Source: an uncultured Desulfosarcina sp.
GTDB taxonomy: Bacteria; Desulfobacterota; Desulfobacteria; Desulfobacterales; Desulfosarcinaceae
Direction: 5' to 3'
DNA: 64,000 nucleotides
Assembly (NCBI GenBank): GCA_963674945.2
Contig: CAXXWQ010000003.1
Location: 2,016,001 to 2,080,000 of the forward strand
How positions within the stretch are numbered: position 1 is the stretch's first letter; the number at the start of each line of letters is the position of its first letter. The notes beneath the pieces are model-generated. The model was given only the letters and a program-made list of their open reading frames with translations, was not told the origin of the DNA and did no database searches. Position numbers and translations under genes: made by a program. Positions 1-64,000 of this stretch are shown in pieces.

Positions 1-897
1 CAATATTTTACAGGCCTCCTCTTCTAAATCCTCATCCCGTGCTTCCTTCAAAGCGTCTCGCAGGGTTTCAAGCTTTTCGTTAAATGCGTCCATCTGGCTT
101 TGCGTCATCTTGGCATTAAGATCACCGTATGGCTGAACCGGCAGGGAGATTGTTAGCCAATCATTATTATCAAAATTATTTAACATCATATCACATAAGG
201 AAATCAGGGCGTTAATATCCTCATATTCACCAGAAAACAAATCCTTATATGGGGAGAACCATTTTACGGCCGCAATTGTAAGGGCAATACTGAACGGTTT
301 GCCTGAATATAGCTTTTGGTCCCGCCACTTTTTAAGATAGCGGATACAGCGGCGCATTTGCGCTTTGTCATTGGCGTCGGTGAATCGGTTGTTAACTTCA
401 TTGATCAAACCCTTGGGGTCGGATATTTCCCAAAATTTTTTTTCGGAGTCTGAAAATTCTTTACCCATGGCAATATCAAGGAGCGATTCATACTGGCGTT
501 TAACATAAATTGCCAAGTCAACATGATAATCTACTTCACCATTTTTTAGATATTCCACGGTAACGCATGGCCGCCTTATCGCGACACTGCGGTTGCCTTT
601 GTTTAACGCGGTCTTTACAATTTTCTTTAATTCGACCGGATCTTCATAATCATCTTTATGGCAATCAAATATGATCCCCTCATCAATGTCATAATTGCCA
701 TCCTTGGGATTAATTCCGGTAAACATAGCATAGCTGCCCTGGTCAAAATTTTCAAAAGCGGGAGCGTCATCAGGTAAGCCGGCTTTCAGGTCATCAATCA
801 ACAATTTCCTTTTTTCGCGCAGGGTTTGATTCTCATTGAAGTTGTCGAGTTTTATTTTATTATGGAACTCAATAAATCGGTTCTGCACCTTAGGCAT
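1..897 (-). CDS. cGAS/DncV-like nucleotidyltransferase (CD-NTase, CBASS cyclase); 3' end truncated by the window edge
   Basis: Manual translation from ATG 897 (RBS AAGGAG), open to position 1: MPKVQNRFIEFHNKIKL...FDQGSYAMFTGINPKDGNYDIDEG...RRPCVTVEY...YHVDLAIY...SDPKGL...RRCIRYLKKWRD. This gives the hGS, DxD and third-Asp Pol-beta NTase motifs in a CD-NTase context. Missing from the ORF track because there is no stop in the window. Confidence 0.88.
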   Translation of the reverse strand, partial: MPKVQNRFIEFHNKIKLDNFNENQTLREKRKLLIDDLKAGLPDDAPAFENFDQGSYAMFTGINPKDGNYDIDEGIIFDCHKDDYEDPVELKKIVKTALNKGNRSVAIRRPCVTVEYLKNGEVDYHVDLAIYVKRQYESLLDIAMGKEFSDSEKKFWEISDPKGLINEVNNRFTDANDKAQMRRCIRYLKKWRDQKLYSGKPFSIALTIAAVKWFSPYKDLFSGEYEDINALISLCDMMLNNFDNNDWLTISLPVQPYGDLNAKMTQSQMDAFNEKLETLRDALKEARDEDLEEEACKIL

Positions 898-997
898 GTT
901 AAATCTCCTTTTACATCGATAGTATTTCTTTAATAAATAATAGATCTAAAACATTATAATCCTTTATGATACCTCTGTTCTTAAATACGAATAATTT

Positions 998-1111
998 ACC
1001 ATAACGCAGCTTATTTGTTTGTCAATACCATATATTGTGCGATATCATCGCAATGGATACAATATAGAGTGCCACAAAGTGGTATGCTACTTTCTTGTTT
1101 AAAAATGTCAG
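998..1111 (-). promoter_or_regulatory. CD-NTase promoter region: two sigma70-like promoters and tandem NrdR-box-like sites
   Basis: Minus strand TTGACA(1025-1020)-16-TATGGT(1003-998) and CTGACA(1111-1106)-16-TAGCAT(1089-1084). Boxes ATACCATATATTGTGC (1025-1040) and ATACAATATAGAGTGC (1057-1072) each match acaCwAtATaTwGtgt at 13/16 and are offset by 32 bp. Confidence 0.6.
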
Positions 1112-1183
1112 TCAAATTATCCGATTCATTCAATACCATTTTTAATAATAATAAGAGGCACATCCACTAAAGAATAATAATTC

Positions 1184-1312
1184 CTATTTTTTGATTTTTA
1201 TAGTTTCAACGACAGCGGTTCTTTTACGTCTTTCCGCTTCTTTCACCGGGATAAATTTACCGGTCCCGGCGTCTCTTCCAATCTTTCTGGTATTTGTTCT
1301 TTTCTTTCCCAT
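1184..1312 (-). CDS. 42-aa basic peptide MGKKRTNTRKIGRDAGTGKFIPVKEAERRKRTAVVETIKIKK
   Basis: ATG 1312 with AAAGGA RBS, TAG 1186-1184. The GRDAxTGxFIxVKEAxRRxxTxVVETI pattern is one I recall from small proteins beside ImmA/IrrE genes. Below the ORF-track cutoff. Confidence 0.7.
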   Translation of the reverse strand: MGKKRTNTRKIGRDAGTGKFIPVKEAERRKRTAVVETIKIKK

Positions 1313-1326
1313 TTCGAAATCCTTTC

Positions 1327-1585
1327 TTAATTGACCGTATAGTATTTCCACGGAATTGCATTCATCGGAACTTGAGATAAAAAGCGCACAATATCCCGAC
1401 GCCCATAATAAGTGGGAGTGCCTCTATGGTTTTGTGCCATTAGAACAACCGGCATATGGAAATAGACTGGCAAAGCTACGAATCGCTTCATTCGCTTGGC
1501 AAGAGCTTTGGGTGACTTGGTGTTTTACCACTACAATGGCAAAAGTTACGTTTTGTTCTTTTATGACCGCTCCTTGAATTCTCAT
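1327..1585 (-). pseudogene. Small conserved hypothetical protein (~86 aa) with a frameshift near 1456
   Basis: Frame 1 reads MRIQGAVIKEQNVTFAIVVVK...FASLFP and the shifted frame reads MPVVLMAQNHRGTPTYYGRRDIVRFLSQVPMNAIPWKYYTVN*. The join CCA-T-ATG lacks 2 nt. Strong RBS (AAGGA) upstream. Confidence 0.65.
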
Positions 1586-1609
1586 TCTATCCTTTCCCTT
1601 TCATATATA

Positions 1610-1688
1610 ATACGATGACGGGTTACAGGTTTTATGATATGGAAGATACATTTCCATCTTCTAATATAATATACGACATGGGGTTACA
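1610..1688. promoter_or_regulatory. Two copies of the ATACGA-N5-GGTTACA motif in the divergent intergenic region
   Basis: ATACGAtgacgGGTTACA at 1610-1627 and ATACGAcatggGGTTACA at 1671-1688; a third copy lies at 4627-4644. Confidence 0.65.
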
Positions 1689-1699
1689 GAGGAGGGGAT

Positions 1700-2224
1700 A
1701 TGGATAAACCAAGATACGGCTATGCCAGGCAACTAGCCAGAAAAGTAATAAAAGATTGTTGTGGTGCTTGCCCGCCGGTTGATTTAAAATCAATCTTAGC
1801 TCAAAAAGGTTTTGAGTATATTGAGGTAGATAACTTTCTTGATGATATCGATGCTTTATTTTTACGTAATGAAAACGACGGAAAAACCTATGCCGCCGTG
1901 AATAAGAACCATCATGTCCATCGACAGCGATTCTCTCTGGCTCATGAATTTGGGCATATTTTGATGAACCATGATCTTAATTACTATCGGCCCTACATTA
2001 CTATTGACGATCCCCCTACAGAGAAAACCCATACCGATGCTGAAGCGGCCTCTGAAAAAGAGGCTAATGCCTTTGCTGGTGAACTCTTAGTGCCGTTAGA
2101 AATGCTAAAGAAGGAATTCGAAAAGACTCCTCCTGATATAAAGCAATTATCAAAGATATTCTGGGTGAGCCCGCAGGTAGCAAGTATCGCTGTGAGCAAC
2201 CATATGAGCGCATTATATAAGTAA
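1700..2224 (+). CDS. ImmA/IrrE (DUF955) family zinc metallopeptidase
   Basis: RQRFSLAHEFGH (HExxH) and EKEANAFAGELLVP motifs, N-terminal PPVD, GGAGG RBS. Confidence 0.93.
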   Translation: MDKPRYGYARQLARKVIKDCCGACPPVDLKSILAQKGFEYIEVDNFLDDIDALFLRNENDGKTYAAVNKNHHVHRQRFSLAHEFGHILMNHDLNYYRPYITIDDPPTEKTHTDAEAASEKEANAFAGELLVPLEMLKKEFEKTPPDIKQLSKIFWVSPQVASIAVSNHMSALYK

Positions 2225-2917
2225 GTCTTTAGCGTCTCTTTTAAGTAATTCCTGTTTTAGGGAATCTATGTAAGCGGATTCGATTTTTTCCGTTTCCACT
2301 CGGCCATGACCCTTCTTTTTTTCAATCGCCGCTTGAAGGGCATCCATGGCGTGTGCTATTCGAGCGCTTTTGTCTCCGGCGTCTGACTTGATCGATGACC
2401 TTGCCATTCCGCTTATTCTTTGCCGTTTAGCCGCATTAGTAGCCAAAAATGCATTCAAAGTAGTAACAATATCAGTGATGGTCAGTCTGAACAATTGCAT
2501 AATATCCGCCATATCTTTAGCCATCAGTTTCAACGGATTGATCTGGCCATTTTCTAATCTCTCAACAAACGAGGATTCTTTATTTAAGGAATGAGCAACC
2601 TGGGAATGTGATAATCCGCTCCTATCTCTGATCAGTTGGAGAAAGCGTCCCAAGGGTAGGCTTGAAATATGTGTTTTAGCGCGAGCTTCCACAATTGCGT
2701 TTTCTGAAGAAGCTTTGGCTACTATATTATAAAAAGTGTCTTTTTCAGTGATTTTCAATTCTGTCGGCTCTATCTGATTAAATAGCCTCTCAAGATTATC
2801 TTCCATGGCGCTGTCAAAAGCACCATTCTCGGCCATGGCCCGCAATTCTGCATCAAACCTCGTCAAATCCAATTTTTTGATTTTATCAATTTGATGTTTT
2901 TTCATTACTGGCCTCAA
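2213..2917 (-). CDS. XRE-family HTH protein with N- and C-terminal extensions (probable peptidase substrate or anti-sigma); start may be ATG 2905
   Basis: LGRFLQLIRDRSGLSHSQVAHSLNKESSFVERLENGQINP is an XRE HTH. Overlaps the 3' end of the sigma gene and converges on the peptidase. Confidence 0.8.
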   Translation of the reverse strand: MRPVMKKHQIDKIKKLDLTRFDAELRAMAENGAFDSAMEDNLERLFNQIEPTELKITEKDTFYNIVAKASSENAIVEARAKTHISSLPLGRFLQLIRDRSGLSHSQVAHSLNKESSFVERLENGQINPLKLMAKDMADIMQLFRLTITDIVTTLNAFLATNAAKRQRISGMARSSIKSDAGDKSARIAHAMDALQAAIEKKKGHGRVETEKIESAYIDSLKQELLKRDAKDLLI

Positions 2918-3341
2918 TCCCGAATCTTTTTTTTATTTTTATAGAAACGCATTGATCTTCGTAAGAATCTAAAATGATTAAAATTTTATCTCTCAATTTA
3001 TTTTTTGCTCGATGATAGGCTGTTTTTACAGCTCCGACGGTTTTGTTTAAAGATTTTGCAATTTCTTTTTGCGGGATGTCACAAGCGCAACATCTTAGAA
3101 TTTCTTGATCAGTTTCACTTAGGCATTCAATAGCTTGGCACAAAATCGTTTGGGGTAGGTTTTGCTCTGAGTTTGCAGGTTCCTTCCAAAATGTTTCAGA
3201 ATCCTGAATCCCTTTCGCGGTCCGTTCATCTAAACTTTGTGATATCGAAGGATCTTTAATTTGCTTTATTTTATCTTTGGCGGTGTTGATGGCTATACGT
3301 ACCACCCAAGCGTTAAAGCTACTGCCTCTATTTAAATCAAT

Positions 3342-4389
3342 CTGGGGTATGCACTTGACTCCAGTGGCCACAACATATAGTGTACCAGTCTATGGAGGAA
3401 GATTACCCCAGAACGTTGATAGAATTTGAAAAACGATTTAGCTCTGAAGCTGGATGCACTGACTATTTGATGGCTCTTAGATGGCCCGAAGGCTTCCGTT
3501 GCCCTCATTGCGGTTCTGCATCCTCGTGGAGAACTAAACGATCCCAGTTTCATTGTACTGATTGTGGAAATCAATCTACGATAACTTCCGGTACAATTTT
3601 TCACGGCACCAGAAAGCCCTTGTCTCTTTGGTTTCGGGCTATGTGGCACATTACAGGTCAGAAGTACGGAGCTAATGCACTTGGGCTTCAGAGAGTACTT
3701 AACCTTGGGAGTTATAATACCGCCTGGCAATGGCTCCATAAACTTCGAAGAGCAATGGTTCGTCCAGGACGTGACCGATTGTCCGGGATTGTTGAAGTTG
3801 ATGAAACCTATGTCGGTGGGAAAAAGTCTGGAAAACGCGGTCGGGGTGCTGAAGGTAAAGCTTTGGTCGGTATTGCCGTGGAGGATAAAGGCCGAAAAGG
3901 AATTGGGCGAATTAGACTCTGGCACCTCGAAGACGCATCGGGAGATAGTCTGACTCAATTTGTACAAGAAATCGCCCAGCCAGGCAGCACCATCAGGACG
4001 GATGATTGGCCCGGCTATAGCAGCCTTGGCGATAAAGGATTTAAGCATATTGCGATTCCATCGCATGACTTGAAGATTGTACATTTGGTAGCGTCGCTCA
4101 TGAAACGATGGTTACTTGGTACTTATCAAGGGGCGGTCAGACCGTCTCATTTGATGTACTATTTGGATGAATTCACATTCAGGTTCAACCGTAGAACATC
4201 AGTGTCTCGCGGAAAACTATTTTACAGGCTGGTCCAACAGGCCGTGATGGTGGACCCTGCCCCAGCTAGTACTCTTAAAGGTGCATCGTTACCGTTTTTG
4301 GAAGGGGCAGCAAATTTAAATCTCGATCCAATTGACGATGACCTGGGCCACAACATATAGTATGTGCTGGATTTAAGTGCATACCCCAG
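3342..4389 (+). mobile_element. IS1595-family insertion sequence, copy 1 (1048 bp)
   Basis: Perfect 15-bp TIRs CTGGGGTATGCACTT/AAGTGCATACCCCAG. Flanks share TTAAATCAA (3332-3340, 4390-4398) with one extra base on the left. Confidence 0.95.
3380..4360 (+). CDS. IS1595-family DDE transposase
   Basis: CPHC/CTDC zinc ribbon, VEVDETYVGG, RTDDW and YLDEFTFRFNRR motifs. Confidence 0.95.
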   Translation: MYQSMEEDYPRTLIEFEKRFSSEAGCTDYLMALRWPEGFRCPHCGSASSWRTKRSQFHCTDCGNQSTITSGTIFHGTRKPLSLWFRAMWHITGQKYGANALGLQRVLNLGSYNTAWQWLHKLRRAMVRPGRDRLSGIVEVDETYVGGKKSGKRGRGAEGKALVGIAVEDKGRKGIGRIRLWHLEDASGDSLTQFVQEIAQPGSTIRTDDWPGYSSLGDKGFKHIAIPSHDLKIVHLVASLMKRWLLGTYQGAVRPSHLMYYLDEFTFRFNRRTSVSRGKLFYRLVQQAVMVDPAPASTLKGASLPFLEGAANLNLDPIDDDLGHNI

Positions 4390-4626
4390 TTAAATCAAAT
4401 TTACCAATATTTTTAACAACTTTGTAAAGGCTGTCATTTACCACTTCCAGGCTATCTTGGTGTGATAATCCGTATGATTTGGTCAAAGATAATAACTTGC
4501 CGGAATATCTATCAACCAATAACTTCAGGCAGATAGGATCATTTGCCCTAATACCAAGAACAAGGTCAGAGTCTTTTGTTTGCGCATCCATCTTTATCCG
4601 CATTTGCTTTCATTCTTTTTTATACA

Positions 4627-4644
4627 ATACGAAAGTTGGTTACA
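4627..4644. promoter_or_regulatory. Third ATACGA-N5-GGTTACA motif, directly upstream of the ECF sigma gene
   Basis: ATACGAaagttGGTTACA, 24 bp upstream of the sigma start and in the same orientation relative to minus-strand genes as the 1610 copy. Confidence 0.6.
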
Positions 4645-4745
4645 CAACGAGCAACCATAGCCACGCCGCCACAAATCCCGGCAAGAGGTATTGAAGCAGA
4701 GAAACAAAATCTTTGGCAAATGTCTCCATCAGTGCCTCTAAAAAA

Positions 4746-5066
4746 TTATAAAGCCAAAAGCTTCAGAAGAGAGGGCACTTTTGATGCGACCTTTACCGCT
4801 ACCTCACCAAGCTGTTCAATTTGGCGCTTTAGCTCCGCTTGACTCGTATTATTGGCAGAGGCGGCTTTAACAACCACCATCAATTCATCATATTTTTGCA
4901 GATCAGTAATTCCCGGGGTGATTTTATCAATTTGGTCGCGGGATAACCCGGCCAGTTCGTTGAGATGATCTTTGTATTTTCCCATGAAAGCTTTTTTGCT
5001 TTCCTTCAATGTCTCTTGTAGATCCGAACTGAAACCCTCTAAATCAAATTCAAAATCATCTGACAT
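4746..5066 (-). CDS. Hypothetical helical protein (106 aa)
   Basis: Clean ORF with AAAGGA RBS, 17 bp downstream of the lipoprotein gene. Confidence 0.75.
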   Translation of the reverse strand: MSDDFEFDLEGFSSDLQETLKESKKAFMGKYKDHLNELAGLSRDQIDKITPGITDLQKYDELMVVVKAASANNTSQAELKRQIEQLGEVAVKVASKVPSLLKLLAL

Positions 5067-5083
5067 TGCATTATATCCTTTCT

Positions 5084-5818
5084 TTAAATATTAAGTTTGG
5101 CTTTAAGCTCTTCAATCGTATCCTTAATGTCTTTAACCTTTTCGGTTATATCATCAATTTTATCGCCATAACCTTCAGCCGAATCAACAATTTCACCCAC
5201 CTTGGCTGATGCCTCTGCCAAACTCTGGCTTACTTCTGTCCTCAAATCCCTTTCCACTCCAACTTCTGCCAATATTTCCGATTGAGCGTCATGTACCTTT
5301 TTAATCGAAGCCAAATGGCCAGTAACGACCGCATTTGCATACTGTAGTTGGGTGTAGGCCCTGTCAATCGATCCAATAACTTCTTTTTTCTGAGTACGGA
5401 TTGGTTCGAGCAATTCTGATCTAGTATTTTCGATATCAGTTTGAATGGCTCTCACCATTATTTCCATTCCGGCGAGGACTTTCCTTTGCAATTCAGGCGA
5501 GCCTTGGTCGCTAAAGGCTTTGTTAATGGCTATCAGCAAAGATTTGTTGCGTTGAGTTTGGTCCGGGCTGTCTGCCAGTTCCTTTTGCCGAGCCATGGCC
5601 GCGTTAATTTGGTGAGGAGCATATACATCGTCAATAAAGCGGTTAATATCCTTTTCCATGCGTTCAAACATAATTCCCGCCAACTGCCGATGAGCCTCAT
5701 GAGCAACAACCAAATCCCTGCCGACCGTAGCTGATAATTCAACTGACTCTTTTGGAACCGACGCACAGGAAAATAAAAAAACCGCAATAATAAGGCCTAT
5801 TAAAAATCTAATCTTCAT
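5084..5818 (-). CDS. Alpha-helical/coiled-coil lipoprotein
   Basis: Start MKIRFLIG (ATG 5818, GGAGG RBS), hydrophobic signal with lipobox LFSC and long amphipathic helices. Confidence 0.8.
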   Translation of the reverse strand: MKIRFLIGLIIAVFLFSCASVPKESVELSATVGRDLVVAHEAHRQLAGIMFERMEKDINRFIDDVYAPHQINAAMARQKELADSPDQTQRNKSLLIAINKAFSDQGSPELQRKVLAGMEIMVRAIQTDIENTRSELLEPIRTQKKEVIGSIDRAYTQLQYANAVVTGHLASIKKVHDAQSEILAEVGVERDLRTEVSQSLAEASAKVGEIVDSAEGYGDKIDDITEKVKDIKDTIEELKAKLNI

Positions 5819-6367
5819 TCCTCCTCCTTTAGGCAAAACTTTCCAAATCCAAAATCAGAAAGATCTCACCCGAACAAAGGTCTCCTTTATAATGTTGATT
5901 AAGGATTCGGTCAGCATGAGAATCTCTTTTAGTGGACCAAAACCTCAATAATAGTTTGTTCCACTATCATCTGTTTAGTGAAAGCTATCCGCATTGCGTC
6001 TGTCATTTTCATGGTATATAGTAATTGGGCATTCAAAGTTCGCAAAAAATTCATTACAAGTCAACATTTTACTCATTTTTCCACCTATCATTTATTCCTT
6101 TTATTCGCCGTCCTCTACCAGCCTCGCACCCAAAAGGAAGGCATCAAACCGTCCGTCAAGTTCATTGCGCTTTCCACCGGCCAATTAGAGTGAGCCACTC
6201 GCCCAAATACCTCTTGACACTAAATTACAGCCATAATACCTACAAGATATAGGTTATTTCCAATTAACCTAAAGTTCCTCTCGTAGAAAAATATTTCTAA
6301 TCGATAAGAAGTTTTACCATTTTTAAAGACAAGCAAAATTGTTTTTCAAAATTTACAGAGGTCCAGA

Positions 6368-7291
6368 ATGGAATCCAATATACAATTCAAATACGAGGTA
6401 GCGCTGACATTCGCCGGCGAAGACCGCGCCTTTGCCGAAGCCGTGGCCACAGGCCTAAAATCTGCCGGCGTAAACGTTTTTTACGACGATTTCTATATCG
6501 AGGACTTATGGGGACAGGATTTAAGCGTCAAACTGAGGGACGTTTACCGCCGGTCAAGCCAATTCTGTATCATGATCATCTCAGAAAACTATGTCCGCAA
6601 AATGTGGCCCAGCCATGAGCGCCAGCAGGCCATTGAACGAATGATACAGGATCATGGCAAAACATACATCCTGCCCGTCCGGCTTAATGGCTTTAAAGGG
6701 GAAGTTCCGGGCTTTTCTGACTCAATCAGCTACCTGGCCGTGAATAGTAACGACCCGCAAATTGTCGTGGACGCCTTTCTTAGAAAAATCGGCCGAAAAC
6801 CCGATTCTCCTAAAAAAACCAAAACAAGACAGGAAATGCCTAAAATCCGTCTTCCCAAAATGAAAAAGTCCTATACGGATAGAGAAAAAAACCAATTCCT
6901 AAAAGCCTCATTTACCGAAATAGTCAATATTATTGACAGCTTTGCCAGCGGCACCAAAGACGAATATCCTCATTTTGATTACGAGATGGAAAAGATAACC
7001 TCCCGGAAAGTACTGTTCACTCTTTATAATAATGACCAGCAAGTAACCCAGTTCAAAATCTGGATTGGCGGCATCTCAGGGGGGAATTCCATTGCTTTTT
7101 CCCACGGGCGAAATGTCAACGTAGATAATGACAATACCATGAATGAGTCAATATCCATAGAAGAGCACGAAGGCGAACTCAAATTAAAACCAATGGGATT
7201 TGGCCTGTTCGGCAATAATGCTGACAAACCAATGTCGCCCCGACAGTCAGCGGATTACCTTTGGGAAGTTGTTACCAAACATCTGCAATAA
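6368..7291 (+). CDS. TIR-domain protein (TIR_2/TcpC-like N-terminus) with an uncharacterised C-terminal domain
   Basis: YEVALTFAGEDR...VFYDDF...LWGQDL...ISENYVRKMWPSHER (WxxxE catalytic Glu)...YILPVRL. Confidence 0.88.
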   Translation: MESNIQFKYEVALTFAGEDRAFAEAVATGLKSAGVNVFYDDFYIEDLWGQDLSVKLRDVYRRSSQFCIMIISENYVRKMWPSHERQQAIERMIQDHGKTYILPVRLNGFKGEVPGFSDSISYLAVNSNDPQIVVDAFLRKIGRKPDSPKKTKTRQEMPKIRLPKMKKSYTDREKNQFLKASFTEIVNIIDSFASGTKDEYPHFDYEMEKITSRKVLFTLYNNDQQVTQFKIWIGGISGGNSIAFSHGRNVNVDNDNTMNESISIEEHEGELKLKPMGFGLFGNNADKPMSPRQSADYLWEVVTKHLQ

Positions 7292-7301
7292 GGATAAAAC
7301 C

Positions 7302-7751
7302 ATGGAAGAGGAGATTAGTACTTTTGAGGAGTATTTATATGTTTATCAGAATCTGCACACCACCGCTCAAGAATTGTTTGATAAAGTAAAAAGAGTGGTA
7401 ACTGCGGATAAAGAAGCTTTTACTATTATTAAAGAAAAATCAGAAGACACCTTGTCGATAACGATTAAGATGTGTGGCTTTAAAATCAAAAGTGTCCTTG
7501 TTATCAATTCCTCAAGGGAGATCGGCCATATCAATTGGTATCATCTGTATTTTGACGAAAATGAACAGAAAGACCGGGGAGAGCTTGTATGTGAACAGTT
7601 TTTTGATACTAAGGGTTTGATATATAAAGACGAATTAAAGCAACATCCCTTATTATTCCAAATGCGGGGACGCTTCGACTCCTATTTAAAAAAAACCTTT
7701 TTCCAAATTTTCCAGGCTATAGACAACAAAGGCAACACTGGACGCAATTGA
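7302..7751 (+). CDS. Hypothetical protein (149 aa from ATG 7302)
   Basis: AAGGA RBS overlaps the TIR stop; co-oriented between the TIR and EEP genes. Confidence 0.7.
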   Translation: MEEEISTFEEYLYVYQNLHTTAQELFDKVKRVVTADKEAFTIIKEKSEDTLSITIKMCGFKIKSVLVINSSREIGHINWYHLYFDENEQKDRGELVCEQFFDTKGLIYKDELKQHPLLFQMRGRFDSYLKKTFFQIFQAIDNKGNTGRN

Positions 7752-7810
7752 TTTCCTCTGATCATTAAAGGAGCATATATACCTCTAAAAAAGGCATAGG
7801 AGGCCAAATC

Positions 7811-8851
7811 ATGTCAATCGCTTTCAAAAGCCCTTCTCCCAAGCACGCCTTCGCGGCCGCAGATGAGATCAAAGCCATCAATAAGCACTTTACCAAGCGC
7901 CAGGTACCAAAATCAAAAAATAACAATCTACTCTTGGCTTCCTGGAATATAGCCAACTTTGGAGCTCAAGACCGGACCGATGAGGCCTTAAAGGTCATAG
8001 CGCATATCCTCAAACGCTTTGACCTCATTGCCGTTCAGGAGGTTAACGACCAGTTCAGAACTTTCGAAAAAGTAATCTCTTTAATGGGAAAATCTTTCAA
8101 CTACGTTATGACTGACACGGCCGGTAATGCCGAGCGCCTGGCTTTTGCATACCGCCATAGCCTGGTTTCACCCTCCCATCTTTTCGGTGAGTTGTCGCTA
8201 AGGCCGCGCCAATATCCCAAAAGGACGGTCCGCGTGCGCTGGACAGACAAAAACGGTAAGGCTCAAGTTGATGTTTTCAAAAACCACCGCTTTGAACCCT
8301 TTGACCGCAACCCTTACATCGGCTCTTTCATTTCTGGAAATATCGAATTCACTCTGGCCAATGTGCATCTCTATTTTGGAGAATTCCAGGACTCAAAAAC
8401 CAGAGAACAGCGCGAAAAATACGCCCGGCGCGTTTTAGAAATTTATACCTTAAGCAAATGGGCCGGGGGGCGCATCAAAAAACATACTACCTATGACCCG
8501 GATATCGTCTTGCTGGGAGATATGAATGTGCCCTCGATGGAACCAAATGAAAGCACCTATAAGGCCCTTATAAAATTCGGCTGGCAGCCCGTAAATTTCG
8601 TGACCAAAACCGGCGGTTCCAACCTGGGCAACGATAAAACCTACGACCAAATGGCTTTTGCGCCTGGTAGCATTGGCAACCGCATCAAAGATTTTGGTGT
8701 TTTCGATTTTGACAAGGCCGTTTTCCAGCCCCTATGGAAAGATTTAATTTCCGAAATGTATAAAAGCAGGGCAATTGGCTTATTCAACCGCCACGTTAGA
8801 CACCATTTTTCCGATCATCGTCCTTTATGGGTTCAGTTAGATACCGTTTAA
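7811..8851 (+). CDS. Endonuclease/exonuclease/phosphatase (DNase I-like) family protein
   Basis: SWNIANF, IAVQEV, NVHLY, LGDMN, YDQ and SDHRP motifs; GGAGG RBS. Confidence 0.92.
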   Translation: MSIAFKSPSPKHAFAAADEIKAINKHFTKRQVPKSKNNNLLLASWNIANFGAQDRTDEALKVIAHILKRFDLIAVQEVNDQFRTFEKVISLMGKSFNYVMTDTAGNAERLAFAYRHSLVSPSHLFGELSLRPRQYPKRTVRVRWTDKNGKAQVDVFKNHRFEPFDRNPYIGSFISGNIEFTLANVHLYFGEFQDSKTREQREKYARRVLEIYTLSKWAGGRIKKHTTYDPDIVLLGDMNVPSMEPNESTYKALIKFGWQPVNFVTKTGGSNLGNDKTYDQMAFAPGSIGNRIKDFGVFDFDKAVFQPLWKDLISEMYKSRAIGLFNRHVRHHFSDHRPLWVQLDTV

Positions 8852-8963
8852 CTGGAAAAAAAACCTTGAAAACGTAATTTACCTATCATGATTTAAACCG
8901 GTATAGAGCTATATACGCGATTCCGTCAAATTTCTATAAGAATTCATACCAATTCACTTCATC

Positions 8964-8993
8964 AAAAAGGCCACCTATCAAGGCGGCCTTTTT
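8964..8993. terminator. Bidirectional intrinsic terminator
   Basis: AAAAAGGCCacctatcaaggcGGCCTTTTT between convergent genes. Confidence 0.75.
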
Positions 8994-9017
8994 GTTATTC
9001 TTATAATATTTATAAAT

Positions 9018-9515
9018 CTATTTCACGATAGTTATTTTCATATTTGGCGGACTTTCAAGAGTAGAACCATCACAATAAATATAACCAATAATTTTAAACT
9101 TTGAAACATCAATGTCATGTTCTCCGACAGTATAAAGTTTTATCCAGTTCGAATCTCGGATAGTGATAGTATTATCGTTAATTGCTTTAACAATGCCGAC
9201 ATGACCGACACCTAAACCTATTTTTGAAGGGTCCTTGTCAAAAACGATGATCGCGCCTACGCGAGGCTCTTGTCCTACCGCATAGCCTGCCTGTTGAGCC
9301 TTATCATAACATGTCCAGGCTTCGCCGTTACATCCACGGTAGGAAATCTCTGTCTCATGGCGAACATATTTAACACATTGACCATTATCCTTTTCTTTAT
9401 TTAAGTCAATTACATCTTTAAAGGCTGTCGAACGACAAATAAAATTTTGATAAGCATATGTATCGCTAACGCCTAAAAAGAAAAATGCCAGTAAAATTAA
9501 ACTTGATTTTTTCAT
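9018..9515 (-). CDS. Secreted CHAP-domain amidase/peptidase
   Basis: Signal peptide, GQCVKYV (Cys), PRVGAIIVF, GHVGIV (His) and DSNW. Confidence 0.88.
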   Translation of the reverse strand: MKKSSLILLAFFFLGVSDTYAYQNFICRSTAFKDVIDLNKEKDNGQCVKYVRHETEISYRGCNGEAWTCYDKAQQAGYAVGQEPRVGAIIVFDKDPSKIGLGVGHVGIVKAINDNTITIRDSNWIKLYTVGEHDIDVSKFKIIGYIYCDGSTLESPPNMKITIVK

Positions 9516-9585
9516 TATCGCACCTCTTCTAAGAGCAATAATATATTGATATTATCCTGGTTGCTTATAAAAAATTTGCAAACTA

Positions 9586-10230
9586 CTATAAAAATATCAA
9601 TGATCCTATCATTTTTTCTATAATTTCAATTTCCTCTTGTTGGTTTTCTTTGCCATTTCCAACACTATGGGCAAAGTCATAGTAGTATTTTTCGTTAGAA
9701 ATTAAGGCACCAGCCACTGGCAAAGTCATGTCCCAGGTACCATCCCTTTCCTTGTTTTTTTCAGAAATACTATATAAATAAACTATTTGTCCATTTCTTA
9801 AAGTTATAATTTTAAATTCTTTGCTAAGATTTTTAAAGGAATTAAAATATTCTACAACCGTATTATTTTCTATATTATAAATACAAATCGAAATTTCTTT
9901 TGGTTGCACAGCCACGGGCTCACCTGTTTCAGGAAACTTGCCATTATCGGAAAAATCTATATACACCCGGCCAAATTTATTTTTAAACGATTCATCAACC
10001 CTGACAAACCAATTATTCGGATAATTAATCTCAAAACCATATTCCTCATTCCTGTAAATTTGCCAATCAAAAGTATCAATTTCCTTCTTAGTAGAACTTG
10101 ATACCATTTCCGATTCATTGCTTAAAATAACCTTTGTACTTACATTATCTTTATTGGCGGGTTTCCAAAAAAAGATAAAGCATATTAATGATAGAAAGAT
10201 AATACAAATATAAATATATATTTTCTTCAT
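9586..10230 (-). CDS. Membrane-anchored PsbP/DcrB-like protein
   Basis: N-terminal TM, DWQIYRNEEYGFEINYPNNW motif and C-terminal IIEKMIGSLIF helix-strand. Confidence 0.7.
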   Translation of the reverse strand: MKKIYIYICIIFLSLICFIFFWKPANKDNVSTKVILSNESEMVSSSTKKEIDTFDWQIYRNEEYGFEINYPNNWFVRVDESFKNKFGRVYIDFSDNGKFPETGEPVAVQPKEISICIYNIENNTVVEYFNSFKNLSKEFKIITLRNGQIVYLYSISEKNKERDGTWDMTLPVAGALISNEKYYYDFAHSVGNGKENQQEEIEIIEKMIGSLIFL

Positions 10231-10827
10231 ACGTTTAACGATTAATAATATATAATCGGCTAATTCTTATTAAAATTGAGCGATAAGGATATATAGTCGA
10301 TTATTAATCTAAATTTTATAATAGCAGTGATTTTTTTGATTATGTTTAGACAAAATAGTATTGTTTTTAAAAATTTTAAAAATAAAGTTGATATATAAAT
10401 AATATCATAGAAAGAAAATATGTCCAATAGCCTGGATAGCTTGGATTTCTAACTATAGGCCTTCCAACAAAAAGATAGGAGTGTTCCAATAATTTGGGTA
10501 TAAATGGGTGCATAGCACCCGGTTCAAAAACAAACAATCAATATGTTCCGGCAGTGTTAATAGTTCATGGGCGGCCTTGTTTAGATAAAATAGTGAAATT
10601 TTTGTTACTAACTGAAATTGTATTTTTCAAAATTTTTCACAATTACAATCAAAATCTACATTTCTCCTTTTTTCTCATAAAAATAACCACCTAAAAGAAT
10701 TAGCCATTCCTAACATCATGGTATTGGCATATAAATTGCTATTTTATTCCTGTTGGCTCTTTGACAACTAAAGACGTAACTTGCTAAAATAATAGAATAA
10801 AATAAGAATTAACTATATTATTACATT

Positions 10828-11496
10828 ATGAAAAAATTTAAACTAATTGGAATAAGCATTATTCCAATCATTTTATTATCTGCCTGCGTCCAGAAAGCGC
10901 AAGATAGCCAAAAAACAGGTGATGCAGAGCAAATAGATAATTCTCAACAAGAAGTGGCCGAAGATACCAATACCAAAATCGGGCCAGAGATTTTGGAAAC
11001 CGATATTGATACCAGCGACTGGCAAACTTATCGAAATGATGAATATGGGTTTGAAATCAAACATCCAGACGATCTTTATACAGTTAAAGATGATGGTCTA
11101 ATATGGGGAGATAGTAGCTCCATTAAAGGCGCAATAAAATTAATTGAGAGTAAGCCATATCAAAAGAGTTTTGCTACTAATACCCTTTTTTGGATAATCT
11201 TTGTAACAAAGGAAGATATTGATAGATTCGAAGAAAAATTAAATAGTCTTGTTAAAATAGACACTGAATTTGATTACTCAAAGGTAATTCTGAATAACTC
11301 AAACGGAATTCAATATTTAAAATACGAATTTTGTAGCTATCAGGAACAAATTAATTGTCAGGAAAAAAATTCAAAATTCTATTTTTGGGTTAATAATGAA
11401 TTTTATATTAGTTTTCAAGGTGATGGATGGTATTCTACAAATAACTCTGAAGAGATACTTCATGAAATAATTGATAGTTTTATCTTTACAAAATAA
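10828..11496 (+). CDS. PsbP/DcrB-like lipoprotein
   Basis: Lipobox LSAC, DWQTYRNDEYGFEIKHP and C-terminal ILHEIIDSFIF; paralogous to 9586-10230. Confidence 0.72.
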   Translation: MKKFKLIGISIIPIILLSACVQKAQDSQKTGDAEQIDNSQQEVAEDTNTKIGPEILETDIDTSDWQTYRNDEYGFEIKHPDDLYTVKDDGLIWGDSSSIKGAIKLIESKPYQKSFATNTLFWIIFVTKEDIDRFEEKLNSLVKIDTEFDYSKVILNNSNGIQYLKYEFCSYQEQINCQEKNSKFYFWVNNEFYISFQGDGWYSTNNSEEILHEIIDSFIFTK

Positions 11497-12170
11497 TAGT
11501 TTGAGGTGAGGAATTATTATTGATAGTGGCCGAAAAAGAATTATAGGAGGGTTAATGAAAAACCGAAAAATATTATTTATGGTGACTGTTTGGTTTTTAC
11601 TATTAATTTACCGGCCTTGTTTTGCAGATATAGATGATGTTCTAAAACAAATTGTTCCAAAAATGACTGGCTTAGGATACACCCATTTACAATATAACCC
11701 CTCCAAAGTTCCAGGTCATACTCATTTGGGGGTAGATATTATGGCTCCATGTGGATCTTTGATTTATCCATTTGCTGACGGAATTGTTACGAAGATATTC
11801 AATAATACAAACGGTCTCGGTTACGCTATTATGATTCGTCATCCTGGATTAGGTAGCCTCGGAAAGGATCTTTATACAATATATCTACATATGCAAAGCG
11901 AACCAAATATTAATGGCAAAATATTATCTACTGGCGATAATGTTTTTATTGATAAGCCGATAGGCGAAATAGGCGAATCAGGATTTGCATCTGGTTGTCA
12001 TACTCACTATGAAATTCGTAATTTTTATCATGAGAATGCACCTGGTGGTGGTTGGTATCATAAAGATTCAAAAAATTGCGATGGAACACAAAACATTTAT
12101 GCTTGTGGTGATTTGAGCGATGTTGATTGGGCTATAAATGATTGGGAAAATCCACAAACATTTAAAGTTT

Positions 12171-13218
12171 CTGGGGTATGCACTTGACTCCAGTGGCCAC
12201 AACATATAGTGTACCAGTCTATGGAGGAAGATTACCCCAGAACGTTGATAGAATTTGAAAAACGATTTAGCTCTGAAGCTGGATGCACTGACTATTTGAT
12301 GGCTCTTAGATGGCCCGAAGGCTTCCGTTGCCCTCATTGCGGTTCTGCATCCTCGTGGAGAACTAAACGATCCCAGTTTCATTGTACTGATTGTGGAAAT
12401 CAATCTACGATAACTTCCGGTACAATTTTTCACGGCACCAGAAAGCCCTTGTCTCTTTGGTTTCGGGCTATGTGGCACATTACAGGTCAGAAGTACGGAG
12501 CTAATGCACTTGGGCTTCAGAGAGTACTTAACCTTGGGAGTTATAATACCGCCTGGCAATGGCTCCATAAACTTCGAAGAGCAATGGTTCGTCCAGGACG
12601 TGACCGATTGTCCGGGATTGTTGAAGTTGATGAAACCTATGTCGGTGGGAAAAAGTCTGGAAAACGCGGTCGGGGTGCTGAAGGTAAAGCTTTGGTCGGT
12701 ATTGCCGTGGAGGATAAAGGCCGAAAAGGAATTGGGCGAATTAGACTCTGGCACCTCGAAGACGCATCGGGAGATAGTCTGACTCAATTTGTACAAGAAA
12801 TCGCCCAGCCAGGCAGCACCATCAGGACGGATGATTGGCCCGGCTATAGCAGCCTTGGCGATAAAGGATTTAAGCATATTGCGATTCCATCGCATGACTT
12901 GAAGATTGTACATTTGGTAGCGTCGCTCATGAAACGATGGTTACTTGGTACTTATCAAGGGGCGGTCAGACCGTCTCATTTGATGTACTATTTGGATGAA
13001 TTCACATTCAGGTTCAACCGTAGAACATCAGTGTCTCGCGGAAAACTATTTTACAGGCTGGTCCAACAGGCCGTGATGGTGGACCCTGCCCCAGCTAGTA
13101 CTCTTAAAGGTGCATCGTTACCGTTTTTGGAAGGGGCAGCAAATTTAAATCTCGATCCAATTGACGATGACCTGGGCCACAACATATAGTATGTGCTGGA
13201 TTTAAGTGCATACCCCAG
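12171..13218 (+). mobile_element. IS1595-family insertion sequence, copy 2
   Basis: Same TIRs as copy 1; 8-bp TSD TAAAGTTT (12163-12170, 13219-13226). Confidence 0.96.
12209..13189 (+). CDS. IS1595-family DDE transposase
   Basis: Protein identical to 3380-4360. Confidence 0.95.
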   Translation: MYQSMEEDYPRTLIEFEKRFSSEAGCTDYLMALRWPEGFRCPHCGSASSWRTKRSQFHCTDCGNQSTITSGTIFHGTRKPLSLWFRAMWHITGQKYGANALGLQRVLNLGSYNTAWQWLHKLRRAMVRPGRDRLSGIVEVDETYVGGKKSGKRGRGAEGKALVGIAVEDKGRKGIGRIRLWHLEDASGDSLTQFVQEIAQPGSTIRTDDWPGYSSLGDKGFKHIAIPSHDLKIVHLVASLMKRWLLGTYQGAVRPSHLMYYLDEFTFRFNRRTSVSRGKLFYRLVQQAVMVDPAPASTLKGASLPFLEGAANLNLDPIDDDLGHNI

Positions 13219-13311
13219 TAAAGTTTTTTGTCCAAATTTGGTTCCTTTGAGTAAGGACACAAAAATACCAGGTCCTTCTGGAATAATAATTGACATAAGA
13301 AAATAAAAAAA

Positions 13312-13347
13312 AGAAAAGCTGATTACTTTAAAGTGGTCAGCTTTTCT
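13312..13347 (+). terminator. Intrinsic terminator after the M23 gene
   Basis: AGAAAAGCTGATTAC-tttaaa-GTGGTCAGCTTTTCT hairpin. Confidence 0.7.
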
Positions 13348-13377
13348 ATTTCAAAGTGGATAGGATAAATCCAGGCT

Positions 13378-13535
13378 CCACCAAACCACCCCAATTAGTT
13401 TGGTGCCTTTATCATCCACCGCCAATAATAGCCAAATCTCTAAAGCTATACCACTCCGCCAACTCCCTCAAAAACCGCAAAACCAGTTTGGTCAAAAACC
13501 TCCCCAAATAGTTTGCTTGCACGTCCTCTGGCGTG
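13378..13535 (+). repeat. Dispersed ~158-bp direct repeat, copy A
   Basis: Near-identical to 17244-17400; contains three CCAAA-like...AGTTTG(G) units. Confidence 0.9.
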
Positions 13536-13624
13536 AAGGTCTCATTCAAAAATCCTTGATTTACCTTTTCTAATCAGTTATTTATATGCAAAAATAATCT
13601 TCCCATATAAAATCAGAGATAATA

Positions 13625-16600
13625 ATGCCAAATATAACTATAGGCCGTGAAAACTTTCGCTCAATTTTTCTCGTTATATCTTTCTTTCTTCTTTCTATAC
13701 TCCTTTTTGAAGCAGTCGCTACCCCCCAGACACAGGAGGACGTATCAAAATTAATTAAACAACTCAAAAACGAATCGAATGTAAACATTCGCCGGAAGGC
13801 TGCATCCGCCTTGGGAAGGATAGGACCGGCTGCCAAAGACGCTGCGCCCGCACTAATTCACGCCATGGAAAACGATCCAGAAAAATCTGTTCGCTATAAT
13901 TCAGTAGTGGCCCTGGGCAGAATCGGAGCGGCTTCCAAAGAAACTGTACCCGCACTCATAAATATTTTCGAAAACAATAAAGAAAAAAATGTCCGTCAGA
14001 ACGCTATATCCGCCTTGGGAAGGATAGGACCGGCTGCCAAAGACGCTGTGCCAGCACTAGTTCACGCCATGGAAAACGATCCAGAAAAATCTGTTCGCTA
14101 TAGTTCAGCAGAGGCCCTGGGCAAAATCGGACCAAATGCCAAAGAAGCCGTCCCCGCCCTGATCAAAATACTGGAAAACGATTTGGATGCAAACAATCGT
14201 CAGAACGCGGCATCCGCCATAGGAGGAATCGGAGCGGCTGCCAAAGAAGCCGTCCCCACACTCATAAATATTTTCGAAAACGATACAGAAGAGAGAGTCC
14301 GCCAGAGCGCGGCATCCGCCTTGGGAAGGATCGGACCGGCTGCCAAAGAAGCCGTCCCCACCTTGATCAAAATACTGGAAAACGATTTGGATGCAAACAA
14401 TCGCCGGTACGCAGCATCCGCCCTGGGAGGGATCGGGCCGGAAACCAAAAACGTCATCCCTGCGCTCATAACCGCCCTGAAAAACGATGCGGACAAATAT
14501 GTCCGCCAGAGCGCGGCATCCGCCCTGGGAAGGATCGGGCCGGAAGCCAGAGACGCCGTACATGCACTCATACACGCTATGGAAAACGATACGAATGAAG
14601 ACGTTCGCTGGAGCGCGGCAGAGGCCCTGGGAGGGATCGGCCCGGCTGCCAAAGAGGCTGTCCCATCGCTCATCCATGCCTTGAAAAAGGATCCGTCTGG
14701 ATTATGGATCCGTGAGAACGCGGCATCCGCCTTGGGAAAGATCAGCCCGGAAGACAAAGAGGTCATCACTGCGCTCGTCCATGCTTTGGAAAACGAGAAG
14801 GATGAAGATATTCTCAGAAGCGTGGCAGGGGCCCTGGGAGGGATCGGCCCGGCCGCCAAGGATGCCGTAACTGCGTTCATATACACCATAGAAAAAAACA
14901 ATACGAATAAAGGGGTGAGCCAGAGAGCAGCGGGGATTCTAAAGAGACTGGCTATAGATCTATCAGAAGCTAAAGCCGTAGATATGATTGAGCCGCTCAA
15001 ACGCGCTTATAAAATCCTTTTAGCATCACGATACAAAGAGGAGGCTAGTATCGTCGAACTTGCTATAATAAATCTTGAACATGAAAGAGATAGATTCCCC
15101 TGGTGGCAAGCTTTCGCTGAATGGATAATAAATCACCTTTGGGTAAGCACTCTTATATCTCTCTACCTTTTGTGGGCAATTCTTTGGCTCAGCATTTTCT
15201 TTATAAATCCCCTCAAAATCATCCCCATAAATGAGAAACTGAAAAACCTGGAGTTCAAACCCAAATGGGCCGGTGGCATAGCCATCTCCCTACGCCATCT
15301 TTTGTTTGTCGGCTTTTTCTACTATAGTCCCCGCGTGTTAGATTCCTGGGTTAAAGCACATATCGAAACCGTGCGCTCTGAGTTCGAAGAGAAAGACACA
15401 GTAAAAGACCGTGCTATCCACATTCCAATTCCGGTTGAAATAGACAAAAAGCCTATCTCTGATCTAAACCCAGCAGACCTCAAACCCGGTTTTAAACACC
15501 CCTTAGTCTGTCTCCTAATTTATGGTGAAGGTGGTGCTGGCAAAACCAGCTTGTCCTGCCAAATCGCCAAATGGACCATGTCTGAGAATGTTGACAACCG
15601 TCCGGCTGCCCACCTCATGCTTCCGGTTTTAATTGAAGACGAAATAGACAATGGTGTAGACCAAGCGTTTATGGACGTCATTAAAAGACAACTCCAAATC
15701 CTAACCAAAGAACCTGACCCTATCTCAGACGATTTTTTAAACCACCTGCTCAGACGGCAGCGAGTTTTGGTAATTGTCGATCATCTATCCGAAATGAGTG
15801 AGGCCACGCGCTCCCAGATTAAACCCGGTCGCGCCGATTTTCCGGCTAACGCCTTAATTGTAACCTCACGACTAAGAGAAAAGGAAATATTAGGCAATTT
15901 AACACAAAGCACGATCAAGCCAATGCGAGTCCAAGGCAACCAGCTTTCTAATTTCATGGAGGCCTATCTCCGGCAAAAAGGAAAGCGCAAACTATTTGGG
16001 CATAGCGAATACTTTGCCGCCTGCCAAAGACTTTCGGAAATGGTTGCTGATCGCGATATCACTGTCCTCCTGGCCAAGCTTTATGCCGACCAAATGATTG
16101 CCCAAAAAGAGTCTGAGGCTGGAGAGAGGCTACCGGACAACATCCCCGACCTAATGATAAAATATCTAAATACAGTCAACCAGGTGATAAAAGAAGACCG
16201 TCTAAAAGACAGAGACGTGCACTGCGCGGTGAAACCTTTGGCCTGGGAATGCCTTAAAGAAGCTTTAAAGCCCGGATACGTTAAAATAAGAACCGCAATA
16301 GAGGTATTAACCTTATCCGGACTTACTGAGGAAGATGTAGAGGCGCGGCTTCACTATCTGGAAAATCGCCTACGTTTAATCCAATTGCTCGAGCCTATAA
16401 AAGACCGTTACCGTTTCGTTCTTGACCCCTTATCCGAATATCTGGCTGCTCTTCATTTGCTTGATGAATCTTCCCAAAAAGAAGATACCGAGGTTTTTTG
16501 GCAGGAATTTCTAATTGATGCTGACGCAATGGAGGGTCAGCCAGAAGAAAAAAAAGGCTTTTTCCTAGCTTTAAGGGATTGTGCAATAGCTAAAAAGTCT

Positions 16601-17208
16601 GAATTCAAAATCCCAGACTTTTTAGAAGATGAGCTCGATAAGAGAGCCGGCCTTGATCCTGAAGCCATTGAGCAATATCGTATAGAACAACGCATTTAAA
16701 ATTCATCAACCGTTTAAACGATTCTAAAACCAATGACCGAGGAAACGCCGCTAGTGAGCTTGGGCAACTTGGTGTGAGAGCTAAAGAAGCCGTACCTGCC
16801 CTGATTAGGGTGCTTGAATCAGACGTGCGTAGATTGGTTCGCTGGCACACGATAAATGCCTTGGGTCAAATCGGTCCGGCTGCCCAAGCGGCTGTACCCG
16901 TACTGGTTACAGTGCTGGAAACAGATGAGGATATAAAGGCTAAGAAATTTGCAATAAATGCCTTGGGTCAAATCGGCCCAGCGACCGAAGCGGTTGTAAA
17001 ATCACTGGTTAAGTCGCTTGAGACAGATGAGAGTGTATCAATTCGTATGCAAGCGGCAGTTTTCCTCGCTAAAATTGGCCCCATGACTAAAGCTGTTATA
17101 CCCGCGCTGTTCAAAGTGATGAAGCATGAAAGAGACGAAAGAGTACGAAAAGATATTCAAAGAACCCTTGATAAAATCCAATCCCAAAACCCAAGCTTAA
17201 AAAAATAA
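13625..17208 (+). pseudogene. HEAT-repeat / TM / NACHT-like STAND NTPase / HEAT-repeat protein (~1194 aa) with a 1-nt frameshift at ~16696
   Basis: N-terminal hydrophobic segment, ~34-aa HEAT units (RxxAAxALGRIGPAAKEAVPAL), TM segment, Walker A GEGGAGKTS and Walker B VLVIVDHLSE. After RI* the -1 frame continues LKFINRLNDSKTNDRGNAASELGQLG into ORF 16774-17208. Confidence 0.82.
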
Positions 17209-17243
17209 CCCCGCTCCTCGCGGGGTCTACCCATTCATTAACC

Positions 17244-17400
17244 CCACCAAACCACCCCATTTAGTTTGGTGTTTCCTGAACTATCCGCCAATAATAGCCA
17301 AATCTCTAAAGCTATACCACTCCGCCAACTCTCTCAAAAACCGCAAAACCAGTTTGGTCAAAAACATACCCAAATAGTTTGCCTGCCGTTCTCTGGCGTG
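17244..17400 (+). repeat. Dispersed ~158-bp direct repeat, copy B
   Basis: Matches 13378-13535 and follows the terminator hairpin ACCCCGctcctcgCGGGGT. Confidence 0.9.
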
Positions 17401-17799
17401 GCTGGCCTTATTCCAAAATCTCAATAGATTAAGAACTCATAAACACAAATGAGCATTATAAAAACGGCCATCCGGCAGCTCTCGCTTCCTCGCCAGCTCG
17501 TTGTAAAGGAATTTCAATGTTTTCATTAATGTCAGGCAAATTAAAATACATTGAAATTCAACCTTGCTCATTCGCATGTCCCGCATTCGTTGTGCGGGTG
17601 CGCGAAGCGCATAACTTGGTCGCGGGGTCTGTATTGCCCTTTGGGTTCCCTCGCCCGGCTTCAAACAGCCTCGCTTTCGCTCGCTCGCCGTTCTCGGCAA
17701 TATTCCCTCTCTGGCCTTTTCACTCTCGGAGCCTCTTGCCGTGCCAGCCCGACTTCCTCCCAGGGTGAAATTTTATAATGTTTCCCTCTTTTAAAAATA

Positions 17800-17933
17800 T
17801 ACGCCTCATGTCCATCTTTCCCAATCTTAACAGCACCTCTTGCTCTGTCAAAGTGCTTGCCTTTAGGCACTCCACTTTTGACAGAACCGAGGTCACCGCT
17901 GTTGTCTCAGGGCCAGACGGTCATTAAGGCGGT
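17800..17933 (+). promoter_or_regulatory. Frpo/ssi-like long imperfect hairpin (candidate ssDNA promoter) 1
   Basis: Arms AACAGC-ACCTC-TCTGTCAAAGTG and CACTTTTGACAGA-GAGGT-GCTGTT. The complement of the left arm reads TTGACA-16-TAAGAT with an extended TG. Confidence 0.65.
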
Positions 17934-17977
17934 AGGGCTGATCTTTAACATTAACAAACACCGCCAGGAAAAAATTT

Positions 17978-18124
17978 ATGAATAACCAGTTCATAGCCGG
18001 CGTTTCCGCTAACTTAAGGAAACAGGGCCTTGACTCCAAAGTCATCCGCTACGTTGTCGGGAAACTCAAGTATTCCTTCAAAACCGGCGTTTGGGTCGGC
18101 GAGCAAAAAAGTCAGGTCAAATAA
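17978..18124 (+). CDS. 48-aa hypothetical protein MNNQFIAGVSANLRKQGLDSKVIRYVVGKLKYSFKTGVWVGEQKSQVK
   Basis: Lies between the hairpin and a terminator; its C-terminal SFKxGxxVG resembles ORF 19575-19775. Confidence 0.6.
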   Translation: MNNQFIAGVSANLRKQGLDSKVIRYVVGKLKYSFKTGVWVGEQKSQVK

Positions 18125-18137
18125 ACGGGCACAAGCC

Positions 18138-18174
18138 AAAAGGCGAAGTAGTTTAAAACTACTTCGCCTTTTTT
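18138..18174. terminator. Bidirectional intrinsic terminator
   Basis: AAAAGGCGAAGTAGTTT-AAAACTACTTCGCCTTTT inverted repeat with a T tail. Confidence 0.8.
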
Positions 18175-18227
18175 GCGGTTCAATGGACTTTTAAAATTAT
18201 TTCTTCCAGTCCAAAAGAGGTAAATAA

Positions 18228-18479
18228 CTAAGCCCTGGTAGGAATTTTCAACTCCAATCCCTTATTCTCCAATTTCTCAACCCTCTCCTCAAACCGATCA
18301 TGCGCCGCCTGATTAGATAAATGCTCAGTTTTATGATCCTCATATTCCTTGGCAATTGTATCAACTACTGTCAGAACTTTGCCAATTTCCATTTTAATTT
18401 CCTCCTTCGCGTCTTCCAACCCGCGTTTGAATTCATCCTTCGTAACCAATAGATTAAATTGTTCTGGTGTTAATGTCAT
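18228..18479 (-). CDS. Small coiled-coil hypothetical protein
   Basis: LVTKDEF...VLTVVDTIAK...AHDRFEERVEKLE, a pattern I associate with Patescibacteria hypotheticals. Confidence 0.7.
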   Translation of the reverse strand: MTLTPEQFNLLVTKDEFKRGLEDAKEEIKMEIGKVLTVVDTIAKEYEDHKTEHLSNQAAHDRFEERVEKLENKGLELKIPTRA

Positions 18480-18604
18480 AAAGCAAAAAGATAATATAAT
18501 TATAGCTATTTATAGTATAAATTACACCGCCATATCTGTCAAACTGGACGGACAAATCAAATCCATTATCAAATGAGCGGTGCGGTACCCAACCCGGAAA
18601 ATAA

Positions 18605-18937
18605 TTATTGATCGTTACATGGTGTGTCGCTCGCGCGGATCAGGTCTGTTTCTATTGAGAGCCTCGAAGAATCGTTTTCTTCGACGTGGACGCAAATACA
18701 ATTAGCGCCATTTTTATCGGCACATGGCCATTTTTCATGGCTTGGGATTCGGTCTGCGAGACTTTCGGTTTCTCCGATATAAATAAAGTCGTGAGAGCCT
18801 TTTCCGTCACTGACGGTTCGTTTGGAGAATATGTATACAGCACCAATATCTTTCCAAGAAGTATCGGTGGAGTACACACCGAACTTGTATTTTGCGCCAG
18901 AGCTTCCTTCAAATTCGGCGTCAGATATTTTTCCCAT
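18605..18937 (-). CDS. Stand-alone GIY-YIG-like nuclease (110 aa)
   Basis: GAVYIF...IYIGET...LADRIPSH...IETDLI...PCN; start MGKIS at 18937 after GGGGG. Confidence 0.75.
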   Translation of the reverse strand: MGKISDAEFEGSSGAKYKFGVYSTDTSWKDIGAVYIFSKRTVSDGKGSHDFIYIGETESLADRIPSHEKWPCADKNGANCICVHVEENDSSRLSIETDLIRASDTPCNDQ

Positions 18938-19166
18938 ATATCCCCCTTTTGGGGGGTCAGGCACCGCACCATCATAGTGCTATTACACAACAAGGTTCGA
19001 TCAATCAAGGACGGACTATGTTCTTCAATAGATTATTTAGGAAATTACCAATTTAGGTGGTTTCGTTTTTAGAAAATTACATAATTTCAAAAAAAAGGAG
19101 GAACTCTTTCAATTGCCCCGGCCCCGCCAGTCTTTTACTAAGACAGTTTCCGGGAAAACCACGTTC

Positions 19167-19294
19167 GTTCCCTCCTTGTCTTTGATTTTATTAAATCGAG
19201 GCCTTTAACTGTCAAGGTAGTGCTTCGCTTCGCTCAGCCTCCACCTTGACAGTCAGGCCTATCGATTTGAGTCGAAATAAACAAAGGAGGGAAC
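19167..19294 (+). promoter_or_regulatory. Frpo/ssi-like long imperfect hairpin (candidate ssDNA promoter) 2
   Basis: GTTCCCTCCTTGT..AAATCGA-GGCCT..CTGTCAAGGT pairs with ACCTTGACAG..AGGCCT-TCGATTT..ACAAAGGAGGGAAC; TGTCAA 19210-19215 pairs with TTGACA 19246-19251. Confidence 0.68.
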
Positions 19295-19374
19295 TTGAAG
19301 CCTTTTCAAGGTCGAAAAAGTGTTAAGTCGAGAACACTTTTCAAGGCTTTTTAATAAATTAAAGAATAAAATCT

Positions 19375-19548
19375 ATGGAAATCAAAAACCATTTAATCAC
19401 TATCGTTGAAAAGCGATATGGCACTCTTTTTGTCCAGGCCGAAAATGAAGAGAGGGCAATAGAGGAAGCAAAAAATCGGCTTTCCCGCGAAAACCGATTT
19501 GAGGTTGAAGATATCGATTTGCGCTTCGAATATCTCACACCTTGCTAA
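19375..19548 (+). CDS. 57-aa acidic protein, DpnD/PcfM-like
   Basis: MEIKNHLITIVEKRYGTLFVQAENEERAIEEAKNRLSRENRFEVEDIDLRFEYLTPC with a VxAExEExAI pattern. Confidence 0.55.
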   Translation: MEIKNHLITIVEKRYGTLFVQAENEERAIEEAKNRLSRENRFEVEDIDLRFEYLTPC

Positions 19549-19574
19549 CTAATAAATATTATAGCACAAAAAAT

Positions 19575-19775
19575 ATGCCTGTCCAATATAGGAAAAACCA
19601 CAATTTTCTTCATGACGTTTTCACTGAGATTAACAATATCGTTACTGCCTACACTGATGGCCACATCCCAAATCCCTATGAGTTAAAAAAGAATCTCTAT
19701 GAATCAGTAGCCATTCATATCAAACAATCCTTCCTAAACGGTATGAGGGTAGGAAAACGCCAAAAATCAAAATAA
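19575..19775 (+). CDS. 66-aa hypothetical protein
   Basis: MPVQYRK...IKQSFLNGMRVGKRQKSK, followed by the hairpin AGTACCCCCCT/AGGGGGTACT. Confidence 0.6.
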   Translation: MPVQYRKNHNFLHDVFTEINNIVTAYTDGHIPNPYELKKNLYESVAIHIKQSFLNGMRVGKRQKSK

Positions 19776-20039
19776 AAACAAAAAGCCTTCAAAAGTACCC
19801 CCCTTGTTCATAAGGGGGGTACTGGCGGGGCGCACCCACCCACCCCTCAAATGCAGAAATTTTCTCACCCGAAAATTTCCAAAAAAGTAAGGTAAAAGCA
19901 ATAAGAAAGAGGGCCTCTTTCTTATTGCCAATCCAGGTTCACTAACTTCCGGGACTCCCCCTTCCGGGTTTTCCCACCATGCCACACACCCAAATCGCCC
20001 CAATCAGTTTGGTAGCCTCCAGCTTTTTCCCAAAAACCC

Positions 20040-21400
20040 TGTCAAACGATGTAAAAAGGTAACCGAAAGCTACTTCGTTGAATGATTTAAAAATGTAACT
20101 TTGGTATCAACCTTTAAATCTAATGATTTGTTAATAATAGTTTGATTAATTTTATTTAATTTTTTTAGTTTGGTTTCAATATTTCGTTTTAATTCAGCGG
20201 GATTAAGTTTATCATATTGACGTTTAAGCTGAGTTTTTATTTTCTCATCTACATGGTCACATTCAAGCACTCTCATATAGGGAGTTTTTGCTTTGTCATA
20301 AATTTTTTTAATTTTTTCACCATGCTTGCCGGTTCGTTTTTTATCAATTAATTTTACATTGGGCATAAAGAAATTTTTGTATAATCTGAGTTCGTTTTCA
20401 TATAGATCATTCATAGCATTTAACTCAGCTTCAGTTTCCCGTCTTTTGTAGCCAAATACTTTTCTAACATGAGTCCAGTTTTTCTGTTCAATATGGGCAT
20501 TATCATTTTTCTGATATGGTCTACCTCTGGTAAATTCAACATCATTGTCATAACAGTATTTAAACAATTGCCAGTTAATGAATTCAGAGCCATTATCAGG
20601 ATCAATAGCTGTTAAATCAAATGGTAATCTATTTTTCATGCTGTCTAATGCACTAATAACTCTATTTTGAGCCCTGCCCATAATAGCCTGAGTTTCTGTC
20701 CAACCCGTTAAAATATCAGTTAAATCAATACTACAAATGAATTCACCTGACGCATTATCACCGCAATGAACAACAGTATCTAGTTCACAACAACCAATGC
20801 GTTGTTCATCCCAACTAATAGTTCTAATTGGTATTTGTTTTTTTAACAGACTTCCCGGTTTAGTTGTAGAATTAATTTTTCTTTTAGCCTCTATTTTGAA
20901 TGGACGCAATCTATCATCAATCGTAGATGATCCAATATACATGAGTTTTTCCTGAGCTATCTCAGGAATGTTTAACTCCTTGAAATGAACTAATTTAGAA
21001 ATCATTTCTGGCATCATTGGAGCCATTCTTTGCCCGCACGGATAATCCATAATTTCCCAAATTTTTTTTAACCAATATATATCCTCATTAGTGTAAGTAT
21101 AATGTCGTTTACGGTTAATACTTTTTTCTATATAGCTATGAACAGGAGCTAATATTCTAATAGCGTATTTCTCGTTATATCCTGTATTTTTCACAAACTC
21201 CGATAACATTGATGATTTTTCTTTTTTACTTGCCTTTAAATAGCGTCTTTTTACCTGTTTAAGGTAATCTTTCCTTGATTTTATACTCATTTTCTTTGTA
21301 ACCATAGTTTAAAAGTTAATTTTTATGGTTACATTTTACTATCGTTTATCGTATATGCCCATGGTTACATTTTGCATCATTTAATTCGAAAAACTAGACA
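20040..21400 (-). mobile_element. DDE insertion sequence with TGT...ACA ends and repeated subterminal sites (IS481/IS1202-like)
   Basis: Ends TGT (20040) and ACA (21398-21400). Two AAyGAT-N2-4-AAAAkGTAAC-like units at each end in inverted orientation. Flanks AAAACCC and AAATCCC form an imperfect duplication. Confidence 0.72.
20070..21305 (-). CDS. Integrase-core (rve) DDE transposase
   Basis: ELDTVVHCG, DPDNGSEFIN and RPYQKNDNAHIEQKN motifs. Confidence 0.9.
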   Translation of the reverse strand: MVTKKMSIKSRKDYLKQVKRRYLKASKKEKSSMLSEFVKNTGYNEKYAIRILAPVHSYIEKSINRKRHYTYTNEDIYWLKKIWEIMDYPCGQRMAPMMPEMISKLVHFKELNIPEIAQEKLMYIGSSTIDDRLRPFKIEAKRKINSTTKPGSLLKKQIPIRTISWDEQRIGCCELDTVVHCGDNASGEFICSIDLTDILTGWTETQAIMGRAQNRVISALDSMKNRLPFDLTAIDPDNGSEFINWQLFKYCYDNDVEFTRGRPYQKNDNAHIEQKNWTHVRKVFGYKRRETEAELNAMNDLYENELRLYKNFFMPNVKLIDKKRTGKHGEKIKKIYDKAKTPYMRVLECDHVDEKIKTQLKRQYDKLNPAELKRNIETKLKKLNKINQTIINKSLDLKVDTKVTFLNHSTK

Positions 21401-21423
21401 AAATCCCGGCACCATGCTATACT
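21395..21423 (+). promoter_or_regulatory. Hybrid sigma70 promoter with an IS-supplied -35
   Basis: TAGACA(21395-21400, IS end)-17 bp-TATACT(21418-21423) with extended TG. Confidence 0.6.
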
Positions 21424-22058
21424 GCCAAAACCACCAAAAACCGCAAAACCAGTTTGGTCAAAAACCTCCCCAAACAGTTTGGCGGCATCGTTATAACTTC
21501 TATGTCAACATCCCACCAACTCCAAACAATCCGTCCCCATTTCAACCTGTTCTGGGGACGCCATAAACCCCAAAAGCCTGTCATCGACAAGACACTGGAC
21601 CGCTGTCCCTATTGCCAGAGCAAAAACATCATCAAGCACGGCCGTAAACAAAACAAGTTCCAGATTCTCCAGTATTACCGCTGTCATTCCTGCCGAAAAA
21701 TGTTTACTCCGCAGGTTGTAAAACACAAACAATACCCACTCCGGATAATTCTGGACGGAATCAGTTTTTACAACCTGGGATACTCCAAAACCAATTCCTG
21801 CCGCCTGCTCAAAGAAAAATACGGCCTCAATATCAAACCAAATACTCTCAGTACTTGGTTAAATGAAATAAGCCCTCTTTGCAGATATGAGCGCCTGCGG
21901 GAGCAGGGGAGACGATTATACCCGCCAACTCAGATAATCCAATCTGCTGTTTTAAATCATAAGCAGGTTTACAATTTCCGCTTCCACCAGTCCAAGCTGG
22001 AGTTTCTCTGCCAGCACCGGCCTTTTACTGCCGCGCACCACCAGAAGATAAAAACTTA

Positions 22059-23106
22059 CTGGGGTATGCACTTAAATCCAGCACATACTATATGTTGTGG
22101 CCCAGGTCATCGTCAATTGGATCGAGATTTAAATTTGCTGCCCCTTCCAAAAACGGTAACGATGCACCTTTAAGAGTACTAGCTGGGGCAGGGTCCACCA
22201 TCACGGCCTGTTGGACCAGCCTGTAAAATAGTTTTCCGCGAGACACTGATGTTCTACGGTTGAACCTGAATGTGAATTCATCCAAATAGTACATCAAATG
22301 AGACGGTCTGACCGCCCCTTGATAAGTACCAAGTAACCATCGTTTCATGAGCGACGCTACCAAATGTACAATCTTCAAGTCATGCGATGGAATCGCAATA
22401 TGCTTAAATCCTTTATCGCCAAGGCTGCTATAGCCGGGCCAATCATCCGTCCTGATGGTGCTGCCTGGCTGGGCGATTTCTTGTACAAATTGAGTCAGAC
22501 TATCTCCCGATGCGTCTTCGAGGTGCCAGAGTCTAATTCGCCCAATTCCTTTTCGGCCTTTATCCTCCACGGCAATACCGACCAAAGCTTTACCTTCAGC
22601 ACCCCGACCGCGTTTTCCAGACTTTTTCCCACCGACATAGGTTTCATCAACTTCAACAATCCCGGACAATCGGTCACGTCCTGGACGAACCATTGCTCTT
22701 CGAAGTTTATGGAGCCATTGCCAGGCGGTATTATAACTCCCAAGGTTAAGTACTCTCTGAAGCCCAAGTGCATTAGCTCCGTACTTCTGACCTGTAATGT
22801 GCCACATAGCCCGAAACCAAAGAGACAAGGGCTTTCTGGTGCCGTGAAAAATTGTACCGGAAGTTATCGTAGATTGATTTCCACAATCAGTACAATGAAA
22901 CTGGGATCGTTTAGTTCTCCACGAGGATGCAGAACCGCAATGAGGGCAACGGAAGCCTTCGGGCCATCTAAGAGCCATCAAATAGTCAGTGCATCCAGCT
23001 TCAGAGCTAAATCGTTTTTCAAATTCTATCAACGTTCTGGGGTAATCTTCCTCCATAGACTGGTACACTATATGTTGTGGCCACTGGAGTCAAGTGCATA
23101 CCCCAG
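22059..23106 (-). mobile_element. IS1595-family insertion sequence, copy 3 (inverted)
   Basis: Same TIRs; 8-bp TSD AAAACTTA (22051-22058, 23107-23114). Confidence 0.96.
22088..23068 (-). CDS. IS1595-family DDE transposase
   Basis: Protein identical to copies 1 and 2. Confidence 0.95.
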   Translation of the reverse strand: MYQSMEEDYPRTLIEFEKRFSSEAGCTDYLMALRWPEGFRCPHCGSASSWRTKRSQFHCTDCGNQSTITSGTIFHGTRKPLSLWFRAMWHITGQKYGANALGLQRVLNLGSYNTAWQWLHKLRRAMVRPGRDRLSGIVEVDETYVGGKKSGKRGRGAEGKALVGIAVEDKGRKGIGRIRLWHLEDASGDSLTQFVQEIAQPGSTIRTDDWPGYSSLGDKGFKHIAIPSHDLKIVHLVASLMKRWLLGTYQGAVRPSHLMYYLDEFTFRFNRRTSVSRGKLFYRLVQQAVMVDPAPASTLKGASLPFLEGAANLNLDPIDDDLGHNI

Positions 23107-23747
23107 AAAACTTATTTCGATGCCGTCATCCAAGAATACCCGCACCATTATTTTCAGACAGACCAGCGATCTTCTCAGGCAAAAATCACTTTCGATTTTA
23201 ACCAAGCCCACATCTTAACCAAACAAAATCACGCCACCCGTCTGGCTCAGCTCCTTTTACAGGCCGTAACCGACAACCGTATGCGCCATGAGACTCTCCA
23301 ACAATTCATGCTGGTTAATGATTCCGTTACCGTGGCCATGGAAGTACCAATTTTCCTCACTCCGGAGGATATCCATAAATACAAACATAAGTTCGGCTTC
23401 CAGATACCAATAGAATTAAAAGACGTACTCACTGGCCATATTGACCTTCTTCAGATCAGGAATGGCTATATTCATATCCTTGATTACAAGCCCAATGCCA
23501 AACGGGAAAAACCATATGCTCAATTGACACTCTATGCCTTGGCGCTTTCCCGACTGACAGATCTTCGCCTTATGGATTTCAAATGCGCTTGGTTTGATGA
23601 AAACCATTATTACGAATTTTTTCCTTTGCAACTGGTACACAAAAAACACACCCGCCGGAAAAATATTCCCTCCAAAAAGACCACCCCAAAGGGTGGCCGA
23701 AATGGAGGTCCTTAATATTGCTCGATGAATTATTAAAGCACGCTGAT

Positions 23748-24023
23748 TGTTGACCGCCTGTTGCCCAAAAATTATATATTGATGGGATTATTGGGAATAT
23801 TGAATAAATTTGGGACTTCAAATTATTTGCTAAAATTAAAGAAAATACCTTTGATTAGCAATTTTTCGAAAATACTAAAAGAGGTTTCGATTCCCTGCCT
23901 CCGAGCATCAAGAGAATGACAGGTTTATGCCTGTTTTTTCTTTTACATTAGGCAAATTTATTTTCGCATTGTCTGTGGAAAACTTATATTTCTGGGAGGC
24001 TGTTGACCGCCTGTTGCCCAAAA
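23748..24023. other. Candidate intact attP for the adjacent integrase
   Basis: 23-bp direct repeat TGTTGACCGCCTGTTGCCCAAAA at 23748-23770 and 24001-24023 flanks a tRNA-3'-like core GGTTTCGATTCCCTGCCTCCGAGCA (23883-23907). Confidence 0.6.
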
Positions 24024-25063
24024 TTTTGACTATTTGGCTCTAAGACACTGATCGCTGATTGTAAATTTGATGGTCCCAAGTGGGCATATCTAAGGGTAGT
24101 CTGAATGTCTACGTGTCCCATTAACTCTTGAACTGCTTTTGTTGGTGCATTTTTTTGAAAAAGATGAGAAGCAAATGTGTGTCGAAGCGTATGCCAACCT
24201 ATATTTCTCAAACCTGCTTTTTCGCATATTTTTTTCATATTCAGATTGCAAAAACTATCGCTTAAATGATGATCTGGCCGCGTTTGAAAGACATAACCTT
24301 TTTGTTTTTTGTTTTTCCATAGCATTAAAAACACTTCATTAATCAAAGGGATGTTTCTTGTTTTATTTCCTTTTGGAGAACCTTCTACATTTCTTACAAT
24401 AGCGCGCTGTACTGTAAGCGTGGCATTGTTAAAATTGATATCTTCCCATCTTAATCCAATTAGCTCTCCTCTTCTCAGTCCTGTTCTCGCAGCCAAAAGT
24501 ATCATGTCACGCCAGACATCCTTGGCATGGTTTAATAGAATTTGCAGTTCATCTTCAGTTAAAAAATCCGATTTGCCCGAAAAAACCTTATATCTTTTAA
24601 TTTTAATATTCTTTGTTGTTTTACCCCACTCATGAGCCATGTTTAATGATGTTCCCAAGATAGCCAAATGATTATTTATGGTTTTTTTACTTAACCCTGA
24701 CATCCTTTTTCGCTTTTTATATTTTTCAATTTCAAATCCATTAATTTCATTAATATTCATGTTTCCAAAAAATGGAATTAGGTGTTTTTTAAGTATCCTT
24801 TTTTTTGTTTCGACTTCTGATGGTTTATTGTTATCCTCTACATACATACAAAACCATTCCCAGGCAAAGTCACCAAACTTGGGATTTGCTTCTTTTGTTT
24901 CCTCTTTTTTATCTATAGATTTGTCCTCTGATAATCTTTTCCTTAAAGTTAATTCATACGCCATAGCTCCAGCCCTGCTGTTATCCGGGCTTCTTTTTCG
25001 GTATCGTTTGCGGTTATAACGAAAGTCAACCCACCACGAACCATGAATTTTTCTTACTGCCAT
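23984..25063 (-). CDS. Tyrosine recombinase/phage-type integrase (359 aa from MAVRK)
   Basis: N-terminal arm-binding WWVDFRY; catalytic RTGLRRGEL, HTLRHTF, MGH and TLRYAH. Confidence 0.95.
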   Translation of the reverse strand: MAVRKIHGSWWVDFRYNRKRYRKRSPDNSRAGAMAYELTLRKRLSEDKSIDKKEETKEANPKFGDFAWEWFCMYVEDNNKPSEVETKKRILKKHLIPFFGNMNINEINGFEIEKYKKRKRMSGLSKKTINNHLAILGTSLNMAHEWGKTTKNIKIKRYKVFSGKSDFLTEDELQILLNHAKDVWRDMILLAARTGLRRGELIGLRWEDINFNNATLTVQRAIVRNVEGSPKGNKTRNIPLINEVFLMLWKNKKQKGYVFQTRPDHHLSDSFCNLNMKKICEKAGLRNIGWHTLRHTFASHLFQKNAPTKAVQELMGHVDIQTTLRYAHLGPSNLQSAISVLEPNSQNFGQQAVNSLPEI

Positions 25064-25064
25064 A

Positions 25065-25286
25065 TTAATTGAATCCGAGCGGCTCCACTCGATTGTTTTG
25101 GAGATAATCCAATACATCCTGCCGGTCAAAGCGCAAAGCACCGCCTACCTTGTAAAAGGGCAGGGCGCGCTTTTCCACCAGGCGGTATACCCCGGTTTTA
25201 GAAATTTGGAGAATTGTCCTTAATTCACCCGGTGTAATTAGGTTTGGCAAGGAGTGTGAACCGTTCGGCATATTGTTAATGAGCAA
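25065..25286 (-). CDS. Excisionase-like HTH_17 protein (start may be ATG 25271)
   Basis: LITPGEL..LQISKTGVYRLV...LPFYKVGGALRF, directly upstream of the integrase. Confidence 0.85.
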   Translation of the reverse strand: MLINNMPNGSHSLPNLITPGELRTILQISKTGVYRLVEKRALPFYKVGGALRFDRQDVLDYLQNNRVEPLGFN

Positions 25287-26092
25287 TAATAGGACCCTGT
25301 CAAAACAATACAGCGTACTATATCACTCTACCATATTTATGAAATACTAGCAAAAATTACAGGGTGTTAGAAAATATATTCGTTCACTCGTTACAACTAA
25401 CTATTCAATTATATAGTTTAGCAAGAAAAATTAAAAAATAGATTGAAAAAATCGGACCAGGGTATATATAGCAAGAAAAGACAAACAATCCGAATCTAAG
25501 CAGCGCCAGATTTTATCCTCTCCGCAGTCAGATTTCCATATTTTGATCCGACCACACTTATTCCGCCAGAATCGATTATATTCAGTGTCAGGAAGTCTAT
25601 GGTAAGCTCATTTCTGTTGGAATATTATTTTAAAGGTCAATGTATGGTTGTTATACAAATGGATTAAATCATCAATATTTTAAAGACACTCTATTATCTT
25701 GATGTTCTGCCTTAAGGCTAAAACATCTGCACTAACAGTATTGCGTTATCCTGTCTTTGGTTGGGTAATAGACATTCGTTGGTTTGTTCATATTAAACTC
25801 CGCTTGAATGTCGCTTTATGCGACGTACCAGTATACTGATAATGGTATAAAAACGGCAGTACTATATTCATATTAAGAGAAAAAAAACGGACTACGTACC
25901 TCGCATAATGCAGACATTAAGCAAAGTTTTTGGGTGGGTAATTCACGTAAATTATCTAACCGCTTTGGGTGGTAGGTTAAGCACCCGCGAACACAGTTTG
26001 CGTGCTTACCATATCGATCCCGCGGGTGCATTATGTAATTAAAAACGAATTATTAAAAAATAGTATATAACAATCTGAAATAACAGGAAAAC

Positions 26093-26121
26093 TTGACAAA
26101 TAATAATATATATGCTATAAT
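26093..26121 (+). promoter_or_regulatory. Consensus sigma70 promoter
   Basis: TTGACA-17 bp-TATAAT with extended TG. Confidence 0.8.
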
Positions 26122-26262
26122 AACAATAAGTTAAAACTACTACAAGTTTCTTTTAAAATAATCACCAATATTAGCTTAAAGCCTACTTGGATTAGTGTCT
26201 TGGTTGTTTTCTACTAAAAACTAAAAAGAACAACTAAATATCACTAATTCAGGGAGGCAAAA

Positions 26263-26526
26263 ATGATCTTTACATCAAGCTTTACCGTACCAAATAGCCG
26301 GTGTGTTTATGGCGGAATGTTCTTCGGTATCTATCGAAATGAAAGTGAAACCATCATCCAAATTCGTGGTCGTAAGTGGCGACAAGAGCGTGAAGAAGAC
26401 TTTCAGTCAATTCATGGATGCACGTACGAAAAGTGTCAGCAATATCAAAAAGAATTCGGTCACAAAGGTTGCCCCATGGAAAACTGCCAGATCAAACAGC
26501 GTTACCGGAAAGAAGGCTATATATAG
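26263..26526 (+). CDS. 87-aa Cys/His-containing hypothetical protein
   Basis: GGGAGG RBS, consensus promoter upstream, and hairpin AGGCCAGGGA/TCCCTGGCCT downstream. Confidence 0.65.
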   Translation: MIFTSSFTVPNSRCVYGGMFFGIYRNESETIIQIRGRKWRQEREEDFQSIHGCTYEKCQQYQKEFGHKGCPMENCQIKQRYRKEGYI

Positions 26527-26774
26527 TATTGGTACGATGACCAACTTAGGCCAGGGAAAAAACTCCCTGGCCTTTATAATTTGAAAAAATAAAACAAAAA
26601 CAACTTAAGCACAAGGCAGGGTAAAAAAGAGATGGTGGGGTATAAATGAGATCGTAACAATTATGTAAACAACTGATAAAATTATAATAATAAATATTTT
26701 CCTGGTAAGATATCAAAAATGAAAATTACGGGTAATTCGTAAAAACTTACGGCTTTTTTACGGGCGTAAAATTT

Positions 26775-27467
26775 ATGAAAGAGGAGCTAAAAGATATAAA
26801 AAAAGGAGCCACCTGGCAAAATATTTATGAAACCTTGTGGCACATTGCTACTGTCCGGTATTGCACTCAGGAACAATTAAAAACTGCCTTTCCCAAGAAT
26901 GTCTGGCGCCGCAAATGCGCTACTCCTAAAAAGATAAAAATCATGGTTGAAGCCGGCTATCTTAAACAAAGCGAAACAGACGTAATAACTGCAACTCACA
27001 AGACCATTAATCTCTTAAAAACATATTCTGACTATAATACTGACATCATCAAATTGGGAAAAGGTGAGGGTGGAAAAGATACTTTATTTAACACCGAAAT
27101 TTTCTTTCAATTAATGGAGCTTCCTAATTTCTTTGCCATATTCTATCCAGAATTCTACGAACACCCAGGTGACCAGCATGTCTGGTTAGTTCCGGATGCT
27201 TGTTTATTACTTAAAGATAGTGATCAAATTAAAATGCAATTCATTGAAATTGAGCGGCCAAAACCAGACTGGGAAAAGCATCTTTGGGGTAAAAAACTAA
27301 AATATGAAAAAATAGCCCAGGATATTAATACCTGGAATGAATGGTGGCGCTACTGGAGTAAGGTATTAAAGATAAATTTATGTCCAATAGAAGATTTTGG
27401 TTTTTCGATTTGGTGTGTCGGCAGTGATAGCTTTGGCTGGCCAGGTTGGAAGTTTTCAAATTTATAG
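26775..27467 (+). CDS. Replication-relaxation (Replic_Relax)-like protein
   Basis: N-terminal wHTH-like VRYCTQEQL; C-terminal LVPDACL...FIEIER PD-(D/E)XK-type motif; same operon as the coupling protein. Confidence 0.65.
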   Translation: MKEELKDIKKGATWQNIYETLWHIATVRYCTQEQLKTAFPKNVWRRKCATPKKIKIMVEAGYLKQSETDVITATHKTINLLKTYSDYNTDIIKLGKGEGGKDTLFNTEIFFQLMELPNFFAIFYPEFYEHPGDQHVWLVPDACLLLKDSDQIKMQFIEIERPKPDWEKHLWGKKLKYEKIAQDINTWNEWWRYWSKVLKINLCPIEDFGFSIWCVGSDSFGWPGWKFSNL

Positions 27468-27506
27468 ACTACATTTTATTCCCATTATTATTTCAATTAA
27501 ATTGCC

Positions 27507-27980
27507 ATGAAATATATACCCAAGAATATTCTTCGAGATACTTTTTGGTCTCCTCATAACAGATGGATGATCGGAATGGCAGTTGCTTGTACATATGGCG
27601 GAGCTTTATTATTTATAATAACTTTGATTCTAAAATTATTAGGCATAGGTTTTATCGTAGAGATATTCCACATTCCTGTATATATATTATCGAAATACGG
27701 AGACCATAGAATATTTTTTATTATGTATTATTTCACGATTGGTGGCCTAATATTTTACCCATCTTATAGGAAAAGAATTAAAGTCATATTTATCGGAAAA
27801 TACGATATATGCCCAAATTGTAATCAAAGTATTCGTATTTATGAAAAATGGCGGTGTAACTTTTGTAACCGATTACAGGATGAGGAAAGATATATTTTCG
27901 AGAAATGCAAACATTGTCATAGACGCGTTGACGTTTTTCTATGCGAACATTGTCATGAAGAGATAATAATGCCTAAATAA
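27507..27980 (+). CDS. Membrane protein with a C-terminal 8-Cys zinc-ribbon domain (paralogue 1)
   Basis: TM segments then CPNC..WRCNFC..CKHC..CEHC. Confidence 0.8.
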   Translation: MKYIPKNILRDTFWSPHNRWMIGMAVACTYGGALLFIITLILKLLGIGFIVEIFHIPVYILSKYGDHRIFFIMYYFTIGGLIFYPSYRKRIKVIFIGKYDICPNCNQSIRIYEKWRCNFCNRLQDEERYIFEKCKHCHRRVDVFLCEHCHEEIIMPK

Positions 27981-28029
27981 AAACATTAAAATATTGGTCA
28001 TATAATAATAGCTACAAGGTTAAATTTCT

Positions 28030-28401
28030 ATGAAACAAACAAGAAGCTTAAATCTGCGCAAGAAATATTTAATATCGAAAATTTTAATGATCTTGAGTAT
28101 ATTTATTTTTTCCTGTTACTTTTATATTATCTTTTTTACTGACGCTCCGTATAGTCCGTCTTTGAATCTTGCTACATTCTTAATTTTGCTTTTTATAATT
28201 TTGTATGTAAGTCCAACTTATAAAAAATACTTTCCATGTCCCTATTGCGATAAAAGTATTTTAATAAAAGAAAATTGGCAATGCGAGTACTGCAATAAAT
28301 TTCAAAATAAAAATCGTTTCATATATCAAGAATGTATTCATTGCCACCGTCAACTTAAATCTGTATTTTGCGAGCATTGCCATCAGGAAATCTCGTTATG
28401 A
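28030..28401 (+). CDS. Membrane protein with a C-terminal 8-Cys zinc-ribbon domain (paralogue 2)
   Basis: Two TM segments then CPYC..WQCEYC..CIHC..CEHC. Confidence 0.8.
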   Translation: MKQTRSLNLRKKYLISKILMILSIFIFSCYFYIIFFTDAPYSPSLNLATFLILLFIILYVSPTYKKYFPCPYCDKSILIKENWQCEYCNKFQNKNRFIYQECIHCHRQLKSVFCEHCHQEISL

Positions 28402-28877
28402 ATAGTGATAAAGATATCTTAAAGCTTGACATTAAACAAAAAAGCAATCGAGATTTGTTTCGGTTTTATTTTGTAATTTGCCTACCTGCCGCCATTGCCG
28501 TATTGCTCTATATTATTGGCATTTATAGCCAAAATATATTACTTGTCGGAATCGTTTGCATTTTAGCATTTCCAACATCAATTCTATTTTATAATCAAAT
28601 TTTACAGGATGAGATGTGGATTGTTTTACATATTTTTTTATTGTTCGTTTTTATTAATTACAGGATTTATAAGAAAAGAGAGAATCTTTGGTTAAGTAAG
28701 TTTAGCGTTTGTCCATATTGCAATAAAAGCATTTTAGTTTATGAAAAATGGCAATGTGATCATTGTTATAATTTTCAAAAAAAGGAAAGGTATATATTTG
28801 ATAAATGCCAAATTTGCGGAAGGTTCGTAGATATTTTTTGCTGTGAACATTGCCACAAGGAAATAAGGATCAGATAA
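28398..28877 (+). CDS. Membrane protein with a C-terminal 8-Cys zinc-ribbon domain (paralogue 3)
   Basis: ATG overlaps the previous TGA (ATGA at 28398); TM segments then CPYC..WQCDHC..CQIC..CEHC. Confidence 0.8.
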   Translation: MNSDKDILKLDIKQKSNRDLFRFYFVICLPAAIAVLLYIIGIYSQNILLVGIVCILAFPTSILFYNQILQDEMWIVLHIFLLFVFINYRIYKKRENLWLSKFSVCPYCNKSILVYEKWQCDHCYNFQKKERYIFDKCQICGRFVDIFCCEHCHKEIRIR

Positions 28878-29672
28878 ATGGTTTACACGAAAGCCACCAA
28901 AGAAGGCAGACTCCCTGTTTCAAGAAAACCGACCCGGCAGGAAATAGAAATATTAAAACAAAGCCAAAGCGGACAGTATCAGGTTGACCTAAACAGCCTT
29001 GGTGTTCACTCGCTGGTCAATGAATTGATTCTTAAATACAATCAAAATAACGATGTTGGCGTAATCAGGAGTTGGCTTAAAAGGCGGAAAGTGGAAGCGC
29101 AAAACCAGCAACTAAGCTCTTTGTTTGGCCTGGTTACTAACATAAGAGAAAATGCCAGTGATCTGGTAGAGTTTAAAGCTCAGCTTATGAGTCAACAGAT
29201 GGTGATGGGAAGCCGGATTACGGCAATTATTGAAGAAGCCAAATTCGCGGTAGACAGGCAAAGACAAGAACAAAAAACCTTCATAATTCGCCAGGCAGCT
29301 GAACGTGAACAAGCCAATTTAATGTTGGAAAGACTTAAACATGAAAATGAAGCGGCCCGGTGGCAGGCCGAAGCGGCTCGGTTCGAAGCCGAAGACTTAA
29401 AGCAAAAAGCCCGCATAACCGAATTAAGGGGGGATTTGATTGCCAAGATCATCCGGGAACTCTCATTTGCTGAAATTAATATGAAACAGGTCTTTGTCCT
29501 GATTGAAATGGTCAAAGACGCGTCCAGCCGGGACGATTTATTTACCGCTGATGCCCGCTGGGAACAGCTAAAAGCCGAAGCCGATAAGACCCAGGCCTTG
29601 GCTGACCAGGAAAAAACTAAAGCCGACCATGAGCGTTGGAAATTTGAGCAGGATAAGAAAGAGCCCGGCTAA
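28878..29672 (+). CDS. Coiled-coil hypothetical protein
   Basis: Q/E/A/K-rich helical sequence, translationally coupled to its neighbours. Confidence 0.78.
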   Translation: MVYTKATKEGRLPVSRKPTRQEIEILKQSQSGQYQVDLNSLGVHSLVNELILKYNQNNDVGVIRSWLKRRKVEAQNQQLSSLFGLVTNIRENASDLVEFKAQLMSQQMVMGSRITAIIEEAKFAVDRQRQEQKTFIIRQAAEREQANLMLERLKHENEAARWQAEAARFEAEDLKQKARITELRGDLIAKIIRELSFAEINMKQVFVLIEMVKDASSRDDLFTADARWEQLKAEADKTQALADQEKTKADHERWKFEQDKKEPG

Positions 29673-30913
29673 TGTATGATTTTAAATTCGGCCGTTTAGA
29701 AAATTTAGAGCACGAAATAGCGCGCGTTAGGGATATAAGCGTCCGTTATCAGCATACCTATATTCTGGGTACGACCGGAACCGGCAAAACCAGCCTCATG
29801 CTCCGCATGGCTCTTTATGACATCAATTACGGCTGCGCCTGCATTTTTATCGATCCTAAAGGGGATCACGCCCGCGCCCTTTATAACCTTATCCCGGATA
29901 AAGACCGGGTCGTCTATTTTTCCTATAATCATCCCAGCTTAACCATTAATCCACTGCGCAAGAGCGGATATCATCCCCTTGATATTTCCGATGAGTTCAC
30001 TGAGGTTTTAGATATTGTTATCAAACAGGCATCGGCCACTAATCCTCCGGCCAGTGAGAATATGAAAGAGATTATTACCCAGACAATATTGGCTCTGGCT
30101 GAAGAAGATAGAAACATAGATTTCCTGTATGATTTTCTAACCTATAAAAATGTGAGAAATAATTATTTTCAAAAAAGTCGGCCGGATTATTGGCGGCATT
30201 TCGACCAGGTGCGAAAGGGCAGGGTAGCCGACGAGGTTTTAACGGCCAGAAGAATCGCCGTCCGCTTAAGTAAGTTTATTATGGATGAGAGGTTTAAAAA
30301 AATTATTTCGGGAAAAAATGAACTGGATATCGCTGACATCGCCCGAAATAAAAAAGTAATAATCGTGGATACCTCCGGCATGTCGCTTGATAAACGGATA
30401 TACATTACCGCCCTTTTCTCATTTGCCGTTAAATCATATTGCGAATTTCAAAAGCAGGAAAAATATTACCCGCTAATGTTTTACCTGGATGAATGCTGGA
30501 TGGGCGTTAATGACAGTTTTGAATATTTACTGTCTTTTGCCCGTTCCTTCAAAGTCGGCTTGACTCTGGCGCATCAAAACCTTCATCAATTTTCAGATTA
30601 CAAGACTGTTAAGAGAATCATTAGTATTTGTAACACCAAAGTGGCCTACTTCCCGGCCGGCAATGAAGAAGCGCGCCTGCTCGCGGAAATTTTCGGTTTG
30701 ACCCTTGACGATTTTCGTAAATTAGGGACCTTTCAAGCCTGGGTAAGGATCGGCAATAAAAATACTTTGGTCAAAACCTATCCGCCGCCTGAGCCAGAGA
30801 CTTTGGATGTCCCGGAGCTTGAACCGGAAAAACAAGCCATCTCCGATCGAACTAAATTGCCGGAAGAAACGAAAAATGTAAATTTCCTTCGTGATTGTTG
30901 GTTTCCTTGCTAA
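29672..30913 (+). CDS. VirD4/TraG/TraD-like coupling-protein ATPase with no evident TM anchor
   Basis: HTYILGTTGTGKT, FIDPKGD, FYLDEC and ARSFKVGLTLAHQNLHQ. Confidence 0.85.
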   Translation: MYDFKFGRLENLEHEIARVRDISVRYQHTYILGTTGTGKTSLMLRMALYDINYGCACIFIDPKGDHARALYNLIPDKDRVVYFSYNHPSLTINPLRKSGYHPLDISDEFTEVLDIVIKQASATNPPASENMKEIITQTILALAEEDRNIDFLYDFLTYKNVRNNYFQKSRPDYWRHFDQVRKGRVADEVLTARRIAVRLSKFIMDERFKKIISGKNELDIADIARNKKVIIVDTSGMSLDKRIYITALFSFAVKSYCEFQKQEKYYPLMFYLDECWMGVNDSFEYLLSFARSFKVGLTLAHQNLHQFSDYKTVKRIISICNTKVAYFPAGNEEARLLAEIFGLTLDDFRKLGTFQAWVRIGNKNTLVKTYPPPEPETLDVPELEPEKQAISDRTKLPEETKNVNFLRDCWFPC

Positions 30914-31001
30914 AAAAGTTATTTCTTTAGGTTGGATTTGAGGAATGGGCTTATTCACACAAACCTCCGCCCCTGGGCGAACCGCAAGGGCGGAGAAAAG
31001 G

Positions 31002-31220
31002 TTAGGTCAGCCCATGCTTGTCCGGGCAAGTACGAGCCGGCCTTTTAGCAGGTTTGGAAGCAAGCTCCTTAAGGTTTGATTGCAGGATGTCACGGTCAAA
31101 AAAGATCGCTCCGGCCAGTTTAAATCGCCCGGGAATTTGGGCTTGCCTGGCATACACCCATTTAGGGGATTTTTTTAAAAAGGAAGCTACTTCTTTGACC
31201 GTGAGGTAGGGACTGTCCAT
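31002..31220 (-). CDS. Excisionase-like HTH protein
   Basis: YLTVKEVASFLKKSPKWVY...IPGRFKLAG; GGAGG RBS; divergent from the integrase. Confidence 0.8.
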   Translation of the reverse strand: MDSPYLTVKEVASFLKKSPKWVYARQAQIPGRFKLAGAIFFDRDILQSNLKELASKPAKRPARTCPDKHGLT

Positions 31221-31403
31221 AACAAACCTCCGTTATGTATCCCTATTTCCTCACAATTCAATATCACCTTTTAACTTTTTAAAGTAAGAGCAAAACCGCC
31301 TCCATCTTTGAACCTACTATTGCCTTTAAGGAAAGGATAAAATGCTTATTTTGAAAAAGCAATTGATTATCTTCGGAGGGCAAGAAATCAGGACGAAAAA
31401 TCC

Positions 31404-32357
31404 ATGGGACAGTACAAACGAAAAATAAAAAAGGGTGTGCGCTGGTATTATTCCGGCCAATACCTAACGACTAAATACCATTCTAAGGCTATTTATTTGA
31501 CCAAGGGCGAATGCGCCAAGGCCGAGCGGGAAGAATTAAAAGAACTGGACAAAGAGGCCAGAAATCCAAGCAATGATATTAAACTTAAGGCCTTGATGGA
31601 GAACCGGCTGGATGAGATCGAAGCCAGGAAGTCAAAAGACTATTACCGGGAGAACCGCCGCTATTTCAAAAGTGCCCTGGCCGAATTCGGGGATGTCATG
31701 GCCAGCGAGGTCACCAAATCAATGGCCAATGACCTGCTTATCAAGGAAGCGCAGCGGCTAAGAAAAGAAAAAAAATCCAATTTCAAAGTTAATTCAATGC
31801 TCCGGTCTCTGAAGGCTCTATTCAATTACGGCAATAAAATCTATGACCTTGACCTGAAAAATCCCTTTAACCTGGATTTCTATCCTATAGACATTAACCT
31901 TAAATACATTCCGCCAGAAGGCCATATTGTAGCGGTTAAAGCCGAATGCAACGAAATCCAGAGCTTGTTGATAGATTTTGTGGACCAAACCGCCTGCCGG
32001 ATCATGGAAGCATGCCGGTTCAAATATTCTGATGTTGACGGTGACATAATTACCTTATGGACCCGAAAAAGCCGAAACAGCAATCTAACCCCGCGCCGGA
32101 TACCGGTGCCAAACTGCATTGACGGACTTAAGGGAAAAGGGAAAGTTTTCCCTTATTCGGTTCTACCTCGATATTTGGAAAGAAAAATAACCAAGTTGAA
32201 ATTGCCGGTATTCTCGTGGCACAACTTAAGGCACCGCCGCGCCTCTTTATGGGCTAATAGCGGTATGAGCCTGTTCGAGATATCCCACCGCCTGGGTCAT
32301 TCCAACCTGAAAACGACCCAAGGGTATCTCCAATTACTCGGATTTACCAAATTTTAA
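31404..32357 (+). CDS. Tyrosine integrase (tRNA-Phe-adjacent)
   Basis: TACRIMEA, HNLRHRRA, LGH and TQGY catalytic motifs; tandem TTCTTTAGC repeats (32364, 32375) just downstream. Confidence 0.92.
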   Translation: MGQYKRKIKKGVRWYYSGQYLTTKYHSKAIYLTKGECAKAEREELKELDKEARNPSNDIKLKALMENRLDEIEARKSKDYYRENRRYFKSALAEFGDVMASEVTKSMANDLLIKEAQRLRKEKKSNFKVNSMLRSLKALFNYGNKIYDLDLKNPFNLDFYPIDINLKYIPPEGHIVAVKAECNEIQSLLIDFVDQTACRIMEACRFKYSDVDGDIITLWTRKSRNSNLTPRRIPVPNCIDGLKGKGKVFPYSVLPRYLERKITKLKLPVFSWHNLRHRRASLWANSGMSLFEISHRLGHSNLKTTQGYLQLLGFTKF

Positions 32358-32440
32358 ATTTTTTTCTTTAGCCATTCTTTAGCGGGAAGAAATAAAAAAG
32401 GGTACTAAGCTCAAAGCTAAGTACCCGATTTTATTTAAAG

Positions 32441-32513
32441 TGCCGAGGGACAGAATCGAACTGCCGACACGGGGATTTTCAGTCCCCTGCTCTACCGACT
32501 GAGCTACCTCGGC
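32441..32513 (-). tRNA. tRNA-Phe (GAA), CCA not encoded
   Basis: GCCGAGGTAGCTCAGTCGGTAGAGCAGGGGACTGAAAATCCCCGTGTCGGCAGTTCGATTCTGTCCCTCGGCA folds as a cloverleaf. Confidence 0.97.
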
Positions 32514-32607
32514 GGGCTTTTCCGAAACGGTGGAACGTTGTTTCGAGAAAGGCAGCTTATATACCGTTATCGGGAATCAAGTCAAGGGCTTTTTTGTTCA
32601 TCGACCG

Positions 32608-34398
32608 TTAAAAACCATAGATCAGCGGGGACAGGGTAATCGTCATGATGGCGACGATGAGGGTCAAGACGGAGCCGATCTTGGCAAAATCGGTGAACTT
32701 GTATTCGCCCGGTCCCCATATCATTAAATTGGTCTGATACCCGGTGGGGGTGATGAAGGCGCAGGAGGCCGATATCATCAGGGTGATGGCAAAGGGCATG
32801 AAGTTGACCTCCAATTGCGATGCCGTGGAAAGGGCGATGGGAAACATGAAGGCCGCTGCGGCGTTGTTGGTGATCATGTTGGTCATGACGGAACAGCCCA
32901 CGAAGATCACAAGCAGCGCCAGGTGCGGATTGTCTCCGCCCAGGGTTTTGAGCAACCCGGCGATCTGGTCCGCCAGACCGCTTCGGGTCACCGCCGATTC
33001 CAGGCCGATGGCGCAGGCGATGACCACCAGCGTTCCCCAATCGATACTTCGGGCTGCGGTGCGGAAGGTCAGACAGCCGGTGAGGAGCATGAGGCCGGTG
33101 GCCAGCAGACTGGCGTTGAGCATGCTCATCCAGCCCATTGCCACGACGAAGACCATTGCCAGGGTGATGAGGGTGGATTCCACGGCCCGGTCCGTGCGCT
33201 GGAGGTGAAAGCCGTCCAGGGCCTTGGTCATTGCGAAATGGTGATCGATCTGGCAGGCATAGAAAAAGTCGTCGTTGACCTCCAAAACGGCGTTGTCGCC
33301 GGCTTCGATGGTCACTTCCTCCAGAGGACCTTCCAGGGGCTTTCCATCCCGGGAAAGGGCGACGAATTTGTATTGGCAGGCATCCACATCCCTGTCAAGG
33401 TCGGGGATTTTTTTCCCCACGGAAGAACTTTGCCGTGAGACGACGGCCTTGACCAAGTGGTGGGTGTGCCGCTGGGTTTCCATGGGATTCAGGGTCAGGT
33501 GGGGCACTAGGTCATTGGTTCGCCACAATTCGACCATGGCGGTGTCGTCGGTGGAAAAGGAGATGAGGTCGCCAGCCTGCAACCGTTCGTGCATCAGGTC
33601 GTTGGTGAGGATCTTTCCGTCCCGCTGGATATAGAGCACCTGGACGTTGTCGCCGTTGGCGACTCCGGTCTCCTCCAGTGTTCGGCCGTCGATGCGGGAG
33701 CCCTGGCGGACCTCGAATTCCGCCGTATAGTGACGCAAGGCCGCGTCGGTATCCCGGTCCTCTTTGTTTCCGGTTAGAAAAAATCGACCTGCCAGGATCA
33801 TGAAACCGATGCCTACCACGGCGATAGGAATGGCCAACAGCGCAGGATCGAACATGTGCAGGGCACGGATTCCGGAAACATAGGTTCCATTGGAGATGGC
33901 CTCCATGACCAGGCCCGCGACGACCAGGTTGGTGGAGGTGCCGATGATCGTACACATGCCGCCCATGATCGATGCGAAGCTGAGGGGCATGTACAGTTGC
34001 TTGGCCGGTAGCCTGCCTGACCGGGAGATGTCACGGATCACCGGAATCATCATGGCCACCAGGGGCGTGTTGTTGAGAAACGCGCTTCCGAAGGCGACGG
34101 GGGGCAGGATTTTGATCTGGGCTCCTGCGACGGTGCGGGGCAGCCCGATGAGTTTGGCCATGATCATGGTGATGGCGCCTGTGGCATACATGCCGGCGGC
34201 TACCATGAAGAGAACGGCGACGGTGAGCATTCCCTGGTTGCTGAATCCCTTGAGCAGTTCATGGGCAGGCGCGAGCCGCAGTGTCAATGCGACGGTGAGT
34301 GCGCCGAGAAATATGGCCGGCGCCGGTATCTTCGTCTTGATGAGCAAGATGAAGAGCGCCAGCAGCAGAGCGAGGGTAATGTAGGCTGCCAGGGTCAT
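32608..34398 (-). CDS. SLC13/CitMHS permease with TrkA-C domains
   Basis: SAFLNNTPLVA, GTSTNL and TPTGYQTN motifs with central TrkA-C-like repeats. Confidence 0.92.
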   Translation of the reverse strand: MTLAAYITLALLLALFILLIKTKIPAPAIFLGALTVALTLRLAPAHELLKGFSNQGMLTVAVLFMVAAGMYATGAITMIMAKLIGLPRTVAGAQIKILPPVAFGSAFLNNTPLVAMMIPVIRDISRSGRLPAKQLYMPLSFASIMGGMCTIIGTSTNLVVAGLVMEAISNGTYVSGIRALHMFDPALLAIPIAVVGIGFMILAGRFFLTGNKEDRDTDAALRHYTAEFEVRQGSRIDGRTLEETGVANGDNVQVLYIQRDGKILTNDLMHERLQAGDLISFSTDDTAMVELWRTNDLVPHLTLNPMETQRHTHHLVKAVVSRQSSSVGKKIPDLDRDVDACQYKFVALSRDGKPLEGPLEEVTIEAGDNAVLEVNDDFFYACQIDHHFAMTKALDGFHLQRTDRAVESTLITLAMVFVVAMGWMSMLNASLLATGLMLLTGCLTFRTAARSIDWGTLVVIACAIGLESAVTRSGLADQIAGLLKTLGGDNPHLALLVIFVGCSVMTNMITNNAAAAFMFPIALSTASQLEVNFMPFAITLMISASCAFITPTGYQTNLMIWGPGEYKFTDFAKIGSVLTLIVAIMTITLSPLIYGF

Positions 34399-34501
34399 AT
34401 GGTCTCAACCAGTTATGAGTGATGCGTAATGAGTGATCAGTAACCAGCAATCAGTGATGCGTAATGAGTGATCGGTGAACCGAGAACTGTAAACAGTGAA
34501 T

Positions 34502-35038
34502 TTAATAATTGGCGTCGGCAAATTCAAGCCAGCCACCGGCGGCTACCAGATCCGAATCGAATTTGGATATGGTGAAGGTGACGGTTTTCGATGTTTTACC
34601 TGTGGATAAGGTAATGGTGCCGGCCGTAAAATCGGTTTCGGCTACCGTATCGCGGCCTGCGAAGGTGGTGAACAACTCGTCGATGACATTCGGCGGCAGT
34701 TCCACGGCCATCATTCCGCAGTTGAACATATTCTGGCGAAAAATCCGGGCGAAGCTTTCCCCCACCACGATGTTGATGCCGTTGACCTCGAGTGCCCATG
34801 GGGCATGCTCCCGGGATGAGCCGCAGCCGAAATTGCCCCTCGTGACGATCACTCCCTTTCCTTTGATGTCGGAGGCCGAGTCGAACTCCTCTAAGTTGAG
34901 ATCTTCCAGAAGGTAGGGAGCAAGTGCCTCGCGGGAGATTTCCGTCAGGTACTTGGCAGGAATGATTTCGTCGGTGTTGATATCCGATCGGTCGAGAAAG
35001 AGCACGTTGCCGTTAAACGTTTTCATCAAAGTCTCCAT
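34502..35038 (-). CDS. leuD: 3-isopropylmalate dehydratase small subunit
   Basis: DINTDEIIP, NFGCGSSREHAPWAL and SFARIF. Confidence 0.93.
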   Translation of the reverse strand: METLMKTFNGNVLFLDRSDINTDEIIPAKYLTEISREALAPYLLEDLNLEEFDSASDIKGKGVIVTRGNFGCGSSREHAPWALEVNGINIVVGESFARIFRQNMFNCGMMAVELPPNVIDELFTTFAGRDTVAETDFTAGTITLSTGKTSKTVTFTISKFDSDLVAAGGWLEFADANY

Positions 35039-35110
35039 ATTCTTCAGTCCAGAAAGCTCTGACTTTTGTACCGGGTTAGAGATGAATGGCTCATCAGTAA
35101 GATTGTCACG

Positions 35111-35280
35111 AGAATCCAGGAGTCAGAATTCAGGGCCGCCGCCGACCTTTGGCCGGTTTGAACGACAACTGAAACTATGCCATTTGGGCGTAGTTTCATA
35201 CGAGAATTCAGAACCCAGAATCATCCATTCGCCTTCGGTTCGATCCATTTGATCCAATCGGCGGAGCGAAGCGACTTCAA
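35111..35280 (+). repeat. Intergenic host repeat, copy 1
   Basis: AGAATCCAGGAGTC..GACCTTTGGCCGG..GAAACTATGCCATTTGGGCGTAGTTTCATACGAGAAT recurs at 36749. Confidence 0.8.
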
Positions 35281-35384
35281 ATTTCTTCCGGCCCCTGAAT
35301 ACAGGATTCAAGCTCCTGCGGTCATGGCAAATCCTTTACCAGGAAAACGCGAAACCGGGTCCATTGGAACACGAATTCTACTCA

Positions 35385-36665
35385 CTACAGCCGTGATGCC
35401 TCGGCGATGGACCCGGCGATGGCCGTTGCCGCGGCGGTAGCCGGGCTCATCAGGTGGACCATTCCCCCCTTGCCCATGCGGCCGTTAAAGTTACGATTGG
35501 TGGTGGATGCACATACTTCGCCTTCGGCCAAGACCCCGTTGCTCATGCCCAGGCAGGCACCGCATGTGGGGTTGGTCACGCAAAATCCGGCATCCAGGAA
35601 AATCTGGATGATCCCCTCGGCAAGGGCCTGGTTGAACACTTTCGGTGTGGCGGGACTGACGATGGCCCGAACATGTTCGCTGATGCGTTTTCCTCGGAGC
35701 ACCCTGGCGGCGGCGCGAAGATCGCTGATGCGACCGTTGGTGCACGAACCGATGTAGACCTGGTCCACCTTTGTTCCGGCCATCTCGGAAACCGGTTTAA
35801 CGTTGTCCGGCTTGTATCCGAAAGTGACCACGGGCGTTAGATGGGAGACGTCGTGGTCGATGGTTTGGACGTAATCGGCATCGGAGTCAGGCAAATACTT
35901 CCCGTAGGTTTCAAGCGCCGCCTCGATACTGTCGAACTCATCCCCGATAAACGGCCAAAGGTATTCCACCGTGACCCGATCCGGTTCGCAGATCCCGCAG
36001 GTGCCTCCCGCCTCGATGGCCATGTTGCAAAGGGTCATGCGCGATTCCATGTCCATGGCCGTAACCATGGGACCGGCAAACTCGATCACCTTGTTCGTTG
36101 CGCCGTTGACGCCGATCCGGCCGATGACCGACAGGATGACGTCCTTGGCGTAAACGCCGTCCGGCAAGGTGCCCGTGATGTTGATGCGAATGGTTTCGGG
36201 GGTCTTGAATGCACAGACACCTTTTAAAATACCCACCTCCAGGTCCGTGGTGCCCACACCGGCGGCGAAGGCGCCGAAGGCGCCATGGGTGCAGGTGTGA
36301 GAATCGCCCATGATCACCGTATAGCCGGGGCGGACGTAACCCTTTTCCGGAAAGAGGGCATGACAGACCCCGTTGGCGCCGACATCGAAGAAGTCGACGA
36401 TATCGTGTCGCCTGGCCCAGTCCCGCAGGATCTTGCCCTGCATGGCGGTCTTGGAATCCTTGGCCGGTGTCACATGGTCGATGACCACCTTGATTTTCGA
36501 AGGATCGAAGACCCGGTCCTTTCCTCGATGCATCAGGTCCACGATGGCCGGTGGTGTCGTGATTTCGTGACAGAAGACGGCATCTAAGGCAAGTACGTGA
36601 ATTCCCGTATCCGGCGAACCCAGTCGATGATCGTCAAATATTTTTTGTGCAATGGTACGGCCCAT
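35385..36665 (-). CDS. leuC: 3-isopropylmalate dehydratase large subunit
   Basis: GDSHTCTHGA, IGSCTNGR, CGACLG and STTNRNF. Confidence 0.95.
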   Translation of the reverse strand: MGRTIAQKIFDDHRLGSPDTGIHVLALDAVFCHEITTPPAIVDLMHRGKDRVFDPSKIKVVIDHVTPAKDSKTAMQGKILRDWARRHDIVDFFDVGANGVCHALFPEKGYVRPGYTVIMGDSHTCTHGAFGAFAAGVGTTDLEVGILKGVCAFKTPETIRINITGTLPDGVYAKDVILSVIGRIGVNGATNKVIEFAGPMVTAMDMESRMTLCNMAIEAGGTCGICEPDRVTVEYLWPFIGDEFDSIEAALETYGKYLPDSDADYVQTIDHDVSHLTPVVTFGYKPDNVKPVSEMAGTKVDQVYIGSCTNGRISDLRAAARVLRGKRISEHVRAIVSPATPKVFNQALAEGIIQIFLDAGFCVTNPTCGACLGMSNGVLAEGEVCASTTNRNFNGRMGKGGMVHLMSPATAAATAIAGSIAEASRL

Positions 36666-36748
36666 ATTGTTATTCCTTCTCTTCGTCTATAACGTCTGAT
36701 TCTCTGGAATAGGTCAGCGATAGATGGCCCTTGCGCAAGATTGTTAAA

Positions 36749-36905
36749 AGAATCCAGGAGTCGGAATTCAGCGCCGCAGACCTTTGGCCGGTTTGAAAGA
36801 CAACTGAAACTATGCCATTTTGGCGTAGTTTCATACGAGAATCCGGAATCAGGTTTTCGGCTTCGGCTCAATCCCAATCATATCAAATCGACGGAGCGAA
36901 GCGAC
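36749..36905 (+). repeat. Intergenic host repeat, copy 2
   Basis: Matches 35111-35280; the two copies bracket leuC. Confidence 0.8.
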
Positions 36906-37020
36906 ATCCAAGTCATTCTGACTCCTGAATGCTGTCTCCTGACTCCTGTGTTTCCCACGATCTTTGTGTATTTCCCTTCCAGTGGTCATCCAAAACCCGG
37001 AGCTTCCTGAACCCGTATTT

Positions 37021-38817
37021 TCACTCCGAGTCGGTCTTTAACACTGCGAGAAAAGCGGACTGGGGCAGCATCACCTGTCCCACCATCTTCATTCGCTTCT
37101 TTCCTTTTTTCTGTTTTTCCAGCAATTTTCGTTTGCGGGTGATGTCGCCGCCGTAGCATTTTGCCGTCACGTCCTTGCGGAAGGCCGATACGGTGGAGCG
37201 TGAGATGATCTTTCCGCCGATGGCGCCCTGAATGGCGATTTTGAACATCTGACGGGGGATTTCATCTTTCAGTTTGTCGCAGGCAACGCGTGCGCGTGAC
37301 ACGGCGTTCTCCCTGTGGATCAGCATGGAAAGCGCATCCACCCGTTCTCCGTTGATGAGAAAATCCAGCTTGACCAGATCGGTTTTTCGATACTCGATCA
37401 ACTCGTAGTCGAATGAGCCATACCCTTGTGTGATCGACTTGAGTTTGTCGTAAAAGTCGTAGATCACTTCGGCCAGGGGAAGTTCGAAAATCATCTCCAG
37501 TCGGTCGTTGGTCAGGTACTGGTAGTTCTTGTTGATGCCACGCCGTTCCAGGCAGAGCTTCATCACCGCGCCCATATAGCGGTCCGGAACCATGATGGAT
37601 GCCTTAATGTAAGGCTCCATGGCATACTCGATGCTCGTGGGGTCGGGATAGATGGCCGGGTTGTCGATCACCAGCTCTTCCCCGTCATTCATAATCAGCC
37701 GGTATCGCACCGAAGGGGCGGTGAGAATCAAGGAGAGGTCGTATTCCCGTTCCAGCCGCTCCTGGACCACTTCCAGGTGGAGCAATCCGAGAAAACCGCA
37801 TCGAAACCCGAATCCCAGTGCGGCACTGCTGTCCTTTTCGTAGATCAGCGAGGCGTCATTGAGTTTGAGCTTCTCCATGGCCACGGATAGGTCTTCGTAA
37901 GCATCGGAGGCCACCGGATAAATAGACGAGAAAACCACTGGTTTGGCTTCTTTAAAACCAGGCAGTGGCGCATCACAGGGGTGTTTGTGAAGGGTCACCG
38001 TATCGCCGCAACGGGTATCGCTCACTGTCTTGATGCCGGCGATCATGTAGCCCACTTCTCCGGCCGAAAGTTCTTTTCTCGGAACCCGAACGATCTGGAA
38101 GATGCCTACCTCCTCGACCCTGTATGTGGCGTCGTTGGAAATGAACCGTATTCGATCACCTGCCCGCAGCGTCCCCTCCTTGATGCGCAGATGGACGATG
38201 GTTCCACGGAAAGAATCATAATGGGAGTCGAATATCAGCCCCTGAAGCGGCTTTTCCGGGTCCCCAATCGGTGGCGGGAGCCTGTTGACCACCGCTTCCA
38301 TGATGTCCTGGATACCGATGCCCTCTTTTGCAGACGCCAGGATGGCCGTTTCCGACTCCAATCCCAGATCTTCCTCGATCTGGCCCTTGACCCGGTCGAT
38401 GTCGGCGGATGGCAGGTCGATCTTGTTGATCACCGGTATGATTTCCAGGTTGTGTTCCAGAGCGAGGTACAGGTTGGCCAGGGTCTGGGCCTCCACTCCC
38501 TGACTGGCATCGATCAGTAAAAGGGCGCCTTCGCACGAGGCCAGGGCCCGGGAAACCTCGTAGGTGAAATCCACATGTCCCGGCGTATCGATAAGGTTCA
38601 GGTCGTAGGTTTTGCCGTCTTTGGCCTTGTAAGGCAGGCAAACGGTCTGGCTCTTGATGGTGATGCCCCTTTCTCTTTCGATGTCCATGGAGTCCAGAAT
38701 CTGGTCCTTGAAATCCCTGTCCGAAATGATCTTGCTGGATTCGATCAGACGGTCCGAGAGGGTGGATTTGCCGTGGTCGATATGGGCGATGATGCTGAAG
38801 TTTCGTATGTTTTTCAT
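37021..38817 (-). CDS. lepA: Elongation factor 4 (598 aa from MKNIRNF)
   Basis: [22 protein letters not shown] and [18 protein letters not shown]. Confidence 0.98.
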
Positions 38818-39073
38818 TTTGCTATAGGATTCGTTGTAAACAAACCGAACGATGAAAGCACTATCGTGCTGTTGAATATCCGGCCGACGGAACGAATAGC
38901 CAAGCCCACCGCTTTGCCGATGGTCGTTGACTGGCCAATGTTGTTCCCATCTGCCGGTTGACACTAGAATTCAACATGGGTATAATTCATTTATTTCTTA
39001 AAAATTTTTATTAATATCAGATCGTTTTCGCACATGTCAACCCGTATCCCGACATGGTCTTTGGGTAGGTGAA

Positions 39074-39994
39074 ATGGCCTATATGACGCCTCACATCCTT
39101 ATCGTTGACGACGACCGTGACATTCGGGATTCCATGCACGAATACATCGAAATTTCCGGATTCGGGGCATCCGTGGCTTCCTGTGCGGAAGAGGCGCTCC
39201 ATGTTTTGTCCACAAACAACGTCGAGGTTGTCATTACCGATATCATGCTGCCCGGCATGGACGGACTGACGCTGACCGATCACATAAAACGCCTCCATGA
39301 GGTGGATGTGATCGTCATGACCAGCTACAGCACGGAATATTCCTACGAGGAGGCGATCAACAAAGGGGCAAGCGACTTCATTTTCAAGCCCGTTCGACTC
39401 GAGGAACTGGTATTACGACTCAAGCGGGTGCTCAAGGAACGGCAACTGAACCAAGAACGATTCCACATGTTGGAAAAGCTGAAAGAGCTTTCCATTACGG
39501 ACGGGTTGACCAAGCTGTATAATTCCCGGCATTTCTATGATCAGGTCAAGGGAGAAATAGAGCGCTTTAACCGATACGGCCACCAATTGAGCCTGCTTTT
39601 GCTGGATATCGACAACTTCAAGGATTTCAACGATACTCACGGCCACTTGGAAGGAGACAAGGTTCTCGTTCGCATCGCAAAGATCATTCGGTCCTGTCTT
39701 CGAAAGATGGACACCGCCTATCGTTACGGCGGCGAGGAGTTTACGATCATATTGCCGGGTACCCACGGCGAAGAAGCCCGGACAGTTGCCGAACGACTTC
39801 GATCTGCGGTGGCGGCCGAGGACTTCGGCCCGGATCCTGCTTCGCGGCTGAAGATCACCATCAGTATCGGTGTGACGCAATATTGCCAATCCGAAGAGAT
39901 ATCCAGTTTCGTTCAGCGCGCAGACAAAGCCATGTATAAGTCCAAACAGGCCGGTAGAAACCTGGTCTCATGTCTTTTTGACCCAGCTGGATGA
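39074..39994 (+). CDS. Response-regulator diguanylate cyclase (REC-GGDEF)
   Basis: ILIVDDD/TDIMLPGMDG receiver; RKMD I-site and RYGGEEF. Confidence 0.94.
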   Translation: MAYMTPHILIVDDDRDIRDSMHEYIEISGFGASVASCAEEALHVLSTNNVEVVITDIMLPGMDGLTLTDHIKRLHEVDVIVMTSYSTEYSYEEAINKGASDFIFKPVRLEELVLRLKRVLKERQLNQERFHMLEKLKELSITDGLTKLYNSRHFYDQVKGEIERFNRYGHQLSLLLLDIDNFKDFNDTHGHLEGDKVLVRIAKIIRSCLRKMDTAYRYGGEEFTIILPGTHGEEARTVAERLRSAVAAEDFGPDPASRLKITISIGVTQYCQSEEISSFVQRADKAMYKSKQAGRNLVSCLFDPAG

Positions 39995-40309
39995 TAGCAT
40001 CACAGACTGTCCGCACAGTGGCGTGGGTATTGTAAGGCCCTCTCCAATGGAGGATTGCCGTCTTCAATATTTAACATCCCACCGGCAAGAAAAACATAAG
40101 AATTTGAACATAGAAGATCCAATATCGACGTTGAATAGTAAATTCTATCCTATATGAACGATGAAGCGAAGCGATCGAATTTTTCGAAAGTTGATGTTTA
40201 CCGATAGTAAAAAATGGCTTTCTGAAATTTTTGCCAATCAGGTTCGTCCCGAATCTCTTTGGTTTGTTTGGTTATCGTAACCTGCAAAGGAAGAAATGGG
40301 GGTGCATTC

Positions 40310-40834
40310 ATGGAACTACAGGGAAAAAAGATCGTTATCCTGGTGGAGACATTATACAACGAATTCGAATTCTGGTATCCTTTCTATCGCCTCAAGGAAG
40401 CCGGCGCTCAGGTCATCGTTGTGGGGTCCGGAAGTTCCGATACCTACGCCAGCAAGGCAGGACTATCGGTGACGGTGGATACCACGGCGGACCAGGTTGC
40501 GGTTGAAACGTACGATGGCGTGATCATACCCGGTGGATATGCACCGGACCACATGCGTCGTTATCCGGCAATGGTGAACCTGGTCAAAGAATTCTTTCAA
40601 ACGGGAAAGCTGGTCGCCGCCATCTGCCATGCCGGATGGATGCTTGTTTCCGCAGATGTTCTGCAAGGAAAGAAGGTGACCTCCTATTTTTCCATTCGGG
40701 ACGACATGGTCAACGCCGGTGGAAATTGGGTTGACGAACCGGTGGTGATCGACGGACATCTGGTGACCAGCCGCATGCCCGACGACCTCCCTTTTTTCAT
40801 GCAGGCCATCATACAAATTTTGGGGCCGGTATGA
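40310..40834 (+). CDS. PfpI/DJ-1 family protein
   Basis: IIPGGYAPD, AAICHAGW and VTSRMPDDL; start MELQG. Confidence 0.92.
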   Translation: MELQGKKIVILVETLYNEFEFWYPFYRLKEAGAQVIVVGSGSSDTYASKAGLSVTVDTTADQVAVETYDGVIIPGGYAPDHMRRYPAMVNLVKEFFQTGKLVAAICHAGWMLVSADVLQGKKVTSYFSIRDDMVNAGGNWVDEPVVIDGHLVTSRMPDDLPFFMQAIIQILGPV

Positions 40835-40981
40835 GTCGATTGTTGACGTCGAACGTTGAACGTCGGCGCGTCCAACCTCGGCAGATGCAATCGCTTCGCT
40901 CCACTACTGAAGAAGAAGTCCCAATCACCAAACGCCATATCACAATGAAAAAGCGTTGAAATCCCGCATTTTCATAAAATT

Positions 40982-41103
40982 CTAACTTTCTCCTAACATG
41001 TTTCTAACAATTCGCGGATAGATTGGAGCCACTTTGGCGTTGAGATTCGATGAAAATAAAACAAGTTAACATGATGCTAATCGAATCTTAACAAAAAACT
41101 AAC
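40982..41103 (+). promoter_or_regulatory. Pho-box-like 11-bp-periodic repeats upstream of pstS
   Basis: CTAAC at 40982, 40993 and 41004; YTAAY at 41066, 41077, 41088 and 41099. Confidence 0.7.
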
Positions 41104-41150
41104 AAACGGCACCTCGCCTTTAGAAAGAAACAAACGGAGGAAATCAGAAG

Positions 41151-41969
41151 ATGAAGAAACTAATTTTCACGATCGTGACCGTCATCGCAGCCGCGACGTT
41201 GAGTGTCGCCTCGGCAACGGCCGGTAACCTTGTCATTAAAGGATCGACCACGGTGCTGCCCATCTCCCAATTGGCTGTCGAAGCCTACATGAAAGCACAC
41301 CCGGATGTGAACATCTCCCTTTCCGGTGGCGGCTCCAGCAATGGCATCAAGGCCATCATCGACGGGTCCACCGACATCGCCAATGCCTCCCGCTTCATCA
41401 AGGACAAAGAGGTTGCCCTGGCCCAGGAAAAAGGGGTGTACCCGGTACCGTTCGCCGTTGCATACGACTCCATCATTCCGGTGGTTCATCCCAGCAACAA
41501 CCTGACGGCCATCACTTCCGCCCAGCTCAAGGACATCTACATGGGCAAGATCACCAATTTCAAAGAGATCGGCGGTCCGGATCTCAAAATCGTCATCTGC
41601 TCCCGGGACACCTCTTCGGGCACCTATGAAACCTGGGAAGGGAAAATCATGAAAAAGGAGCGGGTCACCCCCCGTGCCCAGGTAATGGCCTCCAACGGTG
41701 CCATCGTCCAGGCCGTTTCCAACAACAAACACGCCATCGGCTACATCGGCATCGGCTACGTAAGCGATGCCGTCAAGGCCCTGAAGGTGGACGGCGTCGA
41801 AGGCACCAAGGAGAGCACGTTGAACGGAACTTTTCCCATCAGCCGGCCGTTGTTCATGTTCACCAACGGATGGCCCAAGGGTGACACCTTGAACTTCGTC
41901 AACTACATGCTTCACCCTGAAAAAGGTCAAAAACACGTGGAGAAGAGTGGATACGTACCGCTGTACTAA
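41151..41969 (+). CDS. pstS: Phosphate ABC transporter substrate-binding protein
   Basis: GSTTV, SGGGSSNG and RDTSSGT. Confidence 0.95.
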   Translation: MKKLIFTIVTVIAAATLSVASATAGNLVIKGSTTVLPISQLAVEAYMKAHPDVNISLSGGGSSNGIKAIIDGSTDIANASRFIKDKEVALAQEKGVYPVPFAVAYDSIIPVVHPSNNLTAITSAQLKDIYMGKITNFKEIGGPDLKIVICSRDTSSGTYETWEGKIMKKERVTPRAQVMASNGAIVQAVSNNKHAIGYIGIGYVSDAVKALKVDGVEGTKESTLNGTFPISRPLFMFTNGWPKGDTLNFVNYMLHPEKGQKHVEKSGYVPLY

Positions 41970-42241
41970 TCACATTTTTAACCTTGGGTTTATACCCGAG
42001 CGATTCGAAGAGTTTCTGACCAATCCTGTTAGGAGCTATATCGGCAAACGTTTTTAACATCGAACATTGAACGTCGAACGCCCAACGTCGAATGAGGAGA
42101 TGCTTTGCTCCGTCGATTGATATAAAAACGACAGAATTCCTTATTCGATGTTCGAAGTTGGACGTTCCGTGTTCGATATTCGTCGCTCTGGTTTCTGGTC
42201 ATCTTCGAGAGGACTTCATTAGACCATCCATAGGAAGTGCC

Positions 42242-43135
42242 ATGGCCAACCGCCGCCAAACCACAGAAAAATCCATGCAGGCGATGTTTTTCATCATCGC
42301 CACGGCATCCATCACCATCTTGTTTCTGATCATGGTCTTCCTCTTCAAGGAGGGATTGCCCATCTTCAAGACGGTGTCCGTTACCGATTTTCTATTGGGA
42401 AAGTATTGGTATCCCACTTCCGAACCGCCCGATTTCGGCATCTTTCCCCTGATCGTCGCCTCGGTATTGGTGACTGCTGTGTCGGGTGTGATCTCCATCC
42501 CATTGGGCGTCATGACGGCCATCTACCTGTCTGAAATCGCAAGACCGAGGGTCGGCGAAATTGTCAAGCCCATTGTTGAACTTCTTGCCGCACTGCCTTC
42601 GGTGGTCATCGGATTTTTCGGCATGGTGCTGGTTGCGCCTTTTCTCCAGCGGGTTTTCGGCATTCCCACCGGGCTGAACCTGTTTAACGCCTCCTTGATG
42701 CTGGCGTTCATGTCCATTCCCACCATCTGCAGCATTTCCGAGGATGCCATTCACAGCGTACCGAATGCCCTGCGCGAGGCTTCCGTGGCGTTGGGGGCCA
42801 CGCAACTGCAAACCATCGTACGGGTGGTGGTGCCCGCATCCTTGTCGGGGATCAGCACGGCCGTCATCCTCGGCCTCTCCCGGGCAGTGGGCGAGACCAT
42901 GGTGGTGCTCATGGTTGCCGGTGGTGCCGCCATGCTCCCGTTATCCATCTTCGATCCGGTTCGGCCCATGCCTGCCAGCATTGCCGCCGAGATGGCCGAA
43001 GCCCCTGTGGGCGGTGAACACTACTACGCCCTGTTCGCCACCGGCATCGTTCTTTTCGTCTTTACACTGATTTTCAACATCATTGCGGATACCATTGCCC
43101 ACCGCTACGCCCAGGTGGGGGAGGCGTCATTGTAA
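42242..43135 (+). CDS. pstC: Phosphate ABC transporter permease
   Basis: ELLAALPSVVIG and RAVGETM; likely start MANRR. Confidence 0.93.
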   Translation: MANRRQTTEKSMQAMFFIIATASITILFLIMVFLFKEGLPIFKTVSVTDFLLGKYWYPTSEPPDFGIFPLIVASVLVTAVSGVISIPLGVMTAIYLSEIARPRVGEIVKPIVELLAALPSVVIGFFGMVLVAPFLQRVFGIPTGLNLFNASLMLAFMSIPTICSISEDAIHSVPNALREASVALGATQLQTIVRVVVPASLSGISTAVILGLSRAVGETMVVLMVAGGAAMLPLSIFDPVRPMPASIAAEMAEAPVGGEHYYALFATGIVLFVFTLIFNIIADTIAHRYAQVGEASL

Positions 43136-44127
43136 TGAACGAATTGTTCGTATCCGACAGTCCGGCTGAACGTGATCCGGATGGATCCATTGACGCCACA
43201 TCGACACCAAGCCGACAAGGGGATCAGACCATGTCCAACCATGCAACCCCGTTTCCCGAGTCAAACGCGGCATACGATAGGCGCCGTCGATGGAAACAGG
43301 CCATATTTTTCTCCTTGTTTCGTGGTGCCGCCGCTCTCAATGGCATTGCCCTTGTCGTGATCATCTATTTCATGGTGGCCAACGGATGGCGTGCCATCAG
43401 TTGGGAATTTCTTACCCAGCCCCCCATGGAATCCATGACCAAAGGGGGAATATTACCCTGCATCGTCGGAACGTTTGCCTTGAGTTTCGGCGCCATCATC
43501 GTTGCGTTGCCCATCGGGATCGCCTCGGCGATTTATCTGAACGAGTATGCGCGTTCCGGGAAGGTGGTTCGTTTCATCCGTTTGGGTATCAATAACCTGG
43601 CCGGCGTGCCGTCCGTGGTATTCGGACTCTTCGGCCTGGCATTTTTCGTGGTCATCCTCAAAATGGGGGTGAGCATCGCAGCCGGCGCATTGACGCTGGG
43701 TGCCATGAGCCTGCCGGTGATCATCGGTGCCACGGAAGAAGCACTCAAATCCGTGCCGGACACCTACCGGGAGGCTTCCCTGGGTCTTGGGGCCACCAAA
43801 TGGCAAACCATTTGGCGCGTCGTGTTGCCGTCGGCCATGCCGGGTATCCTGACAGGCGCCATTTTGGGTATCAGTCGTGCAGCCGGTGAGACGGCGCCCA
43901 TCATGTTCACCGGTGCCGTCTTTTTTACCCCCAAGCTGCCCTCATCCATTTTCAATGAGGTGATGGCGCTTCCTTACCATATTTACGTCCTGGCTACCGC
44001 CGGAACACAGATCGAAAAGACGCGTCATCTGCAATATGGTACGGCAATCGTATTGATCGCCCTGGTTCTGGGAATGAATCTTTTGGCCATCATATGGCGA
44101 ACCCGCCTTCGGAATCGGCTGAAATAA
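43135..44127 (+). CDS. pstA: Phosphate ABC transporter permease (start may be 43231)
   Basis: NLAGVPSVVFGLFG and RAAGETAP. Confidence 0.93.
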   Translation: MNELFVSDSPAERDPDGSIDATSTPSRQGDQTMSNHATPFPESNAAYDRRRRWKQAIFFSLFRGAAALNGIALVVIIYFMVANGWRAISWEFLTQPPMESMTKGGILPCIVGTFALSFGAIIVALPIGIASAIYLNEYARSGKVVRFIRLGINNLAGVPSVVFGLFGLAFFVVILKMGVSIAAGALTLGAMSLPVIIGATEEALKSVPDTYREASLGLGATKWQTIWRVVLPSAMPGILTGAILGISRAAGETAPIMFTGAVFFTPKLPSSIFNEVMALPYHIYVLATAGTQIEKTRHLQYGTAIVLIALVLGMNLLAIIWRTRLRNRLK

Positions 44128-44230
44128 GTGATGGCAAATATTACCATAAAAACTTACAATCACTTTCTTTAGGGAACATCGCACGTAGGATGCACTCTTT
44201 GTGAGTAAGGTTGCATAACAGGATTTACCA

Positions 44231-44992
44231 ATGGAAACAGCCTATAAAATGTCTTCGGAGGACCTTGATTTCTACTATGGCAGCTTCAAGGCGCTGCACG
44301 GCGTTACCCTGGATTTCAAACCGCGCGAGGTGACAGCCCTCATCGGTCCATCCGGCTGCGGAAAGAGCACCTTTTTGCGCTGCCTAAACCGAATGAACGA
44401 TTTGATTCCCATCAGCCGTGTGGACGGTAAAATCAATCTCGATGGCGAAGACATCTACGCACCATCAGTGGATGTGGTGATGCTCCGCAGAAAGGTGGGC
44501 ATGGTATTTCAAAAGCCCAATCCCTTCCCAAAGTCCATCTTCGATAATGTGGCCTACGGCCTTTGGGTCAATGGGATCAAAAACAAGGCATATGTCCATG
44601 ATCGGGTGGTGGAAAGCCTGAAGCAGGCCGCCATATGGGAAGAGGTGAAGGATCGGCTGGCAGATACCGCACTGGGTCTTTCCGGCGGTCAGCAGCAACG
44701 ATTGTGCATCGCCCGGGCACTGGCGGTGAAGCCGGAGGTACTTCTCATGGACGAGCCGGCTTCCGCGCTTGATCCCATCGCCACCCAGAAAATCGAAGAG
44801 TTGATTCACCAGCTCAAGGAGACCTACACGATTATCATCGTTACCCACAACATGCAGCAGGCGGCGCGTGTGTCCGACGTGACAGCCTTTTTTTACATGG
44901 GGAAGCTCATCGAAGTGGGGGAGACGGATACGATTTTTACACGGCCAAAGAAAAAGCAGACTGAAGACTATATAACGGGTCGATTCGGGTAA
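44231..44992 (+). CDS. pstB: Phosphate ABC transporter ATPase
   Basis: [17 protein letters not shown] and YITGRFG. Confidence 0.97.
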
Positions 44993-45195
44993 TAGGTGCC
45001 CATCCAGGAATGGCCAATTTGCACAGTATCGTTGTTGAAAAAAATTTATCCTCAAAATATCACTCATATACACCCCAAGGGCATTTCCTTCGGGGCACCT
45101 CCGGTAAACCCGAGATTAAATTGGTCGCGCGCTTCGATATCGACCCAATTTTCTCATTTCTGGACGGAAACTGAATTCACAGGGAACGGTACAAC

Positions 45196-45855
45196 ATGAA
45201 ACACTTTCAAAGAGAACTCGATAAGATCAAGAAGATGATTTTATCCTTGGGGGCACTGGTTGAACAAAGGGTAGCCCGCATCAAGGATGCCATAGAGGAA
45301 AGGGATGCCGCGCTGGCAAAAGAGATCATCCATCTGGACCATGAAATCGATGAAATGGAGGTGGAGATCGAAGAGGAGTGTCTCAAGGTCATCGCCCTTC
45401 ATCAGCCGGTGGCCGCAGATCTTCGCTTCCTCGTCGCCGTCATAAAGATCAATAATGATTTGGAACGGATCGGCGATCAGGTGGTCAACATCGCCGAACG
45501 GGTCGTGCGGGTCGCAAAGCGCCCCGTGGCGCCTTTCGAATTCGACTATTCGGTCATGGCGGACAAGGCGGAGTCCATGCTTCGAATGAGCCTCGACAGT
45601 CTTGTTAACCAGGACATCGACCTGGCCATCAAGGTCCTGCAACTGGATGACGAAGTGGACAAAATCAAAAGCGATGCATATGACCGCATTAAAGAGGCGA
45701 TGACGAACGAGGTAACCAAGGATGTCGGGTACATGTTCAATCTGCTTCTGATTTCCCGTCATATCGAGCGTCTTGCGGATCATGCCACCAATATCGCGGA
45801 AGAAGTCATCTACATGATCGAAGGTGAGATTGTCCGGCACGGCAGACTGGAATGA
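45196..45855 (+). CDS. phoU: Phosphate signalling protein
   Basis: QPVAADLR, LERIGD and ERLADHATNIAE. Confidence 0.96.
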   Translation: MKHFQRELDKIKKMILSLGALVEQRVARIKDAIEERDAALAKEIIHLDHEIDEMEVEIEEECLKVIALHQPVAADLRFLVAVIKINNDLERIGDQVVNIAERVVRVAKRPVAPFEFDYSVMADKAESMLRMSLDSLVNQDIDLAIKVLQLDDEVDKIKSDAYDRIKEAMTNEVTKDVGYMFNLLLISRHIERLADHATNIAEEVIYMIEGEIVRHGRLE

Positions 45856-45895
45856 CAGAGTTTTTACACTACCAACGAAATAGTCAGGTCTCACA

Positions 45896-46585
45896 ATGAA
45901 AAAAGATAAGATCCTGGTCGTAGACGATGAGGAGGATATCCTCGAACTGGTGCGCTATAATCTTGCACGCGATGGATTCGCCGTGATCTGTGCTTCCTCA
46001 GGAGAGGAGGCGCTGAAACTGGCTTCATCGGATTCGGTGGATCTTGTCATACTGGATCTTATGCTTCCGGGAATTGACGGACTTCAGGTGGCACGAAGGC
46101 TCAAAGAGAATCCAAGTACCAAAGACACTCCCATCGTGATGCTGACTGCCAAGGGTGAAGAGGCGGATATTGTTACCGGACTGGAGCTGGGGGCGGATGA
46201 CTATGTGACCAAGCCCTTTTCTCCACGAATTCTCATCGCCAGAGTAAAAGCGGTCATCCGAAGACGCAGCGGTGATGCGGAACCGAACGGCGAGGTGTTG
46301 AACATCCGCGAATTGTCCATTCATACGGGACGCCGGCATGTGACGGCAAACGGTAAATCACTGGATCTGACCTACACGGAATTTCAGGTCCTCTATTTTT
46401 TGGCACGTCGTCCGGGATGGGTGTTCACGCGATCCCAGATCGTGGATGCCGTGCGCGGTGATGACTATCCGGTCACCGATCGAAGTGTGGACGTTCAGAT
46501 CGTTGGATTGAGAAAAAAGCTGGGGCACCTGGGAAGTTATATTGAAACCGTCCGGGGGGTAGGCTACAGGTTCATCGAAACATGA
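45896..46585 (+). CDS. phoB: OmpR-family response regulator (PhoB/PhoP)
   Basis: REC + winged helix, within the pst-phoU cluster. Confidence 0.88.
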   Translation: MKKDKILVVDDEEDILELVRYNLARDGFAVICASSGEEALKLASSDSVDLVILDLMLPGIDGLQVARRLKENPSTKDTPIVMLTAKGEEADIVTGLELGADDYVTKPFSPRILIARVKAVIRRRSGDAEPNGEVLNIRELSIHTGRRHVTANGKSLDLTYTEFQVLYFLARRPGWVFTRSQIVDAVRGDDYPVTDRSVDVQIVGLRKKLGHLGSYIETVRGVGYRFIET

Positions 46586-48366
46586 AGAATAAAAAACGGC
46601 TGATCACACAGTTATTTCCATCATACCTGCTTATCACCCTCTTGTCGTTGTTCGCCGTAAGCTGGTATGTTTTAAGCTTCACACGCCAGTTTTATCTGGA
46701 ACGCACCCAGGTCGACCTGGAGATTAACGGACGATTGCTGGAAAAGCAGGTGGCCCGGTTGCTATCTCCCCTGAAGGCCGATGCCATCGACCGGCTTTGC
46801 AAGGATGCCGCAGGCGAAACCATCACCCGGGTCACCGTCATCCTGCCGGATGGGAAGGTCGTGGGGGACAGCGAAGAGGATCCGGCCAACATGGTAAGCC
46901 ATCTGGATCGGGAAGAGATCAGCACTGCGTTTCACGGAAAAGTGGGGATGAGCATCCGCAACAGCGAAACTCTTGACCTGGAGATGATGTACGTGGCCGT
47001 CCCGATTTTCTCGGGATCCTCTTTGCTCGGTGTGCTTCGCACGTCCATTCCCATAACAGCCATTCAGGAGCGTCTGTCGACCATCCGTTCACGCATCGCC
47101 GTCGGTGTTTTCCTCGTGGCACTTTTGGCATCAGGGGTGAGCTGGTATGTCTCCAAAAGAATCACCATTCCCATCGAACGCTTAAAAAACGGTGCACAGC
47201 GTTTTGCCGCAGGCGACCTGCAGCACCGACTGCTGCCCCATGACAATTATGAATTCTCCGCATTGGCCGACTCCATGAATCAGATGGCCCAGCAGCTTGA
47301 ACTGCGCCTGGAAGAGATTGTCAGCCAGCGTCGAAAGAGCGAAGCGGTTCTTTCCAGCATGCACGAAGGGGTTATCGCCACGGACATGGAGCAGCGGGTG
47401 ATCAGCATCAATCCCGCCGCTGCCGGGATGTTTGCCGTACGAACGGAAACGATCATCGGTCGAAGTGTTCTGGAGGTCATCCGCAACCTGGATTTCCAGG
47501 AGTTGGTGACCCGAAGCCTTTCCTCGGGAGAAACCCTGGAATCCGATTTCGTATACCACATCGATTCGGAACGGATCTTCAATGTCCATTGCACGCCACT
47601 TTTAGACAACATGAAAAAGCGTTTGGGGGGGCTTCTCGTCATCAGTGACGTCACCCAATTGCGTCGTCTGGAAAACATGCGCCGTGATTTTGCCGCATCC
47701 GTCTCCCACGAAATCAAGACACCGCTCACCGCCATCAAGGGATTTGTCGAGACATTGGTCACGGGTGAAATGGACGAGCCGGAACAGACACGGCGGTTTC
47801 TCATCATCATCGAAAAACACGTAAACCGGCTCACCAATATCATCGAAGACCTGATGCAATTATCCCGCATCGAACGGGACGACGAATTTCAGCAGATCGG
47901 ATTCGCAGAATGCCGGATCGAAAATGTTCTCAAGACGGCCATCGGCATTTTGGAAGAGAGTATCCAGGAGAAGGGAATCGATGTACAATTAACTTGTGAT
48001 CCGAAGCTGACGGGGCGTTTCGATGCCACCTTGCTGGAACAGGCGGCCGTCAACCTTCTGGATAACGCCGTCAAATACAGCCCGGCAAAGAGCGCCGTCC
48101 AGATCAATGCCAAAACCGAAGGGGACGAGATTCATATCCAATTCACCGACCAGGGGATGGGAATTGCCCAAAAGCACCTTCACCGTTTGTTCGAGCGTTT
48201 CTACCGCGTCGATAAAGCCCGTAGCCGGAGACTCGGTGGTACAGGCCTGGGGCTCGCCATCGTCAAGCACATCTTACAGGCTCACGGCGGTAGTGTTACC
48301 GTGGAAAGTGAACTGGAGAAGGGCAGCACGTTCACTCTTCGCCTACCCGTCAACACGGCCTCCTGA
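46582..48366 (+). CDS. phoR: Sensor histidine kinase (HAMP-PAS-HisKA-HATPase)
   Basis: VSHEIKTPLT and FERFYRVDKARSRRLGGTGLGL. Confidence 0.9.
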   Translation: MKNKKRLITQLFPSYLLITLLSLFAVSWYVLSFTRQFYLERTQVDLEINGRLLEKQVARLLSPLKADAIDRLCKDAAGETITRVTVILPDGKVVGDSEEDPANMVSHLDREEISTAFHGKVGMSIRNSETLDLEMMYVAVPIFSGSSLLGVLRTSIPITAIQERLSTIRSRIAVGVFLVALLASGVSWYVSKRITIPIERLKNGAQRFAAGDLQHRLLPHDNYEFSALADSMNQMAQQLELRLEEIVSQRRKSEAVLSSMHEGVIATDMEQRVISINPAAAGMFAVRTETIIGRSVLEVIRNLDFQELVTRSLSSGETLESDFVYHIDSERIFNVHCTPLLDNMKKRLGGLLVISDVTQLRRLENMRRDFAASVSHEIKTPLTAIKGFVETLVTGEMDEPEQTRRFLIIIEKHVNRLTNIIEDLMQLSRIERDDEFQQIGFAECRIENVLKTAIGILEESIQEKGIDVQLTCDPKLTGRFDATLLEQAAVNLLDNAVKYSPAKSAVQINAKTEGDEIHIQFTDQGMGIAQKHLHRLFERFYRVDKARSRRLGGTGLGLAIVKHILQAHGGSVTVESELEKGSTFTLRLPVNTAS

Positions 48367-48590
48367 TCTCCGAGCCCAAGTCATCCATTGCCGCCACATC
48401 CAGTGGCGGCGGATTGTTACGAGGGGATGCGGCAAATTGTCGCTGCCCCTTGTTTCATTCCGTGGCCTTGGTAAAAAACACTACGTTCAACATGCCGTGG
48501 AAAACATACTGGAATCGTACGATATTCCCTATTCGTTGTTCAAGCGAGGGAGGGCGGTGTGTAAGTCCTGGGTGTGGTCGAAGAGAGACG

Positions 48591-49313
48591 TCAGTCTTGG
48601 GAAGTAGGCCAAATTACCGTGCGAAGCCAAGTCCGCAGACGATTATCCCGATATAAGAATCGGCTCATGGTATTTAATTGTTTTATGAGGTCGTCGATTT
48701 CCGTGAAGACGGCCCCACGCGTTATCATTCTCTTCTCGGTGTCAATTTCTTTTAAAACGACAGCGGGATTGCCTCCGGCGATCACGTTGGGTGGGATGCT
48801 GCGGGTAACCACCGCGCCGGCGCCCACAACGGAATTTTCGCCAATCGTAACCCCTTTCAAAATCTTCGCTCCGTGCCCCACCCAGACATTATCCTTCAGT
48901 TCAATGGGTTTGCTGCGTCCGTATGCACTGTTCCGATTGTAAATCCCGTGCCAATCGCAGTCACTGACATAGCATTCTCCGCCGAACATGCAGTCATGTC
49001 CAATGGTTATATCGGTTGCGGAATACATGGTCATCCCCGGTGAAACAAGGCAACAATTGCCGATATTGATGTGTCCGTTCATACCTTCGACACTTGAAGT
49101 GGCCAACTCAATTGGATGAAATGGACTGTTGGCAAGATGAACATAGTCGCCGACCCGAATGTTTTTGCCGTGAATCCTCATGAAACGAGGATTTAGAACC
49201 ACCGGGTCCTTTCCAAGGTGGTCGAACCGCGGTCTCACAAAATGCCGGGTGTATGCCCGGTCGAGGTTACGCCGCAGGGTCATCATCCAAGAAGGGCGAT
49301 GTTCTCGTCTCAA
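48591..49313 (-). CDS. Left-handed beta-helix acyltransferase
   Basis: Hexapeptide repeats, DCDWH and ILKGVTIGENSVVGAGAVV..GGNPA. Confidence 0.88.
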   Translation of the reverse strand: MRREHRPSWMMTLRRNLDRAYTRHFVRPRFDHLGKDPVVLNPRFMRIHGKNIRVGDYVHLANSPFHPIELATSSVEGMNGHINIGNCCLVSPGMTMYSATDITIGHDCMFGGECYVSDCDWHGIYNRNSAYGRSKPIELKDNVWVGHGAKILKGVTIGENSVVGAGAVVTRSIPPNVIAGGNPAVVLKEIDTEKRMITRGAVFTEIDDLIKQLNTMSRFLYRDNRLRTWLRTVIWPTSQD

Positions 49314-50026
49314 CGTACCCCCCTTGTTACGTTTGAGGACTCATCAAAGGAGGAAACATAATGTCGAGCAACAGTATATATCCACGTATCGGATCCTGTG
49401 GCGATGGCTTCATCAAAATGTTCCATCGCTTTCGGATGGTCGTTCTCCCTGACGGAGATCAAAGCCAGAAAGTAATGAACAATCGCTTTATGTTGTGTCG
49501 ACTTGGCAATGAACATTGCATATTCAAAGGACAACTTGCTTTTTTGGATCTCTTCATTGTGATAGTCCAACGCGCCGATTGTGATGACTACTGCAACCGT
49601 CAGATCATGGTGCGGGATAAAATAGGAAAGGGACACTAAGTGCCCGGAATACAAACGGTTGGCAGCCTCGATCTCACCGATCATCAGTTTGCTGATGAGC
49701 AGGTTGTTGTAGTACAGTGTCCTGAAATTTACAGGCATTGCTGAAGGATCGATGGATTCGAGCAGTGAAATTGCCGAAACCCACTGTCCCTTGTAGAACA
49801 AACCGGTGGTTTTATTGATTTGCAGGAATCTCACATGTTCTTCCGCTGTTACCTGCGCGAGATCGACGTCGATTTCGGAGATGAATCCATCGACGTCATT
49901 TTGATCCGTGAACATCCGAACGGATTCGAACCGCTGTTTATGTCGTATTTTTCTCCGAATGACAAAGACGGTCCGGAGAGCGAAAACGACGACGGCTGTT
50001 ATGATGGTTACCGCAACATAAGTCAT
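49310..50026 (-). CDS. Membrane-anchored TPR-like protein
   Basis: N-terminal TM followed by TPR-like helices. Confidence 0.7.
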   Translation of the reverse strand: MTYVAVTIITAVVVFALRTVFVIRRKIRHKQRFESVRMFTDQNDVDGFISEIDVDLAQVTAEEHVRFLQINKTTGLFYKGQWVSAISLLESIDPSAMPVNFRTLYYNNLLISKLMIGEIEAANRLYSGHLVSLSYFIPHHDLTVAVVITIGALDYHNEEIQKSKLSFEYAMFIAKSTQHKAIVHYFLALISVRENDHPKAMEHFDEAIATGSDTWIYTVARHYVSSFDESSNVTRGVR

Positions 50027-50542
50027 ACTTTATTGCCCGACCCGCAAGTGGCACCAAACTCCATACGGTGAGCCACACTGATCTGATTTTTGGATTCATT
50101 TGGATTTTATTCAATTATTTTTTCAAGAACGACAATATGCCAAAGATCCGATATGTTGTCAATGTATACAATCGGATCGAAATCTTGTTGCTGTCGAGAA
50201 ATAGAACAGCGGATTCACAAATGTCTTTCTGCAGCGAAAGAGAAATAATTGGATCTCCAATTCATTTGCGAAATCCTCGGCAGAATCATATCATACTTCC
50301 CATAATACTACTTTTAAATCCTGACTGAATTTCAGCAAAATCGCTTCTGGTGGGATAAAACAAATGAAGGTGAACTACTTGACAAGAAAAAACCATATCG
50401 AACGAAATCTTCTGCTTTATGGCTGGAAGTAATTATCGTACGGGATTAAAACAGGTGTCCCCGCAACCTTATCGGTACGGGGATTTTTTGGGGGAAGCAA
50501 GAAATGAAACGTAGCGAAGGTCGGAAGGCTGTTGTTACACGT

Positions 50543-50740
50543 TTATGCGTCGACGGCCACCAGAGAAACACCCAGTTTGTTTTCCACCTCCTGGATCTTC
50601 TTTAGTTCGTCCGCGCTCAGGCTCGAGGCCTTCAGGTCATGACAGCTGAAGGCCAACAGGGTTTTGCCCAAATCTTTTTCCAGGTCGTTGATGGTTTGTA
50701 AATTGGTCCCCTCTACCTTGTTTGCCAGTGAACAGATCAT
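50543..50740 (-). CDS. 65-aa hypothetical protein with an internal repeat (IxxLExxLGxxLxA twice)
   Basis: AAGGAG RBS; duplicated motif. Confidence 0.75.
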   Translation of the reverse strand: MICSLANKVEGTNLQTINDLEKDLGKTLLAFSCHDLKASSLSADELKKIQEVENKLGVSLVAVDA

Positions 50741-50811
50741 CGTTACACTCCTTTTTGATGGTTGGCGGATTGATTACACTATAGGTACAGAACACTGCAT
50801 CTCCGGGAAAA

Positions 50812-53067
50812 CTATGTGACACCTCCGGCATGATTTGAGGTGCTGCAGCCATTTAGTTCGAATATCATTTGCAGCTCGGTACCGGGGTATTTTACCTGCG
50901 CACTGTTCAGATGCGCAAACAGTTGGCAAAGAGCCCGATTGGCCGCTGGGAACGAAGCGCCGTGCAATCGTATATTCAATTGCTGATTTTCAATATCGGG
51001 CAGTACATCGCCTTCGGTCTGGAACAGTGTCTGGAGAAGACTCCGTGCATCCGACGAGTTTACCGTCGGACCCGTGAGCAACCCAACCATTGCCGTCTCT
51101 GCACGATATGCAATCATACGAACCGTGTCCATCAGGCGTTTTCTGCCCGGTTGTAAACGTAAAAATTTATCTTTTGCTTCAAGTTCTCCCCACGTGATGT
51201 GTTTACTTGTCTGTTTTCGTTTTTCTTTCAACTCGCTGAGTTGATACTCCATCTTTTCGATTTCTTCTAACAGCTCGGCCTTTTTCTCTATCCACTTCTT
51301 AAACTTTACCGGTTTGTCTTCATTTTCAGGGTGAATGGTCATCTCGGCAAAACAGGCACGACGATATCGTAGCTTGTTCTGCAACGAATTACGGGATTGA
51401 TTCAATTGCCGCCAAACGGGGTTGATTACCCGTTCGGTATCAGGAAATTCAACGACACCATAATCTAAAAGCACATCGATATCAAAATGTTGCATCATAT
51501 AGTTGAAAAAGTTTTCCTGACACCACCGGCTGAACATGCGTGCTGCCAATTGAGTATGCGGCAAATCGAAAGCGGTGCTGATTACGCTGGTCTGGTGTCC
51601 GGAATCGGTCAGTTTTCGCACTTGTCGCATCCATGTTGCACCCTTACCAGATCCCACCAAACTACCCATTTCGCAAAGCCGCATCTTCACCACCTCTTTG
51701 TTTGGCATCGCAACTTCATGCTCGGTGAACCAATGCTCCGGCCATGATTCACCAGGATGCTTATGATACGTCATGCAGCCGATTCGATGGCGATCCCACA
51801 TTTCCTTGAAGAATGCGGGACTATATCCTTCCCTGTCGAAAACAAGAACGAACCGGCATAAACATGGGTTCTCTTGTAGTTGCTGCAAACCGGGTTGATT
51901 CGGAACGTCTTGCAACAACCGGGGAACGATATCGTCTCTTAAAACCGCCAATAATCCAGGATCGATCTGCTTTTCGACGACAAAAAAAGGTCGGCCAATC
52001 GCATCGTTAACCCAATAGTCGGTAATGCCCCTCATGCACAATCGTTCCCGGGACACGTAGCGGCGCGGTAGTCGGGTCAATTTTCCATGATAAACACGTA
52101 CATGCCCGTCAACATAAAGCGCGCCAACCGATTCGGGCGCCTGTTCCATCCAGTATTTACCGAGGTATGCGGCCCACTTTTCCGCGCCGTGGTCTGCGCT
52201 CAACGCATCCATCTTGTAACGCAAACAGCGAACCTCCGGTGCACGATCCAAGCCCAATAACTTACCAAATTCTCCCGGAGCATGGCCTCGTATTTTTTCT
52301 GTCGTCTTGATCCTGCATAAGGCCATAAACGAAAGCAGCAACAAGACATGAAAGATCGTGTAATAGCCTTTGACTTGGCCGAGGAACTGTTTTGCGCCGG
52401 TAAACAACCCGTTTGCCACCAATGACGGTATCGCACAAAGAACGCCTGCTTTGGGAACGTCCAGGCATCTGTCAAAACGAACCGGCGCACCAACCATTTT
52501 GCCCAATGATGCCAATATGCGTTCCCCGACTCGGTTGCAAGCCGTCCCCATACCATCGGCAGCAGCCATGTCGACCATGTCCCGATCTGATTTGGTTAGA
52601 CACGGTTCACCAATCCTTGATTCGATTAACCGACCATCATCTATAGCTTTGCGAAACGTATCGTATTTAATGCCAAGTTCCAGGGCGGCATCTTTTTTCG
52701 AGCACCCTTGATCCAGTAAACGTTGGGCTTGTTCAAGCACCTCAGGTTTGAAAACCTTGCCGCCGCGTCGTCCCCGCCGCTGAACGAAAAATGCCTCGGC
52801 GCCGCCGGACCTGAGTTTGTTCACGGATCGGATGACATTGCTCTTGGATACGCCGAATGTGTTTTGGATATCGATCTGGCGGCAAGCTCCGGATTCAACC
52901 AGTTGGGCTGTTATCATCCGAAACATTCGTTGATCGCCTTGTCTGTGAGAATAAATCGGAACGGTCGATAGAAAATAGGTCCAGGTCGTATCGTCACGAA
53001 ATACACTGACAAGCCCGTTGATTTGTCTTGCACCGCGAGGAATAAGTGGTAGTATCTGTTGAGGCAT
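50812..53067 (-). CDS. Large putative DDE transposase (751 aa)
   Basis: N-terminal HTHs; LYVDGHVRVY, VFDREGYS and RWCQENFF (D-D-E). Element ends could not be defined confidently. Confidence 0.82.
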   Translation of the reverse strand: MPQQILPLIPRGARQINGLVSVFRDDTTWTYFLSTVPIYSHRQGDQRMFRMITAQLVESGACRQIDIQNTFGVSKSNVIRSVNKLRSGGAEAFFVQRRGRRGGKVFKPEVLEQAQRLLDQGCSKKDAALELGIKYDTFRKAIDDGRLIESRIGEPCLTKSDRDMVDMAAADGMGTACNRVGERILASLGKMVGAPVRFDRCLDVPKAGVLCAIPSLVANGLFTGAKQFLGQVKGYYTIFHVLLLLSFMALCRIKTTEKIRGHAPGEFGKLLGLDRAPEVRCLRYKMDALSADHGAEKWAAYLGKYWMEQAPESVGALYVDGHVRVYHGKLTRLPRRYVSRERLCMRGITDYWVNDAIGRPFFVVEKQIDPGLLAVLRDDIVPRLLQDVPNQPGLQQLQENPCLCRFVLVFDREGYSPAFFKEMWDRHRIGCMTYHKHPGESWPEHWFTEHEVAMPNKEVVKMRLCEMGSLVGSGKGATWMRQVRKLTDSGHQTSVISTAFDLPHTQLAARMFSRWCQENFFNYMMQHFDIDVLLDYGVVEFPDTERVINPVWRQLNQSRNSLQNKLRYRRACFAEMTIHPENEDKPVKFKKWIEKKAELLEEIEKMEYQLSELKEKRKQTSKHITWGELEAKDKFLRLQPGRKRLMDTVRMIAYRAETAMVGLLTGPTVNSSDARSLLQTLFQTEGDVLPDIENQQLNIRLHGASFPAANRALCQLFAHLNSAQVKYPGTELQMIFELNGCSTSNHAGGVT

Positions 53068-53314
53068 GGCATCCTTTTCCTTTCATTTATCCGCCAAGAT
53101 AATAAGGTTAAAGGTGCCATGTTCATTTTCCGGTTGCAATACCTTACCGGCCTGCTGGATTCAGACTCCTATCTTTCTGTTTTTCAACCACTTACATTAT
53201 GTTTTGCTTGCCATATGCAACAATTAGGAAATCAAGTTTCCTGAGGTAAGATCAAAGGTTGTCACAATACCGGAAACCTGACGGTTTAGTGACGGGCAAA
53301 AACCGTCATTCCAT

Positions 53315-53439
53315 GACGACTCCGTAAAAAGTCCGATATCCGCGTTACGCTTCATCCCTCGTCACTGCGACGTATCCATCCATACGCCTCGTTCCTCGGG
53401 ACTCGCAAGCCTTGATCTCGGTCTTTTTACGAAGCCGTC
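53315..53439. mobile_element. MITE-like element
   Basis: Terminal IRs GACGACTCCGTAAAAAG and CTTTTTACGAAGCCGTC (15/17); an extra end-like copy lies at ~53487-53505. Confidence 0.7.
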
Positions 53440-53502
53440 CGAAATTCGACTTCTAAGGAGCCCGTTCATTAATCCAATTAAAAAAGACTTTTTACGGGTT
53501 CA

Positions 53503-54417
53503 TCATTCCATGAGGCCCATCAAAAAGGTTCGCAAATTGGTAGCGGTGTTGTTCAAATTGAATTTTCGACGCAGGTTTCGCCGATGGAAGTTGACCGTGG
53601 TGATGGAAAGGTTCAAATGGGCGGCAATCTCCTTGGTGCTTCTTCCTTCCCGGATCAAAGCGGCCACTTCAATCTCCTGGGGGGTGAGTATGGTCTTCAT
53701 GTTGGACAGACGTCTGAAGAAAGGAGCGGTCAATTTCAAAATTCGCTGGTCCAAACTGGCGATCAAGGCGTTTGCCTGTTTCGGCAAATTCAAGCCGGCC
53801 AGACGATGCAGTACGGGACGGATAAAGCGATGGACATTGTCGAGTACGTCGGCTTCCAAGTCCCGCTGGTTGGCTTGGTTTTGTTTCAACAGGACCTTTA
53901 GTGCCGTATTGGCCTCTTCCAGTTTTCTTTTCTCTGAAAGTAACGCATCCTTGCTCTTTAAAAGACGGTTTTCCGCTTCCCGCAGTGCCGTGATATTTTC
54001 ATGACTCACGACGATGCGTTGGGGCACGGACCCGGCAGCCCGGGTAACGCGCATGTAAAACCAGCGGTTCTTTTCAGGAGAGTGGCACGGATAATCCAGC
54101 ACGAACTCTTCCAGTCGGCCGGCAATGACATCCCTTATTTTGCCCGCCACGTAGGAGCCTTCGTCTTCTTCTTCGGCCGATCCCGTACTTTCGCAGATTT
54201 CGAGGTAGTTCACCTTGGTTGATTGCGGGCGTATCTGCAAATCGTTTTCCCGGGCAAATCGTTTCCACGCCCGATTGGTCGCCAGGATGAACCCGTTTTC
54301 GTCCAGAATGGCCACGTGGGCGGTTAGCGAATCGAGGATCGTTTGCGCCAACGGATTGTCAACTTGGCCTGTCGGATTATTTTGACATTGTCTTTTGGTC
54401 TTTTTTGTTCGATTCAT
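53503..54417 (-). CDS. PAS + LuxR-HTH transcriptional regulator
   Basis: PAS (ILDSL..YPCHSP..RWF) and LTPQEIEVA..GRSTKEIA..TVNFHRRNLRRK. Confidence 0.92.
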   Translation of the reverse strand: MNRTKKTKRQCQNNPTGQVDNPLAQTILDSLTAHVAILDENGFILATNRAWKRFARENDLQIRPQSTKVNYLEICESTGSAEEEDEGSYVAGKIRDVIAGRLEEFVLDYPCHSPEKNRWFYMRVTRAAGSVPQRIVVSHENITALREAENRLLKSKDALLSEKRKLEEANTALKVLLKQNQANQRDLEADVLDNVHRFIRPVLHRLAGLNLPKQANALIASLDQRILKLTAPFFRRLSNMKTILTPQEIEVAALIREGRSTKEIAAHLNLSITTVNFHRRNLRRKFNLNNTATNLRTFLMGLME

Positions 54418-54751
54418 TGTTGCTGCCGATACGGGCGGTTTTTTCCCATTGTGTCGCTATCATCCATCAACGCAACAGTTTTCGACTGCAACAGTATATG
54501 AAATTTTTAAGACAATTGTAAATACCATCGTCATTGCGCATCAGGGTGGTCGCATGTAGATCTGATACAGGGGCATGGGCTTGTCCTCCTGAACACGGGG
54601 AAGGCACTTTGGTTCACTATATCATCGCTACATGCGATTGCCCTGCATTACGCATTGGTGTCACCGGATTTGGACATAGACGATCCGATTCACTGAAAAC
54701 ACGAATTTCGAAAGTGGCGTGGGGATACGATATGATGTGACCATGGTTTGT

Positions 54752-55141
54752 TTATATGCCGCCGAGCATCTTGTTTTGGTGGCCCATGCTGCGATGAAAT
54801 TGCCCAAATTCATCGATTTTTCCGGCCATCAGGATCCCGCCATATTGTTTGGCGATATTTCGTCCGCCCAGGATGCACTTTTCTCTCAATTTCTCATCGT
54901 TACAGTTGGCGATGGTAAACTTGACTTTTTCTCCGTTGTTGAATGAGGCATACCCATGGCAGCGGTAGTTTCCATCCGGGTTTTGATAAATGATGGAAAT
55001 ATAGTAGATCTCTTTGGTTTTAATGCAGAACGCCTCGGCATCATATACGAAAAATGGGCCTTCTTTTCTACCTGCTTTGGCTCTAAAAGAGATGATATTG
55101 TCCTTTCTACACGTTGTCTCGTTGTCACTCTTGTCTGCCAT
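54752..55141 (-). CDS. Hypothetical protein downstream of a cobalamin riboswitch
   Basis: GGAG RBS; first gene after the riboswitch and terminator. Confidence 0.7.
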   Translation of the reverse strand: MADKSDNETTCRKDNIISFRAKAGRKEGPFFVYDAEAFCIKTKEIYYISIIYQNPDGNYRCHGYASFNNGEKVKFTIANCNDEKLREKCILGGRNIAKQYGGILMAGKIDEFGQFHRSMGHQNKMLGGI

Positions 55142-55209
55142 ATAACTTCTCCGTTACATTTTGATTGTACATTTTGTTCTTTCCTGAAACCACTTTGGCA
55201 CGGAAGAAT

Positions 55210-55241
55210 AAAAAAACCCCAATCCTTTTGAAGGGTTGGGG
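55210..55241 (-). terminator. Riboswitch expression-platform terminator
   Basis: Minus strand CCCCAACCCTT-caa-AAGGATTGGGG-TTTTTT. Confidence 0.7.
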
Positions 55242-55325
55242 ATGCCGTTTTTCATCCATTATTTTCATGTGGGCGAAAACGCTTCGTTTCCACGAGAAAC
55301 TATTTTTCGCAAACAATCTGTTTCA

Positions 55326-55475
55326 GCAGGTCTTCTGACTTCCGGATCGTTCTACCGGCTGCGCCTTCCCGGCAGTTCGGCCAGTGGCATTTTGCAGCTT
55401 TCGTCCCCAGTCACAGCGGCGGGCCCGTCCCCGAGTTTCACGGAGTTCCCTGTAATGCACGATTGCGTTTTAAAA
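55326..55475 (-). ncRNA. Cobalamin riboswitch
   Basis: Minus strand AGGGAA..GTGAAACTC..GCCCGCCGCTGT..GCCACTG..GGGAAGGC..AAGTCAGAAGACCTGC. Confidence 0.92.
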
Positions 55476-55585
55476 GCATTCGCGCTTTCTGAAAAGCGTT
55501 TTATATTTTAATATAAGTTTGCAAAAAGTCAAGCAAAAAAAAATAGTTATGTCCATATAGAAAATTAAAAATCGTTGGGAACGGG

Positions 55586-56491
55586 CTAATGATCGAACGC
55601 AGAAAGGGAGGCAATAAAGAAAATGATACCAAAAAAAGAGATAGCGGCACCCGAAAATAGGCCTAGCCATTTCTCGACGGTTTGGTTTTGATTGATAAGA
55701 GGAATTTGTAAGATTCCCCCCTTGCCGAAGATCACGGTGACGACAACCAAACAAATCGTTGTTCCCATCCCCAAGACGACACAAATGGATGTACACAGTC
55801 CGAGAATCATTGCATCCATTGATAAGCAAAACAGCATGACCATGACGACGGCAGGGCAAGGCACCAAACCGACGGCAGCCGCCCACGGAAGGAGGCTACC
55901 GACTGTTTTCATTGGGGATGGATTCTCAATTCTTGAAGCCGATTTTATAAATAATGAATAACAATGTTTAAAAAAGATTCCCAGGCCCAAAATGGAGATC
56001 AATCCGAAACTGACGGCCTGTGTAACCGTTGTAATCGATGTCAGGGTGTCATTGAAGCCTCTTTCGATGAAATACCGTAGACCGATAACGCCCACAATGC
56101 CGGAAGAACCGTGGATAAGAGCGATAAGCAGTCCGAAGAGGACGCCACCGATTGGTGATGGTTTATGGGAAAGGACATAAGACGCGGCAACGGCCTTGCC
56201 GTGTCCGGGGCCGGCCGCATGAATGGCGCCGTATCCGAATGCCACCCCCATGAGAAGAAGCAGTGGCCGAACATCACCATCATTTCGTATATCCTGGATC
56301 AAGTCCGACATTTTTTGCTTGAGTCGGTACTGCCACACTACGGTTTTTGCGATAAATGTACTCTTGACAACAGGCTCCGGAGCAGGTTTGCGGGCTTCGG
56401 TTTTGGAGGTAAATGGATTTTGTGAAAATGTTATACCTGTCCAGACAAACAAAGCCAAAAATACAACTGCAAGTGAAAGAATATTTTTCAT
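55586..56491 (-). CDS. Nickel/cobalt transporter (RcnA/NicO family)
   Basis: HAAGPGHGK and GLVPCP motifs with multiple TMs. Confidence 0.88.
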   Translation of the reverse strand: MKNILSLAVVFLALFVWTGITFSQNPFTSKTEARKPAPEPVVKSTFIAKTVVWQYRLKQKMSDLIQDIRNDGDVRPLLLLMGVAFGYGAIHAAGPGHGKAVAASYVLSHKPSPIGGVLFGLLIALIHGSSGIVGVIGLRYFIERGFNDTLTSITTVTQAVSFGLISILGLGIFFKHCYSLFIKSASRIENPSPMKTVGSLLPWAAAVGLVPCPAVVMVMLFCLSMDAMILGLCTSICVVLGMGTTICLVVVTVIFGKGGILQIPLINQNQTVEKWLGLFSGAAISFFGIIFFIASLSAFDH

Positions 56492-57165
56492 CTCTTTTTA
56501 CGAAACTCCAGAAAGAGCGTCCATGGATGGATCATGTCAAAATAGATCTTCGTGTCCGGATTTTCTCGGATCGCCGTCTTCAATTCGAAAGGATCTTCCA
56601 AGATGAGCTTGACCGGTGATTTGTCGGCAAAGAAGATGGCCGTGTAATAGGTGGGGTCGTAACTTCCCACACTGACTTTTTTAAATTGATTCGTTGCCGT
56701 CACATGGCAGGGGATGAAGAATTCATACGTCAGTCGTCGGTCTTTCAAATCAGCGTTGAAATCCGTTATGAATTTCACCGGAAAAGATGTGCCGTCGATC
56801 GTAATATAGGTAAAATAATTGAACTCTGAAATAAAGCTGAACGCATTCTCTTTGACCGCCAGCACCTCTTTTTCTTCCAATCGACCATTTTTGTTCAGAT
56901 CGTGGTCCTGGGTGATCATGCTTGCAAACATGTCGTCCATAATCCAAATGACTTTTATGCCGGCGAGCCCTTTTTCGTCAAAAACGATGTTGAGTCGCTG
57001 CACGATGAACATATGGGGATGGGAGAGCGCCGTAACGGGGAAAATGACGGTTTGCCATAAGATAAGGCACGTTGAGATGATTAGAAAAAATGGAGCGATT
57101 CTCTTCATGCAAGTTCTCTTCATGCAATAGGATTGAATTGCCACGATAACTATAGCTCTGGCCAA
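56488..57165 (-). CDS. DUF1007 family periplasmic protein (true start probably downstream, near MKR)
   Basis: Signal peptide then HPHMFI, WxMDDMF and YDPTYY; typical partner of RcnA-like genes. Confidence 0.85.
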   Translation of the reverse strand: MARAIVIVAIQSYCMKRTCMKRIAPFFLIISTCLILWQTVIFPVTALSHPHMFIVQRLNIVFDEKGLAGIKVIWIMDDMFASMITQDHDLNKNGRLEEKEVLAVKENAFSFISEFNYFTYITIDGTSFPVKFITDFNADLKDRRLTYEFFIPCHVTATNQFKKVSVGSYDPTYYTAIFFADKSPVKLILEDPFELKTAIRENPDTKIYFDMIHPWTLFLEFRKKR

Positions 57166-57376
57166 ATGAATTGATGCAATTTTTCATACTCTTGCTCTAT
57201 TCTTTCGATCAAAGGATTTAGAGCACGAGCAAGAATACGTATCAAGCCATTTGACCGGTACTATAATCGACGATAATGAAAATTATAGCAGAGAATATGA
57301 TATGGATCAAAAAAAACATGTTGTGTGGGGCATCATCAATGCGTTTCAAAAATTCAATCTCAGTGCCTTACGCGCT

Positions 57377-58381
57377 TCACCCTTCACATCCTTTGATCGT
57401 CCGGTACAACATACATACCAGCGTCGCATCCATCAGTCGGTTGTAGTGCAACCGGCTGGGACAATCCCCCGGACAAGACCGGGCCAGGTCGCAATCTGAA
57501 CAGGGTGCTGCCGGAGGGAGCGTTTCCCAAAGGCATCTGAGGCGATGGTATTTTGGATTCTCTACGGTGCCGGCGAAAAATTCCGGATCCCCCATGGTCT
57601 GCCCGCAAGGAAAAAGACGTCCACGGGGATCCACGGCCAGGCTCTGACCCAGACAGGCGTGGCAAAAGACCTGTTGTCGTGCCTCGGTACCCGTGACCAG
57701 ATCCCGTTCACGAAATCGAATGGGAATGCCGCGCCGTTTGTTGATGGATTTCAAGACGAACACCATCCGGCGAACGCCACGTTCCAGGGAAACCGGATCC
57801 GCCGGACCGACTGCGTTGCCTTCGGCGGCACGGCCCTTATGAATCAACAGGTCCAGCCCCACACCACGTGCACATGAAAAGGCAGCCAGGGTCAATATCA
57901 GTTGGTCCAGGAATAGAACATTGGTTTTTGTAACTACGGTCGTTACCCGAAAGGGAATACCTGCATCCTCAAGCATCCGCAGTCCACGAAACGTCTCGGC
58001 GGCCATGCCCCGCTGCTTCTGATGGATCTCGGGGGAGCCGTCCAGGCTTACGCCGACCTGGAAACCATACCTTTTGAACAACGCCATCACGTCCGTTGTG
58101 AGTACGGTTCCGTTGGTCTGGATGCCCATGGAGCGGCAAAGGCCGGTTTCACTGGCCAATATCGCCGCTTTTTCTATGGATGCCGGTACCAGCGTTGGCT
58201 CTCCGCCTGTCAGTTGCAGATGAAAAGGGTGACCATCTTCTGCCGCTATCCCGATGGCCTGCCGAATCATCGGTCCCGGCATATCCACGACTGCGTCTGT
58301 CCGGCCGTTATAGCAATAGGTACAACTGAGGTTACAGCGGTTGGTCAGAGCGAGTATGAGGTAGCGAATGGATGGTTTCAT
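57377..58381 (-). CDS. Radical SAM protein with a SPASM-like C-terminus
   Basis: CNLSCTYC, TGGEP, SLDG and C-terminal CxxCxxxxxCxGxC. Confidence 0.9.
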   Translation of the reverse strand: MKPSIRYLILALTNRCNLSCTYCYNGRTDAVVDMPGPMIRQAIGIAAEDGHPFHLQLTGGEPTLVPASIEKAAILASETGLCRSMGIQTNGTVLTTDVMALFKRYGFQVGVSLDGSPEIHQKQRGMAAETFRGLRMLEDAGIPFRVTTVVTKTNVLFLDQLILTLAAFSCARGVGLDLLIHKGRAAEGNAVGPADPVSLERGVRRMVFVLKSINKRRGIPIRFRERDLVTGTEARQQVFCHACLGQSLAVDPRGRLFPCGQTMGDPEFFAGTVENPKYHRLRCLWETLPPAAPCSDCDLARSCPGDCPSRLHYNRLMDATLVCMLYRTIKGCEG

Positions 58382-58401
58382 CTATCTTTTAACTTCATGG
58401 A

Positions 58402-58599
58402 TCAATTCAGATTTACGCCGAACACCTCGGACGGAAATAATCCTTCTGCCATGACCAGGGCGGTCAAATTCTTTTTTACCCATCGTCGCAGACATCGGAT
58501 CAGCGCCGGATCGCTAAAATGGATGACTTCTCCCAAACAATCCAGATCGTTTTGGATCCACCAGTAGAGATGCATATTTTCTCCTAAAATTCGATGCAT
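58402..58599 (-). pseudogene. Probable C-terminal gene remnant
   Basis: Short ORF between the cobN remnant and the radical SAM gene, preceded by an AT-rich junction; family not recognised. Confidence 0.35.
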
Positions 58600-58719
58600 T
58601 TTTGCGCCCGAATGCCGGACTTCATAACTTCTTTTTGTGTGTTGAAAAGAGTTTTAAGTGTAAAGTGTTACAGAAAAGATGAGAAATTATAAAAAGGCAT
58701 AATACAATAACTTAACACT

Positions 58720-59184
58720 TCACAGGTCTCCACCCTTGGTAACGATTTCGTCCACCGTGCTCCAGCGGAACTCGGCCACGGCCTTTCTTTCCATGATGGT
58801 TTCCAAAATTTTTGTACCCGAGGCCGGTGCATCCCCCACGTCGTAACCGGCATCGGCAAGGTGTCGTAGAAGGAGGGCATGCCCGGCAGCCCCCCCCGGG
58901 GGATCTTCCCGCCACTGGTCGGGCGTCTGGCCGTGGGCGCGCAGAAGCTGGATGATGGGAACATCCAGTTTCTGGAGCAGATCAATCTGGTCGGTTTGCC
59001 TGAGCAGGCGGCCGGCCATGAAGCTGAGCAGCATATCGATCTCGCCTTGAGAATCAGCCAGAACTTCTGCGGCGCCCATCTGATCGGAAAGAAGCAGTTC
59101 GATGCCGTTACCGGCCAGGCGATGGGCCAAACGACTCCAGGTTCGGTGGTGGAACATGAGGCTGTGGATGTAAAGAATACGCAT
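58720..59184 (-). pseudogene. cobN: Internally deleted cobaltochelatase CobN-like remnant
   Basis: Blocks LQKLDVPIIQ..TPDQWREDP.G and LADAGYDV..P.SG..I.ERKAVAEFRWSTVDEIVTKGG resemble non-adjacent CobN segments; 154 aa versus >1000 aa for CobN. Confidence 0.65.
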
Positions 59185-59313
59185 GGAATCCTCGTGTTAT
59201 CGGCATTTGCCCCAAATATCATCGGTTTGGGGCAAATGCCGTCCTACTTTTTTTTTACAAGCCGTTCAAATCAATGTCTTTCCAGAAATAGGTCATTTCT
59301 GGATGGGCACTCG

Positions 59314-61356
59314 TTAGAAGTTATAGGTCACGCCTACCCGATAGCTGCGTTCGGCCATCAGGTAACCGCGCGCCCATTCCACGCGGTCGTCGAACAGGTT
59401 GAGAACACTGCCCCGCACCTCCCAATGGTCCATGAACCGATAGCGCATGGTCAGGTCCCAAAACTCGAAGCTGAGCTTCTTCTCCACAACGGTGGGGGAA
59501 ACATCCCAGTTTTCGACCATTTGCGGCCCGACGCGCACATAGCTCAGTTGGGAGGAAAAGCCCGCATAGCCGAAATTGAGCCCACTTTTTACCTCGTAGT
59601 TGGAGACATACAAGAGATCTTCTCCGGTCTCCTTATCCTCTTTGGTCGTGTTAAATGTGGTATTGGCGTAGAGGGACAGGCTGTAGTTCCAATCGAACAT
59701 CCGATCGATCCACCATTCCAGGTTGATGTCGAAACCAGCCAACTCGGCATCTCCCATATTGTCATATGTTTGGGCGTTTTCACCATCGATTTCCGTGTAT
59801 ACCCTGACAATCTTATCTTCGTAGTCGGTATGAAAGTAGCCGGTCTGAAGGGTGAAGAAATCGTGGAACACGTCCAGACCGACGTCATAGGTCAGGTTGG
59901 TCTCGGGTTCCAGGTCCGGGTTGCCCACAATACGGGTGTCATATTTATTCACATAGTCTGCGGAGAGTTGATCGGCCGAAGGCGATTTGAATCCTTCGCC
60001 TACGTTGGCCCTAAACCGCAGCAGTTCATCCATGAATTTGACACCGATGCCCAGCTTCGGCGATACATGGTCATAGGTCTCACTTTTTTCGTTGAAGACG
60101 GGGAGGTATCCTGTCTTGGGCCGTAAGGTCGTGACATCGAACCGGTCATAGCGGACGGCGGCGATGATGTTGATGCGATTGTCCCACAAATCCAGAGAGT
60201 CCTGCACGAACAGGGCGGTCGTATCGTACTCCATGCCGGGTGTATACGGTACTGTGGGTTCGCCGTCGGAAACGCCCTCTGCCTCTTTTTCCAACCATTC
60301 CAGCGTGAAGCCGGCGAGCAGTTTGTTCCAGGGAACCATGTCCCACACGAACTGATGGTCGGTTCCAAATGTCTCATCGGTGTATTTGGTTTGATCCAGT
60401 TCGGCCACGGGATCGCCGGTGTTCCAGTGGTTGATGTCGTGCAAGAAGTAGGCGAGACCACGCCAATGCACCTGGCCGTCGAAATAGTCGCCGTTGTACT
60501 CCAGGTCTGCGTATCCGTGGCTCTTGTCGTTGTGCTGGCAAGCATCTTCCCGATAGGCAGTGTACGCGTCATCTTCCCAATCGGGCGATTCGCTGGTCAG
60601 GTCGGCATAGTTGCCGCCCAATCGCAGTTCATGAAGATCGTTGATGGCAAACACCAGGTTGCCGCCGAAGTTTGTCTTCGTGACGCCGCTGTTGTAAACG
60701 GTACCGAAGATCGGATCGTCATAGTCGTCCATGTCCTCGTAAGAAGTTGCCGCAAAGAAGCGGAATCGTTCGTTGACCTCACCGCCGCCGGACAGCAGGC
60801 CTTTGTAGTAATCAAAACTGCCCACGTCGCCGCCGATGGAAGCGGTGAGCGGGCCGTCGCCTTTTTTCGTAATCATATTGATCACACCGCCAAGAGCAGC
60901 CGATCCGTATAGGGCCGATGCCGGTCCTTTGGTGATTTCCACTCGCTCGATGCGGTCCAGATTGATTTTCGCCGCGTTGCCCGTTCCGACACGGTGGCCG
61001 TCCACGAGAATCAAAATAGACCCTTTGATGTCGTCTCCATGGGATTCGGTCCGAAAACCCCGCATCCCAACGGGACTGAGCAACCCATTGTACTTGTGAA
61101 AATGACCGGTGACATATTTCCCGACAAGATCACCGATGTCCAGTGCGCCTGACATCTCGATCATTTTCCGGTCGATCACCTGGGTCGAAACCGGTACATC
61201 GATGGTCCGTTCCTGGGTTCGGGTACCGGTGACCACCAGATCATCCATGGATTGTGTGTCCGTTTTCTCTTCTTGCGCAAATGACGGTGTGCAGAGTGCA
61301 ACCAGCAGGGGCAGGGTCAGGAAAACTCGTTTCAACTCAATTCGATCGCGTTTCAT
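59314..61356 (-). CDS. TonB-dependent receptor (BtuB-like, B12-riboswitch controlled)
   Basis: Signal peptide, DDLVVTGTR TonB box, IERVEITKGPASALYGS, GNPDLEPE and C-terminal F. Confidence 0.93.
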   Translation of the reverse strand: MKRDRIELKRVFLTLPLLVALCTPSFAQEEKTDTQSMDDLVVTGTRTQERTIDVPVSTQVIDRKMIEMSGALDIGDLVGKYVTGHFHKYNGLLSPVGMRGFRTESHGDDIKGSILILVDGHRVGTGNAAKINLDRIERVEITKGPASALYGSAALGGVINMITKKGDGPLTASIGGDVGSFDYYKGLLSGGGEVNERFRFFAATSYEDMDDYDDPIFGTVYNSGVTKTNFGGNLVFAINDLHELRLGGNYADLTSESPDWEDDAYTAYREDACQHNDKSHGYADLEYNGDYFDGQVHWRGLAYFLHDINHWNTGDPVAELDQTKYTDETFGTDHQFVWDMVPWNKLLAGFTLEWLEKEAEGVSDGEPTVPYTPGMEYDTTALFVQDSLDLWDNRINIIAAVRYDRFDVTTLRPKTGYLPVFNEKSETYDHVSPKLGIGVKFMDELLRFRANVGEGFKSPSADQLSADYVNKYDTRIVGNPDLEPETNLTYDVGLDVFHDFFTLQTGYFHTDYEDKIVRVYTEIDGENAQTYDNMGDAELAGFDINLEWWIDRMFDWNYSLSLYANTTFNTTKEDKETGEDLLYVSNYEVKSGLNFGYAGFSSQLSYVRVGPQMVENWDVSPTVVEKKLSFEFWDLTMRYRFMDHWEVRGSVLNLFDDRVEWARGYLMAERSYRVGVTYNF

Positions 61357-61508
61357 CTTCTCTCTCCTCGTTGTTCTTTGATATGTTTCGTAATCATTGG
61401 ATCGACGAGGAGGAAGCCTTTCGTTGCAAGAGGAGCCATGTGGGCGCCCTTTGGCGATTATGCGTTTGACCGAATCCTCGTCAGTCCATTTCACTCATTT
61501 TGCAGGCG

Positions 61509-61695
61509 GCAGGTCTTCTGGCTTCGCCGTTCAATGGACGACCTTCCCATCCCCATTTATCTTTATGGGAACAGTGGTTCTCTTTCAGTCCATCGATTGC
61601 TTTTTCCCATGGGAAATTGCGGCGTTACAGCGTCGGGTACGCTCCCGATTTTCACGGGATTCCCTATTATCGCCCTTATGAGGCGGCCGGCTGCA
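61509..61695 (-). ncRNA. Cobalamin riboswitch
   Basis: Minus strand AATAGGGAATCCCGTGAAAATCGGGAGCG..GACGCTGTAA..ACCACTG..GGGAAGGT..AAGCCAGAAGACCTGCC. Confidence 0.92.
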
Positions 61696-61834
61696 CGGGG
61701 GAGTTATTTTGTGGGGTTCACCTCCTTTTCTTTCTGATTCTCAGTTCAACGTTCACGGTTTTCAGTTTTTGGTTCTCGGTTCAAGGTTCTCGGTACTTAA
61801 GTAAAATGGCAGAATTCCGATTAACCTTTAGCAT

Positions 61835-63001
61835 TCAGCCTGTTTCTTCCTCTCTTTCCCACTTATCGGCAAATCCCAAGGCCATGGCCCGGCAGGCCAG
61901 ATCGACGAAATCGTCGTTGCGACTTTCCGAGCAAGGCGGCGCCAAATGCTTCCGAAAATCGGATAGCGGTTCGTACTTCCCGCTGACGGCGCAAGCCACC
62001 TGGGCCGCATAGGCGCCCATCACCTCGCTCCAGCAACTGACCGGTAATACGCCCCAGGCGAATTTGTCCTTGAGATGGACCATTGCGGCCACGGCGGCAA
62101 CGGTGACTGGATCACGCTCGATTTCAGAAAAATTTTCGCGAAACAATCGCCCCTGTCGGTCGCTCAGATGGCGGCAGATCTTATCTTGCAGGACGGAACG
62201 ATTCACACCGAATCGTTCCAGGTGGATTTTTGCCGAGCACTGGCCGGCCGGGGTCAGACGGTTCTGGTTGGCCAGGGTCTGCTTGACAGCCGAAAATACC
62301 GCTCTGCCGATCAGCTCGCCCAGTTTGGCATGCTTGCCGGCACTGGTCAGCGGCACATCGTCGGTGCTCATGGCGGCCACGGTGATCTGATCGGTTCCGG
62401 TTCCGGTGGCCAGGCGTTCCGAATACCTGGAATTGACGGCCAGTTCCTGAAGTACCGCGCTCTTGGCCTCGGTGGCGGTCATGATCGTTCGCACCATGGC
62501 ACCGGGAATCAACGGCTTGTTGATGAGTACCATGGTATTGATGGTGCCGGGACCCGGATCGGACGCCGATGGAGCAAGTGTCTCGAAGCCGTCGGGGGTC
62601 TCGAATACCGATGCCGGGTCGCCGGCACGGCCGGCATTGGCCTCCACGCCGCCGGTGACGACCGCCACTACCATGAGGTCCCGGAACTCTTCGGCGATAA
62701 AGGCGGCGTTGTTCATGTTGGCGGCGGTTCCCATGGTAGCGCAGGTTTCGGCGGGAAGCCCGCAGGGTTCACAGGTCCGCTTCCGGTAGGCATCGGGATC
62801 ACGCCATAATTTCGCCGCCATCCGATGGCTGTGACCGGCCGGCTCGCAGCTCTGGTGGTTATAGATGTGAGACAGTCCTTCCTGCAAGCCGCCGGCGGCC
62901 CGACAGGTGGAGATCACCCGATGGGGGTGTATGAATTTGGCATAGATGATCTTTTCTTCCCGATGAATCTCTACGCCGTCGTAGTAGGTTTGGATCAACA
63001 T
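61835..63001 (-). CDS. cbiZ: Adenosylcobinamide amidohydrolase
   Basis: GTAANM, VTGGVEANAGRAGD, GTIN, TATEAK and ATGTGTD. Confidence 0.88.
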   Translation of the reverse strand: MLIQTYYDGVEIHREEKIIYAKFIHPHRVISTCRAAGGLQEGLSHIYNHQSCEPAGHSHRMAAKLWRDPDAYRKRTCEPCGLPAETCATMGTAANMNNAAFIAEEFRDLMVVAVVTGGVEANAGRAGDPASVFETPDGFETLAPSASDPGPGTINTMVLINKPLIPGAMVRTIMTATEAKSAVLQELAVNSRYSERLATGTGTDQITVAAMSTDDVPLTSAGKHAKLGELIGRAVFSAVKQTLANQNRLTPAGQCSAKIHLERFGVNRSVLQDKICRHLSDRQGRLFRENFSEIERDPVTVAAVAAMVHLKDKFAWGVLPVSCWSEVMGAYAAQVACAVSGKYEPLSDFRKHLAPPCSESRNDDFVDLACRAMALGFADKWEREEETG

Positions 63002-63005
63002 CTGG

Positions 63006-63152
63006 TCCTCAGTTCTCAGTTCACGGTTCTCAGTTCACTGTTCTCAGTTCACGGTTCTCAGTTCACGGTTCACAGTTCACGGTTCATGGTTCTCGATTCA
63101 CAGTTCTCGGTTCATGGTTCTCGGTTCTCCGTTTTGAACTGTGAACTTTGAA
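63006..63152. repeat. Degenerate heptamer tandem array GTTC(T/A)C(A/G) with inverted terminal copies
   Basis: Roughly 16-17 units, then TGAACTG/TGAACTT/TGAACCG; related arrays at ~61735-61795 and ~34409-34500. Confidence 0.85.
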
Positions 63153-63167
63153 CCGAGACTCATCATT

Positions 63168-63902
63168 TCAATCCCTCGCCTGGTTCACACACTTCAATGC
63201 GAGAACGAAAAAGAGCGCACCGACCACGATCAGAAGGCCGTAGGCCGAAAGGTCCGGCCGCTGCCCGAAGGCCGAGGCGCGAATGGCATCCGATGCGTGG
63301 GTGAGCGGCAGGACGGACAACGCCTTTTGTGCCCAGAGGGGCAGGCGGTCCAAAGGGAAAAAAGTGCCGCCCAGAAAGGCCATGGGGGTGATGATAAAGC
63401 TGGTCAACAGACTCTGGTCGGCGTGGGATTTGACCAGCATGGCCAACGCCACGGCAAGGGATGCGAACACGAAGCTGTTGAGCAGCACCGCCAACCAGAG
63501 CATTGGACCATACTGCAGCCGCACACCGAAAAATAGGCTGAGGATCAGGATGACACCGATGGCCAGGATGGCCCTGGTCATGCCTGCCAGCACTTCTCCG
63601 GTCACATAGGCGATGTTGCGGATGGGGGCCGCCTGGAACTCCTCGAAAATGTACCAGTAAAAACGTGCGACGTTAATGTCCGTGGCGATGCCGAAGCTCT
63701 GGGTCATACTGCTCATGGCGATCAGGCCGGGGATGAGAAATTCCAGATAGGTATGTCCGTCGACGCGCACCGCGTCTCCCATGGCGTAACCGAAGGCGAT
63801 GAGGTAGAGAAGTGGAGACACGGCCATGCCGGCCAACTGGCGATACAGCCGTCGCCTGAGGATCAACAATTCACGTAGATAAACGGCAATGAACCCTTGC
63901 AT
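63168..63902 (-). CDS. ABC-2 type transporter permease
   Basis: YLEFLIPGLIAM, PMAFLGGTFFP and PLTHA; likely start MQGF. Confidence 0.9.
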   Translation of the reverse strand: MQGFIAVYLRELLILRRRLYRQLAGMAVSPLLYLIAFGYAMGDAVRVDGHTYLEFLIPGLIAMSSMTQSFGIATDINVARFYWYIFEEFQAAPIRNIAYVTGEVLAGMTRAILAIGVILILSLFFGVRLQYGPMLWLAVLLNSFVFASLAVALAMLVKSHADQSLLTSFIITPMAFLGGTFFPLDRLPLWAQKALSVLPLTHASDAIRASAFGQRPDLSAYGLLIVVGALFFVLALKCVNQARD

Positions 63903-64000
63903 AGTAAAACCTTTTTTTCGTAAAATTCTCAACGAAGCCAACAGTAAAGAAAAAAATAAACCCAATCGCTATTTGAAAAAGTGTTACGTTTGAAGTGTTA

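Follow-up and report, generated by a model that had tools for sequence, protein, structure and literature searches.

Genes and features of the locus

The window (the whole stretch of 64,000 nucleotides analysed) begins within a type II CBASS operon on the minus strand. The 5' part of the first gene of this operon, coding for a CD-NTase of 331 aa in its whole length (Pfam DncV-like/SMODS), occupies positions 1 to 897, and the genes for E2-E1, JAB and 2TM-SAVED extend to the left past the window edge (L001 11582-15897). PADLOC recognises the cyclase (5.9e-126), E1-E2 (4.7e-125), JAB (2.2e-50) and 2TM-SAVED (4.1e-35). The CBASS cyclase named in the preliminary description therefore heads a full type II system, in which CD-NTase, Cap2 (E2-E1), Cap3 (JAB) and effector form one operon.

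Two small ORFs precede the cyclase, both on the minus strand as originally described, although one of them is a frameshifted gene. The first gene after the motif dealt with below is this 86-aa gene (1327..1585), frameshifted near 1455 with identical letters in short-read contigs of the same sample; it belongs to an unnamed, widespread family in Atlas and is intact in the related loci L004 (9315-9575) and L006. The second is a basic ORF of 42 aa, of the GRDAGTGKFIPV type (1184..1312), with near-identical counterparts at the equivalent position in the same two loci and no matches in Pfam and NCBIfam. A gap of 286 bp separates the small ORFs from the cyclase. It contains a minus-strand sigma70-like site, TTGACA-16-TATGGT (998..1025), which matches 10 of the 12 consensus positions, lies about 100 bp before the CD-NTase gene and is a candidate basal CBASS promoter independent of the switch. 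The region has 14 sigma70-like sites against 11.1 in shuffles, and the site is identified by its consensus match alone. No minus-strand terminator-like site was found between the small ORFs and the cyclase.

On the plus strand, divergent from these genes, lies an ImmA/IrrE-type zinc peptidase of 174 aa (1700..2224; HEFGH...EANAF; Pfam Peptidase_M78, 1.5e-18). As in CapH/CapP systems, this HExxH zinc peptidase is located upstream of the CD-NTase gene, less than 10 kb away and on the opposite strand. The PADLOC capP profile matches it (2e-23) over profile positions 5-138 of 242, the protein ending at 174 aa without the GAF domain and cysteine switch of CapP. Its relatives have no cysteine common to all, L012 having none whatever, and no sensor domain was found in the peptidase.

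Beyond the peptidase, and convergent with it, the minus strand carries a sigma gene followed by the gene of an XRE-like partner protein (2213..2905), which is the layout originally proposed.

The sigma factor and its insertion

The 3' part of the sigma gene (2886..3340, minus strand) overlaps the start of the partner gene, codes for the end of region 2, region 4 and a C-terminal tail (Sigma70_r4_2, 3.3e-9), and aligns with intact relatives. The 5' part (4390..4603, minus strand, start likely at 4591) has a weak Pfam Sigma70_r2 match and is 64% identical to the intact sigma of locus L002. Between them, as already described, lies an insertion sequence, which splits the gene into two pieces. This is an IS1595-family element on the plus strand (3342..4389; transposase 3380-4360) with DDE_Tnp_IS1595 (Pfam, 1.7e-27), a zinc ribbon, terminal inverted repeats and an 8-9-bp target duplicated at 3332-3340 and 4390-4398. 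The genome has 12 identical copies of the element, the read depth of which is about 14-fold that of the flanks, and the insertion is a recent one. An IS-free sigma allele was not found among the sample contigs compared. The CBASS genes are intact, although the sigma gene and the first small ORF are broken.

The intact L002 relative identifies the protein as an ECF sigma: region 3 is missing, and only regions 2 and 4 are present (TIGR02937, 3.8e-17, above the cut-off). The model is of two domains joined by a linker of low confidence (pLDDT<50 at 93-119), and the nearest solved structures are SigE, AlgU and SigW. In the region-4 helix, GAVKVAHLRA, K171 and R176 are invariant in 36/36 sequences; among solved structures this helix is closest to that of ShbA/SigD (GAVRVAQHRA), a weak match (E 0.012-0.013). 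ShbA recognises CGTAAC-N16-CG (PMC12019637). In region 2, Asp is invariant at the DxxR/K position, which reads the CG of ECF -10 elements (PMC3397946). The predicted promoter of ECF120 is TGTAACAAA/TCGTCAT (supplement of PMC7826278). Judged from these sequences, the predicted DNA-reading residues of the sigma fit both halves of the motif.

A directional motif with a short spacer

The sequence ATACGA-N5-GGTTACA is found exactly at window positions 1610, 1671 and 4627, as first reported, whereas in 100 shuffles the mean number of matches was 1.1 even when two mismatches were allowed. The three copies are the only exact ones in the genome of 7,075,866 bases (7.08 Mb), all of them at the switch locus. 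Eight one-mismatch sites occur elsewhere in the genome, close to the chance expectation, estimated at about 8. They include two copies of one prophage site, in a nearby Mu-like prophage (C3:1985677) and on C1, which was dismissed as chance.

Read on the minus strand, each copy is TGTAACC-N5-TCGTAT. The copy at 1610..1627 lies 24 nt upstream of the 86-aa gene. That at 1671..1688 also points toward the cargo, and on the opposite strand it abuts the Shine-Dalgarno site of the peptidase gene (1689-1695), a position kept in 6/6 loci having a convergent peptidase and sequence there. The third copy (4627..4644) is upstream of the sigma gene and would be its candidate autoregulatory promoter. The search upstream of homologues that the preliminary description had called for recovered the motif before the sigma gene in 9/9 loci and before the cargo in 7/7, counting those with the relevant stretch sequenced, while shuffled regions gave a match in 1.3-1.8% of trials.

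The motif spans 18 bp and its predicted sigma-binding halves are 7 bp apart, whereas the usual ECF spacing is about 16. The unusually short spacer noted at the outset is a family trait: all sites in the sigma and cargo set read TGT[AT]AC-N7, none being spaced at N15-16 and none reversed. In the sigma upstream regions the spacing N7 is present in 9/9 and TGT[AT]AC-N15/16-xGT in 0/9, so that an ECF autoregulatory promoter of about 16 bp is not found there, and neither half of the motif has a conserved partner element at N16 in the upstream regions of relatives. The consensus lacks palindromic symmetry and is always oriented toward the downstream gene. A third, weaker element, YRRA (motif positions 25-27), is present in 16 of 22 sites, the pattern having been picked after inspection. 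It lies 18-20 nt past TGTAAC and could be a -10 element at a near-normal distance from it, CGTAT then being something else.

The XRE-like partner protein

The partner has 230 aa and consists of a helical N-terminal domain of about 80 residues, a central XRE-type HTH (about 82-150), a loop containing MARSS, and C-terminal helices. The codons M167-A-R-S-S171 (2393..2407, minus strand) are the predicted recognition and cut site of the peptidase, by analogy before R169. A candidate site near ISGMARSS had been proposed from the start, and conservation agrees with it: M, A and R are invariant and MARS is conserved throughout in 40/40 close relatives, Arg is kept in 64/68 distant relatives (Ala in 49/68), and the model has pLDDT<50 at residues 163-183, the loop to which MARSS belongs.

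The XRE fold is complete in this protein, which has the R93/E118 pair and resembles the repressors DdrO (Z 5.5), the CapH NTD (Z 5.1) and ImmR. Its recognition helix is unconserved across 68 relatives, position 111 being the most variable HTH column (2.87 bits). An argument based on acidic residues in the HTH was given up, since the residue of C.BclI that corresponds to position 102 is Glu. The N-terminal 50 residues are helical and of low confidence in the model, with matches only of Z about 4. Foldseek gave no matches to the partner at E<=0.001, and a search of longer proteins turned up no fused form, a negative of little weight. With 230 aa and an HTH at about 82-150, the partner differs from a CapH-type protein, a short repressor having an N-terminal HTH and a promoter region common with CBASS.

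Homology links partner residues 71-222 with the tail of a fused MqsA antitoxin (hhalign 95%, E 3.5e-8), whose gene is flanked by that of a DUF4258-like toxin on one side and that of a related peptidase on the other. This C-terminal module of the partner has a near-invariant Ala-Arg loop. At the MqsA-fusion loci (L168 and L174) there is no adjacent sigma and no upstream motif, a palindrome being present instead; this comparison has n=2 and is confounded by the HTH of MqsA itself.

Relatives and their cargo

The three-component module and its motif are conserved in relatives, the intact ones retaining the sigma gene, the XRE-like protein gene behind it and the peptidase. Most of the loci compared, eight distinct ones from metagenomes with 38-59% identity to the partner of the window, are closely related and so not independent. 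Even L173 keeps the motif, with identities to L002 of just 27% for the sigma, 25% for the partner and 39% for the peptidase.

The cargo varies and includes CBASS, Bub-type and E2-E1-JAB operons. A CD-NTase is present in 2/7 loci with cargo sequence, and in most cases the motif directly precedes a small ORF as its immediate target, which argues against a switch dedicated to CBASS as initially suggested. A recognisable defence operon follows in only 4/7 loci.

Scans for the partner protein and for the paired motif across GTDB gave no matches. Outside the source genome, a close-family profile found no relative among 400 genomes of the phylum and 400 of the order, and a wide profile found three others in 390 phylum genomes. 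Two weak matches in 200 order genomes (G562 and G292) were dropped as generic HTH genes. Viral contigs contained no partner relatives, one unrelated ECF (L015), 30 distant peptidases and 120 single-motif matches, about the chance level, none of them near relatives of the three switch genes. Plasmid searches gave nothing relevant.

Proposed mechanism and alternatives

The preferred reading, to which we give a probability of about 0.5, is a protease-released anti-sigma switch: a mobile three-gene module acting on a non-canonical 18-bp promoter. It takes in the observed gene order and its conservation, the position, orientation and 7-bp spacing of the motif, and the module common with MqsA antitoxins. 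Sigma and partner would be co-translated from their overlapping genes and bind each other, probably via the 80-aa N-terminal helical domain of the partner, the XRE-like protein keeping the sigma inactive until the peptidase cuts it at the Ala-Arg loop, presumably before R169. A damage or infection signal would activate the peptidase, possibly ssDNA by analogy with CapP and VapB52. Once freed, the sigma would use the motif as promoter both for its own operon and for the cargo next to it, region 4 reading TGTAAC and region 2 reading CGTA with 7 bp between them. The outcome would be positive autoregulation, with the small ORFs induced as well and the defence operon reached by read-through, and the motif copy overlapping the 5' end of the peptidase gene may switch off its expression.

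Against this reading, the known geometry of the holoenzyme can hardly accommodate a 7-bp spacer, for which the literature searched gave no precedent, and the partner retains a complete XRE fold and resembles repressors. The same fold, similar to those of DdrO, CapH and ImmR, suggests instead that the motif is an operator, occupied by the XRE-like protein until cleavage removes it, as in CapH, which itself represses CBASS (10.1101/2022.04.27.489752); the sigma would then use an overlapping ordinary promoter (TGTAAC as -35, YRRA as -10, given their distance of 18-20 nt in 16/22 sites) or be a downstream amplifier. The copy overlapping the peptidase 5' end is in a typical operator position. However, the motif is asymmetric and always directed toward the downstream gene, whereas the DdrO operator is a palindrome (PMC6765133); the recognition helix varies while the motif is fixed; and the motif is absent from 2/2 loci in which this module occurs without a sigma. 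The proposal that the motif is an XRE operator, already made in the preliminary description, is thus unlikely, the evidence favouring the sigma as reader. Somewhat more doubtful still is that sigma and partner stay together on the DNA, the partner detaching region 4 from the RNA polymerase flap and letting it bind one turn closer, or the complex repressing, with cleavage switching between states. The motif halves fit sigma regions 4 and 2 and yet their spacing is 9 bp short, about one helical turn; the sigma linker is of low confidence in the model; and region 4 of ShbA is mobile and dispensable in vitro (PMC12019637). The presence of the same module on an antitoxin in TA-type loci points instead to a generic cleavable tether and not to a transcription co-factor.

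It is improbable that the switch controls only the small ORFs, as a stress or anti-phage micro-operon, CBASS being a defence-island neighbour with a promoter of its own. L004 has small ORFs after the motif and no defence operon behind them, and L006 has none within the available sequence; the 286-bp gap with its sigma70-like site, a TTGACA that likewise precedes the patatin gene of L002, and the survival of an intact CBASS beside a broken sigma and first small ORF are also consistent with it. Against this, the motif precedes a multi-ubiquitin gene by 53 nt in L008 and the leading gene of the E2-E1-JAB operon by 82 nt in L173, and a terminator-like site is lacking before the cyclase of the window. 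Under the protease-released sigma, the circuit of the source genome is likely dead, with an IS in the sigma and a frameshift in the first target gene, and its CBASS would run on the basal promoter. Given the disrupted sigma and the separate sigma70-like site ahead of the cyclase, it is doubtful that the switch directly controls this particular CBASS.

Comparison with known systems

As in CapH/CapP, an IrrE-family peptidase and an XRE-type HTH protein are encoded upstream of CBASS or other defence operons, the peptidase is divergent from the cargo, and the candidate cut is before an Arg (F82|R83 in CapH). However, CapH has about 107 aa against the 230 aa of the partner with its central HTH and extra N-terminal domain, CapP has a GAF domain and a conserved Cys that the peptidase lacks, and here the gene of the partner is linked to that of a sigma and the DNA motif is directional and ECF-promoter-like. 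DdrO/IrrE (PprI) and ImmR/ImmA have the XRE fold with the R-E pair, and DdrO is cleaved in a loop C-terminal to the HTH, EL|RGKR (PMC6765133), but these are repressors on palindromic operators without a dedicated sigma. In VapBC52, an IrrE-type cut at a hydrophobic-Arg motif (FR in VapB52) frees the protein bound by the N-terminal domain (PMC13273310); it differs in that one antitoxin cleaves itself and releases a toxin, not a sigma. The tail common to the partner and the MqsA antitoxins suggests a general route to IrrE-type protease control of bound proteins.

ShbA/SigD (ECF40), ECF120 and SigW/SigE have regions 2 and 4 only and promoter words such as GTAAC and CG(T), the region-4 helix of ShbA/SigD being similar as well. 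Their elements are about 16 bp apart instead of 7, and unlike them the sigma gene of the window has no adjacent membrane or zinc-binding anti-sigma. The part of the ECF classification supplement that was available has no M78, DUF955 or IrrE entry. CapK/CapS and CapW are also regulators upstream of varied immune operons but act by kinase or WYL de-repression, with neither a sigma factor nor a protease. All the regulators of CBASS and immune operons that were found (CapH/CapP, CapW, CapK/CapS) work by de-repression, whereas a sigma released by a protease would exert positive control, with feedback.

It can be proposed only tentatively that this sigma family initiates at promoters with a 7-bp gap between their elements, shorter by about one helical turn than that of the ECF promoters in the literature consulted. 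Its release would depend on a portable tether, cut by the protease, which evolution has joined to an anti-sigma domain as well as to MqsA antitoxins. Together these would make up a novel promoter architecture and a damage sensor that can be plugged into immune genes. If it is a working promoter, the 7-bp spacing calls into question whether the -35/-10 geometry of sigma70-family holoenzymes is fixed, and it could serve as an orthogonal part for expression. Neither a sigma/peptidase defence switch nor a short-spacer ECF promoter was found described in the literature searched. The earlier view that no sigma-driven CBASS regulator has been described holds, within that literature, for the mechanism but not for the gene neighbourhood: in Lau 2022, 24 of 408 CBASS loci, which may include members of this family, are listed with capH, capP and an uncharacterised sigma70-family gene, and for this class the motif provides a precise candidate binding site.

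The module in the window and the neighbouring CBASS operon

The genes, the small ORFs and the three motif copies lie where the preliminary description had placed them. The only exact copies of ATACGA-N5-GGTTACA in the 7.08-Mb genome are those at 1610, 1671 and 4627. On the minus strand they read TGTAACC-N5-TCGTAT, and each is directed toward a downstream gene. An M78/IrrE-type peptidase gene (1700-2224, plus strand) converges on the ECF sigma gene and on that of its 230-aa XRE-like partner (2213-2905, minus strand). The CD-NTase reported earlier heads a complete type II CBASS, in which E2-E1, JAB and 2TM-SAVED genes follow the cyclase. This operon is outside a Mu-like prophage that terminates about 3 kb to its left.

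The prophage is transposable, covers positions 1-8200 of L001 (the locus extending left of the window) and leftward (G000:C3 ~1965000-2008200), and is present at least twice in the assembly in near-identical form, the second copy lying on C1. The interval between its end and the CBASS (L001 8032-11492) contains a replication-relaxation gene, plus a small gene next to one for a Phd/YefM antitoxin.

Inactivation of the sigma gene was likewise confirmed: an IS1595 element interrupts it, the target is duplicated, and the two sigma pieces share one frame across the duplication and align with intact relatives. The genome contains 12 identical copies of the element, so that it probably inserted recently; three of the copies (3342-4389, ~12170-13218 and ~22059-23107) lie within a low-GC 30-kb island. 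The switch is likely dead in this genome. A sigma70-like site at 998-1025, a consensus match only, is a candidate promoter that could keep the CBASS expressed, and a low basal expression is reported to be enough for the CBASS of Lau et al. (10.1101/2022.04.27.489752).

Plus-strand genes at 6368-8851, coding for a TIR-domain protein (PADLOC ThsB-like, 2e-18), an unknown 149-aa protein and an EEP-family nuclease, are more of the defence island. Two coupled minus-strand genes directly upstream of the sigma motif (4746-5836) encode a 244-aa lipoprotein-like coiled coil and a 106-aa protein, without family match.

Conservation of the module and of the motif

Close relatives besides the query, mostly metagenomic, numbered 44 for the partner and 38 for the sigma factor, and a profile run against the full set of cluster representatives recovered 78 partner-type proteins at E<=1e-10. 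Only L21, R93, E118 and R169 are nearly invariant in 68 aligned full-length proteins. A metagenome scan yielded 12 loci, 8 of them distinct; sigma directly precedes the partner in all eight and the peptidase is convergent in seven, the contig of L010 ending inside the partner. The family is rare: the close profile matched nothing in another 800 genome slots from the phylum and the order; a wide profile added 3 loci among 390 genomes of the phylum. The distant relative L173 shares with the intact locus L002 27% (sigma), 25% (partner) and 39% (peptidase) identity, and its peptidase is co-directional.

With up to 3 mismatches, and counting the window, the motif is kept upstream of the homologues, before sigma in 9/9 loci with upstream DNA and before the neighbouring genes (the cargo) in 7/7; shuffled regions matched in 1.3% and 1.8% of trials. 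In each of the six loci where the peptidase converges and the cargo-side sequence is present, the motif occurs twice on the cargo side at a distance of 45-62 bp, and one copy directly adjoins the peptidase ribosome-binding site.

The cargo is diverse. L002 carries a small ORF followed by patatin and CD-NTase genes, and L008 has multi-ubiquitin, DUF6791/ThiF and DUF6527 genes, which we read as Bub-type. L173 has an E2-E1-JAB fusion and a protein without Pfam match in which we recognize a metallo-beta-lactamase-like motif. L004 has small ORFs only, L006 two small ORFs before the contig end, and L012 is cut off. Thus, as raw counts, a recognisable defence operon is present in 4/7 loci and a CD-NTase in 2/7. 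Opposite-side neighbours include restriction-modification, AAA/subtilase, integrase and conjugation genes. An XRE-peptidase M78 fusion and an upstream 223-aa gene form a second regulator directly before the L008 switch (1314-3133), and DuOB, DUF488-family, SNF2 helicase and DNA methylase genes are directly upstream of that of L173 (10555-19968).

Small proteins lie directly behind the motif in the window (1184-1585), L002 (7410-7667) and L004 (9315-10365). They comprise an 86-aa family, with large unnamed clusters in the Atlas, a 42-44-aa GRDAGTGKF type, a Ser/Lys-rich 85-aa type and a 68-aa Cys/His-rich type, none with a Pfam or NCBIfam match. The 86-aa gene, first after the motif, is frameshifted in the window genome and intact in L004 and L006. 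Short-read contigs (two runs of one sample, probably the assembly source) are identical to the window over 900-3370; therefore, the frameshift is not confined to the assembly.

Recognition of the motif and proposed mode of action

The unusually short spacer pointed out earlier is constant: TGT[AT]AC and xGT are 7 bp apart in 16/16 regions, and neither a spacing of 15 or 16 nor a reversed order occurs. No conserved element was found 16 bp from either half, and the consensus has no palindromic symmetry. In sigma region 2, an invariant Asp occupies the DxxR position, and the preceding loop is similar to that of SigW in the SigE/SigW chimera 5OR5. The SigW loop selects A at -10; in L173 the loop differs and CGTT replaces CGTA. 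According to a published report, Asp at the DxxR position recognizes the CG of ECF -10 elements (PMC3397946). The region-4 helix has ShbA and SigD as closest solved structures (weak E-values), and ShbA promoters are given as CGTAAC-N16-CGATGA (PMC12019637). The words TGTAAC and TCGT are listed for ECF120 in a supplement to the ECF classification (PMC7826278). The partner recognition helix varies between close relatives and is unrelated in L173. On these grounds (constant spacing, asymmetry, likeness of both sigma regions, ECF120 words and variable partner helix) we favour sigma as the predicted reader of both halves. A weaker YRRA element, a pattern chosen after inspection, is found at motif positions 25-27 in 16/22 sites (1-13 at other offsets). 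It could either mark the start of transcription behind a CGTA -10 or itself be a -10, since it lies at a near-normal distance from TGTAAC, and it counts against sigma reading both halves.

The reading that we prefer, with a probability of about 0.5, is that of a protease-released sigma factor. The partner would sequester sigma, the activated peptidase would cut the partner loop, and the freed sigma would start transcription at the three motif promoters, raising its own level and switching on small ORFs and cargo; the copy over the peptidase 5' end may damp the protease. CapP has a GAF domain and a conserved Cys, whereas this peptidase lacks both. A CapH-like operator, bound by the partner as repressor, is a less likely alternative already raised in the preliminary description; the partner does have an XRE fold, but its variable helix and the non-palindromic motif favour sigma as the reader. 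A sigma-partner co-complex on DNA is unlikely. A switch that governs nothing but the small ORFs is very unlikely; L004 would fit it.

The switch is a variant of IrrE-type immune regulators, and what is unexpected in it is the 7-bp promoter-like motif together with a putative tether that the partner shares with MqsA antitoxins. A search of one literature library retrieved no description of a sigma-driven mechanism, of the motif or of a short-spacer ECF promoter, in agreement with the earlier statement that no sigma-driven CBASS regulator was described; in the part of Lau et al. concerned (10.1101/2022.04.27.489752), 24 of 408 capP-bearing CBASS loci are counted as also encoding a sigma70-family factor, without further study there.

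The partner as a proposed cleavable tether

In the partner model, a helical part at the N terminus is followed by an XRE fold (~82-150), a low-confidence loop with MARSS (M167-S171) and helices at the C terminus; the predicted fold gives VIA Z values of 5-6.7 to HigA, ClgR, DdrO and CapH. CapH is cut at F82|R83 (10.1101/2022.04.27.489752) and DdrO at EL|RGKR (PMC6765133), and VapB52, which self-cleaves, has a conserved FR motif (PMC13273310). Since the former cuts precede Arg and VapB52 carries FR, A168|R169 is the predicted peptidase cut.

The peptidase search had 1 other match in 400 class genomes, L168. In L168 (2011-3769, G078:C85) and L174 (8196-~9910, G255:C25), a toxin-antitoxin-like unit consists of a DUF4258-like gene, an MqsA antitoxin fused to the HTH-loop-helix module of the partner, and an IrrE-type peptidase gene. 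No sigma gene adjoins the module and no motif lies upstream in these two loci. Because the same module is fused to an antitoxin there, it looks like a portable cleavable tether with an exchanged N-terminal domain, antitoxin in those units and candidate anti-sigma domain here. The units are possibly an undescribed protease-triggered TA system, and the palindrome ACACCAATTGGT lies upstream of both.

Follow-up and report, generated by a model that had tools for sequence, protein, structure and literature searches.

The question raised by this locus is whether NrdR, the dATP-reading regulator of ribonucleotide reductase (RNR) genes, also controls an anti-phage CBASS operon. The operon lies on the minus strand and runs off the left end of the window, the whole stretch of 64,000 nucleotides analysed here. 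The first-pass annotation had described two 16-mers at 1025-1040 and 1057-1072, offset by 32 bp. Re-scored against the quoted consensus acaCwAtATaTwGtgt, each again matches at 13/16 positions. The features around them are as follows.

1..897, minus strand: CD-NTase, 331 aa, first gene of the type II CBASS operon; its end lies 98 bp beyond the left edge of the window
G000:C3:2012582-2016897, minus strand: the type II CBASS operon, CD-NTase then Cap2, Cap3 and 2TM-SAVED
Left of the window: Cap2 (E1-E2, 586 aa), Cap3 (JAB, 174 aa) and 2TM-SAVED (357 aa)
998..1025, minus strand: P1, predicted sigma70 promoter for the CBASS operon, TTGACA-16-TATGGT, 10/12 in the promoter scan
1019..1048, plus strand: TTGTCA-18-TATCAT, a divergent promoter candidate that overlaps the proximal box and is absent from the first-pass annotation
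1025..1040, no strand: promoter-proximal NrdR-type box ATACCATATATTGTGC, 18.0 bits; base 1025 is shared with the minus-strand TTGACA -35, as its first T
1041..1056, no strand: 16-bp spacer, three helical turns centre to centre, sequence not conserved
1057..1072, no strand: distal NrdR-type box ATACAATATAGAGTGC, 13.4 bits
1072..1082, no strand: CCAC-N3-GTGG palindrome adjoining the distal box, 10/11 bases kept in the homologous locus L200
1084..1111, minus strand: P2, weak upstream promoter candidate, CTGACA-16-TAGCAT, 9/12 in the promoter scan

All four genes of the type II CBASS set match PADLOC models (E 6e-126, 5e-125, 2e-50 and, for 2TM-SAVED, 4e-35). The CD-NTase active-site motif, DIDEG, is encoded at about 675-690 on the minus strand. 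Its E is found in 1 of 80 motif-bearing CD-NTases, the same position being V in L200 and L214 and D in seven. The GC content of the CBASS region is 40%, versus 51% for the genome. Some 10-14 kb beyond the left edge of the window there are Mu-like transposase and repressor-type genes (L002, G000:C3:2004001-2006500), and a TIR-domain gene at 6368-7291 with ThsB-like matches in PADLOC is part of the same defence-rich region.

The boxes lie 128-175 bp upstream of the CD-NTase, in an intergenic region of 27-28% GC, and both contain the conserved C4 and G13. The host genome (7.08 Mb) holds 74 single sites with at least 13/16 matches to the quoted consensus, and the CBASS boxes are its sole pair with 13/16 in each member at any spacing of 16-80 bp. 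The proximal box matches letter for letter a box that precedes an RNR gene of another genome (G002, L076). At position 11, where the matrix described below has 94% T, G stands in the distal box, and L200 deviates identically. No operator variants were seen among three DNA contig sets compared over 1-2300, one of which may be the source of the window. A palindrome, TGCGAT-ATC-ATCGCA (1038-1052), lies mostly inside the box spacer; it was considered as a CRP/HcpR-type or local-regulator operator and rejected, being lost in L200.

A matrix was derived from 58 RNR upstream regions of the host's order, using regions of more than 300 bp and leaving the host itself out. De novo motif search from 400 random seeds returned ACACAATATATTGTGT as the top motif, and the regions contain 32 pairs at 30, 31 and 32 bp (6, 20 and 6, respectively). 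The matrix consists of 61 distinct paired sites, with unpaired sites left out. On this scale the CBASS pair scores 31.5 bits (18.0+13.4) and ranks third in the genome. The training RNR pairs range from 22.8 to 40.6 bits, a range that includes the CBASS pair, and the two host RNR pairs, held out of training, both score lower (29.0 and 24.5 bits). At 28 bits or more the host genome has four pairs at 30-32 bp and none at 40 other spacings (18-60 bp), while 20,000 intergenic dinucleotide shuffles gave none at this threshold and two at 25 bits or more. Pairs with long spacers (40-43 bp) are absent from the host at 18 bits or more. The first-pass annotation had proposed scoring against genome background, and in that comparison the pair falls in the range of RNR operators and above both the shuffles and the off-spacing controls. 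A NrdR-like 16-mer (14-18 bits) was also seen within the nrdD coding region at five loci, including L049, L059, L068 and L071. It covers the ATP-cone IQDIV codons (offset -165 relative to the NRDD domain) and could be a coincidence of the codons; it was kept out of training because only paired sites were used.

An intact nrdR is present in the host as a single copy at G000:C2:233600-234064, a point that the first-pass annotation had left to be confirmed (TIGR00244, 194 bits, Zn-ribbon and ATP-cone). The host protein retains both CxxC pairs, D15, R17, R26-29 and R37, which the accessible part of PMC9110341 names for DNA contact, and has K at position 12, where that source has R. The host carries three large-subunit RNR genes and nrdD; one of the former shares with nrdD a promoter containing a 31-bp pair at C4:1422049-1422095. 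No class I small subunit was found in the host genome, which makes the hydroxyurea assay suggested in the first-pass annotation a weak one for this host. The host looks like a sulfate reducer, with genes that we take from their sequences to be dsrA and aprB.

The collections searched contain one close homologue of the CD-NTase, L200 (79% identity), and the conservation footprint rests on it. Close homologues were a further check named in the first-pass annotation, and L200 keeps both boxes as well as the TTGACA of P1. The promoter regions align at about 60% identity over 212 columns; box identity is 14/16 for the distal and 12/16 for the proximal box, and the pair scores 28.9 bits. TTGACA is followed by TATGCT at 16 bp, with 6/16 bases of the P1 -35/-10 spacer common to L200 and the window. 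The spacer between the boxes has diverged in sequence and lost one base, leaving 15 bp. Random substitution at 30% and 40% kept an L200-level score in 0.35% and 0.035% of trials, respectively. The L200 alignment does not retain P2, the plus-strand -10 or the central palindrome. A DNA search with window positions 700-1700 gave no match in 40 relatives (24 of the genus), and at the protein level the order (200 genomes) and the family (64) yielded nothing closer than homologues at 31-35%.

Paired boxes are not a family-wide trait of CD-NTase homologues. The pair is absent from 72 of 73 distant homologue loci (31-55% identity, some with less than 300 bp upstream), whose promoters may not be homologous to the CBASS promoter of the window. 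It occurs in 0/35 GTDB loci and, among the metagenome loci besides L200, only in L214 (1/38); eight of the 40 metagenome loci have less than 300 bp upstream, and L203 is a probable duplicate of a GTDB locus. The L214 pair (29.3 bits) lies 131 bp upstream, and in the tree L214 falls among Bacillota proteins.

Paired boxes at other CD-NTases, which the first-pass annotation had suggested looking for, do recur within the phylum. Among 34 other CD-NTase loci scanned over 1.5 kb upstream, six have a pair of at least 16 bits, five of at least 19, four of at least 21 and three of at least 25, all of these counts being lower bounds since several operon starts lie beyond 1.5 kb. The host genome-wide rate predicts 0.08 loci at 19 bits or more, versus the five seen, and 12 off-spacing triplets gave one match in total at this threshold. 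Control loci of the same order show no such pairs (0/30 hsdM of type I R-M, often not the first gene, and 0/30 Xer/integrase). The contrast of 5/34 with 0/60 gives p of about 0.005 by hand calculation, overstated since L187 and L188 are kin. One more example, a CapV-first CBASS with a 24.9-bit pair (L178), was found through the pattern search. A quick tree was built from 96 CD-NTases; some of its long branches (L257, L178) may be wrongly grouped. Ten rows of this tree carry a pair, and their distribution takes six changes to explain, of which strong branches force five or more, so the operator has been gained or lost repeatedly.

These features make it very probable that the CBASS box pair is a real NrdR operator. 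Because the pair is located upstream of a conserved -35 and does not straddle it, the sign of control is uncertain; in 27/32 RNR promoters of the order TTGAC is found between the boxes, and at CBASS it starts after the second box. The proposal of the first-pass annotation that NrdR represses CBASS therefore divides: the operator passes the computational tests, but repression, though likely, has this layout against it. The two minus-strand promoters of that annotation both appear in the scan, but only P1 is kept in L200. Single promoter calls are weak because the scan total, 13 matches in 3 kb, is near the 8.8 +/- 3.2 expected by chance. The operator overlaps P1 by 1 bp of the -35 and would overlap the initial transcript of P2 only if P2 is real.

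The best overall explanation, with a probability of roughly 0.6, is that NrdR loaded with dATP and ATP dampens P1 and releases it when dATP falls. That NrdR acts on P1 as a repressor, the likeliest reading of the layout, is about as probable. In this mechanism the loaded tetramer would occupy both boxes, contact the first base of the -35 and cover the upstream contacts of RNA polymerase, thereby repressing. As dATP fell NrdR would leave P1, and a drain of dATP by DNA synthesis would yield more CD-NTase, Cap2, Cap3 and 2TM-SAVED effector. CBASS is likely turned up at low dATP because its boxes match likely NrdR sites of the usual targets. The accessible part of PMC9110341 describes a dATP/ATP-loaded tetramer that sits on two boxes, bends the DNA sharply and releases as dATP falls, with dATP the sole dNTP bound. 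Strongest binding is reported for two boxes with 15-17 bp spacers (PMC12051234, as far as its text is available). In other bacteria NrdR kinks DNA at each box, and NrdR with ATP only does not bind DNA.

More speculatively, phage replication could be the dATP drain, priming the abortive-infection system, or phage DNA with NrdR boxes could titrate the repressor. Phage infection is a doubtful physiological trigger. No paper was found reporting that infection lowers dATP enough to free NrdR, and in P. aeruginosa the lowering of dNTPs by hydroxyurea led to no significant NrdR-dependent change, according to the available part of PMC4409342. Tentative to the same degree is the suggestion that CBASS and other defence operons were repeatedly wired into the NrdR regulon, with dATP drain or titration as the alarm.

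Operator and repression would be the same, and the trigger alone would differ, if NrdR coupled P1 to growth state, leaving defence genes on in replicating and off in resting cells. We hold this to be possible, at well under even odds. It is favoured by the many non-defence genes that also follow such pairs, both in the order and in the host. The eight best pairs of the host include RNR twice, and three of the eight precede defence operons (Zorya III, CBASS and SspBCD-PbeA). Besides those of CBASS and RNR, the eight are:

G000:C3:473856: pair before Zorya III, 34.1 bits, best in the host
G000:C4:435282: pair before a sigma54 activator, 33.3 bits, second-best in the host
G000:C3:2374726: pair before an unannotated membrane gene and then a PDC-M48B-like gene, 24.3 bits
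Among the host top eight: pair before a minC-like gene, 23.7 bits
G000:C4:2405584: pair before SspBCD-PbeA, 22.8 bits

Weaker host pairs precede dsrA, minC and minD (G000:C4:2283196, 1640747 and 1556146), and pairs also lie between PhoH-like and DUF1786 genes (L130, L160, L163 and G000:C4:1447290); the host names dsrA, minC, minD and PhoH-like are presumed from the sequences.

Across genomes, the strict paired pattern was found in 106/151, and a reversed control in one. Seventy-five of the 194 pattern sites were examined, 73 of them outside the host. Among these listed non-host sites, 25/73 precede RNR genes (21 by N-termini, four by position) and 4/73 have a clear defence-model match downstream (XhoI-type REase, ThsB, CapV and PDC-S01), in a PADLOC scan of 79 proteins and a Pfam scan of 41 that left out RNRs and doubtful ORFs. 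Other listed targets are recD2 (three), PhoH-like/DUF1786 (three), glycosyltransferases (three) and a gene that we take to be aprB (two). The recD2 pairs are L121, L151 and L166, and those near aprB are L122 and L182. From these predicted sites the NrdR regulon looks wide in the host's order, with CBASS an enriched minority member, and it has possibly been expanded there. The growth-state coupling is opposed by the enrichment of CD-NTase loci far above hsdM, integrase and genome background, and by operator changes on separate CD-NTase branches.

The layout upstream of the -35 bears on a third possibility, that NrdR activates or fine-tunes P1 and CBASS rises at high dATP, as during stalled replication or host DNA breakdown. 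From the P1 coordinates the proximal box is centred near -41.5, which is the position of a class II activator, and the same layout recurs at L200, L214, L188 and L243. P. aeruginosa topA is reportedly NrdR-activated (PMC4409342, in the part available). However, the box overlaps a perfect P1 -35, and the pairs of three other CBASS loci (L257, L187 and L186) overlap the promoter core like repressor sites. Moreover, CapH represses from upstream of the -35 in the accessible text of 10.1101/2022.04.27.489752, and what is available of PMC12051234 questions the topA case. We consider activation unlikely.

A box inside the 18-bp spacer of TTGTCA-18-TATCAT is the usual repressor layout, and the operator might instead serve this divergent plus-strand promoter at 1019-1048 and not CBASS. 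At the end of its contig, L200 has an apparent start of a divergent gene (GGAGG by eye). However, the plus-strand -10 is not kept there while that of P1 is, and the first plus-strand gene of the window is 650 bp away. This makes the divergent promoter an improbable target.

The operon is also adjoined by Peptidase_M78, HTH and sigma genes, so that a local regulator of CapH/CapP type, an HTH protein with an IrrE-like peptidase, could bind the repeats or the central palindrome in place of NrdR. The local module (1700-4603) comprises an HTH gene, the following peptidase and a sigma gene that an IS1595-family element interrupts.

1700-2224, plus strand: Peptidase_M78 gene, PADLOC capP E 2e-23 over profile positions 5-138 of 242

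This IrrE-like peptidase has 174 aa and is not a full-length CapP with a C-terminal GAF domain. The shared-promoter arrangement of CapH/CapP is likewise not found, the peptidase being on the opposite strand but 800 bp away, with two small minus-strand ORFs between it and the operator and the HTH gene convergent with it. The module has a separate motif, ATACGA-N5-GGTTACA, three exact copies of which flank it (1610-1627, 1671-1688 and 4627-4644), with no other copies in the genome and none in the box pair. The loss of the central palindrome in L200 and the presence of the same kind of pair at unrelated CBASS loci further oppose a local regulator, which is very improbable. Read-through into CBASS from the minus-strand side of the module is a possible second input. 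The two small ORFs (1187-1584, minus strand, read by eye) encode a 42-aa protein of the 'RKIGRDAGTGKFIPVKEA' type and an apparently frameshifted gene of the 'MRIQGAVIKEQ' type. The IS1595-family element (about 3342-4389) has three copies in the window and, counted by paired end sites, 12 in the genome. The copies carry a strong NrdR-like box just inside each terminal repeat (19.3 and 18.7 bits; 3368-3383 and 4348-4363, 12197/13177, 22085/23065) with no partner at 30-32 bp, and the left box overlaps a promoter-like site of the transposase, TTGACT-17-TAGTGT.

The low GC of the region would lend itself to chance matches, but the L200 footprint, the shuffles and the controls at other spacings refute this explanation.

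The preferred reading, dampening of P1 by dATP-loaded NrdR, bears on an open question in the control of abortive infection, namely how toxic systems stay quiet and are then induced. In the literature consulted, the regulators described for such systems are for the most part local and respond to DNA damage. If the reading is true, a core regulator of nearly universal occurrence would link immunity with dATP supply, and an RNR-centred regulon would be widened; if the alarm reading also held, a core nucleotide sensor would serve sulfate reducers, and other bacteria too, as a master switch of immunity. NrdR regulons are among the most conserved and are RNR-centred (PMC5343134, accessible part). 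The mostly non-subscription literature searched yielded no report of CBASS or any other defence system being controlled by NrdR. The element appears to be of a known kind, and what seems new is its placement on a CBASS promoter.

The comparison set is formed by the RNR operators of S. coelicolor (nrdRJ/nrdAB), E. coli, Listeria and Streptococcus, as described in the available parts of PMC9110341 and PMC12051234. Like these, the CBASS site has two 16-bp palindromic boxes with conserved C and G, a 16-bp spacer, a score in the RNR range, an adjacent sigma70 promoter and NrdR in the host. It differs in that its target is anti-phage and in that the -35 lies at the end of the pair and not between its boxes, as it does in 27/32 RNR promoters of the order. 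A NrdR box before a non-RNR gene has a precedent in P. aeruginosa topA (PMC4409342, in part). However, that is a single box with reported activation before a housekeeping gene, whereas here a canonical pair precedes a defence operon. Stress-relieved repression of defence operons is shared with CapH/CapP (10.1101/2022.04.27.489752), CapW, CapK/CapS and RptR, as far as the accessible accounts go, and CapH binding upstream of the -35 resembles the position of the CBASS pair. Those regulators are encoded beside their systems, whereas NrdR is a core chromosomal regulator, and CapH/CapP, CapW and CapK/CapS respond to DNA damage whereas NrdR reads dATP. The extension of a metabolic regulator to immunity recalls the CcpA regulon of Streptococcaceae, predicted to include CRISPR-Cas in the accessible part of PMC3616900. 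That case was likewise drawn from comparative genomics, but concerns carbon status and a different system, whereas the signal here would be dNTP status.
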